64,000 bases of DNA from assembly GCA_045046875.1 (NCBI GenBank), contig JASFYY010000048.1, forward strand, positions 16,298-80,297. Direction: 5' to 3'. Both the position numbers and the translations under genes were made by a program. Under the pieces are notes generated by a model. It saw only the letters and a program-made list of their open reading frames with translations. It made no database searches and was not told the origin of the DNA. Below, one piece after another: positions 1 to 64,000 of this stretch (position 1 is its first letter; each line of letters opens with the position of its first letter). This stretch comes from Verrucomicrobiota bacterium (GTDB lineage: Bacteria; Verrucomicrobiota; Verrucomicrobiia; Verrucomicrobiales; DEV007).

Positions 1-69
1 TCCCTGACCGTAGACGAAAACGGCAAAGCCAAAAAATGGCCACCCAGCCCTAGCCAGGCAAAAAACTAA
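1..69 (+). CDS. 3' end of a gene entering the window (partial, product unknown)
   Basis: Frame 1 is open from base 1 (SLTVDENGKAKKWPPSPSQAKN) to TAA at 67-69. Confidence 0.45.
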   Translation, partial: SLTVDENGKAKKWPPSPSQAKN

Positions 70-83
70 CTCTGGTAAATGGA

Positions 84-182
84 CGGTCCTGACCTCCATA
101 ATTTCAGCAAAACAAGCGCTCTTGACCATCATAACCGCAGTAAAACAGGCGGTCCTGAGCGCCATAGCCTCGGCGAAGGCGG
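84..182. repeat. Three tandem degenerate 33-bp units (REP-like family B)
   Basis: Units at 84-116, 117-149 and 150-182 (cggtcctgacctccata.../cgctcttgaccatcata.../cggtcctgagcgccatagcctcggcgaaggcgg); the third resembles the element at 38333-38392. Confidence 0.7.
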
Positions 183-257
183 TTCGCATTTTTTTCTTTT
201 CTCCTCGCGCACCGAGCAAAAAGCTGTTTCCTTCCCTGTCACCTCAATGCTAATACA

Positions 258-1415
258 ATGAAACGCAGACATTTCATCAAAACCCTCACCACAACTGCCG
301 CCGGGTCCTCTTTGGTTGGCTGCCAGTCCTTGTCCCCCTCCGCATCCATGTCCACGATCACTCAAAAACCCTTTGGCCAGCTCAATGGGCAAACGGTCCA
401 ACTCTACACCCTGCAAAACAAAAATGGCATGACCGCCAAAATCACCAACTACGGCGGCACCGTGGTTTCTCTGATGGCAGCGGATCGCAATGGTCATTTC
501 TCTGATGTGGTGCTCGGTTTCGACACCCTCGAAGAATATGTCGATCACAGCCCTTTTTTTGGCTGCATCACTGGTCGCTACGCCAATCGTATCGCCAATG
601 CCAGCTTTTCCCTCGACGGACAAAAATACCAACTCGCAGCTAACAATGGCGCCAACCACCTGCATGGGGGTAAACGGGGTTTTGATAAAAAAGTATGGGG
701 CGCCTCTACTCGCGGCGGACGCCTGCATCTCAGCTACACCAGCCCCGATGGAGAGGAAAACTACCCCGGCACACTGATTACAGAAGTCACCTACACACTC
801 ACCAACGACAACGAACTGCGCATCGACTATCTGGCGACCACGGACAAAGCCACCATCGTCAATCTCACCAATCACAGTTATTTCAATCTCGCCGGCCTCG
901 ATAACGAAGCGGTTGAAGTGGATGCCGCTACCATTCTCAATCACGAATTGACCCTCTACGCTGATCGTTATACCCCCATCGACGCCGCATCGATTCCTTT
1001 GGGAAACCTTGCTACGGTAGCAGGCACGCCTTTTGACTTCCGCCACTCCACTGCCATCGGTGCACGTATCAACAGCAAAGATCCTCAGCTAAAAAACGGC
1101 AAAGGTTACGACCACAACTTCGTGCTGAAAAACCAAAAAGACCATAAGCTGATACGGGCGGCCCGGGTTTACGACTCGATGTCAGGCCGACTGATGGAAG
1201 TGGATACCACCGAACCTGGCATCCAACTCTATAGCGGTAATTTCCTCAAAAACATCAAAGGCAAAAATGGAGAGAATTACCCCCGACGCTCCGCTCTTTG
1301 CCTCGAAGCCCAAACCTTCCCCGATTCCCCGAACCAGCCGACTTTTCCTTCACCCATCCTGCGCCCGGGAAAAAAATACCGTCAAACCACCATTTACCGC
1401 TTCAGTGTAGCCTGA
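258..1415 (+). CDS. galM: Aldose 1-epimerase (galactose mutarotase) with Tat/lipoprotein-like signal
   Basis: Motifs GRYANRI, NHLHGG, NLTNHSYFNL, GYDHNF, TTEPGIQLYSGN; N-terminus MKRRHFIK...LVGC. Confidence 0.92.
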   Translation: MKRRHFIKTLTTTAAGSSLVGCQSLSPSASMSTITQKPFGQLNGQTVQLYTLQNKNGMTAKITNYGGTVVSLMAADRNGHFSDVVLGFDTLEEYVDHSPFFGCITGRYANRIANASFSLDGQKYQLAANNGANHLHGGKRGFDKKVWGASTRGGRLHLSYTSPDGEENYPGTLITEVTYTLTNDNELRIDYLATTDKATIVNLTNHSYFNLAGLDNEAVEVDAATILNHELTLYADRYTPIDAASIPLGNLATVAGTPFDFRHSTAIGARINSKDPQLKNGKGYDHNFVLKNQKDHKLIRAARVYDSMSGRLMEVDTTEPGIQLYSGNFLKNIKGKNGENYPRRSALCLEAQTFPDSPNQPTFPSPILRPGKKYRQTTIYRFSVA

Positions 1416-1537
1416 ATGATCCGACAAACCTTCTACAAGATCGAAAATCTTCGTCTGTGGGCAGCTGAACAACTTATACTATTTCAACGATCATTGAATC
1501 TGGTATCTTTTTGATACCACGCGACCACCTCAACCCG

Positions 1538-2836
1538 CTAGGCCATCTCCAGTCCCTCAACTGTCGATTTTGTGCTGTGCCCAAAAGACTTGACCGCCAC
1601 TCCCATTCGCTGTGCAAGCGGCACAAACAAATTCGCCAGTGGCGTATTATCCTTTTTGTCATGCGCCACGTAGGCTCCATGTTTGTAGCCACCTCCCGCG
1701 AGAATAATCGGCAAATTTTTCCAGCTATGGGATGAGGCATTACCTAGATTCGATCCAAAAAGAACCGAAGTGTGGTCGAGCAGATTCCCCCCGCCATCCT
1801 CAATCCCTTTCAAGCGGGTCAGGAACTCATTAAAAGCCACAAATTCCGCCTGCTCAATAAGCCGCAACTCCTCGATTTTATTCTCATCCTTACCATGATG
1901 GGAAAGATTGTGCCAATCTGTCTGCACACCCTTCAAATTGCTCGGCACCGCGTTCATTGCACCCAGATCAAAAGTGACCGTGCGGGTAGAATCCGTCTGC
2001 AGAGCCAGGGCAATCATTTCATACATCAAACGCTGCCTGGCCATGACATCCGTTTTGTCATCGATATCCTTGGGCTGTTCCGCATCCACTTCGGGCTTGG
2101 CTTTGGTCTCCCATTCCTCTGACTGCTGAATACTGACTTCCAGATCCCTCACCGAAGTGAAATATTCATCCAGCTTTTCCTGATCCCGGTGCCCCAAAGA
2201 TCTCTGAAGCTGTTTGGCATCCCCCAACACTGTATCGAGAATACTGCGCCCCTGTTTGAGCTCACGCATCGTTTGCCCGACCTCTGATTCGGTGCCATCA
2301 ATGAAAAGAGTTTTAAACAACTTCGCAGGCGAAGACTGGGACGGAATCTGAACCCCGTTGGCAGTCCAGGAAAGAGAGGACCCGCGTGTCGTCAGTGCCA
2401 GATAAGGCACCCGGGTCTTCCCCCTGAGATGACGTGCAATCAATTGATCGAGGGAAATGGTGTTCTTGAAACCAGCAAGCCCGGGACGTTGAGCCGAAGT
2501 CAACCAGGTCATCTCCGAGGCATGACCATTATTACCATTCTGATTCGCGTGGGAAAGCCCGGAAAACACCGTGAAGTCATTACGGTGATCTTTCAGCTTT
2601 TCCAAATAAGGCGTGAGCTTGTAATCGGTGCCAACGGCTTCGGGAAACAGATGTTGTGCATGGAAACCCAAGGCCGCATTCATCGCCATGAAACGGGGCA
2701 CGGCGGCTGGAGCGGCTTGAGCTCGGAAAGCGGGGCACATGGCATCGAGTAACGGCAGCGCCACGCAAGATCCCAGACCTTTAAGAAAGTGACGTCTGTT
2801 CAGCGCCGCTTGAATCGAAATATAGGGGGCTTTCAT
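1538..2836 (-). CDS. DUF1552-family protein (Tat-exported)
   Basis: LNRRHFLKGLG-x-ALPLLDAM start, ISLDQ, LDEYFTSVRDLE, ALQTDSTR, HNLSHH, NLPIILAGG; start moved to ATG 2836. Confidence 0.85.
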   Translation of the reverse strand: MKAPYISIQAALNRRHFLKGLGSCVALPLLDAMCPAFRAQAAPAAVPRFMAMNAALGFHAQHLFPEAVGTDYKLTPYLEKLKDHRNDFTVFSGLSHANQNGNNGHASEMTWLTSAQRPGLAGFKNTISLDQLIARHLRGKTRVPYLALTTRGSSLSWTANGVQIPSQSSPAKLFKTLFIDGTESEVGQTMRELKQGRSILDTVLGDAKQLQRSLGHRDQEKLDEYFTSVRDLEVSIQQSEEWETKAKPEVDAEQPKDIDDKTDVMARQRLMYEMIALALQTDSTRTVTFDLGAMNAVPSNLKGVQTDWHNLSHHGKDENKIEELRLIEQAEFVAFNEFLTRLKGIEDGGGNLLDHTSVLFGSNLGNASSHSWKNLPIILAGGGYKHGAYVAHDKKDNTPLANLFVPLAQRMGVAVKSFGHSTKSTVEGLEMA

Positions 2837-2855
2837 AGGATCAGGTGGTGCTGGT

Positions 2856-5258
2856 TTATTTGGTGAGGAAGATTTCAGAAGTGACAACCAGATGAAACAG
2901 GTCACGCACACGATACCCCTTACTGCCCGCTTGTTTGACGATCCGGGTGATTTCCGGACGATCAGAGAAACCCATTTCACGACCCGTGGCAAAAGTCAGT
3001 AATTTAGTCGCAAAGGATCGGGCGAGAACGGCTTCATCCTCCGCCAAATAATCCCGAAACTGCTCCAAGCTGGAAAACTTTCGTCCATCGGCCAGATTGC
3101 CAGAGCAATCAACATCCGGACCCAGACGATAACCTACCCGACGCCCTTTGATGATCGTATCCACTTTATCCCCATTGCCCAATGACCGGAAACGCTCACG
3201 AAAACCCCCGATTGGATTGAATGACTCCAGCGCAAAACCCGGCGGATCGATTTTTTTATGGCAAGCGGCACAGCTGGTGGAATCCCGGTGTTGGTCGAGA
3301 ATTTGGCGAAGAGTTTCAGCCCCCCTGATGTCAGGTTCGACGCCGGAAATGCCCGGAGGCGGAGGCGACGGCGGGTCTCCCAGGATTCTCTCCATCACCC
3401 ATACGCCACGCAAAACCGGAGAAGTATTGGTACCGTTGGCAGAAACTTTCAGCACACTGGCCTGGGTCAGAAAACCTCCGCGAATGCTACCGGTCGGCAA
3501 TTTAACTCTTCTGATTTGTGAACCCGTTAGCTGAGGCAATCCATAGTGCTCTGCCAGCCTGCTGTTGAGCATGGCAAACTCCGATTTCACCACATTGGTA
3601 ACCGGCAGATTGGAAATAATCAGTTCCCGTAAAAAAGCTTCCGTTTCCAACGGCAAAGAATAACGCAGGTAAGGATCAAATTCCGGAAACAAGGTTTTGT
3701 CTGGTGCCGTAAAATCTATTTCGCGCAAGTTGAGCCAAGCCTCGGTGAAGTCGGTGATGAAACGATCGAAGTGCGGCCCCTTCATGAGACGCTCCGCTTG
3801 CGCGATCATCACCTTGTCATCTTTTATCATTTTTTTCTGCGTGGCCAGACTCAGCAGTTGTTTATCCGGTGCCGTTCGAGTCAGAAAATACGCCAACCGA
3901 TTGACCACCGCTAAATCATCCAAACGTCCCGGGGTTTCACGTAGGTAAAGAAAGTTCGGCGAAACAAACAAAGCCGTCACCGCAGTGCGCAAGGCCTCTT
4001 CGAAAGATGCGTCTTGAGCCCGCTCATTTTCAAACAGCTTGAGGTAACTTTCCAGATCCGCATCACTCACTGGGCGCCGCCAGGCAAAAGCCGCTACCCG
4101 CTTGATCGACAGAAGGACATCGGCACGCTCGTCTGTGGTGATAATTTCAAACTTGGGTTTATACCACTCTTTCTTTTTAGTTTCCGGATCCCTTGGTTCG
4201 ATTTCCTGGCGCTTCAAGCCATCAAAAACCAGCTTGTGACCGCGTGACGGGTAGTCCCCATACAAAGGACCTTCTATCGATGCTGATACAAAGGCAAATC
4301 CAGGACCTTCATACTCATTAAGGATTTTCGGGCGCGGCTGCGGCAAGGCAATGCCCTGCGGCTCCACCACCAGCATGCTGTGTTTCTCAATATAGATTTT
4401 AAACTCCACCGTCGTAGCTTTTCCCGGGGAGAAAGACACATACTTATAAATCGGCTTTTTACTGCCGTGCGCATAACTCTCTCCACCAATGGAACACACG
4501 ATGGCTTTGTCGGACTGGTAGGCGTATCCCCTGACCTTCACCTGATACCATCCGGATTCAGGAGCTCCGGAATTGCGCAACAAACCAGAGGGATAACCTC
4601 CCCCCTGAAAACGCACAATCGCACCATCATCCAGCTTCTTAAACGTTTTACCCAATGCCTTTTCAATCTCCGAATCACGGAAATTTCCCGGAATAAGTTT
4701 AGCCGCTGGTGGCTGGGTCCACTTTGCCACCGACGCATCAAAGACCAAACGTGCACCTTCCAAATAACGCTCAAGGTGAGTCATCGAAATCCCCAACGCT
4801 TCCCCGACATTATCAAATTCGTGGGAGCGTCCGTCCTCAGGCAATAAACCTTCCAGATCGAGGCTCGTTCCAAACAAATCATTCAGTGTGTTTTGATATT
4901 CCCGGCGATTCAATCGTCTCAAAACTGCCCCCTTGCTGGCCAGATGTGATCTGTTCAGTGATTCCCCCAGAACTTTGCCAAGCTCGGCTTTCCCTTCACT
5001 GCTTGGCCGGGTTTTAACCTTCTCCGGCGGCATCTCCCCTTTCCTCACCCGGTCAAATACCATCTCCCACTTGGCAAAGGTCGCCGGATCGGAAAGATTT
5101 GATCCCAACTTGTCAAAATCCAGCCCCCCTTTGTCCATGCCATCGGCGTGACAATCATAACAATGATCCTCTAGAAAAGGCCTAAGCTCCTCTTCAAATG
5201 CAAATCCCGAAGATGAAAGCAGCAGCAATAAAAATACAGACTGACAGAAAAGCTTCAT
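2856..5258 (-). CDS. PVC-type cytochrome c protein (DUF1587/1592/1588/1585 architecture)
   Basis: Signal peptide, CYDCH and CAACH heme motifs, LRRLNRREY, TSPVLRGVW, IDPPGFALE; lies upstream of the DUF1552 gene. Confidence 0.88.
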   Translation of the reverse strand: MKLFCQSVFLLLLLSSSGFAFEEELRPFLEDHCYDCHADGMDKGGLDFDKLGSNLSDPATFAKWEMVFDRVRKGEMPPEKVKTRPSSEGKAELGKVLGESLNRSHLASKGAVLRRLNRREYQNTLNDLFGTSLDLEGLLPEDGRSHEFDNVGEALGISMTHLERYLEGARLVFDASVAKWTQPPAAKLIPGNFRDSEIEKALGKTFKKLDDGAIVRFQGGGYPSGLLRNSGAPESGWYQVKVRGYAYQSDKAIVCSIGGESYAHGSKKPIYKYVSFSPGKATTVEFKIYIEKHSMLVVEPQGIALPQPRPKILNEYEGPGFAFVSASIEGPLYGDYPSRGHKLVFDGLKRQEIEPRDPETKKKEWYKPKFEIITTDERADVLLSIKRVAAFAWRRPVSDADLESYLKLFENERAQDASFEEALRTAVTALFVSPNFLYLRETPGRLDDLAVVNRLAYFLTRTAPDKQLLSLATQKKMIKDDKVMIAQAERLMKGPHFDRFITDFTEAWLNLREIDFTAPDKTLFPEFDPYLRYSLPLETEAFLRELIISNLPVTNVVKSEFAMLNSRLAEHYGLPQLTGSQIRRVKLPTGSIRGGFLTQASVLKVSANGTNTSPVLRGVWVMERILGDPPSPPPPGISGVEPDIRGAETLRQILDQHRDSTSCAACHKKIDPPGFALESFNPIGGFRERFRSLGNGDKVDTIIKGRRVGYRLGPDVDCSGNLADGRKFSSLEQFRDYLAEDEAVLARSFATKLLTFATGREMGFSDRPEITRIVKQAGSKGYRVRDLFHLVVTSEIFLTK

Positions 5259-5369
5259 TGAGAAATAGCGTTGCCACCCATCTGCAGCGTTTAGAGCTTA
5301 ACAACACGATCCTCAAACAAATCCCCCCCTTTTTAGAGAGACGTTTTCATCTGTAGCAGTGTTTCCAAC

Positions 5370-6200
5370 TCACTTCGCCCGATCAGGATCAACGCCCTGC
5401 CAGAAACGCGTTTTATCCCGTCCTGTCATCCCTAGTATTTCCTTCGTGCTCATGCGTTGCACATGACCATCAAGAAAAGCCACCAACAAAAACTTATTGC
5501 GGTAACGCGCCGCCGCCTCTCCTAAAAGACTACCCTCGCCATCACCATTTATCATAGAGGCATCGATCACATTCACTGAGGCATCCATGTATATCATCGC
5601 ACTTGGCAGAAATTTAATGTTAGTTATCGATTTTTCAGTCAGCCAGGGATCCGAAGAACTCGCACTGAGTTCATCGTAAACCAGATTCTTGTTCATCGCA
5701 TAGCTGTGATTATACCAATTTGTGTTTTCTGAATCGGATTTTATACTCGCTTTACTTTCAAACTGAGTATCGACTAAATGCCCTCCTTCCGTTGCACGGG
5801 ATGGCGGTGGGGAAGTTGGATCAGTCTCTGGGTATAAAAGTTTGAAAATCACCCCATCACACCACAAGCCCGTGCCGGTTGTGATCGCATTGTCAGGAAA
5901 AGGCTCGCTTTCGCCTCCTGGATAGATGGGGCTAGGGATACGATTACTATTATCTACCGACCAGTTGATTGTTGCATTAGTTATGTCCCGCAAGGCTCCC
6001 GCAGCGACGGTTGCCCGAGCTGAAGAAATCACCCCTGTCGCCGCCGGAATCACCATACTCGCTAATAACACAATGATAGAAATCACAATCAATAACTCGA
6101 TCAACGTAAACGCACTATCCCGACTGAGACTGCGCAAATTTCGCTCATTCCCTCCTAAATTCTTATCTAATACCGTCATTTTTATCATTTTTAACGTCAC
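5370..6200 (-). CDS. Prepilin-type N-terminal cleavage/methylation protein (H-X9-DG-like C-terminus)
   Basis: AFTLIELLIVISIIVLLASMVIP, SYAMN and FLDGHV motifs; exact start uncertain. Confidence 0.8.
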   Translation of the reverse strand: MTLKMIKMTVLDKNLGGNERNLRSLSRDSAFTLIELLIVISIIVLLASMVIPAATGVISSARATVAAGALRDITNATINWSVDNSNRIPSPIYPGGESEPFPDNAITTGTGLWCDGVIFKLLYPETDPTSPPPSRATEGGHLVDTQFESKASIKSDSENTNWYNHSYAMNKNLVYDELSASSSDPWLTEKSITNIKFLPSAMIYMDASVNVIDASMINGDGEGSLLGEAAARYRNKFLLVAFLDGHVQRMSTKEILGMTGRDKTRFWQGVDPDRAK

Positions 6201-6208
6201 TCACCATC

Positions 6209-6238
6209 AAATTAGCATTTTTTGAAAGCTGAAGTCAA
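6209..6238 (-). promoter_or_regulatory. Sigma70-like promoter of the prepilin-like gene
   Basis: TTGACT-N18-TAATTT with TG extension, 8 nt upstream of GTG 6200. Confidence 0.45.
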
Positions 6239-6326
6239 GCGGCGTATGCCCGTAAGGCGAAGTTAATTGCGACCGAGACCTATTTCTGATTAATTCCCAG
6301 TAGTAAACCCAACACCTCACATCCTC

Positions 6327-8150
6327 ATGTCACATCCGCGCTCAAAAAACACGTGTCCTCAAAAACAACCAAACGGCAAGCTGCGGTCCTTGTTATTGCT
6401 ACTTTTTTTGCTACCACTTTGCACCATTCAAGCCGCAGACACCCGCCCCAACGTCATCATCGTCATGACCGATGACCAGGGTTACGGCGATCTATCCTGC
6501 CACGGCAACCCACGCTTAAAAACACCCAATCTAGACAAGCTCTTCCAACAAAGCTTGCGATTCACCGATTACCACGTCAGTCCCACCTGCGCCCCTACCC
6601 GCTCGGCCCTGATGTCCGGCCATTTTGCCAACCGCACCGGCGTCTGGCACACCATCAACGGTCGCTCGATCATCCGCTCCAACGAAGTCCTGATGCCGCA
6701 GGTGTTCAGCGATTCCGGATACCAAACGGCGATGTATGGCAAATGGCATCTCGGGGACAACTACCCCTCACGACCAGAAGATCGCGGATTCCAGGAGGTC
6801 TTCCGTCATGGCGGCGGCGGCATCGGCCAAACCCCTGATCACTGGGACAACGCCTACTTCGATTGCACTTACACCCACAACCACAAAAAAGAAGCTGTGC
6901 CCGGATTCTGCACTGATGTGTATTTTTCCCAGGCGATGCAATGGATGAAAAGCAGCAAGGAAAAAAACCAGCCTTTTTTCACCTACATCGCCACCAATGC
7001 CCCGCACGGCCCCAACCATTCGCCCAGCCAGTTTTCCGAACCCTACGCCGACCTCGGCACCAAAACCGCCAACTTTCTTGGCATGATCAGCAACATCGAT
7101 AACAACATGGGCAAGCTGATGAGCTTCCTCGATGACGAAGCACTGAGCGAAAACACCATCCTGATCTTCACCACCGACAACGGCACCGCCGGTGGTAAAA
7201 AAATCTGGAACGCCGGCATGCGCTCGCAAAAAGGATCAGAATACGAAGGTGGCCACCGGGTCCCGTTTTTTGTTCGCTGGCCAGCGGGCAAGCTCGGAGG
7301 AGGGCAAGATCTGCCCCAGCTCACCGCCCACGTCGATATCCTACCCACTTTCATCGAATTGCTCAATCTGAAAAAACCCGCTGACGTTTCCTTCGATGGC
7401 CGCAGTCTCGTCCCCTTGTTGCGCGGTGATGACAAAAACTGGCCCGACCGTATTCTAGTCACCGACAGCCAGCGTATCCGCGATCCCGAGAAATGGCGCA
7501 AATCCGCCGTGATGGCTTCCGGCTGGCGCTTGATCAACGGCAAAGAACTCTACGACATCAAAACCGATCCCGGGCAGAAAGAAAACCTGGCCTCAGCTCA
7601 TCCTGAAAAAGTAGCGCAATTCCGTCAAGCCTACGAAAAATGGTGGGACAGCATGGTGGAGAGCTTCAAAGATGATGTCGAAATCGTCGTCGGTAATGAT
7701 CACGAAAACCCCGCCACCCTCACCGCCCACGACTGGTTCCTTCACCAAGAATACGCCCCTTGGAACCACTCCGGCATCCGCGCCCAAAAAGGGGCACAAA
7801 GCGGATTCTGGAACATCAAGGTGGATCAAGCCGGGACTTACCGGATCGAACTGCGCCGCTGGCCCAAAGAATCCGGTGCGACCATCGCAGCCGACCTGCC
7901 GCCCGGTGCCGACGTACCCGGCGTGCCCGCCTACCGCACCACCCCCGGAAAAGGTTTTGCCGCAATCAACGCCTCCCTCACCATCGGCGAACAGCAGCTA
8001 CAAAAAAACATTGCTGATGCTGGCAAGGAAAACCACGTCAGCTTCGAACTCGACCTCAAAGCCGGCGATACCCGGCTCTCCGGCCTGTTCACCGATGCCA
8101 AAGGCAAAAAACTAGGCGCCTACTACGCCTACGTAACTCGATTAAAGTAA
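6327..8150 (+). CDS. Arylsulfatase (formylglycine-dependent, Cys-type)
   Basis: RPNVIIVMTDDQG, CAPTRSALMSG, GKWHLG, FTTDNG, YEGGHRVP; signal peptide. Confidence 0.93.
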   Translation: MSHPRSKNTCPQKQPNGKLRSLLLLLFLLPLCTIQAADTRPNVIIVMTDDQGYGDLSCHGNPRLKTPNLDKLFQQSLRFTDYHVSPTCAPTRSALMSGHFANRTGVWHTINGRSIIRSNEVLMPQVFSDSGYQTAMYGKWHLGDNYPSRPEDRGFQEVFRHGGGGIGQTPDHWDNAYFDCTYTHNHKKEAVPGFCTDVYFSQAMQWMKSSKEKNQPFFTYIATNAPHGPNHSPSQFSEPYADLGTKTANFLGMISNIDNNMGKLMSFLDDEALSENTILIFTTDNGTAGGKKIWNAGMRSQKGSEYEGGHRVPFFVRWPAGKLGGGQDLPQLTAHVDILPTFIELLNLKKPADVSFDGRSLVPLLRGDDKNWPDRILVTDSQRIRDPEKWRKSAVMASGWRLINGKELYDIKTDPGQKENLASAHPEKVAQFRQAYEKWWDSMVESFKDDVEIVVGNDHENPATLTAHDWFLHQEYAPWNHSGIRAQKGAQSGFWNIKVDQAGTYRIELRRWPKESGATIAADLPPGADVPGVPAYRTTPGKGFAAINASLTIGEQQLQKNIADAGKENHVSFELDLKAGDTRLSGLFTDAKGKKLGAYYAYVTRLK

Positions 8151-8194
8151 GAGCCGCAGCCTCCCCTTCTACTAGGCTACCCCTCCCTCTTATA

Positions 8195-8229
8195 TTATTC
8201 GTGTTGATTAGTGTCCATTAGCGGTTCTC
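8195..8229 (+). repeat. Dispersed non-palindromic repeat (family A)
   Basis: ttattcgtgttgattagtgtccattagcggttctc resembles the unit at 18288-18322. Confidence 0.7.
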
Positions 8230-8259
8230 TACATTCCTTCATCCAATTCACCCCCAACA

Positions 8260-9666
8260 ATGCTCCAAAAAACCCTCATCTTCACCCTGCTCTGCCTCAC
8301 CCAACTGCAAGCAGCCCCCCAGCCCAACATCCTCTTCATCTACGCCGATGATCTCGGCTGGCGTGACACCTCCTTCATGGGCTCGGATTTCTATGAAACC
8401 CCACACCTCGATCAACTGGCCAGCCAGGGCATGGTCTTCACCGACGCCTACTCAGCTGCCGCCAACTGCGCCCCGGCCCGCGCCGCTTTGTTATCCGGCC
8501 AATACTCTCCCCGTCACGAGATTTACAACGTCGGCACCCGCCCGCGCGGCCAGGCCGAAGACCGCAAATTAATCCACATTCCCGGCGTCGCCACACTGCG
8601 CCCCGACATCACCACCTGGGCTCAACAACTGCAAAAAGCAGGTTACCAAACGGCGAGCATCGGCAAGTGGCACCTCAGCAAAGACCCTGTCCCCTACGGA
8701 TTTCACCACAACATCGCAGGCACCCATTCCGGCTCCCCTCCCAAGGGTTATTACCCACCTCATGGTAATGTGCCGGGACTGAAAAACTCCCCACCCGGCG
8801 AATACCTGACCGACCGCCTCAATACCGAAGCCATCCGGTTCATCAAAAAAAACAGTGAACAACCATGGATGATCTACCTCACTCACTTTGCCGTTCACAC
8901 TCCGCTGCAACCAAAAAAAGAACTGCTCGAAAAATACCAGCAAAAGAAAAAGGGCAAGCTTCACCAGAATGCCATCATGGCCACCATGATCCAAGCCGTG
9001 GACGACGGCGTAGGCCGATTGATACAAACCCTCAAGGAGTTGAAAATCGAAAAGCAAACCCTGATCATTTTTTACTCCGATAATGGTGGTTATGGCCCCG
9101 CCACCGACATGGCTCCGCTCAAAGGTTACAAGGGCACCTATTACGAAGGCGGTATCCGCGTTCCCCTGATGATCAAATGGCCGGGCGTGGTGAAAGCCGG
9201 ATCGCGCAGCTCCATCCCCGTAACCGGAGTCGATATTTACCCCACTCTGTGCGAAATCGCTGACGCCAAGCTGCCTGAACAACAAAACCTCGATGGAGTC
9301 AGCCTGGTTCCGATCTTACAAGGCAAGGTTTCTCCCACCTGGCAAAACCGTCCGATCTTCTGGCACTTCCCCGCCTACCTGCAAAGTTATGGCGGCGAGC
9401 AAAACAATCTTGAACAACGCGACCCCCTGTTCCGAAGTCGCCCCTGTTCCATCGTCCGCCTTGGCAACTGGAAGTTACACGAATACTTCGAAGACGGCGG
9501 CCTCGAACTCTACAATCTCAAAGACGACATTGGCGAAAGCCACAACCTCGCCCAAAAGAAACCCGTCAAAACCAAACAACTGCATCAACTGCTGAAAGAC
9601 TGGCGCAAAAAAACCAAAGCCCCCGTGCCTGCAATGAAAACCGCAGAGCCCCCTCCCTCTCAATAA
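8260..9666 (+). CDS. Sulfatase (arylsulfatase A-like)
   Basis: PNILFIYADDLG, CAPARAALLSG, GKWHL, YSDNGG, YEGGIRVP. Confidence 0.93.
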   Translation: MLQKTLIFTLLCLTQLQAAPQPNILFIYADDLGWRDTSFMGSDFYETPHLDQLASQGMVFTDAYSAAANCAPARAALLSGQYSPRHEIYNVGTRPRGQAEDRKLIHIPGVATLRPDITTWAQQLQKAGYQTASIGKWHLSKDPVPYGFHHNIAGTHSGSPPKGYYPPHGNVPGLKNSPPGEYLTDRLNTEAIRFIKKNSEQPWMIYLTHFAVHTPLQPKKELLEKYQQKKKGKLHQNAIMATMIQAVDDGVGRLIQTLKELKIEKQTLIIFYSDNGGYGPATDMAPLKGYKGTYYEGGIRVPLMIKWPGVVKAGSRSSIPVTGVDIYPTLCEIADAKLPEQQNLDGVSLVPILQGKVSPTWQNRPIFWHFPAYLQSYGGEQNNLEQRDPLFRSRPCSIVRLGNWKLHEYFEDGGLELYNLKDDIGESHNLAQKKPVKTKQLHQLLKDWRKKTKAPVPAMKTAEPPPSQ

Positions 9667-9710
9667 ACTCTCTCTTCCCATCCGCGTTATCCACGGTCAC
9701 CTTCCTCCCT

Positions 9711-10934
9711 TCAAGGCACCAATTTCACACACACCACCTGACCATTGCCATTGCGGCAATAAACTTTCCCATTGGCTAGAATCGGCGCGGTCCAGCACTT
9801 GCCTGCCATCACTTTCTTTTTCACCCGGCTTTTAAAACCCTCCGACGAAGCCTTGCCGATCATCAGTTCTCCGCCTTCGCTCAATACCAGTAAATCCCCA
9901 TCTTCAGTCGCCGTCACCGCTCCCTGTCCCACACTGGCATCCGTCCATTGGCTCTCGCCACTGGCAAAGTCCATGCACTTCAGTCCAGTGCCATCCTTAC
10001 CCTCATTGCCACTCACCCCATACAAAAAACCTTCGATCAATACACAAGCATTCATCTGGCTTTTCATTTCACGATTCTTCCACAAGGTTTTTGGCTTTCC
10101 TTGCCCTTCCCAATTCAGCAAAGTTGATCCTTTGTCATAACCGGAAGAGATAAACAACTTGTCCCCCTGCACAACCGGATCCGCCGCATTCACCCCGTAG
10201 CGGGTCAACCATTTCACCCGCCACCACTCCTGACCGTTTTTCGCTTCCACACAAACATAACCCCGTTTATTGGAAAAAATAACCACATCCGTTCCACCCC
10301 GTTGCACCAAATAAGGCGTCGAATAAGAAGCTTCCCCGTTTTTGGATTTCCACACCTGCGATCCATCCTCCTTGCGCAAAGCCAATCCCGCGTCCCCCGC
10401 ATTCAATAACAACAAAGCTCCGTGCACCCTCGGACTGCCGGTAAAACCCCAGGCCGGCATGTCATAGCCAAAATCCTTCATCAGATTTTTTTGCCACTTC
10501 ACTTTGCCGGTAGCCGCCTCAAAACAAAACAACTCGCCCGCCCGCGCCAACGAATAAACCACCTCACCATCCACTGACGGTGTGCCGGTCGAACCACCAG
10601 GGAAATACAAATCCCCCAAAGGCTGGGGATAAGAATGTTTCCACAACACCTTACCGGAATCCGCGTCCAGACACCAAACCGTATCCGTTTCCTTGCCATC
10701 GTGCCCCATGGTGAACACCCGCCCGTCAGCCACCGCAAAACCAGAAAAGCCCAAACCCATTTCCGCTTTCCACGTCACCTTTAAATCCGTGATACCTTGC
10801 ACCGACTCCTTGGAGATTCCATTAGCATCAGGGCCACGCCACTGTTTCCAATCCCCGGCATTCAAACCACTTGCACCCAGCACTGCTGCCACTAAAATAA
10901 TAAAACCAATTTTCATTCTGCCAATCTGGCTCAT
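9711..10934 (-). CDS. PQQ-binding-like beta-propeller repeat protein
   Basis: DWKQWRGP start, repeated CLDA-x-SGKVLW units, CWTAPILANG end; signal peptide; start 10934 or 10916. Confidence 0.85.
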   Translation of the reverse strand: MSQIGRMKIGFIILVAAVLGASGLNAGDWKQWRGPDANGISKESVQGITDLKVTWKAEMGLGFSGFAVADGRVFTMGHDGKETDTVWCLDADSGKVLWKHSYPQPLGDLYFPGGSTGTPSVDGEVVYSLARAGELFCFEAATGKVKWQKNLMKDFGYDMPAWGFTGSPRVHGALLLLNAGDAGLALRKEDGSQVWKSKNGEASYSTPYLVQRGGTDVVIFSNKRGYVCVEAKNGQEWWRVKWLTRYGVNAADPVVQGDKLFISSGYDKGSTLLNWEGQGKPKTLWKNREMKSQMNACVLIEGFLYGVSGNEGKDGTGLKCMDFASGESQWTDASVGQGAVTATEDGDLLVLSEGGELMIGKASSEGFKSRVKKKVMAGKCWTAPILANGKVYCRNGNGQVVCVKLVP

Positions 10935-10998
10935 CTTTTCATAATTTCCACGACCAATCCCTCTCCCTAGCCTCATTTTTCATCCAAAAACCGCCAAG

Positions 10999-12099
10999 AT
11001 GTCACTGCTCATTCTCTTTTTCCTCTTATCCATCAGCTTCTCCTTCCTCTGTTCCATCTGGGAGGCCGTATTACTGAGTATCTCGCCCTCCCACATCAAA
11101 AGCCTCGAAAGCAGCAATCCCAAGCTTGGTAAAAAAATCCACCAACTGAAAGAGGAAATCGACCGACCGCTCTCGGCCATCCTCAGTCTTAATACCATCG
11201 CCCACACCGTCGGTGCGATCGGGGTTGGTGCCCAGGCCGGTAAAGTCTTTGGCAGCCACGCCCTGTCCCTCGGACCGATCACGCTCAGCGCCGAGGCTAT
11301 CATCGCCGCCATCATGACCATGGCCATTTTGATTTTATCCGAAATCATCCCCAAAACCATCGGCGCCAACTACTGGAAAAAACTCACCCCTTTCACCATC
11401 CGCTCGGTCAGCCTGCTGATGACCTTGCTCGCCCCTTTGGTCTGGTTAAGCCAATGGGTCACCAAGCACCTCAAAAGCGACAAAAACCTAAGTGTTCTGA
11501 GCCGTTCGGATCTCGCCGCCTATGCTGAAATCGGTGAAGAAAGCGGAGCCATCAATTCCGGTGAATCGCGTATCATCGCCAACCTGCTCAAAATGAAAAC
11601 CCTACGAGCCAAGGACATCATGACTCCGCGCACCGTCGTTTTCATGATGGATCAAAATGCCACTGTTGAAGAATACCACAAAACCCAGCAGGGTTCCCCT
11701 TTCTCCCGGATACCCGTTTACAATGAAACCCGTGACCACGTCACTGGCATCGCACTCAAAGACGACATCCTGCAAGCCCTCGCCGATGACAAGGATGACA
11801 CTCTGCTCAAAGATTTAAAAAGGGACACCATGACCGTTAGCGATCAGACCCTGCTTCCCAACCTGTTCGAAAAGCTACTGGAGAAAAAAATCCACCTCAG
11901 TCTCGTCACCGATGAATTTGGCAGCCTGCTGGGACTGGTCACGCTTGAGGATGTCATGGAAACCCTACTCGGCATCGAGATCGTCGACGAGACCGATCAA
12001 GCCCCCGACCTGCAAGCCCTCGCCCGCAAAAAATGGAAACAAAGAGCTAAAGGGCTAGGCTTATTACCCGAAGAAGGTGAAATCGAAGAAGGGAAATAG
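10999..12099 (+). CDS. CNNM/DUF21-CBS domain membrane protein
   Basis: SFLCSIWEAVLLS, SEIIPKTIG, DIMTPR, FSRIPVY, GLVTLEDVME. Confidence 0.9.
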   Translation: MSLLILFFLLSISFSFLCSIWEAVLLSISPSHIKSLESSNPKLGKKIHQLKEEIDRPLSAILSLNTIAHTVGAIGVGAQAGKVFGSHALSLGPITLSAEAIIAAIMTMAILILSEIIPKTIGANYWKKLTPFTIRSVSLLMTLLAPLVWLSQWVTKHLKSDKNLSVLSRSDLAAYAEIGEESGAINSGESRIIANLLKMKTLRAKDIMTPRTVVFMMDQNATVEEYHKTQQGSPFSRIPVYNETRDHVTGIALKDDILQALADDKDDTLLKDLKRDTMTVSDQTLLPNLFEKLLEKKIHLSLVTDEFGSLLGLVTLEDVMETLLGIEIVDETDQAPDLQALARKKWKQRAKGLGLLPEEGEIEEGK

Positions 12100-12150
12100 T
12101 CTGGTGGTTACTGGGGAAGATTACGCATGCTCTCACGCTTAATCGCATGC

Positions 12151-12183
12151 GGTGCTCCCGACGGGTGGGAGCACCTGCGCTAC
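12151..12183. repeat. GTAG-type REP-like hairpin between convergent genes (possible terminator)
   Basis: GGTGCTCCC-N7-GGGAGCACC followed by TGCGCTAC (GTAGCGCA on the minus strand). Confidence 0.5.
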
Positions 12184-12503
12184 TGACGCGGATCATTTTT
12201 TTCCACCTCATCCTCTCCGCTCCACTCTTTCAACCAAACCCGGGTCGCACCCCAGCTGCCGCTGGTCGCATCCCCCAATTTGAATCCCTCCACCTCGGGC
12301 AATCTCTCCAACAAACGATGCACCCCCTCGCGCAAGGCTCCGCTGCCCTTGCCATGGATCACTCTCACCTCACGCCAACCCCGCATCCGGCACTCGCGGA
12401 AATATTCCGGTAACAGAGAGCCGATCTCCTTCGGTCGAAAGGCGTGCAAATCCAGTTCGTGCCTTATCGGAACTTCAACCGGCTCGTCCTCATCACTCTT
12501 CAT
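12180..12503 (-). CDS. Stand-alone Smr/MutS2 C-terminal domain protein
   Basis: ELDLHAF, VIHGKGSGALR, GSWGAT motifs. Confidence 0.88.
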   Translation of the reverse strand: MKSDEDEPVEVPIRHELDLHAFRPKEIGSLLPEYFRECRMRGWREVRVIHGKGSGALREGVHRLLERLPEVEGFKLGDATSGSWGATRVWLKEWSGEDEVEKNDPRQ

Positions 12504-13138
12504 TTTTCCATCCCTTCATCCAACCCGCTAAGCGCTTGCTGCCATATTTTCAACTCCCCCGCAATTCCCTCCCGCTCCAGCATCTCCCCGATTTCCTCCC
12601 AACCCGGTTCCACCACCCCCTCTTCGCTGATTTGTTTGTCATCCGCCGGATAATCAGGGAACACCCGGCAAGCCATATACCAACAAGCCCACGCCCGCGC
12701 CGTCCGTCGGGCTTTACGCGGCTCCACCATCCGTGTTGCCAGATGTTGAAAATGCCGCCGTGGATTACCAATAAACTGATCCTGCTCACGATGCCGCATC
12801 ACCCAGCCCACCGCAGCATAAGGCAAAGGCCATTGCTCAAAAACCGCCACCCCTGCCTGCAAATCCGCGCCCAAAGCCCGATTGAACATCAACAAAGCCT
12901 GCGCCGGCAAACCTTGCCGCCACAAAGACTGACCACATTTCAAAGCCTGCAGGTAAAAACGTTCGCCATAAACATCGTCCTTCACCTCACGCATCACCGC
13001 CGCCGACAAGGGCTCATCCACCATCGGCAGGTAAGGGCAGCTCTCCAAATTCGTCTGGTGAAAAACGAGCCTGCGCTTTCTTGACTCCCTACCACTTGAA
13101 CCCTCCCCGTTGTTAGCACTATATTTTTGACTGTCCAT
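12500..13138 (-). CDS. Hypothetical protein
   Basis: Long ORF with ATGA overlap into the Smr gene; contains FIGNPRRHFQHLATRM; start uncertain. Confidence 0.7.
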   Translation of the reverse strand: MDSQKYSANNGEGSSGRESRKRRLVFHQTNLESCPYLPMVDEPLSAAVMREVKDDVYGERFYLQALKCGQSLWRQGLPAQALLMFNRALGADLQAGVAVFEQWPLPYAAVGWVMRHREQDQFIGNPRRHFQHLATRMVEPRKARRTARAWACWYMACRVFPDYPADDKQISEEGVVEPGWEEIGEMLEREGIAGELKIWQQALSGLDEGMEK

Positions 13139-13193
13139 TGTCGCTGCAATTTGTATAATCACCTATACCTCACCCTCACTACCTTGTTCGAAA

Positions 13194-14507
13194 ATGACCA
13201 CTGCTGCAACTGATACCCCTAACGATCTTTTCCAAGACGCACTAAAAAACCTCGACGACGCATTCGCTTATGCCGAGATCCACCCTGAAGCGCTCGAACG
13301 ACTGCGCCATCCGCGCACCTCGATCGAAGTCTCCATCCCGGTGCGCATGGACTCCGGTGAGATCCGGGTTTTCACCGGCTACCGGGTTCGTCACGACGAT
13401 ACCCGCGGACCCGGCAAGGGCGGCATCCGCTTTCACCCCAGAGTTGACATCGCCGAAGTCAAAGCCCTCGCTTTCTGGATGACCTGCAAATGCGCGGTGA
13501 TGAGCCTGCCCTTCGGTGGCGCCAAAGGCGGCATCAAAGTGGATCCCAAGGAACTGTCCAAACTCGAACTCGAACGCCTCTCTCGCCGTTTCATCCAACG
13601 CATCGCCGACTTCATCGGCCCCGATGTTGATGTCCCCGCCCCCGACGTTTATACCAATCCGATGATCATGGGATGGATGATGGACGAGTATTCCAAAATC
13701 ACCCGCCACCACACCCCCGCCGTCATCACCGGCAAACCCATCCCCCTCGGTGGTAGCCTGGGACGCAACGAAGCCACTGGCCGTGGCGCTTATTTTTGCA
13801 TCAAGGAACACGAATTGCACCGTGGTTGGGATCCCAAAACCACCACCGTCGCCATCCAGGGTTTTGGCAACGCCGGTCAAGCCGTGGCGCAATTGCTGCA
13901 TGCCGATGGCTATCAAATCGTCGCGGTCAGCGATTCCAAAGGAGGTATCCACCGCAGAGAAGGTTTCCACATCCCCAGTCTGATCCAAGCAAAAAATGAC
14001 AGCCATCGCCTACAGGCCGTTTACTGTCAGAATGGTTTGTGCACCCTGATGGAAGCACAAAGCATCAGCAACGAAGATCTGCTCGAACTCGATGTCGACA
14101 TCCTCATCCCCGCAGCGCTTGAAAATGTGATCACCTCTGCCAACGCCGAAAAAATCAAAGCCCGCACTCTGGTCGAAGTCGCCAACGGCCCGGTCAGCAC
14201 GGATGCTTCTCCCATACTCAGAAAAAATGACGTTTACGTGATTCCTGACATCCTAGCCAACGCCGGCGGGGTCACCGTCAGTTATTTTGAGTGGGTGCAA
14301 AACAAAGCCGGTTTCTACTGGACGGAAGACGAGGTCAACCAGCGCTTACTCGAAAAAATGCGCACCGAATTTCACAACGTTTACGATCTCAGCCAAACCC
14401 ACGACATCGACATGCGCACCGCCGCTTACGTGCTCGCCCTGAAACGCATCGGAGCCGCCCTCACCGCCCAAGGCACCAAAGATTATTTTGAGGCCCAGCA
14501 GCCCTGA
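13194..14507 (+). CDS. gdhA: Glu/Leu/Phe/Val dehydrogenase (glutamate dehydrogenase)
   Basis: GPGKGGIRFHP, LPFGGAKGG, DVPAPDV, GFGNAG, NAGGVTVSYFEW. Confidence 0.9.
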   Translation: MTTAATDTPNDLFQDALKNLDDAFAYAEIHPEALERLRHPRTSIEVSIPVRMDSGEIRVFTGYRVRHDDTRGPGKGGIRFHPRVDIAEVKALAFWMTCKCAVMSLPFGGAKGGIKVDPKELSKLELERLSRRFIQRIADFIGPDVDVPAPDVYTNPMIMGWMMDEYSKITRHHTPAVITGKPIPLGGSLGRNEATGRGAYFCIKEHELHRGWDPKTTTVAIQGFGNAGQAVAQLLHADGYQIVAVSDSKGGIHRREGFHIPSLIQAKNDSHRLQAVYCQNGLCTLMEAQSISNEDLLELDVDILIPAALENVITSANAEKIKARTLVEVANGPVSTDASPILRKNDVYVIPDILANAGGVTVSYFEWVQNKAGFYWTEDEVNQRLLEKMRTEFHNVYDLSQTHDIDMRTAAYVLALKRIGAALTAQGTKDYFEAQQP

Positions 14508-14532
14508 TCACCAAAAAGCCACCAAAGCAAAA

Positions 14533-14570
14533 ATGCACTTCACATGTCCGGCCGGACATACGAAGTGCAT
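14533..14570. terminator. Long hairpin between convergent genes
   Basis: ATGCACTTC-ACATGTCCG / CCGGACATAC-GAAGTGCAT inverted repeat; no strong U-tract. Confidence 0.55.
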
Positions 14571-14604
14571 CCTGTTGTGTCGGAAATTTTAAGCTCAAGC
14601 GACC

Positions 14605-15036
14605 CTAGATCCGCCCCTCCTCGATGTCATAAACATCAAACCAACGGTAAACCATTTTTCCAGCTGGAATGAATTGTGGGATATAGGTCTCTAGAAACTC
14701 TTGCAACTCAATCGGCATCTCGCTGATGCGTTTATCCCGCAAATCATTATTCCAACGAATCACTTCCCGCAGCTCTTTCACCTTGGAGTTTTCCAAAATC
14801 CATTCCGCCACAGCCTCATCATCCGCGCCACTGGCTACCAAGTCTTTGAACTGGTCTGCGTTGATGCCTGAAAAATCGAAGAAAACATTGTCCAACGGGC
14901 AAGCAAAATTATACTCACCTTGCGTTCCTGCGATAACCGCCCGGCATTTATCCAAAGCCCGCCCGGCGATCACATACCCTGCTAACAACTCACGTGGGCT
15001 TCGAGGGAATTCTGTATTTAAGTCTAATGTTTTCAT
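14605..15036 (-). CDS. DUF5069-like protein
   Basis: FPRSPRELLAGY...RALDKCRA...GEYNFACPLD...DIEEGRI pattern. Confidence 0.75.
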   Translation of the reverse strand: MKTLDLNTEFPRSPRELLAGYVIAGRALDKCRAVIAGTQGEYNFACPLDNVFFDFSGINADQFKDLVASGADDEAVAEWILENSKVKELREVIRWNNDLRDKRISEMPIELQEFLETYIPQFIPAGKMVYRWFDVYDIEEGRI

Positions 15037-15079
15037 ATCGGCTTTACCGACGCCGAAGCAAACAACTTCTTACAAAAAA

Positions 15080-16456
15080 TCAATCCACCAACTCCTTCAC
15101 CGCCTGCAGATAATCGGCCAGCGTTTCACTGGGCTTAAGCGCTTGAGATTTTTCCAAATGCTCAACGGCCTTTTCATATTCAGCTACATTCACCAATAAT
15201 TTTCCATGCGCACGATGCGCCGCCGCCGATTCAGGCAAACCTTGCGCTCTCTCCAGCAACATCTCAGCTTCCTCGCGCGCGCCACCATCCTCCTTGAATC
15301 GTGCCAACAGAATCAAAGCCTGGCCATCCATAGGCTCTTTGATCAACCAGTCACTGATCAGTTTTTCACCCACTTTGATGTCTCCGGTTCTCAATTCGAT
15401 CAACGCTTGTTGGCGGAAAAAACGCGAGCGCACTTTATTGTCCGTTTGCTCTGCAGCGAGCTGCTTTTGAAAAAAATCATGTTTTGCCAAACGCTTGGAA
15501 AATATGGAAGCATTTTCCCACTGGCCGACATTGCTCATCAATTCCACAACCTCGACCATCCGGCTCAAGGTCGCCGGTTCAGGCTGATTCAACGCCAAGA
15601 GGTAACGTTGCAGAGCTAATTCCGGCAGGCCATTCTGAAGGTAAAGGTGCCCCAAAGACAAAGTGGCCTCAGCGGTAAGTCCACCCGCACGATGGGCCAG
15701 CTCCAGATTCACCATCGCATCCTGCGGCTGTTGCAAAACAATCAAACTATCAGCCTGCCTCAACCAAAGAACCAAGTCATCGGGCTGCTCATCGATGAGC
15801 TGTTGGAAAATCGACGCCGCCTGTCGCGGACGTTTCAAGGCCTGCAATGCCTGGGCTTCACCCATTTTCCACTGCCGCTGCGTCGGCTGAGTCAAAGCCG
15901 CCAGGCGGTAGGCATCGAGTGCTGCCTGATGATGATTCTGCACCGCATGGCAGTAACCCAGCAAACCCATAGTGAGAGACTCACGCGAACCCAATTCCAT
16001 CGCACGTGCAAGATGCTCAACTGCATCCTGGTATTTTTCCTGCTGCACAAGAACAATAGCCAGGTTGCGGTGGGCATCACGGAAATTGGGAAACTTTTGC
16101 AGAGCTTTGTCAAAATGAATCACTGCCGAATCCAAGTCAGCCGCTTCGAACTCGAAGGTCGCCAATGAAAACAACAAAGCCGGACTCTCCGCAAGCAAGC
16201 TGCATTCAGCAAGAAGCTTGATCGCTCCCTTACGATCCTTGTCCGCCATTTTTTTAGCCGCTTCATCGAGATAGAACTCCTCGTCAACGGTGATTCGTGG
16301 CTCAATCCTCGAATCGATACCAAAACTCCCCGTCACTGTCTGGCGAAACAAATCGCTCTGCCAAAGCGAGTCGATCGGTAAGGGCGCCGCAGGCGAGACC
16401 GGCCCGGCGTGAACCCAAGTGGTCAAAAATAACAAAATTACAGTGAATCGAATCAT
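15080..16456 (-). CDS. Tetratricopeptide repeat protein (TonB operon-associated)
   Basis: Signal peptide, TPR units (PNFRDAHRNLA); ATGA overlap with the tonB stop. Confidence 0.85.
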   Translation of the reverse strand: MIRFTVILLFLTTWVHAGPVSPAAPLPIDSLWQSDLFRQTVTGSFGIDSRIEPRITVDEEFYLDEAAKKMADKDRKGAIKLLAECSLLAESPALLFSLATFEFEAADLDSAVIHFDKALQKFPNFRDAHRNLAIVLVQQEKYQDAVEHLARAMELGSRESLTMGLLGYCHAVQNHHQAALDAYRLAALTQPTQRQWKMGEAQALQALKRPRQAASIFQQLIDEQPDDLVLWLRQADSLIVLQQPQDAMVNLELAHRAGGLTAEATLSLGHLYLQNGLPELALQRYLLALNQPEPATLSRMVEVVELMSNVGQWENASIFSKRLAKHDFFQKQLAAEQTDNKVRSRFFRQQALIELRTGDIKVGEKLISDWLIKEPMDGQALILLARFKEDGGAREEAEMLLERAQGLPESAAAHRAHGKLLVNVAEYEKAVEHLEKSQALKPSETLADYLQAVKELVD

Positions 16457-17094
16457 GGACGTAAAATGAGTGGCCATTTAAAAAGCGCGGTGACGGCTCG
16501 ACCGTCTTTTTGTGGTGGAGTGAAACGCGAACCTGTCGCAAACAGCCTCGCCATTTCAGTGAATTCCGGGTGACTGCTTTTAACCACTTTACGAACAGTC
16601 ACTTTGCCACTGGGTCGGATGAGCACCTCCAGAGTGACCCGCCCTTCCTTGACCCCCCGGGCTTGCTGGCTCTTGGGGAAAGGCACCGTGGGACGGTTGA
16701 CCAGTCGTGGCTGACGGTCGAGACTCTTTGACGAAAACGTCATAAACTCACGCGCCTGCTCCACTTGCGGGGCAAAGTCAGTCACATCGAGCTGCAATTT
16801 CAATTCAGGATTTCGCGCGGCTTGAATCGCTGGAGCCACGGGATCAAAGCGGATATCCAGCTTGGGCAGATCCGGACTCTGGACCGGCGGCGGCGCCTGC
16901 TCGGCTTTCGGCGGCGGTGGCGCTGGCAAACTAACAGGCGAAGTCGTCTCAAGCGAACGAATGGTCAGCGTTGGCACCTGAGACGCACGACTGAGGCGTG
17001 CCGCCGCCAGGAAAACCAGCAGACCAAAAGTCAGGACGACCGCCAAAGCCACCCGTGCAATCAAACTGAAAGATATGGATCGGGACTCAGTCAT
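16453..17094 (-). CDS. tonB: Energy transducer TonB
   Basis: N-terminal TM anchor, Pro-rich linker, C-terminal [16 protein letters not shown]...FTPPQKDG. Confidence 0.85.
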
Positions 17095-17507
17095 TTGTCA
17101 TTAGTGGTAGAAACAAAAACCCGTTTGGCACCGGCCAACTTAGCCTCATCCAGCACCTGCACCGTGGCCTCCGTAGGGGTGCTGCGATCCGCCTGGATAA
17201 TAACCGGCATCTCCTCCTGTCGAATCAAACGACTGACCGTCGATCGCACCCCCGCCACCCCGATCTCACGTCCGCCATAAAACACCTGCCCCGCCGGAGT
17301 GATACCGATAAGAATGCTATTTTTTTCAAGATCCTGCTGACTAGCCGCACGCGGTTTGTTGATCTCCACCCCGCTCTCTTCGACAAAAACCGTGGTGACA
17401 ATGAAAAAAATCAGCAAAATGAATACCACGTCAATAAGCGACGAGATATTGATCTCGCTGCTCTCTTCACTGCTTGGTTCGCCAAAGCGCTGGAATCGTC
17501 GGGACAT
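17091..17507 (-). CDS. exbD: Biopolymer transport protein ExbD
   Basis: [27 protein letters not shown]. Confidence 0.93.
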
Positions 17508-17555
17508 GGATGATAAGGAGATAGAATTTAGAACAAAGGAGTTAGGAGGTGGAAA

Positions 17556-18143
17556 TCAGAATTCTGGATTCTGTAACAATTGTGATTCGAGTTGGCGGAA
17601 TTTTGTGGTGAGATCGCGGTGACGGCTGCGCAGCCAGGCGCAGACGATGTAAGTTGGCACGCCAATAATGAGGCCGGTCTGCGTCGTGATCAGTGCTTCC
17701 GAAATACCACCGGAAATAATATCAATAGGTGCTGTGGCCGAAGCCGTCGACATGCCAAAAAAAGTGGTGAACATTCCCGAAACCGTTCCCAACAAACCCA
17801 ACAAAGGCGCCGCGCCAATCATAATAAAAGCAAAAGGAAAACGACGCTCTGATTTGGCGAAAAGGCGCTGTGCCACCTCCTGCAGTCGCCGGGGCAGATC
17901 CCCCGTTTTGTTTAACTGACTACGCAAACGCTCACGGATTTCATCAGCCCCACTGCTCCCCTTCAACAAAGTCAACCATTCATCCGATGCCAACAACGGA
18001 GCATCCGGCAAACGCATCGAATGCCACAGCGATAACAAAGAAAAAGCAATGCCACAAGCCAGCGAAAGCAGCGCCACAAACACCCATCCCCCCGCCCCCG
18101 CAAGCAGCCGAACCTCCTCAACAATCTGTAAAAAATATTCCAT
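17556..18143 (-). CDS. exbB: MotA/TolQ/ExbB proton channel protein
   Basis: APLLGLLGTVSGM, GISEALITTQTGL. Confidence 0.88.
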   Translation of the reverse strand: MEYFLQIVEEVRLLAGAGGWVFVALLSLACGIAFSLLSLWHSMRLPDAPLLASDEWLTLLKGSSGADEIRERLRSQLNKTGDLPRRLQEVAQRLFAKSERRFPFAFIMIGAAPLLGLLGTVSGMFTTFFGMSTASATAPIDIISGGISEALITTQTGLIIGVPTYIVCAWLRSRHRDLTTKFRQLESQLLQNPEF

Positions 18144-18160
18144 CCCAAATCCTCCTATCC

Positions 18161-18322
18161 TATCCGTGTCATCCGTGGTTAAATTCTTATTCCCTATTTT
18201 CTATTTCTTATCCGCGCCATCCGCGGTTCAATTCCCTACCTCTTATTCGTGTCTACCAGTGTCCACTCGTGGTTCAATTCTCATCTCTTATTCGTGTCTA
18301 TTAGTGTCCATTCGTGGTTCTC
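18161..18322 (+). repeat. Array of four direct non-palindromic repeats (family A) inside the tonB operon
   Basis: tatccgtgtcatccgtggtt, tatccgcgccatccgcggtt, ttattcgtgtctaccagtgtccactcgtggtt, ttattcgtgtctattagtgtccattcgtggtt. Confidence 0.8.
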
Positions 18323-19722
18323 CCCTCATCTCCTCCCTCCGGAATCCCATTCAAAAAAGCCAAACTCGTCATTTCCATCGCCGACTTAATCCCCTGCACC
18401 TTCCGCGACAGCAGCGCGTGCAATATCAAAGCCGGAATCGCCACGATCAGTCCAAACTCCGTCGTCACCAAAGCCTCCGAAATCCCCGATGCCAGCGACT
18501 TCGCATCCCCGGTGCCAAAGATATTGATCAAACGAAAAGTCTCAATCATCCCCGTCACCGTTCCCAACAGTCCCAGCAAAGGGGCCGTCGCCGAAGCAAT
18601 CGCCACCAGCGGCAATCCTTTATTCAATGGCGGCACCGCTGCTAAAAACTTTTCATACAACGATTCTTCAAGATCATCACGACTGGTATCCGGTACCTTG
18701 CTCAATATCTCAACCCCACGCTGCAAAATTTCCCTAGCCGGGTGGCGAATCCCATCGACCGTCGAACGAGCTGTCTCAAAATCCCCTTTCCCAACCGCAT
18801 CGATCACCGCTTGCACCACCGTCGGGCGCAGATCACGGATCTTCAACAGTTGCAGCCATTTTCTAATCGCCGCAAACAGCGCGATGGCGGCGAGTATCAA
18901 AATTGGAAAAATCCAAAAACCCCCTTGCTGGATATGTCCAATAATTGACGTGCTGGAACTGGTCAAAGCCACCGCTGTTCCAAGCGTGGGGTCAAAACTC
19001 GGCTTCGCGTTTTGACCACTCAACAAAAGTCCGATATTTTCACCGTCTTCCGTGCCTGGCACCAAGCGCGGATTCAGGTTATTGTCCGCCGAAATCAAGC
19101 CCGAGGCCTTGCCGTCCTGTGAAAGAAACCAAGTGAGCGGCCCTGCCTCAGCAAAACGTCCTTGCACCATCACCCCTTCTGCATTGAGCGCCTGCCCGGC
19201 AATCACACCAACCTGCCCCGCACCTTTTATTTGTCCAACAGCCTGCTCGACCAAAGCCAAGCGGGACTTCAAATTACTTCCCTTCAACAAGTCCCCTTGC
19301 GCTTCAATTCGAGCGAGACTCTGACTGCTTTGATAAGTCTTGGAAAAATCGAGCAACAAACCTTCAATATACTGCCGCTCCTCACGCCAGGATTTGAGCT
19401 CACCGTCCGTTTTGGCAAACTCCGTATCCACCGCATCACGGCGGCTTCGAGCAAGATCAGCTTGGCGACGCGCTTCGCGCAAGTCAGCGGCGATGCGATT
19501 GGACTGCTTCGCCAGAACAGGTTTTTGTTTGGCTATTTCCAACTGAACTTTTGCCAGTTCATCAAGAGCCTCTCGCAAGTCTTTTTCCACCGAAGCCGCC
19601 GCTTCAGTGTAACGCACTGCGGCCGGTGCTTTTTCTACCACCGGACTCACTGCCTTCTCCTGCGCTTCAAGCAAAGAGGCGAGCAGCACAAAGGGCAAAA
19701 TATATAAAATTACTTTCATCAT
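18301..19722 (-). CDS. Long MotA/TolQ/ExbB protein with periplasmic N-terminal region (TtpC-like)
   Basis: Signal peptide, coiled coil, FDPTLG, APLLGLLGTVTGM, GISEALVTTEFGL. Confidence 0.88.
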   Translation of the reverse strand: MMKVILYILPFVLLASLLEAQEKAVSPVVEKAPAAVRYTEAAASVEKDLREALDELAKVQLEIAKQKPVLAKQSNRIAADLREARRQADLARSRRDAVDTEFAKTDGELKSWREERQYIEGLLLDFSKTYQSSQSLARIEAQGDLLKGSNLKSRLALVEQAVGQIKGAGQVGVIAGQALNAEGVMVQGRFAEAGPLTWFLSQDGKASGLISADNNLNPRLVPGTEDGENIGLLLSGQNAKPSFDPTLGTAVALTSSSTSIIGHIQQGGFWIFPILILAAIALFAAIRKWLQLLKIRDLRPTVVQAVIDAVGKGDFETARSTVDGIRHPAREILQRGVEILSKVPDTSRDDLEESLYEKFLAAVPPLNKGLPLVAIASATAPLLGLLGTVTGMIETFRLINIFGTGDAKSLASGISEALVTTEFGLIVAIPALILHALLSRKVQGIKSAMEMTSLAFLNGIPEGGDEGRTTNGH

Positions 19723-20528
19723 TTACTACGAGCTGATGCGGAAGCATTGGAAAAAGGCAAACGGACAAAAGCCGGAGTGGCCTGACGACTCTGAATGGCA
19801 ATCGCCTGGCGAATCGATGTAGCCAAAGCAGGCTCCTCCGTCCAAGTCCACCCTTTCAACCCAGGAGTTCCATAACCACTGTATTCTCCGGTTTGATCCA
19901 CATACCAAGCCTGGGTCAGGCCCATGTAGAGCACATCCACTTCCCGATCCTCCCCATCGATGCTGCGAATTTCCGTATCAAGAGTGATGCTATTTTGAAA
20001 ATTCAGATAAGCCTGCATCAGCAGCAACACATCCCGCGTGCGGTGCTGCAAAGGCTCCTGGGCATCCGCTGTTTCGAACCGGCCAATCACCTCAGCCATC
20101 TTGCTGCGCAAGGGAGTAGGAAAAATTACTAACAAAGGCCGCAGTTCGTTTTCCAGTTTTGTTATTTGCGCCTTCAAATCCCTGCGCCATTTTTTAAGCT
20201 CCGTTTCCTCTTCACTGAACTGTTTGCGTTTTTTTTCAATCTCCGCAATTCTCACTCCCGCAGTCTTAGTGAACTCGCCCAACTGCTTGATCTCCCGCTG
20301 ACGCACGCCATTAAGATCCGTAAGCGTCTGCTGCTGTTCTTCCCATCCGGCTTGCTCCCGACTGATCATTTGTTTGGTCAGCACCCATTGTTTTAACCCC
20401 GTCCTCACTTCGCTCGCCTGCGGAAGATCTTTCGCAAGCTTAGACAGATCAGCTTCCTGCCCGAGCAACAAAAGCGGACATAACAACAGCACAAAAAAAG
20501 CGGCTGAACTGACAGTTACATTTTGCAT
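19719..20528 (-). CDS. DUF3450-family (TtpB-like) coiled-coil protein
   Basis: Signal peptide, coiled coil, EVDVLYMGLTQAWYV, GWTW; typical position in a TonB2-type operon. Confidence 0.75.
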   Translation of the reverse strand: MQNVTVSSAAFFVLLLCPLLLLGQEADLSKLAKDLPQASEVRTGLKQWVLTKQMISREQAGWEEQQQTLTDLNGVRQREIKQLGEFTKTAGVRIAEIEKKRKQFSEEETELKKWRRDLKAQITKLENELRPLLVIFPTPLRSKMAEVIGRFETADAQEPLQHRTRDVLLLMQAYLNFQNSITLDTEIRSIDGEDREVDVLYMGLTQAWYVDQTGEYSGYGTPGLKGWTWTEEPALATSIRQAIAIQSRQATPAFVRLPFSNASASARSK

Positions 20529-20537
20529 ACAAAAAAC

Positions 20538-23003
20538 TTATTTAGATAACACTGACTTGCCTGACAAAACGGAGCGAGGCTCCCACAATATTTCCACCCC
20601 GACATAAAACATCCTCGGCGCATTCACCCGCGGCCCCTCGGGAACCCGGCTGGTGATCATCACCTCCTCAAACACATTCTGCACTCCACCGATGAATTTG
20701 ACCCGATCATTCATGTGATAATAAACCGCTAGATCCACAATGATGCCTCCGTCAACTCTGCCTTGCCTAGAGGAGTCCACCGGCCGGGACGAATTCAAGG
20801 CCGTGCCAAAAGTATCACTCACATAAGTAGCCGCGATATCCATGCCCCAGGTCTCCGTTTCGAGGCCAATGCCAGCAGCCAGCTTCCACTCCGGAATGTA
20901 GGGCATGTTGGCACCAGCGATACCCGGCCCGCCATTGCCATCTCCATAGATATCTTCGCCGCCGCCGCCAGCCAAAGCATTATCGAGTGTCGCGTCCGTC
21001 CAGGTTCCACTGAAATACATCGGCAGACGCACCGCTTTATCCTGCCAAGGATCATAACTGACCAAAGCTTCGATCCCCTTGACGGTTCCAGTCCCCGCAT
21101 TTTGACTCGCTGATTGCCCCAAACCGGCGGAGGTGCTGATAATATTATCAAAATCAGAGAAAAAACCAACCAGCTCACCATTAAGGTTACCACTGCGATG
21201 GCGAAAGCCGAGTTCGTAGTTGGTGCTGCGCTCCAGATCCACCCCGTCCTTGAGAATCGCCCGCGGTGAGGGCATCGACGCCCCTTCATAGATCCCCGCG
21301 AACACTGCATTCTGATCGTTCACATCGTAATTGCCGCCGATACCAAAAACCCACCAGTCCACATTACCATCGCGAATGTCTGTAGGTGTATTGCTCGCAT
21401 CACTAAGGTAATCCGTGTTATGCAGTTTGACACTCTCGCGACGAACCCCAGGAGTCAAAGTCAGATTCCCCATCTCAACTGAATCCTGCAACCACACCGC
21501 GGTCGCCTCGGATTTCTGCAATCGATTGCCACCCGTGCCGGGGCCAAGATTTTTAATCAGCGGCGACGAGCCTCCAAGGATCACATTCGTATCCTCCTGA
21601 AAACGGCGAACCTCATCCCTATGCTCACGCACCCCGAAATTAAAGTCGTGATCCAGAGCCCCGGTGCTCACTCGCCAATCACCCGAAGCCTGAACTCCAT
21701 AGGCTTCGTATTCACGCGCATTGTGCCGGTAACCCAAAGTCCCCGCCGTGCGCCCCTTCAAGGTGGCTAGATCCGCCGGATCTCCCGTCGGCCCCAAAGT
21801 CCGATGAATCGCCGAGCCGTTGACTTTACGGATTTTAAACCAGTCGCGTTTGAAGCGGTTGTAATAACCCGCAACCTGGATATCAAAATCATCATTCAAG
21901 GAAAGGTCATATTTCACATAAGATCGGTGCTGACGGGTATCCATGTTATCAAGAAACGTCCCTGCATAACGGCGATATGGATTAGCGGAAAGGTCAGTGT
22001 CGGTCTGCCCGACATAAGTTTCGTCTGCATCGAGCTTGGTGTAACCATATTTGAACTCAAAACGCTGCTCAAGCACGGTATCCGGCTCCCAGAAAAACTT
22101 AACCATCGGCTCGAATATTTTATAACCAGTTTGATCAGATTCTTCTATGCCATACTGCGGGGCTCCCTGAATGGTGCGAAACCCATCCGAACGTTTATAA
22201 TACACTTCCGCAAGAAACCCTACCTTCCCGATCGAAGTCTCCAAAGTATTACCGTAATGGGAAAAAATCTGAGTTTCGTTGTAACTGCCGTAAGTGGTGC
22301 GCAAGTAAAACTGCTCCTGTTCTGGAATCGGAGTGGAAAGGTAATTGATCACCCCACCTGTGGTATTGGGACCGTATTTGATCTGACTCGAACCTTTTAA
22401 AATCTCCACTCCCGCCATGCGACCCACATTCGGCGAATAATATGCACTCGGTGCAGCATAGGGAGCCGGAGCCTGGAGAATGCCGTCCTCCATAATGGTG
22501 ACCTTCTCACCACGAGTGCCATCCACCCCGCGAATAGAAATATTGGGAAACAAACCCGCTCCATCCTCTTCGCGCACATACACCCCGGGCACTTTGGCAA
22601 ACACCCGGTTCACATTGGTGTAGTTCTGATCACGAATATCCTGCGCCGTAATAAAAAATCCCGATCCCGGCAAATCAAAAGTATGACTCGCCCCGCCAGT
22701 GATCACCTCGGGAGTCAAAGTGTCGTAAATTTCCACCTCAACCGGACGGGTCGCTGTCGCCTGACGAACGGTTTGCCGCGGCTCGGGCTTGCGCGCCGGA
22801 GTCGTCGATACCACGGTCGCCTCCAACTCTCCAGCTTCGTCTTCTCCCGAATCAGCTTGCACTTGCTGAACTTGATCTTCCGCACGAACACTCGGGCTCG
22901 ACCACAAAGTCGCCAAACCGACCACCACCGCCAAACCATTTAGCTTTAGCCACCCAGCCCCATGGCCAGGTAAAATTTTCTTGCTAAGTTGAATCATCTT
23001 CAT
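20538..23003 (-). CDS. TonB-dependent receptor, FecA-like
   Basis: VPGVYVREEDGAGLFPNISIRG plug, APYAAPSAYY, GVEILKG, YGPNTTGGVIN. Confidence 0.92.
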   Translation of the reverse strand: MKMIQLSKKILPGHGAGWLKLNGLAVVVGLATLWSSPSVRAEDQVQQVQADSGEDEAGELEATVVSTTPARKPEPRQTVRQATATRPVEVEIYDTLTPEVITGGASHTFDLPGSGFFITAQDIRDQNYTNVNRVFAKVPGVYVREEDGAGLFPNISIRGVDGTRGEKVTIMEDGILQAPAPYAAPSAYYSPNVGRMAGVEILKGSSQIKYGPNTTGGVINYLSTPIPEQEQFYLRTTYGSYNETQIFSHYGNTLETSIGKVGFLAEVYYKRSDGFRTIQGAPQYGIEESDQTGYKIFEPMVKFFWEPDTVLEQRFEFKYGYTKLDADETYVGQTDTDLSANPYRRYAGTFLDNMDTRQHRSYVKYDLSLNDDFDIQVAGYYNRFKRDWFKIRKVNGSAIHRTLGPTGDPADLATLKGRTAGTLGYRHNAREYEAYGVQASGDWRVSTGALDHDFNFGVREHRDEVRRFQEDTNVILGGSSPLIKNLGPGTGGNRLQKSEATAVWLQDSVEMGNLTLTPGVRRESVKLHNTDYLSDASNTPTDIRDGNVDWWVFGIGGNYDVNDQNAVFAGIYEGASMPSPRAILKDGVDLERSTNYELGFRHRSGNLNGELVGFFSDFDNIISTSAGLGQSASQNAGTGTVKGIEALVSYDPWQDKAVRLPMYFSGTWTDATLDNALAGGGGEDIYGDGNGGPGIAGANMPYIPEWKLAAGIGLETETWGMDIAATYVSDTFGTALNSSRPVDSSRQGRVDGGIIVDLAVYYHMNDRVKFIGGVQNVFEEVMITSRVPEGPRVNAPRMFYVGVEILWEPRSVLSGKSVLSK

Positions 23004-23008
23004 TCCTT

Positions 23009-23027
23009 ATTGATACTGAGTCTCAAT
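23009..23027. promoter_or_regulatory. Candidate Fur box
   Basis: ATTGATACT-G-AGTCTCAAT, a 9-1-9 inverted repeat with one mismatch, 5 nt upstream of the receptor ATG. Confidence 0.65.
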
Positions 23028-23261
23028 TGCAATAACAAATTATGCGATCTTTGGCTTACGTCAAATTTTTTTCTAGGCCAATTTTAGAATCACCGCAAAA
23101 GAGGGTCACTGCTTGGCAGGATACGCTCAAAAGAATCAGGGAAATCCTGCACTAAGGCCAAAAATTCTCCCTCGGATAAAACCTCTTTCATCCTTTGCCC
23201 AGCTCGAAGCCACTTGCATATTCGGGTAAACTCGAACACAATAAGTCCTCTTGCCCAAGCT

Positions 23262-24158
23262 ATGAAAAACGACGCAGCCCCGATTCACATCTCCCTCTAC
23301 GAAGGAAAAGAAGCCTCCACGCTACCCCCCTCTCATAGTTTCTCCATCATCAGCACTTTGCTTGATCGGGGCTACACCGTGACCCGCACTGCTGAGTTGG
23401 AAGAAGTTTCTTTATCAAATGACCGTTTATTGCTCATCCTCGGAGAGTTTGCCTCCCCTCCAACAAAAATGCCTGAAACCACTCATCCAGTGGAGATACT
23501 TAATATCAGCGGATTGGACTCTTTTGCCATTCTGGAACAGGTGGAAAAAAGCCGGGCAAGCTTTGAGCGCCCAATGAACCAACCTCCCGCTTCACTGGAA
23601 AACACCAGCGCCAACACTGCAAAAACCTGGAAACCCTGGTTCCCTGTCATCGACTTCGATCGCTGCACCAACTGCATGCAGTGTCTCAGCTTTTGCCTCT
23701 TCGACGTTTACAGTGTGGATGACGATCAACAAATCGAAGTCCGCAGTCAGGACAACTGCAAAACCAACTGCCCTGCCTGCTCACGGGTCTGCCCCGAAGT
23801 CGCCATCATGTTTCCAAAGTACAGCGGTGGCCCGATCAACGGAGACCAGGTCAGCGAGAGCGACCTCAACCGCGAGAAAATGAAAGTCGACATTTCATCC
23901 CTGCTCGGTGGCGATATCTACAGCTCCCTGCGCAATCGCAGCGAAGCAGCCAAATCACGTTTTTCCAAAGAGCGCAGCCCCGACAAAGCCCTCGCCGAAC
24001 GCACCAAGTGCCTGAAAAAACTCCAGACCGACGGCCTGATCCCCGCCGAAGTGCTTGCCGACATCGACCTCGCCTCACTTCCTTCTCCCGAGGAAATCAA
24101 ACGCAAGGCGGAAGAAGCCGCCGCATTGGCTGAACAGGCAAAAAAAGCGACCATCTGA
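23262..24158 (+). CDS. 4Fe-4S dicluster ferredoxin-domain protein
   Basis: CTNCMQCLSFC and CKTNCPACSRVCP motifs; start set at ATG 23262. Confidence 0.85.
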   Translation: MKNDAAPIHISLYEGKEASTLPPSHSFSIISTLLDRGYTVTRTAELEEVSLSNDRLLLILGEFASPPTKMPETTHPVEILNISGLDSFAILEQVEKSRASFERPMNQPPASLENTSANTAKTWKPWFPVIDFDRCTNCMQCLSFCLFDVYSVDDDQQIEVRSQDNCKTNCPACSRVCPEVAIMFPKYSGGPINGDQVSESDLNREKMKVDISSLLGGDIYSSLRNRSEAAKSRFSKERSPDKALAERTKCLKKLQTDGLIPAEVLADIDLASLPSPEEIKRKAEEAAALAEQAKKATI

Positions 24159-24163
24159 TCAAC

Positions 24164-25534
24164 TCATTGCAAGATCGCCTGAATAATCTCCGAACGTTGT
24201 TTATAATGTAACGCTTCTTTTTTCCTGCCGAGGGCATAATACAGCTCCGCCATGTTCATCAGAGTTTGAGCCACTTCCAATGTATTAAAACCCAAAGCTT
24301 TTTCCCTGATCGCTAGTGACCGCTTGTAGAGAGGCTCAGCTTGCTCATATTTCTGCTGTGCTGCATAAACCCAAGCTAAATTATTCAACGACAACCCTAC
24401 TTCAACCGCATCGCCACCTAGCTCTTTCTCTTGAATCGCAAGCACCTTTGCCAAATAAGGTTCAGCTAGTGCATGCTTGCCTTGCATATGGTAAAGCGTC
24501 AGCAATTCACCCATGGCATCAAGCAAATCCGGATGTTTTTTCCCCAAGACTTTTTCCTGAAGTATCACCGAGCGAATAAAAAATACTTCTGCTTTTTGGT
24601 ATTCTCCTTGAGCTTGATATAACTTTCCCACGTTACCCAGATTAAAGCATAACTCCCCAATATCATCTCCAGGCTCTGCGTTAATCGTCAGCATTCGCAT
24701 GCCCATTTTTTCAGCGATAGCCAACTCCCCTTTTTTAAAATAGATTAAAATCAGATAAGAAAAATCATAACTCAAGTCAGCGTGCTCTCTGCCCAACTTC
24801 TCTTCCTTTACCTTCAATGATCTTAGAAACAATGGTCTGGCTTGCTCATATTGCTCCAAAACCGCATGAGCTTCACCTAAGTGACTTGCAATCATAGCTA
24901 CCTCCAGATGACCGCTCCCCAAGGCTTGCTCCTTAATCTTCAATTCCCTCCCATAATAAATAACCGTTTTTTCATATTGATCCCGAAACTTACCTATACA
25001 ACCTAGCGTATGCAGCACTGCCACCAGATCAATATGGTCTACCCCCAACTTCTTTTCTTTAATTTCCAGAGCTCGCTTAAGAAAAGGTTCCGCTTTGATG
25101 ACCAAATCGAGATCATTCACCCCCGCTTCAGAATAACCCTGGCTATAATAAAACCCTCCCAGCGCAGCAAGGCTTTCCGCCACTGCAAGATGATCGGCAG
25201 GCAAAAGCTTTTCATTGAGTACTAAAGCACGTTTATATAGCGCCTCCGCTTCAGCAATCCCCCCTTGGTTTTGTTCAAGCCAAGCCAATAAGCTCATGCA
25301 AACCACCAAGTCAGCTCGACGTTTGCCTGCCATGGCTTCGACCTCTTTCAAAGCCTGGCGAGCAGCGGAGAGCGCAAGTTGTTCCTGCCCCTTATCCTGA
25401 AGCTGTATTACCCGCTGAATGTTATGCTTAACCGAAGCACTAACAACAATCGAATCACTCGCAGCTTGACTTGGAGTCTTCAGCGTCAGCAAAATGACTG
25501 TAAAAAAAATGACCCCTCTGGTGGTGATATTCAT
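24164..25534 (-). CDS. Secreted TPR protein (kinesin light chain-like repeats)
   Basis: Signal peptide; repeats such as LNNLAWVYAAQQKYEQAEPLYKRSLAIREKALG. Confidence 0.88.
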   Translation of the reverse strand: MNITTRGVIFFTVILLTLKTPSQAASDSIVVSASVKHNIQRVIQLQDKGQEQLALSAARQALKEVEAMAGKRRADLVVCMSLLAWLEQNQGGIAEAEALYKRALVLNEKLLPADHLAVAESLAALGGFYYSQGYSEAGVNDLDLVIKAEPFLKRALEIKEKKLGVDHIDLVAVLHTLGCIGKFRDQYEKTVIYYGRELKIKEQALGSGHLEVAMIASHLGEAHAVLEQYEQARPLFLRSLKVKEEKLGREHADLSYDFSYLILIYFKKGELAIAEKMGMRMLTINAEPGDDIGELCFNLGNVGKLYQAQGEYQKAEVFFIRSVILQEKVLGKKHPDLLDAMGELLTLYHMQGKHALAEPYLAKVLAIQEKELGGDAVEVGLSLNNLAWVYAAQQKYEQAEPLYKRSLAIREKALGFNTLEVAQTLMNMAELYYALGRKKEALHYKQRSEIIQAILQ

Positions 25535-25546
25535 TCAGTTCCCTTC

Positions 25547-26770
25547 TTACAGCTGCGCTTTAATATAGTCAGAGCGTTTCCTATATGACAAAGCCTTGTC
25601 ATCCTTGCCCATTGCATGGTACAAAATCGACAGGTTATGTAATATCGGAGCCAAATCCGGGTGGGTGTCCCCTTGTTTTTTCTCCCTGATCACAAGCGCT
25701 TTGACATACAAAGGCTCAGCCTTTTGGTATTGCCCCTGTTTGTGATAAAGCAAAGCCAACTGAAATTGATGGTAAGCCAGCTCAATGTTGTCAGCATCCA
25801 GATGCTTCGTTTTGATTGCCAAAGCGCGAACAGCATAAGGCTCGGCTTCGTTCAGCTTGTCCTGCTGCAAATACAGTGCCGTCAGTCCAGAAAGAGCACC
25901 CCCCAAAGCAGGGTCTTCAAGACCTTGTTTTTTCTCCCGAATCTGCAACACCTTTTTAAACAAAGGCTCAGCTTCGCTCCCTTTATCCATCATTCTATAA
26001 ACATCCGCTAATGCTCCCGCAGCAATAGCCAGTTGCAGGTCGTCCTGCTGCAACTGCTCTTTTTTAATCAACCAAGCCTGTTTAAAATGCGGCACCGCCA
26101 GATCGTAACGCTTATCTCGAAATTGATAGATGGTGCCCAAAAAAATGTGCAACTGCGCCACCTCAAGATGATTTGCTCCCATTTTTTCCTGCTTGATCTT
26201 CAAAGCCTGTTGCAAAGGCGACCTAGCCGATTCCAACCACTTCGCTTCATTTTTTTTATCATCAAATGCCCGCCCACAATAAAACACCCCTAACCGTTCA
26301 AGGCCATCTGCCTGCTCAAGCGGGTTACCACCCTGCACGGTTTTATTGACATTGACCACCCGCTTAAAATACATCTCTGCCTTCTCATTGTTCTCTTGCT
26401 GATAATGCAAGCGAGCAAGCAGGTTCAAACTTGCCGCTATCTCCGTCCGATTTGCTGCCCCTTTGATTTCAGCGGACTCCAACAATACCTCCGCGACAAT
26501 AATAGCCCGTTCCGTTTGCCCTTCACTATACAGCCGGATCACCTTGTTCACCTCCCTCCCAAATGGAGTGATGACCCTTCGCCCCGTATTAACCGAACCA
26601 TTAATCCCCTGCCCCGCATTAACCGGCAATCCAGGTGTGGTAATGGTAAAAGTCTTAAATGCAGAACCAATACCAAAATAACGGCCTTTATCAATAATCT
26701 GCCCCGAAACCGGAGCGGCGACAGACATCAAAAACAAACAAGTTATCAAATAGTTAGGGAGATATTTCAT
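25547..26770 (-). CDS. Secreted TPR protein (paralog of the neighbour)
   Basis: Signal peptide; QGQYQKAEPLYVKALVIREKKQG repeats; similar C-terminus; start set at ATG 26770. Confidence 0.88.
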   Translation of the reverse strand: MKYLPNYLITCLFLMSVAAPVSGQIIDKGRYFGIGSAFKTFTITTPGLPVNAGQGINGSVNTGRRVITPFGREVNKVIRLYSEGQTERAIIVAEVLLESAEIKGAANRTEIAASLNLLARLHYQQENNEKAEMYFKRVVNVNKTVQGGNPLEQADGLERLGVFYCGRAFDDKKNEAKWLESARSPLQQALKIKQEKMGANHLEVAQLHIFLGTIYQFRDKRYDLAVPHFKQAWLIKKEQLQQDDLQLAIAAGALADVYRMMDKGSEAEPLFKKVLQIREKKQGLEDPALGGALSGLTALYLQQDKLNEAEPYAVRALAIKTKHLDADNIELAYHQFQLALLYHKQGQYQKAEPLYVKALVIREKKQGDTHPDLAPILHNLSILYHAMGKDDKALSYRKRSDYIKAQL

Positions 26771-26838
26771 TTTTCTACACACAAAGCCAAGGCTTCACTG
26801 CCATCATCCAAGCGCCTACCAACTAAGTCAACCCAAAA

Positions 26839-26866
26839 TAGGGGTCAGGCAACAATTCTTGACAAA
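26839..26866 (+). mobile_element. Solo copy of the Y1-transposase element left end
   Basis: TAGGGGTCAGGCAACAATTCTTGACAAA is identical (28/28) to 61185-61212. Confidence 0.85.
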
Positions 26867-27018
26867 TGAATAACAAGTGAGTCAAAACGTCTCTTTTTCT
26901 TGATCATTTGCCAAAATTTGCGAGGCTTCTTGAGATTCCGCATTCAGCCACCCATTTTTCCTGATACCTCAGGCCTACCATCCCGATCACCCACTTTCGA
27001 ACTTCCCCAATTTCCACG

Positions 27019-28815
27019 ATGGCATCATCCAAAATTCAGTCGGTAAAGCTCCCCACAACGATTCCCTTTACCACCACCCGCCTTCGTCCGCCGAAGAAAA
27101 ACATCCCTCAGACCAAACCCGAACGCGACGCGTTACTGGCTTGCATCCGGGATTATGTCGAACGGGAAGTGCCTGTGCCACCAATGCCACAGGATGAGCT
27201 GGAAGTGCATGCGCGGAAAATCCTCGCCGATACCAATACGGACGAAGCCTATCTGCACTACACCGCCGTGGTGCTCAACAACGAAATGTGGCGCGAAACC
27301 CTCGCCAGCATCCCCTACGAACGCCGCCTGTTATTGATGCCTAAGTGCCTGCGTGTAGAAGATAAGTGCCCAGCACCTTTTGACGAATTCGGCCTGCTCT
27401 GCAAACAATGCGGTCTGTGCACCATCGAAGATTTTCAAAACGAAGCCGAGCGCCTCGGTTACGCCGTACTGGTTGCCGAAGGCTCTGCGGTGGTCATGTC
27501 ACTGATCCAAACAGGCAAAATCGAAGCCATTGTCGGCATCTCCTGCTTGCCAGTGCTAGAGCGAACTTTCCCCTACGTCGAAGCCGCAGCGATCCCGTCG
27601 ATCGCCGTGCCCTTGTTACAAGACGACTGCATCAATACCACCGTTGATAACGACTGGGTATGGGAATACATCCACCTCACCAGTGACGATCAAACGCGCC
27701 GCCTCAATCTGAATGCTCTGCACGAAGATATCCGCGAGTGGTTTGATCAGGATTCGCTCACCGAGATCATGGGAGAAGCCGCCAATCAACAGGAAAAAAT
27801 CGCCCGTGAGTGGCTCGCTTTGGCAGGCAACCGCTGGCGCCCCTTCCTCACGGTCGCTACCTACCAAGCGCTACGCGATGACCGCGGCGAACCCATCCCC
27901 GAGGACATTAAAAAAATCGCCGTGGCGGTGGAATGTTTTCACAAAGCATCGCTGATCCACGACGACATCGAAGACGAAGATCACCACCGCTATGACCAGC
28001 CCACCCTACATGCCCAACACGGCGTCGCCGTCGCGCTTAATGCTGGCGACTTGCTGATAGGTGAGGGCTACCGCTTGATCAGTGAATGCGCCATCTCCGC
28101 CGAACAAAAAAACCAAATGATCGCCGCCGCTTCAATCGGCCAGCGTGAATTGTGCCTTGGCCAGGGAGCCGAGCTGATCTGGGCACAAAATCCAGAGCCA
28201 CTCAAAACCTCCCAAGTGCTTGAGATTTTTCGCCAAAAAACCTCGCCCGCGTTTGAAGTTGCCCTGCAACTGGGAGCCGCCTACGCAGGCAAACTGGACG
28301 AAGTCGCCGAGGTCATCCGCAGCTACAGCGAAAACCTCGGCATCGCTTACCAGATTCGCGATGACATGGACGATCTGCACGAAGATTCCGGTGACAATGC
28401 TCTGCAGCGCATCCGCCCCAGCGTCCTTCTCTCCACCACCCTCGAACGCGCCAAGGGAGACGACAAAAAATTCATGCAAGATGTCTGGTCGGCAAAAGGA
28501 GGCGATCACTTTGAACCCATCAACGGATTCAAACAACCGATCGACCGCATCCGCCACATCGTACGTGACACCAAAACCGACGAACGCACCCTGCTCCTGC
28601 TCGAAACCTACAAAGAAACTGCCATCCGCAGCCTTCAGGATGTGGACAACGCTAACTTAAAAGGCTTGCTTCGACGAGTTCTCGGCAAAGTTTTCAACGA
28701 TCTGGAAATCAAAGGCTGGTGCCGGGAGTTTGAAGTGAAACAAGGTCTGAGAGAAGATGAAGCAGCCGTAAAAAAAGCTCCTATCGAAACGGCAGAAACC
28801 GCTGCAAGCTCATAA
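27019..28815 (+). CDS. DUF116-like Cys-rich domain fused to a polyprenyl synthetase
   Basis: N-part RRLLLMPKCLR...CPA...CKQCGLC; C-part GNRWRP, ASLIHDDIED (FARM), GQ, KT, YQIRDDMDD (SARM). Confidence 0.85.
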   Translation: MASSKIQSVKLPTTIPFTTTRLRPPKKNIPQTKPERDALLACIRDYVEREVPVPPMPQDELEVHARKILADTNTDEAYLHYTAVVLNNEMWRETLASIPYERRLLLMPKCLRVEDKCPAPFDEFGLLCKQCGLCTIEDFQNEAERLGYAVLVAEGSAVVMSLIQTGKIEAIVGISCLPVLERTFPYVEAAAIPSIAVPLLQDDCINTTVDNDWVWEYIHLTSDDQTRRLNLNALHEDIREWFDQDSLTEIMGEAANQQEKIAREWLALAGNRWRPFLTVATYQALRDDRGEPIPEDIKKIAVAVECFHKASLIHDDIEDEDHHRYDQPTLHAQHGVAVALNAGDLLIGEGYRLISECAISAEQKNQMIAAASIGQRELCLGQGAELIWAQNPEPLKTSQVLEIFRQKTSPAFEVALQLGAAYAGKLDEVAEVIRSYSENLGIAYQIRDDMDDLHEDSGDNALQRIRPSVLLSTTLERAKGDDKKFMQDVWSAKGGDHFEPINGFKQPIDRIRHIVRDTKTDERTLLLLETYKETAIRSLQDVDNANLKGLLRRVLGKVFNDLEIKGWCREFEVKQGLREDEAAVKKAPIETAETAASS

Positions 28816-28838
28816 GTTCCGGCACCTCCGTAGCGGTT

Positions 28839-28902
28839 TCGTAGCGCGAACCTCAAACCCGCCTACATCAACGCACTTGGCGGGTGAGCCTCCTCCCTAC
28901 GA
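28839..28902. repeat. GTAG-type REP/REPIN-like inverted doublet
   Basis: TCGTAG...ACCCGCC-N15-GGCGGGT...CTACGA. Confidence 0.55.
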
Positions 28903-29017
28903 CCTCTCATTTCCCTCTCTCTAGCCGCTTTTCGATCATGGCTTTTCATTTTTACCTGCTCCATCATTGACTGTAAACCTAGGATAAGCCTTCTTTCCCC
29001 AAATCTCTCAACTACAC

Positions 29018-30301
29018 ATGAAAAAAGAAACACTCTGTCTACACGGCGGCCAACAAGCCGACCCCACCACTAACGCCTGCGCTGTCCCAGTCTATCGCAC
29101 CGCTTCTTTTGTTTTCGACTCCACCGAACACGCCGCCGATCTTTTTGCGCTAAGGGAACTCGGCAACATCTACAGCCGCATCATGAACCCTACCAACGAC
29201 GTGCTGGAAAAACGCGTCGCTCTGCTCGAAGGGGCACCCGAACCCGCCGGCCTCGCTGTCGCTTCCGGCACCGCCGCCATTTTTAATACCATTGTCAATC
29301 TCGCTCGCAAAGGAGACAACATCGTCTCTGCGCAGAATCTCTACGGTGGCAGCTACACCCAGTTCAAAGACATCCTGCCCGGCTTCGGCATCGAAACCAA
29401 ATTTGTCGATTCTACCACCCCGCAAAACTTCGCCGATGCCATCGACGAAAATACCCGTGCGCTGTTCTGCGAAACCGTCTCCAACCCGGCGCTCGAAATC
29501 GCCGATCTCGACGCCATCTCTAAAATTGCCCATGACCACGGTCTGCCACTGATCGTCGACAGCACCTTCTCCACCCCATGGCTGACCAACCCAATCGAAC
29601 ACGGCGCCGACATCGTGGTGCACTCCCTGACCAAATGGTTCGGCGGTCACGGCACCGGAATCGGCGGCATCGTCATCGATTCGGCAAAATTCAATTGGGC
29701 CGGCGGCAAACACCCGATGTTTGACGAACCCGACAACTCCTATCACGGCTTACGCTGGGCGCACGACCTGCCCGCGCCACTGGCTCCGCTCGCTTTCATC
29801 CTGCGTCTGCGCACCGGTCCGCTGCGTAATCTTGGCGCCTGCATCAGCCCTGACAACTCATGGATGTTCCTGCAAGGCATCGAAACCCTGCCGCTACGCA
29901 TGGACCGCCATTGCGAAAACTCTCTGGCTGTCGCCAAACACCTCAAAGCCCATGACTCCGTCGAATGGGTTCGTTACCCCGGCCTCGAAGATGATCCCGA
30001 GTTCGAGAAAAACCAAAAATACCTCAAAGGCAAAGGCGGTGGCATGGTGGTATTCGGCATCAAAGGAGGCACTGAAGCAGGCTGTAAATTCATCGAATCG
30101 CTCGGTTTGTTCAAACATCTCGCCAACGTCGGCGATGCCAAATCACTCGCCATTCACCCGGCATCGACCACTCACTCACAGCTCACCGAAGAGCAACAGC
30201 TCGCTGGTGGCATCAATCCCGAAATGATTCGCCTCAGCATTGGTATCGAAAATATCGACGACATCCTCGCCGACATCGACCAGGCCCTGTCCTCGAGTTA
30301 A
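29018..30301 (+). CDS. metY: O-acetylhomoserine aminocarboxypropyltransferase (sulfhydrylase)
   Basis: GNIYSRIMNPT, HSLTKW (PLP lysine), LETLP-like IETLPLRM, HLANVGDAKSLAIHPASTTH. Confidence 0.93.
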   Translation: MKKETLCLHGGQQADPTTNACAVPVYRTASFVFDSTEHAADLFALRELGNIYSRIMNPTNDVLEKRVALLEGAPEPAGLAVASGTAAIFNTIVNLARKGDNIVSAQNLYGGSYTQFKDILPGFGIETKFVDSTTPQNFADAIDENTRALFCETVSNPALEIADLDAISKIAHDHGLPLIVDSTFSTPWLTNPIEHGADIVVHSLTKWFGGHGTGIGGIVIDSAKFNWAGGKHPMFDEPDNSYHGLRWAHDLPAPLAPLAFILRLRTGPLRNLGACISPDNSWMFLQGIETLPLRMDRHCENSLAVAKHLKAHDSVEWVRYPGLEDDPEFEKNQKYLKGKGGGMVVFGIKGGTEAGCKFIESLGLFKHLANVGDAKSLAIHPASTTHSQLTEEQQLAGGINPEMIRLSIGIENIDDILADIDQALSSS

Positions 30302-30321
30302 AGCCCGTCACAACACACGGC

Positions 30322-30356
30322 AAAAAAGGGCGGTCTTTCCTAGACTGCCCTTTTTG
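30322..30356 (+). terminator. Intrinsic terminator after metY
   Basis: AAAAAGGGCGGTCT-loop-AGACTGCCCTTTTT. Confidence 0.8.
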
Positions 30357-30469
30357 TTACCCATCCTCCTCAAAAAATACTTCTTAATTTCGGGTGCATG
30401 AGCGGCTCCCAATTCCCCCACCCACAAACTCCACTTGAGCCACGTCCACAACTGGCTAAACTACCCATC

Positions 30470-31678
30470 ATGAAAGTCTTTCGCCCCACCTCATTTTTCA
30501 CTACTCCCTTGATCGCGCTACTGATACTTGGGAGCCACAGCATCCCCAGGCTCGACGCCGCCCTACCCGCCGATCTGCAAAAATCAATCACCGCCATCAA
30601 CGCCGTCGGCCTCGAAGGCAAAGGCAACGTTCAAGCAGGCCCCGCTTGGAAACTTCTCAGCCAAGCAGACAGCTCCGCCATCCTGCCCCTGCTACAAGCG
30701 ATGAATGGCGCCAGCCCGATGGCGAGTAATTGGTTCCGCTCAGCCCTCGAAGCCATCGTCACTCGTGAGATGAAATCAGGCAAGACCTTGCCACTCAATA
30801 CTATCGGAGATTTTTTACTCAATAACAGCAACAGCCCGCAGGGTCGTCGACTGGCCTATGAACTGATTGCCCAATCCGATCCGGACACCGCCGCTAAACT
30901 GATCCCCGGCATGCTCAATGACCCCTCACCGCAATTGCGACGCGACGCGGTGGAAGGTCTGATCACTCAAGCCGCCGAACTCAAAACAGCAAAAAAAGAC
31001 AGCGCCGCCGGCTTGCTCTACCGACAGGCGCTCAACAATGCACGCGACGCCGATCAAATCAAAAAAATCGCCAGTCAACTCAAATCCCTGGGCAAACAAG
31101 TGGATCTACCCCGTCATTTTGGCTTTCTCACCCACTGGAAAGTGATTGCCCCTTTTGATAACACCGACCGCGAAGGATTCGCCGCGGTGTTCCCACCCGA
31201 AAAAGAAGTCAAGCTCGATGCAAAATACCCCGACAAAGACGGCAAGCAAGTCGGCTGGCAGGATCTCGCAGTGAGCGATGACTACGGCATGCTCGACCTC
31301 AACCAGCCTTTTGGCCTACTGAAAGAAGTCACCGGCTACGCCTACACAGAAATGAAATTCGACAGCGCCCGCCCTGCAGAACTCCGCATCGGTTGTAAAA
31401 ACGCCTGGAAAATCTGGTTCAACGGCGAACTCATTTTTGCCCGTGACGAATACCACCGAGGCATGGAGATCGACCAATACAGCCTGCCTATTCAATTAAA
31501 AAAGGGCAATAACACCCTGCTGCTCAAGCTCTGCCAAAATGAGCAAACCCAAAGCTGGACAGTAGAATGGCAAGCTCAGATCCGCATTTGTGATTCGACC
31601 GGAACCGCCATCCTCGCCAGCGACCGCCTGCCCACCCCGCAAGCGAAAAAAGCCACCCGCCGCCAACTGAAAAAATAA
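30470..31678 (+). CDS. Exported protein, HEAT-like helical N-part plus beta-sandwich C-domain
   Basis: Signal peptide; WKVIAPFDN...KIWFNGE...LKKGNNTLLLKLCQ; start set at ATG 30470. Confidence 0.75.
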   Translation: MKVFRPTSFFTTPLIALLILGSHSIPRLDAALPADLQKSITAINAVGLEGKGNVQAGPAWKLLSQADSSAILPLLQAMNGASPMASNWFRSALEAIVTREMKSGKTLPLNTIGDFLLNNSNSPQGRRLAYELIAQSDPDTAAKLIPGMLNDPSPQLRRDAVEGLITQAAELKTAKKDSAAGLLYRQALNNARDADQIKKIASQLKSLGKQVDLPRHFGFLTHWKVIAPFDNTDREGFAAVFPPEKEVKLDAKYPDKDGKQVGWQDLAVSDDYGMLDLNQPFGLLKEVTGYAYTEMKFDSARPAELRIGCKNAWKIWFNGELIFARDEYHRGMEIDQYSLPIQLKKGNNTLLLKLCQNEQTQSWTVEWQAQIRICDSTGTAILASDRLPTPQAKKATRRQLKK

Positions 31679-31733
31679 CCTACCTCCGCAGCCAACCCAT
31701 TCTTCGCCAAGCCCTTCACCCGTCTACACGATC

Positions 31734-32945
31734 ATGAAAAGCCTTTTCCCTCTCACCGCCCTCTGCGCCACCCTATTCACCGCCACCCCGTCCGCCCAAG
31801 CCGACTGGCTGCAATTCCGCGGCCCCAACGGCAACGGCTACATCGAAGGAGCCCAGCCACCGACCCAACTGAGTCAGAAAAGCATCGCCTGGAGCGCCGA
31901 ACTTCCCGGACGCGGACTGGCCAGCCCGATCGTCGTCGGTGACAATGTCATCGTCACCTGCGCCAGCGGGCCGAATCAGAAACAACTTCACATTTACAGC
32001 TTCGATAACAAAAGCGGAGCCCTACGCTGGCACCGCCAGTTCCGCGCGACCGGACGCACCATGACCCAGTCCAAAACCTGCGTCGCTGCGCCCAGCCCGG
32101 CCAGTGACGGCAAACACATCTACGCTCTGTTTTCCTCCAACGACCTCTACTGCTTCAGTCTCGACGGCGATTTGGTCTGGATGCGCAGCCTCACCCTCGA
32201 CTACCCCAACGCCTCCAATTCCCTCGGCCTCGCTTCGTCCCCCATCATTGCCGGGGATCGGCTGATCGTGCAAATTGAAAACGACAGCGACTCCTTTGCC
32301 GCCGGTCTCAACCTCAAAACCGGGATCAATGAATGGAAGATCGCCCGGCCCAAAGCCGCCAACTGGACCAGCCCGGTCGCCCTGAAATCCGAGCAACAAA
32401 TCGTCGTCGCCCTACAATCTTCCAAAGGTGTGTTAGGCGTGTTGCCCGCCACTGGCAGTGAAGTGTGGAACTTCAGCAAAGGCGCATCAACCATCCCTTC
32501 GGCAGCAGCAGCCGGAGACCAACTCTACATCCCCTCCAACGGTATCACCGCCATCCAAAGCTCCAAGCTCACCGGCGAAGATCCCAAAAAACTCTGGAAC
32601 GAAAGTCAACAACGCCCCGGCACCGCATCACCTCTGATCCTCGGCGATAAAATCCTCGTGATCAACGGAGCTGGTGTGCTCACCTGCGCCGACCGCAACA
32701 GCGGCGAGCGTTTGTGGCGCTTACGACTCAAAGGACCTTTTTCAGGGTCTCCCGTAAGTTCTGGCAACAACTTATTTATCTTCAACGAACAAGGAGTTGG
32801 CCAATGTGTTGAAATTGGAGCCAAGGAAGGCAAGGTCATCAGCGAAGTTGATTTGAAAGAAACCATCCTCGGCACCGCCGCCCTGTCCGGCTCCGCCATC
32901 TACGTGCGCAGTGACGGCCACCTGTGGAAACTCGCCCAGCCTTGA
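31734..32945 (+). CDS. PQQ-binding-like beta-propeller repeat protein
   Basis: ADWLQFRGPNG, LPGRGLASP, repeated SP/W units, IYVRSDGHLW. Confidence 0.87.
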   Translation: MKSLFPLTALCATLFTATPSAQADWLQFRGPNGNGYIEGAQPPTQLSQKSIAWSAELPGRGLASPIVVGDNVIVTCASGPNQKQLHIYSFDNKSGALRWHRQFRATGRTMTQSKTCVAAPSPASDGKHIYALFSSNDLYCFSLDGDLVWMRSLTLDYPNASNSLGLASSPIIAGDRLIVQIENDSDSFAAGLNLKTGINEWKIARPKAANWTSPVALKSEQQIVVALQSSKGVLGVLPATGSEVWNFSKGASTIPSAAAAGDQLYIPSNGITAIQSSKLTGEDPKKLWNESQQRPGTASPLILGDKILVINGAGVLTCADRNSGERLWRLRLKGPFSGSPVSSGNNLFIFNEQGVGQCVEIGAKEGKVISEVDLKETILGTAALSGSAIYVRSDGHLWKLAQP

Positions 32946-33017
32946 TTTTATTAAAAAATCCCCTCGTAAAGCAGATTTCCATACCTGCTTTCATAATCGC
33001 TGAATCCCCCCCTCCTA

Positions 33018-33050
33018 ATTCGCATTCATTACCGTGCATTCGCGGTTCTC
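33018..33050 (+). repeat. Degenerate copy of dispersed repeat family A
   Basis: attcgcattcattaccgtgcattcgcggttctc. Confidence 0.5.
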
Positions 33051-33101
33051 TCACTCTCTTCACTTGCAAAAAGCCCTTATTGCGATTAAACAAGCGGCGT
33101 T

Positions 33102-34136
33102 ATGCCAATCGCAACACCAAAACAATTCGCCGCAATGCTGGACTCTGCGCAGGAGGGCAACTACGCCTACCCTGCCATCAATTGCTCCAGCATTCCTACA
33201 CTCAACGCCGCATTCAAAGCTTTTGTTGATCAAAAGTCCGACGGTATCATCCAGTTCTCTACCGGAGCAGGTCAGTTCGCTTCCGGCTTGAACCACAAAA
33301 ACGCCACGCTGGGAACCATCGTGCTGGCCGAAGCCGCCCACCGTCTAGCCGAGCAATACGACGTATTGGTCGCACTGAACACCGACCACTGCCAACCGCA
33401 CGTCGCACCTGACTTCCTCGATCCACTGATCGAAGCCACCGCCGCCCGTCGCGCCCGTGGTGAAAACAACTTGTTCCAAAACCACATGCTCGACGCTTCG
33501 GGACTGCCACTGGACGAAAACATGGCGATCTCGAAAGAATACCTCGCCAAGTGTGTCGAAAACGAAATCATCCTTGAAGTGGAAGCCGGTGTGGTTGGCG
33601 GAGAAGAAGACGGTGCTGCCGGCACCGAAGACACTCCTGCGGAAAAGCTCTACACCACCACCGAGGACATGATCGCGGTGCACGAAGCCCTGGCACCCAT
33701 CGGCCGTTACACCTTTGCTGCTACATTTGGCAACGTTCACGGCATCTACAAACCCGGCTCGGTCAAACTCGATCCAAGCATCCTGAAAAAAGGCCAAGAC
33801 GCAGTGATCGCCAAATACGGCGAAGAAGCCGCTTTTGACCTCGTATTCCACGGTGGATCAGGATCTACTCTGGAGGATATCCGCGAGACCCTTGGTTATG
33901 GCGTGATCAAAATGAATGTCGATACCGACACTCAATACTGGTTCACCCGCCCCATCGCCAGCCACATGATGCAGAACTGCGAAGGCGTCTTCATGATCGA
34001 CGGCGAAGTTGGTAACAAAAAAGTTTACGATCCACGCAGCTACCTCAAAAAAGGCGAAGAAAACATGGCGACCCGTATCGCCCAAGCCTGTGACGATCTG
34101 CTCTCAAGTGGAAAATCAATCTACGGCGACGTATAA
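33102..34136 (+). CDS. fbaA: Fructose-bisphosphate aldolase class II
   Basis: YAYPAIN, TDHC, GVVGGEEDG, FGNVHG, VFHGGSGS, KMNVDTD, YDPRSYL. Confidence 0.95.
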   Translation: MPIATPKQFAAMLDSAQEGNYAYPAINCSSIPTLNAAFKAFVDQKSDGIIQFSTGAGQFASGLNHKNATLGTIVLAEAAHRLAEQYDVLVALNTDHCQPHVAPDFLDPLIEATAARRARGENNLFQNHMLDASGLPLDENMAISKEYLAKCVENEIILEVEAGVVGGEEDGAAGTEDTPAEKLYTTTEDMIAVHEALAPIGRYTFAATFGNVHGIYKPGSVKLDPSILKKGQDAVIAKYGEEAAFDLVFHGGSGSTLEDIRETLGYGVIKMNVDTDTQYWFTRPIASHMMQNCEGVFMIDGEVGNKKVYDPRSYLKKGEENMATRIAQACDDLLSSGKSIYGDV

Positions 34137-34166
34137 ATCCCGCCTAGGCAGATTTAAAAATCTAGG

Positions 34167-34194
34167 AAAGCCCGGTTCATACCGGGCTTTTTTT
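34167..34194 (+). terminator. Intrinsic terminator after fbaA
   Basis: AAAGCCCGGT-TCAT-ACCGGGCTTT followed by TTTT. Confidence 0.85.
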
Positions 34195-34246
34195 ATGCTC
34201 ATGAATACCAAACTCCCCTAGCCATATTTTACAGTTTTTATAAAAT

Positions 34247-34288
34247 TAATGATTATTACTAGTAATATTGTCATTATCAGCGTATAAT
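34247..34288 (+). promoter_or_regulatory. Palindromic operator candidate and TATAAT box upstream of the OMP gene
   Basis: Perfect TATTACTAGTAATA (34254-34267) flanked by TAATGA/TCATTA; TATAAT at 34283-34288. Confidence 0.45.
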
Positions 34289-34314
34289 CTGCCTGTTTAC
34301 CTATTTAATCTATT

Positions 34315-34857
34315 ATGAAAACCAAAACCACATTAGCAAGTCTGGCCATTGCCCTGCTGTTCACTGGGGTCTCCCACGCAGGGCCTCCGGTACAATACAA
34401 CAACGCACCGGCCTCATCGGCCGAGCTGTTCAGCCCTGGATTCAGTGCTAGCGCCTTCGCAGCCTACCTGAAACCCGACGGCAACTTAGCAGAAGATACT
34501 TGGGGTGGAGGTATTGGCGGTGAATACTTCTTCACTTCTATGCTCGGACTTGCAGCATCTGGAACTTGGGTGGATCCCGGCACCGACGAAATCTGGCACA
34601 ACTACGTGACCGATGTTGTTTTCCGCATTCCTTTTGAATCGTTACACATTGCTCCTTACGCCCTCGCGGGCATCGGGGTGATCATAGAAGATGATACATC
34701 CATTCTGGGTCGTGCAGGTGCAGGAATCGACATGCGCTTCACTCCAGCATTCGGCATCTTCTCCGACTGGATCTACACATTCCCTAGTGGTGGTGGCAGA
34801 AAAGCCAACACCGAAGACTACCAGTTCATTCGCATCGGAGCTAAAATCAACTTCTAA
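34315..34857 (+). CDS. Small outer-membrane beta-barrel protein
   Basis: Signal peptide, amphipathic strands (GGGIGGEYFF, APYALAGIG), C-terminal Phe. Confidence 0.8.
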   Translation: MKTKTTLASLAIALLFTGVSHAGPPVQYNNAPASSAELFSPGFSASAFAAYLKPDGNLAEDTWGGGIGGEYFFTSMLGLAASGTWVDPGTDEIWHNYVTDVVFRIPFESLHIAPYALAGIGVIIEDDTSILGRAGAGIDMRFTPAFGIFSDWIYTFPSGGGRKANTEDYQFIRIGAKINF

Positions 34858-34878
34858 GCTGCGAAGCAAAAACTTCAC

Positions 34879-34912
34879 AAAATCCCGGTGTTTGCACACC
34901 GGGATTTTTTTT
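34879..34912. terminator. Bidirectional intrinsic terminator
   Basis: AAAATCCCGGTG-loop-CACCGGGATTTTTTTT between convergent genes. Confidence 0.85.
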
Positions 34913-34930
34913 GCCTAAATTTCCCACACT

Positions 34931-35512
34931 TCAATATTCCACTCGCGGTTTCCACCCATCGACGCCGTCTTTCAGCCTGCCAATGAAATGCCACAGCGGT
35001 GAAAACAAATCAAAAGGCCCGAAGGACTCGGTAGAAATGTGCTCGATTCCCCCGCTCTCGTTCAGATGAAAAGTCGACATCCCCGGCCACGGCTCCCCTG
35101 TTCCATTGGGATCCATGCCCATCGCAGCAAAAAAACCCGAGTCGGCGTTGGCTGCCACTGGAAATTTCCACTCACGCTCGCGGCAGGTTTTTGCCAAGGT
35201 CTCCATATCATCAGCTGAAATCAAAACCAAACCTGCGCGATCACGCATATGGGCCTGCACCCCGTTGATGCCATCCGCCCATACCGTGCAATAGGGACAC
35301 CCAATCCCCATGTTGTAGATCACGATCAAATCACGCTTGCCCTCAAAACACTCGCTGAGCTTGATAGTCCCCTCACTCTGTTGCAGCACAAAGTCATCAA
35401 CTGGAACGGGTTTCGACGCCCTGCTTACCTTTGCCAAATTTTGAGTAAGAGCCTCATGTTCGATGTAACGTTTTTCAGCATCTTGCTGATTGTTAGATAA
35501 TTCTGCAGACAT
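34931..35512 (-). CDS. DUF899-family thioredoxin-like protein
   Basis: LSECFEGKRDLIV, CPYC motif, PGMSTF. Confidence 0.75.
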   Translation of the reverse strand: MSAELSNNQQDAEKRYIEHEALTQNLAKVSRASKPVPVDDFVLQQSEGTIKLSECFEGKRDLIVIYNMGIGCPYCTVWADGINGVQAHMRDRAGLVLISADDMETLAKTCREREWKFPVAANADSGFFAAMGMDPNGTGEPWPGMSTFHLNESGGIEHISTESFGPFDLFSPLWHFIGRLKDGVDGWKPRVEY

Positions 35513-35640
35513 AAACCAAGGCTAGTTTTTTAAACTGTGGCTTAAAAGCTAAAATTTATAATTTTCCTGCAACAAAAATCTCGATTCCCGCGTTATTTCC
35601 CTTAAAGTCCTCTACACCCCTCGTTCCCCGAACCATTCAC

Positions 35641-37695
35641 ATGCTCACCCATTTTCGCAGTAAAGAGATCAGCTGGCTTTCCTTTAATGAGCGTGTTCTA
35701 CAAGAAGCCGCCAATCTTGAAGTCCCGCTGCTCGAACGAGTCAAATTCCTCGGCATCTACTCATCCAACCTTGATGAGTTTTTCCGTGTTCGTGTCGCCA
35801 CCTTAAAACGACTGGCGACCTTAGGTGATCGTTATCAGGAGCTCAACATCCCCAATCCGATTGAAACGCTCAAGCAGATCAATACCATCGTCGCCCGGGA
35901 GAACCAGTCTTTCAACCGGGCTTACACCCAGGTAATGAAAGATCTGGCGGAGCAGCATATCCAGGTAATTGACAACCGAAGCGTGCCCTCCCAACACCAG
36001 GCATGGTTGCAAGCCTACTTCCAAGACAATGTGGCTCCGCGCCTGATGCCCATCATGCTAAAAACGAGCGCCAAATTGCCGCAGCTCAAGGATAATCCGA
36101 TGTATCTAGCCGTACGGCTCGACAAAAAAAACGGTACCGGTCGCCCCTCCCATTCCATTATCGAGATCCCCGGTGATTTGCCCCGTTTTGTCGTTTTGCC
36201 CAAGTCCGGCAAATCCACCCTCATCATGTATCTCGATGACATCATTCGTTACGGATTGTCAGACATTTTCCTCCACCTGCCCTACGATCATTTTGAGTCC
36301 TACGCGATCAAGTTCACCCGTGACTCCGAACTCGAATTTGATGACGACTTCACCGATTCCGTTTATGACAAAGTCGCCGAAGGTTTGCTAGCCCGCGAGG
36401 GAGGCTTCCCAGTACGAGCCAATTATGACTCCTCCATTCCTCCACAGTTCCTGCGCCTATTGACTAAAAAGCTCAACCTCGCCGGATCGGACAACCTTTA
36501 TCCAGGCGCGCGCTACCACAACCGCAAGGACTTGATCGACTTCCCCCAACTGGGCCGCAGTGACCTGCTCTATGCGCCACAAGCGAAAGCAGTGCCAAAG
36601 GGACTCAAACGCATCGTCAAAGAAGGTTTTTTTTCCGCACTGAAAAAAAAGGATCTGTTATTACACATCCCCTATCACAGTTTCCTCACCTTTATCGACT
36701 TCCTGCGCGAAGCCTCGATGGATCCCTTGGTTCAAAGCATCCAGGTCACCCAATACCGCCTGGCCAAAAATTCCTTTGTGGCCCGTGCACTGATGGCCGC
36801 CGCCCATAACGGCAAGGATGTCACTATTTTGGTTGAACCCCAAGCACGTTTTGACGAAGGCGCCAACATCGCCTGGGCTAATGAATACCAACGCAATGGC
36901 GTGCGCGTGATCCTCGGCGTACCCGGGTTGAAAGTTCATTCAAAACTCTGCCTCATCAGCCGCCGCGAACACGGCACCCTTCGCCGCTACACGGCTCTAG
37001 GAACCGGCAACTTCAACGAGTTGAGCGCCAAGGTATTTTCCGACCATCTATTACTTACCGCGAACCGGGAAATCGGTGATGACGCCAGCGCCATCTTTGA
37101 GTTTTTTGAACGCACTTACAAAGCACCCAAGCTCAAACAACTGATTGCTGCTCCTTTTCATCTGCGTGACTTCATCAGAAAACGCATTCAGACTGAAATC
37201 AAAAACGCCGAACAAGGGATCCCGGCAGGTATCTCGATCAAAGTCAACAACCTGTCGGATCTGGAAACCATCAACCTGCTCTATGATGCCGCCAATGCAG
37301 GGGTCAAAGTGCGCTTGATCGTGCGCGGTATGTTCTCGATGATCACCGGCCCCGACAGCCCCGCTCCCAGTATCGAAGCGATCGGCATCGTCGATAAATA
37401 CCTCGAACATTCCCGCATGTTTATCTTCCAGAATGGTGACACCCCCTTGATCTATCTATCTTCCGCCGACTTTCTCCCACGTAATTTTGACGGCCGGATC
37501 GAAACCATCTTCCCCATCCTCGATAACAAGTTAAAAAAACAGCTCATCGACTTTTTCGAACTCCAATGGAGCGACAATGTCAAAGCCCGCATCCTCAACA
37601 AAACCCTTTCCAACCGTTTCCGCAAAGCCAAAGAAGGCGAAGAAGAAGTGCGCTCACAATTTGCCTTGGAAAGTCAATTCCGCTCGCTAAGCTGA
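35641..37695 (+). CDS. ppk1: Polyphosphate kinase 1
   Basis: ISWLSFNERVL, SSNLDEFFRVRVA, ARFDE, LKVHSK, GTGNFNE, YLEHSR, SSAD. Confidence 0.95.
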   Translation: MLTHFRSKEISWLSFNERVLQEAANLEVPLLERVKFLGIYSSNLDEFFRVRVATLKRLATLGDRYQELNIPNPIETLKQINTIVARENQSFNRAYTQVMKDLAEQHIQVIDNRSVPSQHQAWLQAYFQDNVAPRLMPIMLKTSAKLPQLKDNPMYLAVRLDKKNGTGRPSHSIIEIPGDLPRFVVLPKSGKSTLIMYLDDIIRYGLSDIFLHLPYDHFESYAIKFTRDSELEFDDDFTDSVYDKVAEGLLAREGGFPVRANYDSSIPPQFLRLLTKKLNLAGSDNLYPGARYHNRKDLIDFPQLGRSDLLYAPQAKAVPKGLKRIVKEGFFSALKKKDLLLHIPYHSFLTFIDFLREASMDPLVQSIQVTQYRLAKNSFVARALMAAAHNGKDVTILVEPQARFDEGANIAWANEYQRNGVRVILGVPGLKVHSKLCLISRREHGTLRRYTALGTGNFNELSAKVFSDHLLLTANREIGDDASAIFEFFERTYKAPKLKQLIAAPFHLRDFIRKRIQTEIKNAEQGIPAGISIKVNNLSDLETINLLYDAANAGVKVRLIVRGMFSMITGPDSPAPSIEAIGIVDKYLEHSRMFIFQNGDTPLIYLSSADFLPRNFDGRIETIFPILDNKLKKQLIDFFELQWSDNVKARILNKTLSNRFRKAKEGEEEVRSQFALESQFRSLS

Positions 37696-37775
37696 AGCAT
37701 AAAGCTCCTCTATACCCCGGCATTTCTAACCCTTTTCTAACAATTTCTAGATTCCCCTGCTCTCGCAAACACTCA

Positions 37776-38460
37776 TCATCCGCCCCTTAGCACATCCACT
37801 TTCAGGTCACGCAATACGCGCAGATCTCCCCACTGCGCTCCACGCAGTTTACTTCCCCCATCTTTCCTCACTCCAAACTGATCTCTCTTGCTCTCAAAAA
37901 AGTCATCCACATAACGTTGACTCCCTAAAACCGACCCATCGGTAAATTACCTGACTCGGCATCGCAAAACCTCCGCCACCGGCAGCCTCCCTCCCGACTC
38001 CAACACCTCCTTGATTTCTGTTCGACTGAATCCTCCCTTTCCCCCGTTGTAACCATCCACTGTCTGATCAGCCGTCAGCTCTTCACCTTTGGAATACAGC
38101 AAACAACGATACTCCTGCGCCACCCTTTCCCACGCCACGCGGCTGCGCCCCGTCACCGCATAACACAGCCCCTGACGCGCCCCTCGCACTCCGGCCACGG
38201 CTGCCGCATAACGAGCCACCAACGATAACCCTCCGGCTCCTGCGCCAACCCCGCCCGAATCGGATTCAAATCAATGTAAGCCGCCACCATGCGCAACGCA
38301 TCGCTGCTTTCACCTCGCTCGCAATCCGGACCTCCTGACCACCGAAGCCTCTTGTTCGCCGTAGCTTTAGCGAAGGAGAATGGCGAAGGAGGTTGCAAAA
38401 AAGCTCGGGGTTCCCATAACCCTTGCCATCCACCTTGATCTTTGCCGCGTGCGAGTCGTC
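37776..38460 (-). pseudogene. Decayed REP-associated (Y1) tyrosine transposase
   Basis: Fragments KIKVDGKGY / AYIDLNPIRAG..YRW / frameshift near 38220 / LRCRVR*FTDGSVLGS with in-frame TAA at 37947-37949; HUH region missing. Confidence 0.8.
38333..38392. repeat. Nested REP-like element (family B inside family B)
   Basis: Outer tcctgaccaccgaagcct|tggcgaaggagg split by the 30-bp cttgttcgccgtagctttagcgaaggagaa. Confidence 0.7.
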
Positions 38461-38565
38461 ACCCGCAACCAATAGCAAACCCCTATCACCAACAACCGTC
38501 TACCATTCATCATTCCCGTCATTAATTTAACTTCTAAATCCTGACTCCGCCTCCTTTATTCCCCG

Positions 38566-40287
38566 CTACAAACAACGGTTTTTCTTCACCCCCACATAAG
38601 CGGCAAACATACCCACCGCAAAATGGATCGTCAATACCAGTAAACACAACCAGGAAGCTTGCAAGGATGTGTCGATCACACTGTCCACCGCACCCAGTGT
38701 TTTGCTATCCAGCGAAGAAACCCCGCCCGACCAAGCCCAGTATGCCGAAATAAACGGACGACTCAGCCACTCGGCAAAACTCGGCAAAGCCAACACCGCA
38801 CCTGACAAAGGCAGTTGGAATCCCACCAGATAAACACTCAGCAGGGATGACTGTTCCGCCGACTTACTCATCGCCGATATGCCCAGACAAATCGCCGTCA
38901 TCGCGGCATTGACCGCCAACAACAAAGCTAGATGCATACTAAAATTGGCCGTTGGCAAATGACAAATATTCTGTACAAAAATAGCCATCCAAAACGATTG
39001 CACCACCACCAACACACCAAGAAATGCCACTTTGCTGGCAAGGTAACTCAGCGGATTCAGCCCCCCAAAACGCTCTTTCTCGTAAATCTGCCTTTCACCG
39101 GCAATTTCCCGCGCAGAGTTATTGGATGCCATCAAGGTCAGCAGAATAACCTGGAACATGATCAAACCGGAAATCAAACCGCCGGTTTTCAGGTGGTTTT
39201 TAAAAATATCCGCCTGTTGATTCGCTTCCTCTATCGGGTTCGCCGCGATGCTCTCCGACAAACTTTTGATCGGCTCGATGCCATCCAAGGCAAAAATCAC
39301 CACCAGCACAGGAAATCCAATCAGAATGGCAATCTGAAGAAAAAGCTGCCCACCGTCACGAAGGAAAAGTTTCCAACGGCGAAACAGTAGAGTCAGAAAC
39401 TGGACAAAAAAACCAGGCATCGCCGCTGACAAAGTGATCGTGCCATCCACGGGAACCCCCTCATTTTTCTGTGGAGCGACCTGGGCGGCAGAATCCAAAG
39501 CTTCGTAATAATTGGCCCGGTGTTTCTTCCATGACTGCGCCCAATCGTCGCTCTCTCGTTTTGCCAGTCGTGGATAAACATCCTCGGCTATTGTCACGCT
39601 GAAATAATGCTCTAACGCGCGTGGTTGCCCATGATAAACCACCTTACCTTCATGCAACACCAATACCGAATCATAAAGATCGAGATTCGCCAAACTATGC
39701 GTCACGTTGATCACTATACGCCCGGATTCCCGCGACAATTTATGCAAAAGCTTCACCACTTCCTGCTCGGATTTGGGATCCAAACCACTGGTCACCTCAT
39801 CACAGAGCAGTAACACAGGATTGGTCACCAACTCCAAGGCAAGGGACAAGCGTCGTCGCTGCCCCCCGGAAAGCACTCTGACTGGCCGCCCCCTGATAGC
39901 AGTCAGCCCCGTATCCTCCATCACTTTTTCGAGCAAGTCGTGAAACGCTGCCCGGCCGCGGGTTCGAACCCTCAAGCGGATCGCCCCCCTGATGCTTTCT
40001 TCCACGGTCAGCAATTCGTAAGCAATACTGAACTGGGGAACGTAACCAATCTCGGAAGGTTCAAGATCCCCTTCCTCTGACAAGTCCCTGCCATTCCAAT
40101 AAAGATTGCCTTTACTCTCCACATTCAAGCCCGCGATCACCTTTAACAAAGTGGTTTTACCGCAGCCCGATGGGCCAACGATCGCCATGAAATGACCGGG
40201 ATGGATCTTTAAAGTGGCATCATCAATGAGATGCACTTCTTCGTCATCTTTCTCAATCGAGAAATAAATATCTTTTAGTTCGAGCAC
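38566..40287 (-). CDS. ABC transporter, fused ATPase-permease (ABCG/ABC-2-like)
   Basis: GPSGCGKTT, LSGGQRRR, CDEVTSGLD, then multi-TM domain with REIAGERQIYEKER. Confidence 0.9.
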   Translation of the reverse strand: MLELKDIYFSIEKDDEEVHLIDDATLKIHPGHFMAIVGPSGCGKTTLLKVIAGLNVESKGNLYWNGRDLSEEGDLEPSEIGYVPQFSIAYELLTVEESIRGAIRLRVRTRGRAAFHDLLEKVMEDTGLTAIRGRPVRVLSGGQRRRLSLALELVTNPVLLLCDEVTSGLDPKSEQEVVKLLHKLSRESGRIVINVTHSLANLDLYDSVLVLHEGKVVYHGQPRALEHYFSVTIAEDVYPRLAKRESDDWAQSWKKHRANYYEALDSAAQVAPQKNEGVPVDGTITLSAAMPGFFVQFLTLLFRRWKLFLRDGGQLFLQIAILIGFPVLVVIFALDGIEPIKSLSESIAANPIEEANQQADIFKNHLKTGGLISGLIMFQVILLTLMASNNSAREIAGERQIYEKERFGGLNPLSYLASKVAFLGVLVVVQSFWMAIFVQNICHLPTANFSMHLALLLAVNAAMTAICLGISAMSKSAEQSSLLSVYLVGFQLPLSGAVLALPSFAEWLSRPFISAYWAWSGGVSSLDSKTLGAVDSVIDTSLQASWLCLLVLTIHFAVGMFAAYVGVKKNRCL

Positions 40288-40379
40288 AGCGTGAGTTATG
40301 TTGAAGTTCGTTTAACGTGGGGTTTTAGACACAAGACTAATAATAATGTTCGGCAATGACGAATTAAAGCTAGGAAAAA

Positions 40380-41852
40380 ATGGGCACGAAATCACGTAAG
40401 AATAGAAAAAAGAGCAAACAACAGTCCTCCACAGCCTTAAAATGGCTGCTCGTTACCTGTGGTTTGTTGGCTGTCGTTGTTTTTATCGGTGTTTTTGTGA
40501 TCAAAAATTTCGCAATCAACTTTCTCAAAAGTGATTCCTTTCGTGATTATATAATCACCGCAACGGAAGAAAAGTTGCACGCAGATATTGAGCTACAACA
40601 ACTGCGCTGGGAAGGCTCCACCGTTTACGCCGATACTTGGCGCGCGCAAGGCCATGCGAATGCCGCCTTTTCTAAAATAGAAATGGACGGCATGCGTGCC
40701 ACTCTCGACGGGGTGGAGGACGCGGCCTTACAGATTCCCGAGATCCGCATCAATCAAGTTTCCCTGGAGTTTTCCAAACAAAAACGAGCAAACGACCCCT
40801 CAACTGAAGTCAAAGCACCAAGCCGCGACACAAAAACAAGCTCCTCCCCCATTCCCTCCTGGTTGAAAAACTGGGTCCCCAACAGAGTCGAAACCGGTGT
40901 GATTCACGTCGGGGCCACCAACCTGACCTTTCGAGATGAACAAGGAACCCAACAACTCGCCCTCACTTCTGTGGAAACTCAATCCAAGCCAATGAGCAGT
41001 CCCGGTTCCTGGGAGATCCAAGCGCGCAATGGTCAACTCTCATTAGCCAACTTCCCCACCCTCTCCATCCGCAAGTTTGAAACCCGCTGGAACCACAATG
41101 ACATTTTCATCAACCAGGCTGAACTCGTTTTTTATGACAGCGCTGAAATCAGCGGCAGTGGCGACATTCTGCTTGGCTCCCGCCCTGAGTTGAACCTCGA
41201 TTTGAAACTCAGCAATCTCGACACAGCAAACCTGCTCTCCGCCGATTGGAAGAAAAAAATCACCGGCACTCTTCACGGAGATTTCACCATCAAGGGCGAA
41301 CCAGGCAAAAGAAGCAGTCTTATCAGTAAAGGTAAACTCCAGTTGAAAAACGGAGTCATTGAAGGACTGCCCATGCTCGAACTGATCGCCACTTACACCA
41401 AGATGCAACGGTTCAAACGCCTCGCGCTGCATCAAGCCAGTGCTGATTTTGTGAAAAAAGGCGACCGTATCGAGATCAGCAAGCTGATCCTGCAATCCGA
41501 TGGCCTCACCCGCTTAGAAGGATCTTTCACCCTCGTAAACCGCCAAATCAGTAATGGTAAATTTCGTCTAGGTGTGACACCCGGCACCTTGCGCTGGATC
41601 CCCGGTGCCGAACAAAAAGTGTTCACCCAGGCTCAAGACGGATTTTTATGGACCCCACTGGTGATCAGCGGCAGCCTTGACCAACCTAAAGAAGATCTCA
41701 CCGCCAGACTCACCGGTGCCGCGATCGAAACCCTGGTCAACGACGCTCCCGCTCAAGCCACCGATGCCGCCAAAAAAATACTTAGCAACCCTTCGGGCGC
41801 AATTGACACAGGAAAAAAACTGATCGACTCATTGATCCCGCTGCTGAAATAA
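40380..41852 (+). CDS. AsmA-like membrane-anchored protein
   Basis: Basic N-terminus with one TM, beta-rich body, C-terminal PLVISGSLDQPKEDL. Confidence 0.7.
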   Translation: MGTKSRKNRKKSKQQSSTALKWLLVTCGLLAVVVFIGVFVIKNFAINFLKSDSFRDYIITATEEKLHADIELQQLRWEGSTVYADTWRAQGHANAAFSKIEMDGMRATLDGVEDAALQIPEIRINQVSLEFSKQKRANDPSTEVKAPSRDTKTSSSPIPSWLKNWVPNRVETGVIHVGATNLTFRDEQGTQQLALTSVETQSKPMSSPGSWEIQARNGQLSLANFPTLSIRKFETRWNHNDIFINQAELVFYDSAEISGSGDILLGSRPELNLDLKLSNLDTANLLSADWKKKITGTLHGDFTIKGEPGKRSSLISKGKLQLKNGVIEGLPMLELIATYTKMQRFKRLALHQASADFVKKGDRIEISKLILQSDGLTRLEGSFTLVNRQISNGKFRLGVTPGTLRWIPGAEQKVFTQAQDGFLWTPLVISGSLDQPKEDLTARLTGAAIETLVNDAPAQATDAAKKILSNPSGAIDTGKKLIDSLIPLLK

Positions 41853-41880
41853 TTCGTAGCCCCCACCAAGCCTGCCCGTC

Positions 41881-43194
41881 ATGATGTTTGAACACATTTT
41901 CAGAGGATTCATCGGAGTCACGATCCTGATCACCCTCTGCTTTTTGTTAAGCAGTGGACGCAAACAAATCAACTGGCGACTGGTCACTAACGGTTTGTTA
42001 CTGCAGCTCACTCTCGCCGTCCTGATTCTCAAAGTGCCCGGCTTCGAATCCTTCATCGGTTGGGTTTCGTCACTCTTTCTGGTGCTCATCGAATTCACCG
42101 AAGCCGGATCCCGCGTCGTATTTGGCGATCTGCTGGACGTCCGCCACTACGGCATCGCCTTCAAATTACTGCCCACCATCATTTTTGTATCCGCGCTGAC
42201 TTCGGCGCTCTACTACCTCGGCATTCTGCAACGCGTGGTGATGGTTTTTGCCTGGATCATGAAACGACTGATGCATCTGTCCGGCGCCGAAAGCCTCGCC
42301 ACAGCAGCCAATGTGTTTGTCGGTCAAACCGAAGCTCCTCTGTTGATCAAACCTTACATCGCCGGCATGACCCGCTCCGAAATCATGGCCCTGATGACCG
42401 GTGGCATGGCCACCATCGCCGGCAGTGTGTTTGCCCTCTATGTCGGCATCCTCGGCGGAGATGATCCAGTCGCCCAACAACGTTTTGCCAAACTGCTGCT
42501 CACCGCTTCGATGATCAATGCGCCCGCCGCCCTGTTGGTGGCAAAAATCATGCTTCCTGAAACGGGCAAGGTGAATACGCGGATGGAAATCTCCCGCGAG
42601 CAACTGGGCAGCAATCTGCTCGACGCCATAGCCAGTGGCACCACCCAGGGTGCCAAACTCGCCATCAACGTAGCAGCTATGCTGATCGTCTTCATCGCCA
42701 TGATCGCCATGGTGAATTATTTTCTCGGTTGGGTAGGGAATCTGGTTTTTATCGGCAGCGACGCGCAGGTCGGCCTGGTCGATTCCTGGATTCAACAATT
42801 GAGCGATGGCACTTTCAAACACCTATCGCTGCAAGCCCTTGTAGGTTTTCTCTTTGCTCCACTCGCCTGGGCGATCGGCGTGAGCGGCGGCGACACCTTG
42901 CAAGTCGGCCAACTGCTCGGCATCAAAACCGTCACCAACGAATTCATCGCCTACCAACAGATGGGCGAACTCATGAGCACTGGCAGTCTCAGCGGAAAAA
43001 CCATCTTTGTCACCACCTTCGCGCTGTGCGGATTTGCCAACTTCGGCTCAGTCGGCATCCAACTCGCCGGCATCGGAGGCCTGGCCCCCGAACAACGCCC
43101 CACCCTGGTCGCACTCGGCATCAAAGCCATGATCGGTGGCACCATCGCCAGCCTGTTAACCGCCAGCATCGCCGGCATGTTTTATTCCCAATAA
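41881..43194 (+). CDS. nupC: NupC/CNT-family nucleoside transporter
   Basis: INWRLV, LSGAES, FVGQTEAPL, MATIAGSV, ALCGFANFGS. Confidence 0.92.
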   Translation: MMFEHIFRGFIGVTILITLCFLLSSGRKQINWRLVTNGLLLQLTLAVLILKVPGFESFIGWVSSLFLVLIEFTEAGSRVVFGDLLDVRHYGIAFKLLPTIIFVSALTSALYYLGILQRVVMVFAWIMKRLMHLSGAESLATAANVFVGQTEAPLLIKPYIAGMTRSEIMALMTGGMATIAGSVFALYVGILGGDDPVAQQRFAKLLLTASMINAPAALLVAKIMLPETGKVNTRMEISREQLGSNLLDAIASGTTQGAKLAINVAAMLIVFIAMIAMVNYFLGWVGNLVFIGSDAQVGLVDSWIQQLSDGTFKHLSLQALVGFLFAPLAWAIGVSGGDTLQVGQLLGIKTVTNEFIAYQQMGELMSTGSLSGKTIFVTTFALCGFANFGSVGIQLAGIGGLAPEQRPTLVALGIKAMIGGTIASLLTASIAGMFYSQ

Positions 43195-43201
43195 AAACAA
43201 G

Positions 43202-43750
43202 TTACTGTTTTTTTGGATTGATCCGCAATTTATTGCTCTGGCCACGCCCTCTTTCCTCAGCCCAAACCCGGTGAATATGTTTATAGATTCGATCAAGGAT
43301 CTCCACTGCCTCCACTCGGAATTCCGCCGTGCGGGCATGGGTCGTGGTTGGGTAATGTTTGATCACCTGGGTCCAGACTTCATCGGTTCCGGTTCGGCTG
43401 GTCACGCCCTCGGCGACACTTTTTAGCCGGTCAATCGCATTTTTCCCCAAGGCCAGCGGAGAGCCTTCGCCCACCGCTTCAATAAAATAAAACCTCGCCG
43501 TCTGGGAGCCCGTGGTATCAACCGTCACCTCGTACACCCGAGCCGCGCCATCGACAACATACTGGTGCTGACTGACCGAGCTGATTGTATCCAATCGAGC
43601 AAGAAAACGTCCGCCTGGCAATTCAATTTCCCAAAAACCTTTGATGCCCGCATCTCCACCATTGTTTGCCTGGGCCGCCAGATTCCCCGTGCTAACAAAA
43701 AACAAGGCTAATAAAATCAGGCAAATCGTTGGAAGTTTAGTTTTCATCAT
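43202..43750 (-). CDS. Exported hypothetical protein
   Basis: Signal peptide from ATG 43750; FWEIELPGG, HYPTTTHA. Confidence 0.7.
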   Translation of the reverse strand: MMKTKLPTICLILLALFFVSTGNLAAQANNGGDAGIKGFWEIELPGGRFLARLDTISSVSQHQYVVDGAARVYEVTVDTTGSQTARFYFIEAVGEGSPLALGKNAIDRLKSVAEGVTSRTGTDEVWTQVIKHYPTTTHARTAEFRVEAVEILDRIYKHIHRVWAEERGRGQSNKLRINPKKQ

Positions 43751-43860
43751 ATTCAGGTGTCGTGGGGTTGATATAAGTTTGAGATCAAGCCAATATCCAC
43801 CTAGCTTGCCCATTCCCCTAGCCTTTTTTTAAATCGCTCGAATTTTTCTAGCAAACAAAC

Positions 43861-44313
43861 ATGACATCCAAAGCTTACCGTCCCAACGTCGCTGCCATCC
43901 TACAGAAAAGCGATGGCAAAATCCTGATCTGCCAGCGCGCCGATTTCCCCGACTGCTGGCAGTTCCCCCAGGGCGGCATCGATGAGGGCGAAATCGCTCT
44001 GCAAGCCCTGCACCGTGAGCTTGAAGAAGAAACCGGTTTGCAAATTTCGCACTACGAAGTGCTCGATAGCCATGATGGTTATCGTTATGATTTCCCCGCA
44101 GGCTCTCCACTTAAAAAAGGATTCATCGGACAAGAGCAAACTTATTACCTCTGTCGTTTCACCGGCCAGAACAGTGACATCGACCTCAACACTCACAACA
44201 TCGAGTTCACCCATTTCCGCTGGATCAATCCCAACGAATTTCAAGCCGACTGGCTACCCGATTTCAAACAAAAGGTCGTCCTGCAAGCGATGAAAGATCT
44301 GCTCAAGATTTAA
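43861..44313 (+). CDS. Nudix hydrolase, RppH-like
   Basis: YRPNV, WQFPQGGIDEGE...RELEEETG, GQEQ, FK. Confidence 0.88.
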   Translation: MTSKAYRPNVAAILQKSDGKILICQRADFPDCWQFPQGGIDEGEIALQALHRELEEETGLQISHYEVLDSHDGYRYDFPAGSPLKKGFIGQEQTYYLCRFTGQNSDIDLNTHNIEFTHFRWINPNEFQADWLPDFKQKVVLQAMKDLLKI

Positions 44314-44576
44314 TCTCGTTTAAACAGGCGATAAAAAGCAATCGCAAGCACTGCTACGCAAGTCCCTTTCCACAGCAACAACCACCAAGGCCGCCACCAC
44401 GCCCCCGTTTGCACTTCGACCAGATCACTGATCCCGAAGGCAAAAAAGGCCATCGCGAAAACCAGAAATAATCCATGCTGATCCGCCTTCCCCTTAAAAA
44501 TACAAAAGGCAAAAAAAACCGCCATCCCCATCCACAAAACCGCCTCAGCGTAATTGAACCAAAGAAATATCTGCAT
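44310..44576 (-). CDS. Small membrane protein
   Basis: Three hydrophobic segments; FGISDLVEVQTGAWWRPWWLL. Confidence 0.65.
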   Translation of the reverse strand: MQIFLWFNYAEAVLWMGMAVFFAFCIFKGKADQHGLFLVFAMAFFAFGISDLVEVQTGAWWRPWWLLLWKGTCVAVLAIAFYRLFKRD

Positions 44577-44645
44577 CCTCCCTACTCTCCCCATTCGCGT
44601 CCATTTTGACCATCGAAATCTTGGCGCAGTTGCTTCGCAGCCCCC

Positions 44646-45587
44646 TTAATTCCCAATCCCCAGCTCCCCCAACCACTGCGCACAAATCTCCGGCCATTTG
44701 GCCACCCGGTCATCGGTCTTTTTCATCCCAAACCCATGCCCGCCCTTGGCAAAAATATGCAATTCGGTCGGCACCCCGGCTCGCTTGAGGGCAATATACA
44801 AATGCGCACTGCCTTCCCCCCAGGCTTTGTCATTATGGGCCGCCACTAAAAAAACCGGTGGGGTGTTTTTATTCACCGCGATACCGCTCGCCAGTTTATC
44901 AGGATTTTTTTCATCCTGAATGTAGGCCGCATAAACCAGCACCGCAAAATCAGGCCGACTGCTGACCGAATCGATTTCCGCATCCTGAGGATATGTGCGT
45001 GGCTTATCATACTGAGACAAAACCATTGTCGCCAAATGCCCGCCAGCCGAAAAACCAAGAATGCCAATTTTTTTGGGATCGATCCCCCACTCTCCAGCTC
45101 GTTTGCGCACCAGACTCATCGCTCGCTGTGCGTCCTGCAGCGGTGCCTGGCTTTTATCCAAACCCTTTCGCCGCGGCACCCGGTATTTTAACAACACCGC
45201 AGTGATACCCAGTTGATTCAACCACTTACAAACCTCAGTGCCTTCATGGGACATCGCCAGAATATTGTAACCACCTCCGGGACAGACCAAAACCGCCGCA
45301 CCACTGTTCTCAATCCCTTTCCCAGGACGGTAAAGTGTGATGGTCGCTTGGGTCACATTGGTCAGCCTCACCAAGCCGTCTCCCCGTTCAATCGTTTTTT
45401 CAGCAGCCACATCACCCTTCTCACCCGGCACCTCACCCGCCCAAAGCGGAATCGGCTCTCCTACCACCGAGCTCGGATCGGCAGTCAAATCACCAGCCGC
45501 AAGAAAAGTCACGGCCAGCAAAGCCGCCATTTGAAAGTTCAAGCGGCGCTTCAGCGTCGGGCAAATAAGGGGAGTCATTAGTTTCAT
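44646..45587 (-). CDS. Exported alpha/beta hydrolase (acetyl/xylan esterase-like)
   Basis: CPGGGY, HEG, GFSAGG nucleophile elbow, RPDF, GGHGFG. Confidence 0.88.
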   Translation of the reverse strand: MKLMTPLICPTLKRRLNFQMAALLAVTFLAAGDLTADPSSVVGEPIPLWAGEVPGEKGDVAAEKTIERGDGLVRLTNVTQATITLYRPGKGIENSGAAVLVCPGGGYNILAMSHEGTEVCKWLNQLGITAVLLKYRVPRRKGLDKSQAPLQDAQRAMSLVRKRAGEWGIDPKKIGILGFSAGGHLATMVLSQYDKPRTYPQDAEIDSVSSRPDFAVLVYAAYIQDEKNPDKLASGIAVNKNTPPVFLVAAHNDKAWGEGSAHLYIALKRAGVPTELHIFAKGGHGFGMKKTDDRVAKWPEICAQWLGELGIGN

Positions 45588-45809
45588 CGTTATAATAAGA
45601 AGATCAGCAAAACCTCGCAGATTGTGTAGTTTTAAAAACTATTATAATTCATCGACAAATAAACCAAGGATAAAACGCTTTTAAAAGTAGAAATCAACGA
45701 ACAAAACCTGAGCAAAAATCGTCCAAATATCAGAAGTAACACATCGACAAGGCTTCCCCTTTTTTGATAATATCCAAATAATAAGAGCAGCCTAGATAAA
45801 GCACGGCGA

Positions 45810-46850
45810 ATGACAGCCAATAAACACGCCCCCTTCACTCGAGAAACCGAACGCCGCACCAGGCGCTGGTTTCCGTGGAATCTACTGCGACCTGGCCGGG
45901 GTACTGCCAAATTCTCCCGCAAACCCACTGCCGAGTCCGCTCCCAAGCAAATACGCATCGGCTTGGCTTTATCCTCCGGCGGCGCCAAAGGTCTTGCTCA
46001 CGTCGGGGTTATACAAGTGCTCGAAGAAAATGACATCCACATCGACGCCATTGCCGGGTGCAGCATGGGCGCTTATGTAGGATCGTTATGGGCGGCTGGT
46101 TTTAACGGGCAACAAATGGCTAAACTAGCAGCGGAGTTGGACACCAATCGCGACATGCTCAAACTGGTCGACCCGATCTTCCCTCCCCGCCGCGGTTTCA
46201 TTCACGGTGACAAGCTCGAAGACTGGCTGGCTCGCTCGCTCAAAGACGCCAGCTTCGACCAATTAGAAAAACCGCTCTACGTGGTCGCCACCGAACTCGA
46301 CGGTTTTGCCCGTAAGGTTTTTCATCAGGGAGACGTGGTCTCAGCCGTGCGCGCCAGCCTGTCGATCCCCGGCATCTTGGAACCGGCAGTGCGTGATGGG
46401 GTGGAATATGTCGACGGTGGTGTCTCCGATCCCTTACCCGTCGACGTGTTGAAAGATCACGGTATCGATGCCGTTATCGCCGTGAATGTCATCCCCTCGA
46501 TTGAAGATTTAAAAAACTGCCGTCTCAAAGCGCAGTTGATCCAAAAAAACAAACGTTGGTGGCAGCACCCCGCCTCCTGGCTCAATCAGAAACTCAACTA
46601 TTTTGCCAAAGGCAACCTGCTCGACATCCTGCGCGGAGCGGCCATGGGTTCACAGATTCGCCTACTCGAAGAATGTTCCAAACGCGCCGACGTATTGCTG
46701 CGTCCCATCGTCTGCGATTCGAGTTGGCACAACTACACCAATTACGAAGAATACATTCAAACCGGTCGTGAAATCGCCACAGCCAAACTACCGGAAATCA
46801 AAGCCCTGATCGCGGCCTGCGATCAGGCTAAAACGCTAAACGCCCAATGA
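45810..46850 (+). CDS. Patatin-like phospholipase/esterase
   Basis: LSSGGAKGLAHVG, GCSMG, VDGG. Confidence 0.9.
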   Translation: MTANKHAPFTRETERRTRRWFPWNLLRPGRGTAKFSRKPTAESAPKQIRIGLALSSGGAKGLAHVGVIQVLEENDIHIDAIAGCSMGAYVGSLWAAGFNGQQMAKLAAELDTNRDMLKLVDPIFPPRRGFIHGDKLEDWLARSLKDASFDQLEKPLYVVATELDGFARKVFHQGDVVSAVRASLSIPGILEPAVRDGVEYVDGGVSDPLPVDVLKDHGIDAVIAVNVIPSIEDLKNCRLKAQLIQKNKRWWQHPASWLNQKLNYFAKGNLLDILRGAAMGSQIRLLEECSKRADVLLRPIVCDSSWHNYTNYEEYIQTGREIATAKLPEIKALIAACDQAKTLNAQ

Positions 46851-48352
46851 GCACCTTGTCAGCCAGACATCCATTGCGAAAAAACTGGGATCAACTGGAT
46901 TCGGCTACCCTGCGCGAGTTGCAACTGAAACAGCTGCGGCATTTCCTCAAACAAACCGTCTTACCCTTCTCCAAACACTACCGCGAGCTTTTCCACCAAC
47001 ACGGCCTGAGTCCCGATGACCTGCAATCTTGGAATGATCTCACCAAGATTCCTTTCACCTCAAAGAAGGATCTACTGACTTCCCCCGAGCACCCCGACCG
47101 AAACAAGGACTTCGTCATCGTTCCCGATGAAGCTCTGCTCAAACGTCGCCCGGCCACTATTTTCCGAGCCCTTACCCGCGGTGCAGCGAACGCAAAAGCC
47201 AGCCTCGAACAAGAATACCGCCCCATCATGATGACCAGCACCACCGGTCGATCCAGCGAACCTGTGCCGTTTTTCTACACTCATCACGACATCGAGAATC
47301 TCAAGCTCACCGGTCGCCGCTTGATGGAGATCTGCGAGTCGCAGCCGGACTTCCGTCACATCAACATGTTCCCCTTTGCCCCGCACCTGGCTTTTTGGCA
47401 GGCCCACTACGCAGGCACCGGTTTTAATACCTTCTGCATCAGCACCGGAGGCGGCAAGGTGATGGGCACCTCGGGCAATGTGATGCTGTTGGGCAAAATC
47501 AAACCCGATGCGCTGATCGGCATGCCCACTTTTATCTATCACGTCCTGACCGAGGCGATCAGCGAAGGCGTGCGCTGCGACAGTCTCAAGCGTTTTGTGC
47601 TCGGTGGCGAAAAAGTTCCCAATGGCATGAGACGCAAACTGCGCGCGCTCGCGGCTAAACTGGGATCCGACAATGTCGAAGTGATGGCCACCTACGCCTT
47701 CACCGAATCCAAAACCGCCTGGCCGGAGTGCCCCGCCCACGGCACCGAAAAAACCGAGTCCTCTGGTTACCACATCTACCCCGATCTGGGCATCATCGAA
47801 ATCGTCAATCCCGAGACTGGTGAAACCATGCCCGAAGGACAACCCGGCGAAATCGTTTACACCCCGCTCGACAGCCGCGGCACGGTCGTTCTGCGCTACC
47901 GAACCGGGGACTGCATCAGCGGCGGCATCACTTACCAGACCTGCCCACAATGTGGACGCAACTGCCCGCGTCTGCTGGGTCGCATTTCGCGAGTGTCCGA
48001 CATCCACCGTCTGCAAATCGGAAAAATCAAAGGCACTCTGGTTAACTTCAATGATCTCGAACATATCCTCGATGACATCGAAGGCATCGGAGCCTGGCAG
48101 ATTGAGATCCGCAAAAAAAATGACGACCCGATGCAGACGGATGAAATCATCGTGCACGCCCAGGCGCAGGACAACCAGGATGAAAATCAACTCTCTGAGG
48201 AAATCAGTCAACAATTCCAATCCAAAGCGGAGCTACGCCCTAACCAGGTAATCTTCCACGACACCGAAACTTTGAAAAAAATGCAAGGGGTGGGTGTCGC
48301 TATCAAAGAAGACAAAATCGTCGACCACCGCCCCAAAAATAAAAAATCCTGA
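46847..48352 (+). CDS. Phenylacetate-CoA ligase-family adenylating enzyme
   Basis: IPFTSK, TSTTGRS, YAFTE, RYRTGD, IKGTLV; ATGA overlap with the patatin gene. Confidence 0.8.
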   Translation: MSTLSARHPLRKNWDQLDSATLRELQLKQLRHFLKQTVLPFSKHYRELFHQHGLSPDDLQSWNDLTKIPFTSKKDLLTSPEHPDRNKDFVIVPDEALLKRRPATIFRALTRGAANAKASLEQEYRPIMMTSTTGRSSEPVPFFYTHHDIENLKLTGRRLMEICESQPDFRHINMFPFAPHLAFWQAHYAGTGFNTFCISTGGGKVMGTSGNVMLLGKIKPDALIGMPTFIYHVLTEAISEGVRCDSLKRFVLGGEKVPNGMRRKLRALAAKLGSDNVEVMATYAFTESKTAWPECPAHGTEKTESSGYHIYPDLGIIEIVNPETGETMPEGQPGEIVYTPLDSRGTVVLRYRTGDCISGGITYQTCPQCGRNCPRLLGRISRVSDIHRLQIGKIKGTLVNFNDLEHILDDIEGIGAWQIEIRKKNDDPMQTDEIIVHAQAQDNQDENQLSEEISQQFQSKAELRPNQVIFHDTETLKKMQGVGVAIKEDKIVDHRPKNKKS

Positions 48353-48412
48353 TTACCTTATTCATTCGTGCCATTGCTATCAATCGCGCTTAACATTTAA
48401 AAGATCCACCCC

Positions 48413-49666
48413 ATGAAAAATAAAAAACAATTAGTGATCATCGACGGAGTGCGCACCGCTTTCTCAAAAATGGGCAGCTCGCTCGCCGCATTGGACGCCG
48501 TCGATCTCGGCACAGCGGTTATCACCAACCTGATCACCAAAACAGGAATCGATCCCGAGATCATCGACGAAACCATCTTCGGCTGCGTTTCCCAACCGGC
48601 CGAAGCCGCCAACATCGCACGTGTGATCGCTCTGCGAGCCGGCATTCCCAAAGAAGCCCCCGCTATGACGGTTCACCGCAACTGCGCCTCGGGTTTGGAA
48701 GCCATGACCACCGCCTCCGACCGCATGGCCGCCGGACACGGCGAAGTGTTCATCGTCGGCGGCACCGAGAGCATGAGCCGCATCCCGCTTTATTATTCCT
48801 ACCAGGCCGCAGGCAAGTTTGCCCAACTGGCTCGATCAAAAGGTGCCATGGCAAAGCTCTCCTCCATGGCCGCGTTTCGTCCCGCCGATTTCAAACCCAT
48901 TGTAGGCCTGATGATGGGACTGACCGACCCCGTCGCAGGTATGAACATGGGTCAAACCGCCGAACTGCTGGCGCGGGAATTCGACATCAGCCGCGAACAA
49001 CAGGATCAGTTCGCGCTCGACTCCCATCAAAAAGCCGAAGCCGCCGCCGAAGTTCTCAAAGAAGAAATGTGCCCGGTCTATAACGAAACCAGCAAAGAAG
49101 GTTTTGTGCTCGGTGACAATGGCGTGCGCAAAGGCCAGACCATCGAAGCACTGCAAAAGCTCAAGCCCATTTTCGAACGCAAAACCGGAACCGTCACCGC
49201 CGGCAACTCGTCGCAGATCACCGACGGCGCTGTCGCCCTACTGGTGATGACCGAAGAGCGCGCGCAGAAACTTGCTCTCAAACCCATCGGACGCCTAGTC
49301 GATCATGCCTACGCCGGCTGCGACCCCAAGCGTATGGGCCTCGGCCCCGCCTACGCCATTCAGCGCATGGTGGCCACCTGCAAACTCAAACCCAAAGACG
49401 CCGACGTGGTCGAGATCAATGAAGCTTTTGCCACCCAGGTGCTGGCGGTGGAAAAATTGTTGCGCGACATGAGATTAACCATCCCTCCCAAAACCCTGAA
49501 CCCCTTGGGAGGAGCGGTGGCGCTTGGACACCCGGTAGGAGCCAGTGGAGCCCGCCTGGTTTTAACCGCTTTAAAACAATTGCACAACAATGGAGGAAAA
49601 CGTGCTCTGATTTCCTTGTGCATTGGCGGAGGACAAGGCGGTGCCGCCTGGTTGGAAAAAGTATAA
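48413..49666 (+). CDS. Acetyl-CoA C-acyltransferase (thiolase, FadI-like)
   Basis: RNCASG, TAGNSSQITDGA, NEAF, GHPVGASG, CIGGGQG. Confidence 0.93.
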   Translation: MKNKKQLVIIDGVRTAFSKMGSSLAALDAVDLGTAVITNLITKTGIDPEIIDETIFGCVSQPAEAANIARVIALRAGIPKEAPAMTVHRNCASGLEAMTTASDRMAAGHGEVFIVGGTESMSRIPLYYSYQAAGKFAQLARSKGAMAKLSSMAAFRPADFKPIVGLMMGLTDPVAGMNMGQTAELLAREFDISREQQDQFALDSHQKAEAAAEVLKEEMCPVYNETSKEGFVLGDNGVRKGQTIEALQKLKPIFERKTGTVTAGNSSQITDGAVALLVMTEERAQKLALKPIGRLVDHAYAGCDPKRMGLGPAYAIQRMVATCKLKPKDADVVEINEAFATQVLAVEKLLRDMRLTIPPKTLNPLGGAVALGHPVGASGARLVLTALKQLHNNGGKRALISLCIGGGQGGAAWLEKV

Positions 49667-49679
49667 CCCAGATCGAAAT

Positions 49680-52600
49680 ATGAAAAAGATGCCCAAAAAG
49701 AAAACTGCTCGTAAAAAAGCTGCATCCCCGGTCAAAAAACCATCCCAGCTCATTCATCTGCAACACCGCGATGACCACATCGCGATATTGACCTTTGACC
49801 GCCCGCGCTCGTCCGCCAACATTTTTGACGCCGCTACCTTGGATCAACTCGACAGCTGCCTCGATGAAGTCCGCGACAAGTCCACCGCAAGCGGGTTGAT
49901 TCTCAACTCAGCCAAGGACTCGATTTTTGTCGCCGGTGCCGATCTCGACGCCCTGCAAAACGCATCCCCGGAAGAACTGCGTATTTTGATCAACAAAGGA
50001 CAGCAGGTTTTTCAAAAACTCGCCGACCTGAAAATCCCCACCGTCGCCGCCATCCACGGCGTCTGCCTGGGTGGAGGTTTGGAAGTCGCACTCGCTTGTG
50101 ACTGGCGCGTCGCCAGTCCTGATAAAAAAACCAAGATCGGCCTGCCAGAAACCCAACTCGGCATCCTGCCCGCCTGGGGCGGATCAAGCCGACTGCCGCG
50201 TTTGATTGGTCTGCCCAAAGCGATCCCGCTGATCACTGCCGGCAAAACCTTGTCTGCCGTGGCCGCTTACAAAAAGGGCATCATTGATGAGCTAGTGCCC
50301 AACGAACGTCTGCTCGAAATGGCCACCCGTTTGATTCATCGCGGCTTGCCTGAGCGAAAAAATTTCAGCCTGAGCAACAACCACCTGTCCGCCCCGTTGA
50401 TCGGACTGGTCGCACGGCGCAAAATCCTCGCCACCACCCGCGGCCACTACCCGGCACCTCTGGCAGCACTGCGAGTGATGACCCAGGGAGCTCCGGCCCC
50501 GCTCGACCACTCGCTCGAACGTGAATGTGACGAAGTACTCAAACTCGCCCAAGGCCCGGTAGCCAAAAATTTGATGCGCGTCTTCCAACTTCAGGAACAC
50601 TCACGCAAATTGCGTTATTTGCCCAAATCAGCGGCCGACCCAAAAACCCAGATTCATCAAACGGCCGTCATCGGTGCGGGAGTCATGGGTTCGGGTATCG
50701 CCCACTGGCTCAGCACCCGCTCCCACCCCGTCATCCTGCAGGACATCAGCGAAACCCAGATCGCCTCAGGCATGCGCTCGATTTCCAAACTGTTCAGTGA
50801 TGCGGTGAAACGCAGAATCCTCACCGGACTGGAAGCCAAACAAGCCCGCGACCGGATCCACCCTTCTTCTTCACCTGTTCCTCTCGACGATGTGGAACTG
50901 GTGATCGAAGCGGCTACCGAGAATATTGAGATCAAAAAGAAAATATTCCAGGATCTCTGCCAACGCACCGGCCCCCATACCATCCTCGCCACCAATACCT
51001 CGGCGCTGCCTATTTCCGAACTGATCAACGATCCCAAGATCACCCACCCCGAACGAATCCTCGGGCTGCACTTTTTCAACCCCGTACACCGGATGAAATT
51101 GGTGGAAGTGGTGGTACCGGAAAGCACTGATCGCAATCACGTCGAGGTCTGTTTGAAATTTCTCCGCGGCATTGGTAAACTGCCGGTGGTGGTGAAAGAC
51201 AGCCCTGGGTTTTTGGTCAATCGCATCCTACTGCCTTATTTGATCGAAGCCGGTCGCCTGTATGATTCGGGCGTGGACGCTCGGGACATCGACCGGGCAA
51301 TGCTCGCTTTTGGCATGCCGATGGGACCGCTCCGCTTGTTGGATGAAATTGGCCTCGATGTAGGACTGCACGTGGCGGGCACTTTGGAAACCGCTTTCGG
51401 CAAACGTTTCGAAATCCCCGGCATCCTCAGACGCATGGTTGATTGTGGCAATCTAGGGCGCAAGTCCGGGGGTGGTTTTTACCGCTACGACGGAGCATCC
51501 TCCGGCAACAATGAAGCCAACCCCGCAGCGCTCGAATGCCGTCGCAGCGGCAGCGAACGTGAACTGAGCCAACAGGCTATTCAAAATCGCCTGGCGTTAT
51601 TGATGGCTAACGAGTCCTGGCGATGCCTGGAGGAAAAAGTCGCACAAAGTGCTGATGATATTGATTTTGCAATGATCATGGGAACCGGTTTTGCTCCGTT
51701 CCGAGGCGGTCCCATGACCTGGCTGCACGATTTTGGCCCTGGCAATGCCTGTGCTATTCTCGACCAACTGACAGGCAGCGAAGGCGAACGTTTTCTGCCC
51801 GCCGATTCACTGCGCAAAGCTTCACAAATTCCAGCACAAACACCGGAAAAAACCAGCCCAAGTCCTTCCAAATCAACTAAGACCGATTCCGAGGAAGACC
51901 TTACCCCACCCATCACAAACGAAAAAACTCCGCAAAACCAACACAGCGGCTCCAAAGTGATCGACACCTCGAAAATGTCCCCTGCGGAACGAGCGGCACT
52001 GGAATTAACCGAAGCGGCCAGAGACAAAGTCACCGGCCCTCGCAGTTTTTCTGCTTCGCTGTTCATGGGCGAAGCCAACATGGATGCCATCATCCCCTTC
52101 CCTCTTCCCAAACAGGAAGAAGAAAAACGCTCGGAAGAATTTCTTGCTGATTTGCAAAAATTCCTCGATGAAAAAGTAGATGCCGACCGCATCGACAAAA
52201 GCGGTGAGATCCCTGCGCCCGTGATCAATGGCCTGGCGAAAATGGGGGCTTTTGGAATCAAAATCCCCCAGGAATATGGCGGCCTCGGCCTACCACAAAC
52301 CACCTACTCCCGCGCCGCCATGTTGCTCGGTGCCAAATGCGGCAGTCTGACCGCACTGGTATCCGCCCATCAGTCAATCGGAGTTCCCCAACCGCTGATC
52401 CTCTTTGGCACGGAAAAACAAAAACAAAAATACCTGCCGCGCTGTGCCGGCGGTGAAATTTCTGCTTTTGCTCTCACCGAACCCGATGTCGGATCAGATC
52501 CCGCCAAAATGGGCACCACCGCCACACCGAGCAAAAACGGCAAAAACTTTGTCATCAATGGAAAAAAACTATGGTGCACCAATCTGCATAAAGCCGGGCT

Positions 52601-53801
52601 GATCGTCGTGATGGCCAAAACCCCGCCTCCCGAAGGCGCTCCGCCCTCGGCTCGATCGATCACCGCTTTCATCGTCGAGATGGACAGCCCCGGCATCGAG
52701 ATCACCCACCGCTGCCGCTTCATGGGTCTGAAAGCTCTTTATAATGGGGTGGTCACTTTCAAAAACGTGCGTGTGCCGACTGAAAACATCATTCTCGGTG
52801 AAGGGCGCGGATTGAAAGTCGCCCTAACCACATTAAACACCGGACGCATCACCCTACCCGCCGCTTGTGTCGGACTGGCCAAGGAATGTCTCAGGATTTC
52901 CACCGAGTGGGCTGCGGAACGGGTGCAATGGGGCTCTCCTATTGGCAAACACGACGCCATCGCACAAAAGCTCGCCAAGATGGCCGCCGAAACTTTTGCG
53001 ATGGAATCGATCGTGCTCTACACCTCCGGCCTGGTCGATCGTGACAAAAAGGCCGATATCCGCATCGAAGCCGCTTTCGGAAAACTGTGGGGCAGCGAAC
53101 GCGGGTGGGACATCGCCACGGAAACCATGCAAATCCGCGGAGGCCGCGGATACGAAACTTCCGAGTCGCTCAAGTCCCGCGGCGAAGAAGGCATTCCGGT
53201 CGAACGTTTCCTACGCGACAGCCGCATCAATACCATCTTCGAAGGATCGAGCGAGATTATGCGCCTCTTCATCGCCCGTGAAGCCCTCGATCCACATCTC
53301 AACGTCGGCGGTGCGGTGCTCAACAGCACCCTGCCGAACAAAGTGCGTTTCGAAGCATTACTGAACGCGGCCAAATTCTACGCTTGGTGGTATCCCTTGC
53401 AATGGGTGCCCGCCTTGTTCGGCACTTGTGGCTGTCAGGGGAAAATGCACCCTGGACTCAATCGTGAGATTCGTAAAGTGCGTGCCAATAGTCGTAAACT
53501 CGCGCGTAAACTCTTTCACGCCATGATCATCAACGGTCCCAAGCTGGAGAAAAAACAAAGCCAACTCGGACGTTTTGTCGACATCGGCTCGGAACTGTTC
53601 GCGATCACCGCGACTTGTTCCCGCGCCCAGCAACTGCTCGATCACGACGATACCGAGAACAAAGAGGAACTGTTAGCCATGGTCGAATATTTCTGCCAAC
53701 TCACCCGCCAGAAAATCGACCGCCTGTTCCGCGATCTGTCGCAGAACTCGGATAACCAGGGTTATCAAGTGGCTAAACGCCTGTTGGAAAAAGAAAAATA
53801 A
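49680..53801 (+). CDS. Fusion of enoyl-CoA hydratase/3-hydroxyacyl-CoA dehydrogenase (FadJ-like) and acyl-CoA dehydrogenase
   Basis: AGAD, GGGLE, PETQLG; GAGVMG, HFFNP, GFLVNR; S/T/P/K-rich linker; ALTEPDVGSD, GGRGYE, IFEGSSEI. Confidence 0.9.
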   Translation: MKKMPKKKTARKKAASPVKKPSQLIHLQHRDDHIAILTFDRPRSSANIFDAATLDQLDSCLDEVRDKSTASGLILNSAKDSIFVAGADLDALQNASPEELRILINKGQQVFQKLADLKIPTVAAIHGVCLGGGLEVALACDWRVASPDKKTKIGLPETQLGILPAWGGSSRLPRLIGLPKAIPLITAGKTLSAVAAYKKGIIDELVPNERLLEMATRLIHRGLPERKNFSLSNNHLSAPLIGLVARRKILATTRGHYPAPLAALRVMTQGAPAPLDHSLERECDEVLKLAQGPVAKNLMRVFQLQEHSRKLRYLPKSAADPKTQIHQTAVIGAGVMGSGIAHWLSTRSHPVILQDISETQIASGMRSISKLFSDAVKRRILTGLEAKQARDRIHPSSSPVPLDDVELVIEAATENIEIKKKIFQDLCQRTGPHTILATNTSALPISELINDPKITHPERILGLHFFNPVHRMKLVEVVVPESTDRNHVEVCLKFLRGIGKLPVVVKDSPGFLVNRILLPYLIEAGRLYDSGVDARDIDRAMLAFGMPMGPLRLLDEIGLDVGLHVAGTLETAFGKRFEIPGILRRMVDCGNLGRKSGGGFYRYDGASSGNNEANPAALECRRSGSERELSQQAIQNRLALLMANESWRCLEEKVAQSADDIDFAMIMGTGFAPFRGGPMTWLHDFGPGNACAILDQLTGSEGERFLPADSLRKASQIPAQTPEKTSPSPSKSTKTDSEEDLTPPITNEKTPQNQHSGSKVIDTSKMSPAERAALELTEAARDKVTGPRSFSASLFMGEANMDAIIPFPLPKQEEEKRSEEFLADLQKFLDEKVDADRIDKSGEIPAPVINGLAKMGAFGIKIPQEYGGLGLPQTTYSRAAMLLGAKCGSLTALVSAHQSIGVPQPLILFGTEKQKQKYLPRCAGGEISAFALTEPDVGSDPAKMGTTATPSKNGKNFVINGKKLWCTNLHKAGLIVVMAKTPPPEGAPPSARSITAFIVEMDSPGIEITHRCRFMGLKALYNGVVTFKNVRVPTENIILGEGRGLKVALTTLNTGRITLPAACVGLAKECLRISTEWAAERVQWGSPIGKHDAIAQKLAKMAAETFAMESIVLYTSGLVDRDKKADIRIEAAFGKLWGSERGWDIATETMQIRGGRGYETSESLKSRGEEGIPVERFLRDSRINTIFEGSSEIMRLFIAREALDPHLNVGGAVLNSTLPNKVRFEALLNAAKFYAWWYPLQWVPALFGTCGCQGKMHPGLNREIRKVRANSRKLARKLFHAMIINGPKLEKKQSQLGRFVDIGSELFAITATCSRAQQLLDHDDTENKEELLAMVEYFCQLTRQKIDRLFRDLSQNSDNQGYQVAKRLLEKEK

Positions 53802-53879
53802 AAAACTCCCCATTTTTCCCGCTTACGGCTTGACCTCCGCCCCCATGATCCCGATGCTCGCAGCAGTTCCCACTCTCCA

Positions 53880-54935
53880 ATGAATCTGCGCGACCAACTC
53901 AAAACCATTCTGCCCGACATTTTGCCGGCCACTCCTGTTGATTCGATCAAAGGCACCGAGCTGATCGAGTTGGTCAAATACCGGCTTCACCAGAACTACA
54001 GTGACGCCACCTTGCGTTATCACTTCTCCATCATGTCCTGCGACCCCTCGTCGCCGATCGCAAAGGTTGAGCAGGGTCAGGGTTATTATTTACGCACCAC
54101 CACCATTCACTCCTTGCACAGCGCAAGAAACCTCATCACTCCCAGCCAGGGTTTGCTGGGGGAAAAACTGGCGCTCAGTGATAACGACGTCGACATCTCG
54201 ATGTCCCGCGCCAACAAGTTCCGCGCGATTTTTCAACGTCACTGTGAAGCCCGCGCCCATTTCCCCTTCATCTTCGAACGCTCCTTTTCCGACTCGGAAG
54301 CCGGAGCCAATCGCTGGCGTTACCCGGATGCGGCCATCGTGCAATGGATGGTTGGCGACGTGGATGATGAACAGGGTTTTGTGCTCGACGACCAGCAATT
54401 AGAAGTCCAACGAATGATCGGCAGCGCCCCTTTCCGTGTCACCAGCGTGAAACTGAAACTCGAACTCAGTTATTCGACCCTGCGTGAAGACCTGTTCCAG
54501 TGCCTAAGCACTTCCGACTGGGCCGACTCCGCGGATTTGATCGTAGCAGCTCCCATCGATGACGAGCAAATGATCGAAGACATCCGCTCTTTTGCCAATA
54601 CCTATGGCATCGGGGTATCCACCTTCGGCATGGAAGCCGACGCGCTCGATGATATGCCCGAGCCGGCCACTATTCACAATTTCCTCACCCGCGAATTCGA
54701 AGCGATCCAATCGCTGTTCACCTATCGCCGCATCACCATGCCGCGGGACAAAAAGAATTTCGATTGGCAGAAAATCCGGGAGCACCGTAACGATAACCCC
54801 GACTTTTCCCGCTTCGAAAAATGGATTTCCCGCTGCCTGGTTGACAAAAAAGCCTACAGCATCAACGAATTCATCAACCTGTCTCCATGCGACGACTCTT
54901 CAGACTCCGGGAAAGAAGCGGAGTCGGCTGCGTAG
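53880..54935 (+). CDS. Hypothetical protein, HrgA/COG2958-like (N-terminal HTH-like part plus nuclease-like fold)
   Basis: NRWRYPD, SVKLKLEL, LREDLFQCLSTSDWAD, YGIGV, FDW resemble HrgA-family motifs as I recall them. Confidence 0.55.
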   Translation: MNLRDQLKTILPDILPATPVDSIKGTELIELVKYRLHQNYSDATLRYHFSIMSCDPSSPIAKVEQGQGYYLRTTTIHSLHSARNLITPSQGLLGEKLALSDNDVDISMSRANKFRAIFQRHCEARAHFPFIFERSFSDSEAGANRWRYPDAAIVQWMVGDVDDEQGFVLDDQQLEVQRMIGSAPFRVTSVKLKLELSYSTLREDLFQCLSTSDWADSADLIVAAPIDDEQMIEDIRSFANTYGIGVSTFGMEADALDDMPEPATIHNFLTREFEAIQSLFTYRRITMPRDKKNFDWQKIREHRNDNPDFSRFEKWISRCLVDKKAYSINEFINLSPCDDSSDSGKEAESAA

Positions 54936-54999
54936 AGTCGAACGGCGATTCTGTTTTTTTCAGCTTACCAGTGCCCCCTTTCCAGCGTAAGTTGTCCCC

Positions 55000-55797
55000 G
55001 TGCCGGCCCTTTCCAACATCTGCATCCAACTGATCGAAGACAGCTTGCATGAGCTCGATCAAGCCCGTGCCTTGGAAAACGAAAAAGTGGTGCATCAACT
55101 GCGCGTGCTGACCAAACGCTTGCGTGCTGCCTGGCATTTAGCTCAACCCGTATGCGGTAAAAATCTTGCCCAACAACGCCGCAAGGCCCTGGCTGAAATC
55201 TCTGCTCAACTTGCAGCTTCGCGCGATCAATCCGTACAATTAACGCTGGCGGAGAAATTCCACCAAGCACATCCGCAAATTTCCGAAAAAACACTGGCCG
55301 CTTTATTCGAAGCTGCCACGCCGGACAAACAAGCTGCACACACTCCTTCTGTCGCAGATACAAAAAACGTTTTTGCCAGCGAAATCGATGCCTGGAAAGA
55401 AATCCAACTCGGTGACAAAGAGCGTTCCATCCTGCGTCACCGTTGGCGGCACAGCTTGAAAAAAGCTCGCTCCCTGGCTAAAAAAACCTGCCAATCCAGC
55501 TCGGCTGACCGCTGGCACGACTGGCGCAAAGCCGTCAAACGTCTGCGTTATCAGCGTGAATTCCTGGCAATGATCCATCCACGCATTCTAGGCAAACGCG
55601 ATCTGCGTATCCGCCAACTCGGCACTCGCCTCGGAGACCACAACGATTTGGCCATTTTCACCAAACGCCTCACCCCAAGCGCCATGGCGGCAATGGAAAC
55701 TGCCGAGCTGAACCAGCTCAAAAAAGCTCTCGCCATGGAAGACCGGAAGATCAAAGGAAACTGCCGCCGTCTGGGCAGGAAATTGTTTGATCAATAA
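55000..55797 (+). CDS. CHAD domain protein
   Basis: VHQLRVLTKRLRA, RD, WHDWRKAVKRLRYQ, LGDHND. Confidence 0.88.
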   Translation: MPALSNICIQLIEDSLHELDQARALENEKVVHQLRVLTKRLRAAWHLAQPVCGKNLAQQRRKALAEISAQLAASRDQSVQLTLAEKFHQAHPQISEKTLAALFEAATPDKQAAHTPSVADTKNVFASEIDAWKEIQLGDKERSILRHRWRHSLKKARSLAKKTCQSSSADRWHDWRKAVKRLRYQREFLAMIHPRILGKRDLRIRQLGTRLGDHNDLAIFTKRLTPSAMAAMETAELNQLKKALAMEDRKIKGNCRRLGRKLFDQ

Positions 55798-55871
55798 GCT
55801 GTTTCTCTCACGCAATAGCGCCCCGCTCTTCATTTGACGACAGCCCGCCCCGCCTCCATCTTTGGCGCTCC

Positions 55872-58800
55872 ATGAAATCTCGTTTTTTCCTTACCGGCCT
55901 TTCCTTATTTACCTCTCTGACCTTCGGCCTACAGCTTGCCGAGGCCGTGCCTTCCGGCACCGCCCCGGATAAAGCCAAAGGCAAAACCTCCCCCAAAAGC
56001 AAGGCGGTGATCGAAAACGAAGCCAAGCTGCGCATCGCCAACTTTGAAACTCCCGAAGGCTTTGTCACCAAACTGTTCGCCGATGAATCCCAGACCCAGA
56101 ATTCGTCTGCCATTTGTTTCGACAGCAAAGGCCGCCTCTACATTGCCGAACTGCCTCGCTGGAAACAAGGTGTCGAAGACATCCGCGACAACCAGGACAT
56201 GCTGTTCGAAGACAACGCCATCCAAAGCAGCGCGGATCGCCTGGAGATGTATAAAAACCACGCCGACCGCCGGCCACTTTCCCACTACAATACCGTCGGC
56301 GAACGCATCGTGATCGTCGAAGACACGAATCAGGATGGCAGAGCAGATAAACATTGGATCTTTGCCGATGATTTTAAAGATGCGCTCGACGGCCCCGGTA
56401 TCGGTTTACTCGATTTGGGCAAAGGCAAGATGCTCTACACCAACATCCCTCACCTGTGGTTATTAGAAGACAAAGATGGGGACGGCAAAGTGGATCAGCG
56501 AACTTCGTTGCAAGATGGTTTTGGCATCCGCATGAGTTATTCCGGTCACGATCTGCATGGACTCGTGCGCGGCCCCGATGGCCGGATCTATTTTTCTCTC
56601 GGCGACCGTGGTTATTCGTTCACCACCAAAGAAGGCCGCACTTACCATGATCCCGCCCGTGGTGCGGTGTTCCGTTGCGATCCCGACGGATCCAATCTCG
56701 AAGAATACTACCGCGGCCTTCGCAATCCACAGGAATTAGCCTTTGACCAATTTGGCAACCTGTTCACTTGCGACAATAACGGTGACCAATGGGACAAAGG
56801 TCGTTTGGTTTACATCCTCGAAGGTGGTGACTCCGGTTGGACCGCCGGCCACCAGAGCATTCTGAATTTTCACCAGCAACTCAAGTTGCGCACTCAAACC
56901 TACGCTCACCCCGATCGCAAACGCATTCCGATGACCTCATGGTTGACCGAATCGCTGTGGGAACCTCAGCACCAAGGACAGCCCGCCTGGATTCTCCCCC
57001 CCATCGATACTATCTCCTGGGGGCCCTCCGGTTTTGTTTTCAACTACGGCGGCACCGCCTTCCCCGAACGTTACAAAAATCACTTTTTTATCTGCAACTT
57101 CGGCGGATCTCGTGCGGACATCGAAACCTTCGGCATTGAAAGCAATGGTGCAGGATTCAAGTCCACCGATCACCACATCTTCATGAAAGCCATGGGGCTG
57201 ACCGATATCGAATTCGGCCCGGATGGCCAAATGTATATGAGCTGTTTCAACAACAACGGCTGGAGCAAACAGAACGTTGGAAATGTTTACACCCTCGCCA
57301 ATGAAAAACTGCTGAAAAGCCCCGTGGTTCTCGAAACCAAAAAACTCCTGCTCAGCCCCTTCGATGACCGCTCAAATACCGACCTCGATCAGCTGCTCTC
57401 CCACCCCGACATGAGGGTGCGCCAAAAAGCACAATTTGCCTTGGTCGAAAAAAACCAAGCTGCCGCCACCGAATTACTCAAAACCGCCGCAGTCAAAAAA
57501 AACAACCCTCTGCTCAAACGCTTGCATGGTATCTGGGGACTCGGACAGCTCAGTCGAAACCACAGCGAATTATTAAGCACTCTTATTTTACTGCTCAAAG
57601 ACGAACAAGTGAAGGTGCGCACCCAGGCGGCCAAAGTGCTCGCCGATTCTCGCAACCTCGAAGCGGGAGACGCCCTGCTCGCCGCCCTCGATGATCCCTC
57701 AGCTCAAGTTCAGGCTCAGGCCGCCATCGGCGTTGGGAAATGCAACAACGTTCAAGCGCTGGACAAACTCTTCGAGACCCTCACTGAAAATGACAACCAG
57801 GACGTCTTCCTTCGTCACGCTTGCGTGATGGGTTTGTGGTATCTGAATCAGAAGGAAAAAATGCTCAAAAAGATAGATGATGAGTCACCCGCCCTACGCC
57901 TCGGCCTGCTACTAACCCTACGTCGCTTGAAAGATCCCCGGGTGAAATATTTCCTGAGCGACTCCGATCCCAAAATTGTCGGTGCCGCCATCCGTGCGAT
58001 CAATGATGAAAACCTGGAACACGCCCTGCCCGCTCTCGCCAAACATCTCGAAAAATACATCGGACTGGGGGATGGCACCTCTCTGCCCAAAGATCATCGT
58101 GATTTCATTCAACAAACCCGCTTGATCAACGCCAATTTCCGCCTCGGAAAAAATGAACACGCCAAACGCCTGCTCGACTACGCCGCCAATGACCGTTTGC
58201 CCGAATTTGTGCGCCTTGAAGCCCTCAACGCCATAGCGGAATGGCCTCATCCAAACGTCATCGACTCCACACTCGGCATTTTCCGCCCCCTGGATATCAA
58301 AACTCGCGACGACATCAGTAAAACGGTGCAAGCAGGTTTGCCTGCTATTCTTAAAGTCGCCCAAAATAGCCTGCTCGCCGCCGCCACCAAGCTCGCCGGA
58401 CAGTATCAATTTGAAATCTCCGCCCCCCTGCTGATCCAGCAACTGGGCAACGCGCAAACCGATACCGCACTGCGCATCATCTGCCTGCAACAACTGACGC
58501 AACGCAAGGCTGCCGAATTGAACCCTTTGTTTGCTCAAATACTGAACGACAAAAATCCTCTGATCCGCAAAGAAGCCCATGCCGCTCTCTTGCAAATCGA
58601 TCCCGCACGCGGCACCGATGAAACTCTCAAACTCGCCCAGTCTAAAAACCTGCAAGATCGACAGAATGCCTACTCTTTGTTAAGCGCGATCAACTCTCCG
58701 AAAGTAACCAGCCTGTTCACTCAACGACTCAATGACTTGCTCAACAAACAAGAGCCTGCAGGTAGCCGTCTCGACTTGATCGAAGCGGCCGCAAAATTCA

Positions 58801-59327
58801 AAAACCCCACGATTGAGAAAAAACTCAAAACTTACACCGCGTCTCTCGATTCCAAAAACATCCTCTCAGCTTACCAGATTTGCCTCGAAGGAGGCGACGT
58901 CGCCAGAGGCAGGACCGTCTATACCAACCACCCCTCCGGACAGTGCAGCAAATGCCACACCATCAACCGAAATGGTGGCATCGCCGGACCCGACCTCAGC
59001 GAAGTCGGCAGTCGCCAGAAATCAGACTACCTGCTCGAGTCCTTGGTCAATCCCAGCGCTTATGTGGTTCCCGGATACGGACTGACCATGGTCACGCTCA
59101 AGGATGGCAGCAGCATCGGCGGCAACTTGCTCGAAGAAAGCCCGCAACACCTGGTGATAAAATTTCCCGATCCTAAAGACAGCACAAAAAGCATCGAAAG
59201 AAAAATCCTGCTCAGCGAAATCAAAGACCGCCAGCCGCCGATCTCCGCCATGCCTCCTGTGGGTTTGTTGATGAGCAAATACCAACTGCGTGATTTGATC
59301 GCCTATCTCGGCAGTTTGAAAAAATAA
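55872..59327 (+). CDS. PVC-type membrane-bound dehydrogenase-domain / HEAT-repeat / heme-binding protein
   Basis: DTNQDGRAD, GPDGRIYFSLGD, GLRNPQEL, HEAT repeats, CSKCH-GPDLS, SAMPP, RDLIAYL. Confidence 0.9.
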   Translation: MKSRFFLTGLSLFTSLTFGLQLAEAVPSGTAPDKAKGKTSPKSKAVIENEAKLRIANFETPEGFVTKLFADESQTQNSSAICFDSKGRLYIAELPRWKQGVEDIRDNQDMLFEDNAIQSSADRLEMYKNHADRRPLSHYNTVGERIVIVEDTNQDGRADKHWIFADDFKDALDGPGIGLLDLGKGKMLYTNIPHLWLLEDKDGDGKVDQRTSLQDGFGIRMSYSGHDLHGLVRGPDGRIYFSLGDRGYSFTTKEGRTYHDPARGAVFRCDPDGSNLEEYYRGLRNPQELAFDQFGNLFTCDNNGDQWDKGRLVYILEGGDSGWTAGHQSILNFHQQLKLRTQTYAHPDRKRIPMTSWLTESLWEPQHQGQPAWILPPIDTISWGPSGFVFNYGGTAFPERYKNHFFICNFGGSRADIETFGIESNGAGFKSTDHHIFMKAMGLTDIEFGPDGQMYMSCFNNNGWSKQNVGNVYTLANEKLLKSPVVLETKKLLLSPFDDRSNTDLDQLLSHPDMRVRQKAQFALVEKNQAAATELLKTAAVKKNNPLLKRLHGIWGLGQLSRNHSELLSTLILLLKDEQVKVRTQAAKVLADSRNLEAGDALLAALDDPSAQVQAQAAIGVGKCNNVQALDKLFETLTENDNQDVFLRHACVMGLWYLNQKEKMLKKIDDESPALRLGLLLTLRRLKDPRVKYFLSDSDPKIVGAAIRAINDENLEHALPALAKHLEKYIGLGDGTSLPKDHRDFIQQTRLINANFRLGKNEHAKRLLDYAANDRLPEFVRLEALNAIAEWPHPNVIDSTLGIFRPLDIKTRDDISKTVQAGLPAILKVAQNSLLAAATKLAGQYQFEISAPLLIQQLGNAQTDTALRIICLQQLTQRKAAELNPLFAQILNDKNPLIRKEAHAALLQIDPARGTDETLKLAQSKNLQDRQNAYSLLSAINSPKVTSLFTQRLNDLLNKQEPAGSRLDLIEAAAKFKNPTIEKKLKTYTASLDSKNILSAYQICLEGGDVARGRTVYTNHPSGQCSKCHTINRNGGIAGPDLSEVGSRQKSDYLLESLVNPSAYVVPGYGLTMVTLKDGSSIGGNLLEESPQHLVIKFPDPKDSTKSIERKILLSEIKDRQPPISAMPPVGLLMSKYQLRDLIAYLGSLKK

Positions 59328-59410
59328 CGCCTTGCCCAGAAACGCCACGCTCGTTAATAGACAGGCAGGAAGTCCTGACCTAATATGGGACACTCTTTTA
59401 AAACACCGCC

Positions 59411-59686
59411 ATGGACATCTCACACATCGCCAATCTTGCCCGCATCGAACTGACCGATGACGAAATCTCCCGCTTTGACGCCCAACTCAGTCAGGTATTG
59501 GAATACGCGGCCAAGTTAAAAGAACTCGACGTCAGTGGCATCGAACCAACCGCCCACGCCTACCCCATCTTCGATGTCGTTCGTGAAGACATCGCACATG
59601 ATGAAAATTTCACCGCCGAAGAGGCTCTTTCCAATGCTCCCAGCGAAGCACTGCAACAGTTCAAAGTGCCCAAAGTCATGGATTGA
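59411..59686 (+). CDS. gatC: Asp/Glu-tRNA amidotransferase subunit C
   Basis: HIANLARI, LDVSGIEPT, RED, NAP, FKVPKV; directly upstream of gatA. Confidence 0.92.
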   Translation: MDISHIANLARIELTDDEISRFDAQLSQVLEYAAKLKELDVSGIEPTAHAYPIFDVVREDIAHDENFTAEEALSNAPSEALQQFKVPKVMD

Positions 59687-59740
59687 TCCACCTCGATCGC
59701 TGACTCTCTCATTTATTTTTCACCTAGCTTTATTTTTCTG

Positions 59741-61177
59741 ATGCCAACCATCACCGAACTCCGCGCCTCTTATCAATCCGGCGACCTCACTCCGGGCGAC
59801 GCCATTCGCACACTGTCCAAGACCATTGATAACACCGATGGTGAGATCAAAGGTTATATTTCCTACGACACTGACGCCGCACTCGCCGAAGCTCAAAACG
59901 TCGACCTTTCACTCCCGCTCGGAGGAGTGCCGATCGCGATCAAAGATGTCATCAATGTCAAAGGCCAGCCCTGCACTTGTGGCTCAAATTTCCTCGATCA
60001 AAAATACACCGCGCCCTATGACGCTGGAGTGATCAAAAAACTTCGTGCCGCGGGAGCCATCCCTTTTGGACGAGCCAACATGGATGAATTTGCCATGGGT
60101 TCCTCCACCGAGAACTCCGCCATCCAGACCACCCGCAATCCCTGGGACACCTCCCGTATTCCCGGCGGCTCATCCGGCGGTTCCGCCGCTGTTGTCGCGG
60201 CTAACGAAGCCATCGCCGCACTGGGTTCGGATACCGGTGGTTCCATCCGCCAGCCCGCCGCCCTCTGCGGTTGCGTCGGCCTCAAACCCACTTACGGACG
60301 CGTATCGCGTTATGGTCTGGTTGCCTTTGCTTCTTCGCTCGATCAAATCGGCCCAATGACCCAAACCGTCGAAGACGCCGCACTGCTCTTGCAAGCCATC
60401 GCGGGTCATGACGCCCATGACTCCACCTGTGTGAAAGATGCCTTACCCGACTACAGCAGTTTTGTCGGACAAGACATCAAAGGCCTGAAAATCGGCCTAC
60501 CCAAAGAATATTTCGCCGAAGGCCTCGATGCCGAAGTGAAAAACACCGTCGAAGCAGCCATCGCCCAACTCGAGTCACTCGGAGCCGAACCGGTGGAGAT
60601 TTCTCTCCCCCACACCGAGTATGCGGTCGCCACCTATTACATCATCGCCACCGCCGAAGCCTCCACCAATCTCGCCCGCTTCGACGCCGTCCGTTATGGT
60701 CGCCGCGCACCAGACGCCGACAACCTCATCGACCAGTATCGTCGCTCACGCGAACAGGGATTCGGAGAAGAAGTCAAACGTCGCATCATTCTCGGCACCT
60801 ACGTTCTCAGTTCTGGCTATTATGATGCCTACTATTTGCAGGCACAAAAAGTCCGCACCCTGATCCGCAAAGATTTTACCGAAGCTTTTGAAAAAGTAGA
60901 TCTCATCGCCTCCCCCGTCACCCCCACCCCCGCCTTCAAAATCGGCGAAAAATCCAACGACCCCATGTCGATGTACCTCGCCGACATCTACACCATCTCC
61001 GCCAACCTCGCCGGCATCTGCGGCATCTCCGTCCCTTGCGGCTTCACCCAAAGCGACGACAACAAACCACTGCCCGTCGGCCTACAACTCTTAGGCAAAC
61101 CCTTCGCCGAAGGCGACCTGATCAAAGCCGCCCACGCCTACGAAAAAAGCACCGCCTGGCAGAAAACAGCCCTATAA
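59741..61177 (+). CDS. gatA: Asp/Glu-tRNA amidotransferase subunit A
   Basis: PIAIKD, NMDEFAMGSSTE, GGSSGGS, SDTGGSIRQPA, EVKRRIILGTYVLSSGYYDAYY. Confidence 0.96.
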   Translation: MPTITELRASYQSGDLTPGDAIRTLSKTIDNTDGEIKGYISYDTDAALAEAQNVDLSLPLGGVPIAIKDVINVKGQPCTCGSNFLDQKYTAPYDAGVIKKLRAAGAIPFGRANMDEFAMGSSTENSAIQTTRNPWDTSRIPGGSSGGSAAVVAANEAIAALGSDTGGSIRQPAALCGCVGLKPTYGRVSRYGLVAFASSLDQIGPMTQTVEDAALLLQAIAGHDAHDSTCVKDALPDYSSFVGQDIKGLKIGLPKEYFAEGLDAEVKNTVEAAIAQLESLGAEPVEISLPHTEYAVATYYIIATAEASTNLARFDAVRYGRRAPDADNLIDQYRRSREQGFGEEVKRRIILGTYVLSSGYYDAYYLQAQKVRTLIRKDFTEAFEKVDLIASPVTPTPAFKIGEKSNDPMSMYLADIYTISANLAGICGISVPCGFTQSDDNKPLPVGLQLLGKPFAEGDLIKAAHAYEKSTAWQKTAL

Positions 61178-61204
61178 CTCAAATTAGGGGTCAGGCAACA
61201 ATTC

Positions 61205-61233
61205 TTGACAAACCCTCTAGAACTACCTAACCT
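61205..61233 (+). promoter_or_regulatory. Sigma70-like promoter of the transposase (probably leaderless)
   Basis: TTGACA-N17-TAACCT, ATG 6 nt downstream, no Shine-Dalgarno. Confidence 0.65.
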
Positions 61234-61239
61234 CCCATC

Positions 61240-62316
61240 ATGGCGAGGCAGATCAGGGTCGAATTTAAAGGCGCTTTTTATCATGTGATGGCACGGGGCA
61301 ATCACAAAAACCCCATATTTTCCGCCCCTAATGGAGCCGATGAAAAACTTTTCATCAACACCCTCGCTGACACTTGTGAGCGTTCGGGCTTCAGAGTATG
61401 GGCATGGATATTGATGAAAAACCACTATCATCTCATGCTCGAAACTCCACAGGGAAACCTGGTGGAAGGAATGTCCTGGTTACAAAACACCTACACCCGT
61501 CGATTCAACGTTCGACATCGGGAATGGGGACGCCTGTTTGGAGATCGCTACAAAGCTGTGCTCATTCAAAACGATAGAGATCAAAATCCAGGAGGATCCG
61601 CTGGTTATCTTTCCACCGTCATTGATTACGTGCACCTCAACCCGGCAAGAGCAGGCTTAATCAATAGCAAAAAAAACGAAAGCTTGCTCGACTACCCTTG
61701 GAGCAGCGCAGCCAAAGCTTACGCTTTAAGCCCCGGCAAACGCCCCGACTGGATGGCTGTGGACGACGGGCTTGCACTATTTGATCTTCCCGACAAAGTG
61801 TCCGGACGGCGGAAATTTATTTCCCGCTTGGATGACCGCATAGCGAGTGAGGAAGCTGAAAAATGTGGTTTACCTGAAATCGAAGGTCAAAGTTTGCAGA
61901 GCACCCTTCGACGCGGATGGTATTGGGGCAAAGAAGAATTCCGCGAGAGCTTGTTGAATCGACTGGAACAACGAGAACAAAAAACACCTACCAGTCGCAA
62001 TTACACTGGAGGAAGCCAAGCCCTCGACCACTCCATACAGATGGCCGAAAAAATCATCTCCGAAGGGGTTGATTATTTTAAATTGAAATCCACTTCAGAA
62101 GAAACCTTCAAGCAGTTAGCCAAGGGATCGGTAGAACGAATCGCTGTTGCTTGGGCCATATATAAAAAAACATCCGTATCCCAAAAGTGGATTGCTAAAA
62201 GGCTAGGCATAAGTAACGCTGCCAATGTTAGCCAACAGGTGCGCAGATTTAATAAAAGTCCAAACGAACATCCTCTTCCTGAAGTGCAAAAATGGATAAC
62301 ACTGCACAGTTTTTGA
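61240..62316 (+). CDS. Y1 HUH (REP-associated-like) tyrosine transposase with C-terminal HTH
   Basis: YHVMARGN, NHYHL (HUH), LFGDRYKA, YVHLNPARAG, YPWSS, SQKWIAKRLG. Confidence 0.92.
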   Translation: MARQIRVEFKGAFYHVMARGNHKNPIFSAPNGADEKLFINTLADTCERSGFRVWAWILMKNHYHLMLETPQGNLVEGMSWLQNTYTRRFNVRHREWGRLFGDRYKAVLIQNDRDQNPGGSAGYLSTVIDYVHLNPARAGLINSKKNESLLDYPWSSAAKAYALSPGKRPDWMAVDDGLALFDLPDKVSGRRKFISRLDDRIASEEAEKCGLPEIEGQSLQSTLRRGWYWGKEEFRESLLNRLEQREQKTPTSRNYTGGSQALDHSIQMAEKIISEGVDYFKLKSTSEETFKQLAKGSVERIAVAWAIYKKTSVSQKWIAKRLGISNAANVSQQVRRFNKSPNEHPLPEVQKWITLHSF

Positions 62317-62344
62317 TTTTTGTTGCCTGACCCCTAATTTGATT

Positions 62345-62959
62345 ATGCGCCACGACTTTTTATTTGATATCGGTAATGTTATTTTGAAGTTTGATTTCAG
62401 TTTGGCGGTGCGCCGCATTGAGGATCGTTGCTCAAAAGTGCACGCAGACGAAATTTTACCTACTATCTCAGATCTTACAGAGGGTTTAGAATCGGGGAGA
62501 ATCAGCACCGGCGCTTACATTGCGGAGGTCAGTGAGCGCTTGGGATTCTCGGGATCCGTTGAGGACTTTATTCGGGCTTTTGAAAACATTTTCACACCTA
62601 ATTTGGAAATGATTGCCCTGATTGATCAACTCAAACAAAAGGGGCACCGCTTATATTTGCTTTCAAATACCAACGGCATTCATGTCCCCTTTTTCACTCG
62701 CGAATACCCAGTGTTCGATCTTTTCTCCGGCGCAACCTACTCTCATGAAATAGGCTGCATGAAACCCAATGCCGGAATTTATCAAAGCGCCATCCAGCAA
62801 TTTGAGCTCAAAGCTGAGAGCACCATTTACATTGATGACTTGGAAGCAAACGTTGTCGCAGGCAGCGATTTGGGTTTACTGGGCATTCACTACGATCCCG
62901 AACAACACCAACGCCTGATCAATGACTTGCGCCAGCACGGTATCGCAGTCAGCGACTGA
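62345..62959 (+). CDS. HAD-family phosphatase (YihX-like)
   Basis: FDIGNV, LLSNTN, KP, YIDD...NV; start set at ATG 62345. Confidence 0.88.
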   Translation: MRHDFLFDIGNVILKFDFSLAVRRIEDRCSKVHADEILPTISDLTEGLESGRISTGAYIAEVSERLGFSGSVEDFIRAFENIFTPNLEMIALIDQLKQKGHRLYLLSNTNGIHVPFFTREYPVFDLFSGATYSHEIGCMKPNAGIYQSAIQQFELKAESTIYIDDLEANVVAGSDLGLLGIHYDPEQHQRLINDLRQHGIAVSD

Positions 62960-63407
62960 GATCTTCCTGATAGAGCACTTTGAAGCCGGCATCGAGCAAA
63001 ACGGAGGTTCCAAACTCCGCGTCTTCTACACTCAAAGCCAAAGCCGAACAGTCATTAGGCTGACTGAGCAAGGGGTAGGCAAAATTGATGTTGGTCTCGG
63101 CCTCCTGCAGTGCCTGTAAACAATCAGCCAATCCCACTGCACCATGTCGCAGCTCCACCACCACCAAATCCGTCGCACTGAAAGGGATGCCACGCTCCAT
63201 AAACAGCGCCTGCACGGTATCCGGATCACTCACCAGCAAACGCACGATGGTTGCATCCGTCGATTCCTTGATGCTCAAGCCAAGCACCACCACGTGATGG
63301 TCATTGAGCAGCCTTACAATTGAAAGCAAAGCGCCCACCTGGTTTTCCAAAAAAACCGCAATCTGCCGAACGGCAGTGCCCGATATTGTAATTCCTCCGT
63401 CTTCCAT
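62949..63407 (-). CDS. ACT domain protein
   Basis: RQIAVFLENQVGAL, tandem ACT-like repeats, NINFAYP. Confidence 0.82.
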   Translation of the reverse strand: MEDGGITISGTAVRQIAVFLENQVGALLSIVRLLNDHHVVVLGLSIKESTDATIVRLLVSDPDTVQALFMERGIPFSATDLVVVELRHGAVGLADCLQALQEAETNINFAYPLLSQPNDCSALALSVEDAEFGTSVLLDAGFKVLYQEDLSR

Positions 63408-63433
63408 TTGTTTCTATACCTGTCTCCCCTCTT

Positions 63434-64000
63434 TTACTCGACAGTCACACTTTTGGCAAGATTTCTTGGTTTATCCACATCACAACCTCGCGCCACAGAA
63501 AAGTGATAAGACAACAACTGCAATGGGATCACCGAAAGAATCGGGTTGAGGCATTCAATGGTTTCCGGCACATAGATCACATCGTCAGCAAGGCGATCCA
63601 GTTCATCATTGCCCTCGGTGGTGATAGCGATCACTGGCCCTTTGCGGGCTTTCACCTCTTCGATACTGCTTAGATTCTTTTTGAACACCGAATCTTTCGG
63701 TACCACAAAAACCGAAGGCAACTCTTCACTCACCAGAGCAATCACCCCATGTTTGAGTTCGGCACTGGCATGGCCTGAGGCAAAGATATAACTGATTTCC
63801 TTCATCTTCAGAGCTCCCTCCAGGGCAGTCGAATAGTTGAACTGCCTACCCAGGTAAAGCATACCTGGCGCATCTATATATTTCAGTGCGATTTCTTTAA
63901 TACGATCACTCTGTTTCAGTACTTGCCTGATTTTATCCGGCAAGGCTCGAAGTTCTTTAATGATTTCCTGCCCGTCACTCACCGACATATCCCGCATTCG
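63434..64000 (-). CDS. glmS: Glutamine-fructose-6-phosphate transaminase, C-terminal part (partial)
   Basis: ALEGALKMKEISY, ELKHG, DVDKPRNLAKSVTVE. Confidence 0.96.
   Translation of the reverse strand, partial: RMRDMSVSDGQEIIKELRALPDKIRQVLKQSDRIKEIALKYIDAPGMLYLGRQFNYSTALEGALKMKEISYIFASGHASAELKHGVIALVSEELPSVFVVPKDSVFKKNLSSIEEVKARKGPVIAITTEGNDELDRLADDVIYVPETIECLNPILSVIPLQLLSYHFSVARGCDVDKPRNLAKSVTVE

Follow-up and report, generated by a model that had tools for sequence, protein, structure and literature searches.

A TIRtron at a gatA-HAD junction: probable insertion as a unit and a predicted nick inside its own repeat

How might an HUH/Y1 enzyme handle a DNA segment whose ends are inverted repeats with no hairpin to read? 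The question is posed by 1164 bp of the window (the whole 64,000-nucleotide stretch of Verrucomicrobiota DNA analysed here), in which the gene for such an enzyme is packed between two inverted arms, with gatA on one side and a gene for a HAD-family hydrolase on the other. An earlier note on this DNA had suggested a possibly mobile HUH element whose ends resemble TIRs and lack the GTAG of REPs. That reading is supported as regards the ends, and there are signs of mobility. The reading favoured here, on balance the probable one, is that this TIRtron entered the junction whole, as 1164 bp and with no target duplication, and that the enzyme nicks the repeat of its own element 7 nt inward from the GGGG edge.

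Layout, protein and kinship

The two 23-nt arms are 100% complementary, as the note had stated (Table 1); the runner-up perfect inverted pair in an inverted-repeat search of the 58-64 kb region is 12 nt long. The fit between the neighbours is tight: the gatA stop (61177) is followed by a single C and the left arm, and the right arm by TT and the HAD start codon. A perfect arm of the full 23 nt is particular to the window copy (the counterpart in the congener designated G005 has 20 nt only), and the conserved family end begins at GGGG (61187 on the left, 62334 on the right), not at the arm tip: GGGGTCAG stands at 61187, and its inverted copy ends at 62334. The gene is surrounded by inverted repeats instead of REPs, and neither end has a stable hairpin. 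End hairpins were considered and rejected: the weak GTCAGG/CTTGAC stem that had been proposed for the left end folds at -3.5 kcal/mol (MFE; z -1.26) with a different predicted pairing, and folding of the element ends predicts nothing at the right. The left-type repeat includes the -35 box (TTGACA) of the likely transposase promoter.

Table 1. Features of the element and its surroundings, in window coordinates
Feature	Position	Strand	Remarks
gatA (amidase)	59741..61177	+	left flank, outside the element
Left terminal inverted repeat	61179..61201	+	8 outer bases (61179-61186) and GGGGTCA head (61187-61193)
Left-type repeat	inner extent ~61212	+	boundary set by genome-wide copies
Predicted nick, left, at C/T	61193..61194	-	7 nt inward of GGGG edge; predicted from where duplications end at other copies
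Likely transposase promoter	61205..61233	+	TTGACA 61205-61210, 17 nt, TAACCT 61228-61233; function inferred from sequence
TIRYT gene, 358 aa	61240..62316	+	H62/H64, Y130, SS 155-156; core ~1-224; tail ~267-358
Right terminal inverted repeat	62320..62342	-	right-type repeat extends inward to ~62308 and overlaps the stop codon
Predicted nick, right, at C/T	between 62327 and 62328	+	inferred
HAD-family hydrolase	62345..62959	+	right flank; adjoins gatA in three congeners without the element
Gene-less left-type repeat copy	26833..26868	+	GGGG head at 26841; between divergent genes

The 358-aa reading frame is intact, as claimed, with no internal stop, and N61, H62, Y63, H64, Y130, H132, N134, P135, W154 and S156 are invariant across 29 aligned homologs. 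Pfam Y1_Tnp matches residues 13-112 (E 1.9e-8), and the NCBIfam model REP_Tyr_transpos (NF047646) scores 52.5, below its cut-off of 80. The motifs of TnpA-Y1 subclass 2.1, as given in Table 1 of the available part of PMC6006769, are present: NHYH at 61-64, YVHLNP at 130-135 and SS at 155-156. The top structural match of the predicted structure (mean pLDDT 84.7) is E. coli TnpA-REP (4er8; Z 16.3, rmsd 2.2, 157 aligned), and residues 267-358 of the model match DnaA domain IV (1j1v; Z 10.8, rmsd 2.7, 87 aligned). The C-terminal HTH of the earlier note is discernible in the model and invisible to Pfam, which gives no match for it in the 358-aa protein itself: Bac_DnaA_C is found in 3 of the 29 homologs, the window protein not among them, and a profile comparison with DnaA 1l8q returns E 0.009. 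As modelled, the protein is a TnpA-REP-like core with a DnaA domain IV-like tail.

Such units have been named before. Di Nocera, De Gregorio and Rocco (2013; PMC3733652, here and below in the portion of its text available) coined "TIRYT" for a RAYT-like gene with TIRs on either side and "TIRtron" for the whole unit, gave GGGGWSAS as the repeat consensus, and noted that some hosts have moderately abundant dispersed TIR families, with members single, dimeric or grouped. The present element has all three hallmarks: a RAYT-like gene between TIRs and not REPs, GGGGWSAS, and a dispersed TIR family. The novelty implied in the earlier note, with the proviso that the RAYT literature might already define the family, accordingly lapses; the present unit joins a family that already has a name. 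In the accessible text of Quentin et al. (2018; PMC6006769), 20 of 26 TIRYTs are assigned to TnpA-Y1 subclass 2.1, which occurs in ~15% of species. Subclass 2.1 is RAYT Group 1, the most IS-like of the true RAYT groups, with 6.3% duplicates, as reported in the available text of Bertels (2017; PMC5581495). Membership of the element in TIRtron/TIRYT, that is, subclass 2.1, is close to certain, and within it the assignment is likely 2.1.2. It shares with the subclass NH[YF]H, Y[IV]HLNP and the SS motif, a C-terminal DnaA_C/HTH, absence of GTAG REPs and low copy number, and differs in that its protein has 358 aa as compared with a median of 238.

Two other affiliations were tried and rejected: the classical RAYT/REPtron (groups 2 and 3), because GT[AG]G-footed palindromic REPs are absent at the ends and the NF047646 score falls below cut-off; and IS200/IS605, because of the Y-x3-NP motif, the 358-aa length, the missing hairpins and the single copy. 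Likenesses to both exist. With TnpA-REP and its REPtrons the element has in common the core fold, one gene with dispersed cognate repeats and a predicted cut at C/T, but it has neither GTAG foot nor stable hairpin, an added DnaA-IV-like domain, and tens of repeats in its genome rather than hundreds. With IS200/IS605 (IS608, ISDra2) it shares the HUH/Y1 fold, the probable absence of target duplication and, as predicted here, the preference of that family for the lagging-strand template (PMC6006769, available part); unlike them it has Y-x3-NP in place of Y-x3-Q and inverted ends in place of subterminal hairpins, exists in a single copy and is without TnpB.

Mobility and the gatA-HAD junction

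Homologs at E <= 1e-30 are found in 48 of 134 genomes of the bacterial family. Ends were compared in a set of 38 loci (the best 30 of the E <= 1e-30 matches plus 8 from a back-translation scan of genome contigs), from which exclusion of 3 window/G005 versions and 7 truncated loci leaves 28 full-length homologs with flanks. GGG(G)TCA-type heads are present at both ends in 26 of these 28 (by a permissive finder whose right-hand pick at L081 is off), the left head mostly 51-59 nt before the start codon. Outside both heads the homologs have only 0-6 bases in common (median 1), and the window has 8; the conserved part of the end accordingly begins at GGGG.

Does the unit move? Quentin et al. (2018; PMC6006769), in the text available, report no mobility evidence for class 2 TnpA-Y1. 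In three pairs of loci (L228/L231, L068/L069, L060/L063), DNA identity of 84-93% between genomes is limited to the ~1.13-1.15 kb inside the repeats and the flanks are unrelated; in L062/L224 identity is likewise confined between the repeats, L224 lacking the right one. Among 43 loci, only the window's own genome (G000) and G005 have flank proteins at high identity. Identity confined between repeats is the trace expected of a moving unit, and judged by these alignments the unit looks mobile.

One can think of the gene instead as domesticated and vertically kept, its repeats serving as operators for the DnaA-like tail and the gene-less copies making up a small regulon. The gene is single-copy (no second complete copy was found in the genome, the next match covering 92 aa at 43%), and the 29 synonymous as compared with 12 non-synonymous codon differences from the gene of G005 signify, by codon count, purifying selection. 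Against this stand the unrelated flanks of the homolog units and the absence of the gene at this site in three congeners (G001, G002 and G004), in which gatA adjoins HAD. The dispersed repeats, considered below, also bear on this proposal, which is improbable.

Other Y1-related sequences were noted in passing. In G000, a broken second TIRYT-like gene, the 43% match just mentioned, is followed by a worn repeat-like stretch (C99:6261-6550). Also scattered there are ~13 similar copies of a second Y1 family (~330-360 aa) with a long HUH-Tyr insert, resembling subclass 2.3 (C1:239, C88:4874, C141:6, and on C109, C43, C85, C50, C2, C29, C55, C8, C63 and C18). Elsewhere, L228:1435-3416 is a TIRtron with its first 830 bp tandemly duplicated, the left repeat of the second copy being joined directly mid-gene; in L212 a repeat head directly follows a truncated Y1 gene; and MITE-like inward-facing repeat pairs, 85-150 bp apart, occur at L117:1401-1548, L205:301-385 and L218:301-447, with none in G000.

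The junction without the element is most informative in G001. Measured from the gatA WQK codons, the HAD ATG is reached after 24 nt in G001 and after 1188 in the window, which is 24 + 1164; the junction spacer reads CCT in the one and C+TT in the other. This exact match of length may be due to chance, since it comes from a single congener with 78% and 67% identity on the two sides of the junction, and the corresponding distances are 46 nt in G002 and 92 nt in G004. Of the two insertion routes that the earlier note had offered, entry of the whole 1164 bp fits the G001 junction exactly, and on this alignment it is likely that the whole segment was inserted at the gatA-HAD junction with no target duplication. 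A joint that skips the element, or a circle junction, was sought in the contigs of 4 metagenome runs (contigs show presence, not absence) and none was found; 10 listed metagenome runs contain part of the stretch, and no RNA runs containing it are listed. The missing joint and the single gene copy speak against recent activity, and the element also occupies the gatA-HAD junction of G005 (96%).

The other route, in the manner of a classical IS, has a GGGG..CCCC core entering a palindromic target and duplicating TA. The window and G005 do have TA beside each of the two heads, as do 4 of 18 homologs (those with exact GGGGTCA at both ends, 20 less the window and G005). Yet 12 of these 18 have no adjacent direct repeat and 2 have a single base; TA precedes only 9 of 24 heads in the genome and 13 of 103 metagenome heads among the matches listed; the 14-bp palindrome occurs nowhere in the genome and in no congener junction; and the outer bases of the window's ends recur before gene-less copies at unrelated sites. 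TA being self-complementary, an inverted repeat that ends in TA mimics a TA duplication. The core-and-palindrome route is very improbable, and a TA duplication is in all likelihood absent.

Gene-less repeats and their duplicated tips

Twenty-seven copies of the repeat exist in G000, 25 of them away from the gene, and 24 exact 15-mer cores in G005; the other four congeners have 0-5 copies each by a looser pattern. An exact 19-mer pattern found 1 match in 200 other genomes of the phylum, a scan that is uninformative because the repeat varies with the enzyme. The gene-less copies are single ends of ~32 nt, the left type ending TTGACAAA and the right type TCAAAAAC. With genes called crudely from ORFs, 13 of 27 heads have a gene boundary no more than 30 nt away on the outer side.

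Are these copies operators of a domesticated regulator? Most of the gene-less sites are common to G000 and G005, and left-type copies carry TTGACA, as operators of a retained regulon might. Yet the copies face neighbouring genes in every orientation, a regular -10 box after gene-less TTGACA copies was not seen by eye (a clear one follows only the gene's own copy), and the family numbers at most 5 copies in any of the other four congeners. Two features of individual copies may be recorded here: in the window (24164-26782, minus strand), two adjacent genes for TPR-like proteins (456 and 411 aa) start just outside the repeat at 26841; and at C125:17960 (L028) a right-type repeat directly follows a tRNA-like gene, the head of the G000 copy being mutated.

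At 9 of 21 shared sites with outer flank, G000 and G005 differ, by eye, in at least 6 nt just outside the head. What distinguishes the two genomes there is tandem duplications, small indels or blocks of 200-850 nt; inner-side differences also occur at some shared sites. The copy at C1:12695 is absent in G005, the edges of the empty site being blurred because the DNA beyond is only ~80% alike, and no clean empty site was found for C113:42228 (the G005 contig begins just past the repeat; G001, G003 and G004 are too diverged).

(Some particulars of individual sites: C52:555 and C54:81195 (L089, L087) have ~200 extra bases outside the head in G000 relative to L044 and L043 in G005, and both extras hold a similar repeat, absent there in G005. 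Conversely, L024 of G005 has ~850 extra bases outside the head relative to C129:9345 of G000. The G000 repeat at C58:51310 has a short inverted copy of the head immediately beyond it, which G005 (L029) lacks. At C38:57546-57735, 95 bp are duplicated in tandem, an entire left-type repeat with its inner flank included. In G000, a run of C with which GGGG could pair is present 5-10 nt outside many of the heads.)

The tandem duplications were counted. The census took in G000 and at least 122 metagenome loci, many of the metagenome copies representing one related subfamily; collapsing similar flanks reduced 149 heads to 117. A perfect tandem duplication, of period 8 or more, crosses the outer edge of 22 of these 117 non-redundant heads and the inner edge of none (among the matches listed), compared with 4 of 476 chance GGGGTCA sites (Fisher p 4e-13). 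The duplicated unit is made up of 4-12 flank bases and part of the head. Among the same matches, the ends of 14 of the 22 are compatible with position +7, directly after GGGGTCA, and 7 fall exactly there; the other 8 misfit, with ends at 1-4, 9, 15 and 20. The outer boundary has no common dinucleotide. At gene-flanking repeat ends of homologs, tip arrays (period 6 or more) are present at 21 of 54; where homologs have other repeats, the inner boundary varies more widely, over 6-14 and 20-21, with one at 32.

Could these duplications come about with no enzyme at all, by replication slippage in the G-run or as artefacts of assembly? Slippage could account for a few short duplications (period 8-10) that end within the G-run, and contigs often break at these repeats. 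The scarcity of duplications at chance GGGGTCA sites speaks against it, as do the 13 of 22 without microhomology (among the matches listed) and the reappearance of a given duplication, in variant forms, in independent assemblies (G005, X1-X3); same-site duplications differ between G000 and G005 at C37, C32 and C129. Slippage or artefact is barely credible as the general explanation. From the pattern in the sequences, it is likely that short tip duplications at scattered repeats mark the enzyme's cut site. The +7 joint read on the opposite strand is C/T, which is not universal, some homologs having A or T at position 8. In the available text of PMC3733652 there is no empty site, no test for target duplication and no mention of tip duplications, a strand bias or a cut site, and in the open literature on TIRYT/TIRtron/HUH/RAYT, to the extent that its text is available, no published account of tip duplications, the +7 joint or the strand bias was found; the literature searched, similarly delimited, yielded no biochemistry of subclass 2.1.

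Which strand, and what it would mean

GGGGTCA lies on the C-rich strand in 18 of 23 independent gene-less copies, as compared with 172 of 476 chance sites (p 8e-5). (The 23 are a hand count, with two tandem clusters merged and the gene's own ends dropped; gene orientation is not a covariate.) With the G-rich strand taken as the lagging-strand template, it is mostly the TGACCCC strand that is exposed at the replication fork. The chances that the nick falls on this strand, 7 nt inside the GGGG edge at C/T, are, from the sequence pattern, about even.

A scheme built on that placement would run as follows: 1) The DnaA-IV-like tail would bind the repeat and thereby cover the gene's own -35 box. 2) The HUH/Y130 core would cut the TGACCCC strand at C/T while it is single-stranded, likely as lagging-strand template, and remain linked to the outward 5' end. 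3) The freed 3'-OH would usually be rejoined, and sometimes first be extended by 12-20 nt; rejoining after extension would double the head together with a few flank bases, leaving one fixed and one variable edge. 4) REP-like cuts on both sides of a repeat may spread the ~32-nt gene-less copies. 5) Rarer events would move the whole unit, with a retention of both heads that lies outside the nick-extend-rejoin scheme. There is precedent for the chemistry: the TnpA-REP proteins of E. coli and S. maltophilia cut at C/T, and the 3'-OH so released is able to serve as a primer for synthesis or to attack the tyrosine linkage (PMC8266576, in its available part). In the E. coli case, according to the same text, the attacking 3' base has to be C, a requirement that these joints do not display.

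What if the other strand is cut? The fixed 3'-OH would then follow GGGGTCA, the tyrosine-linked 5' end would lie at a variable 5-12 nt outside, joining between sister copies would generate the duplications, and one-ended transfer would carry outer bases along. The same +7 joint is predicted from either cut, and sequence data accordingly cannot separate the two strands. A cut on the GGGGTCA strand better explains the outer bases that travel with the repeat: CAAATTA precedes 6 of 25 heads (2 of the 6 are the gene's own, and the gene-less ones are at unrelated sites), TCAAATTA precedes 4 and AAAT 15. Its 3' end in TCA would also resemble IS608-type right ends. The lack of a common dinucleotide at the outer boundary weighs against it, as does the location of GGGGTCA mostly on the C-rich strand, likely the leading-strand template. 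A cut on the GGGGTCA strand is, all told, unlikely; a cut on the TGACCCC strand is the placement retained here.

As an element it is unremarkable, one more member of a family that received its name in 2013. What the locus adds is a count of duplicated tips with controls, a strand bias and an empty junction of exactly the right length. The enzyme is intact, its cognate repeat is present 27 times, one junction may be the empty site, and the cut is predicted to base and strand, all of which makes the locus a compact case for testing. A wider proposal may be ventured tentatively, at somewhat less than even odds: that TIRtrons are actively mobile and represent a third HUH strategy, the DnaA-like domain recognizing an inverted repeat free of hairpins and the nick being placed 7 nt inside it on the lagging-strand template. 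Aborted rounds of nicking, extension and rejoining would leave tip arrays and adjacent insertions and deletions, complete events would carry the gene between distant hosts with no target duplication, and the dispersed copies would be points of enzyme-driven remodelling at gene boundaries. If true, this would show how an HUH enzyme handles hairpin-free ends, and would account for the small rearrangements seen where genes adjoin in many environmental bacteria.
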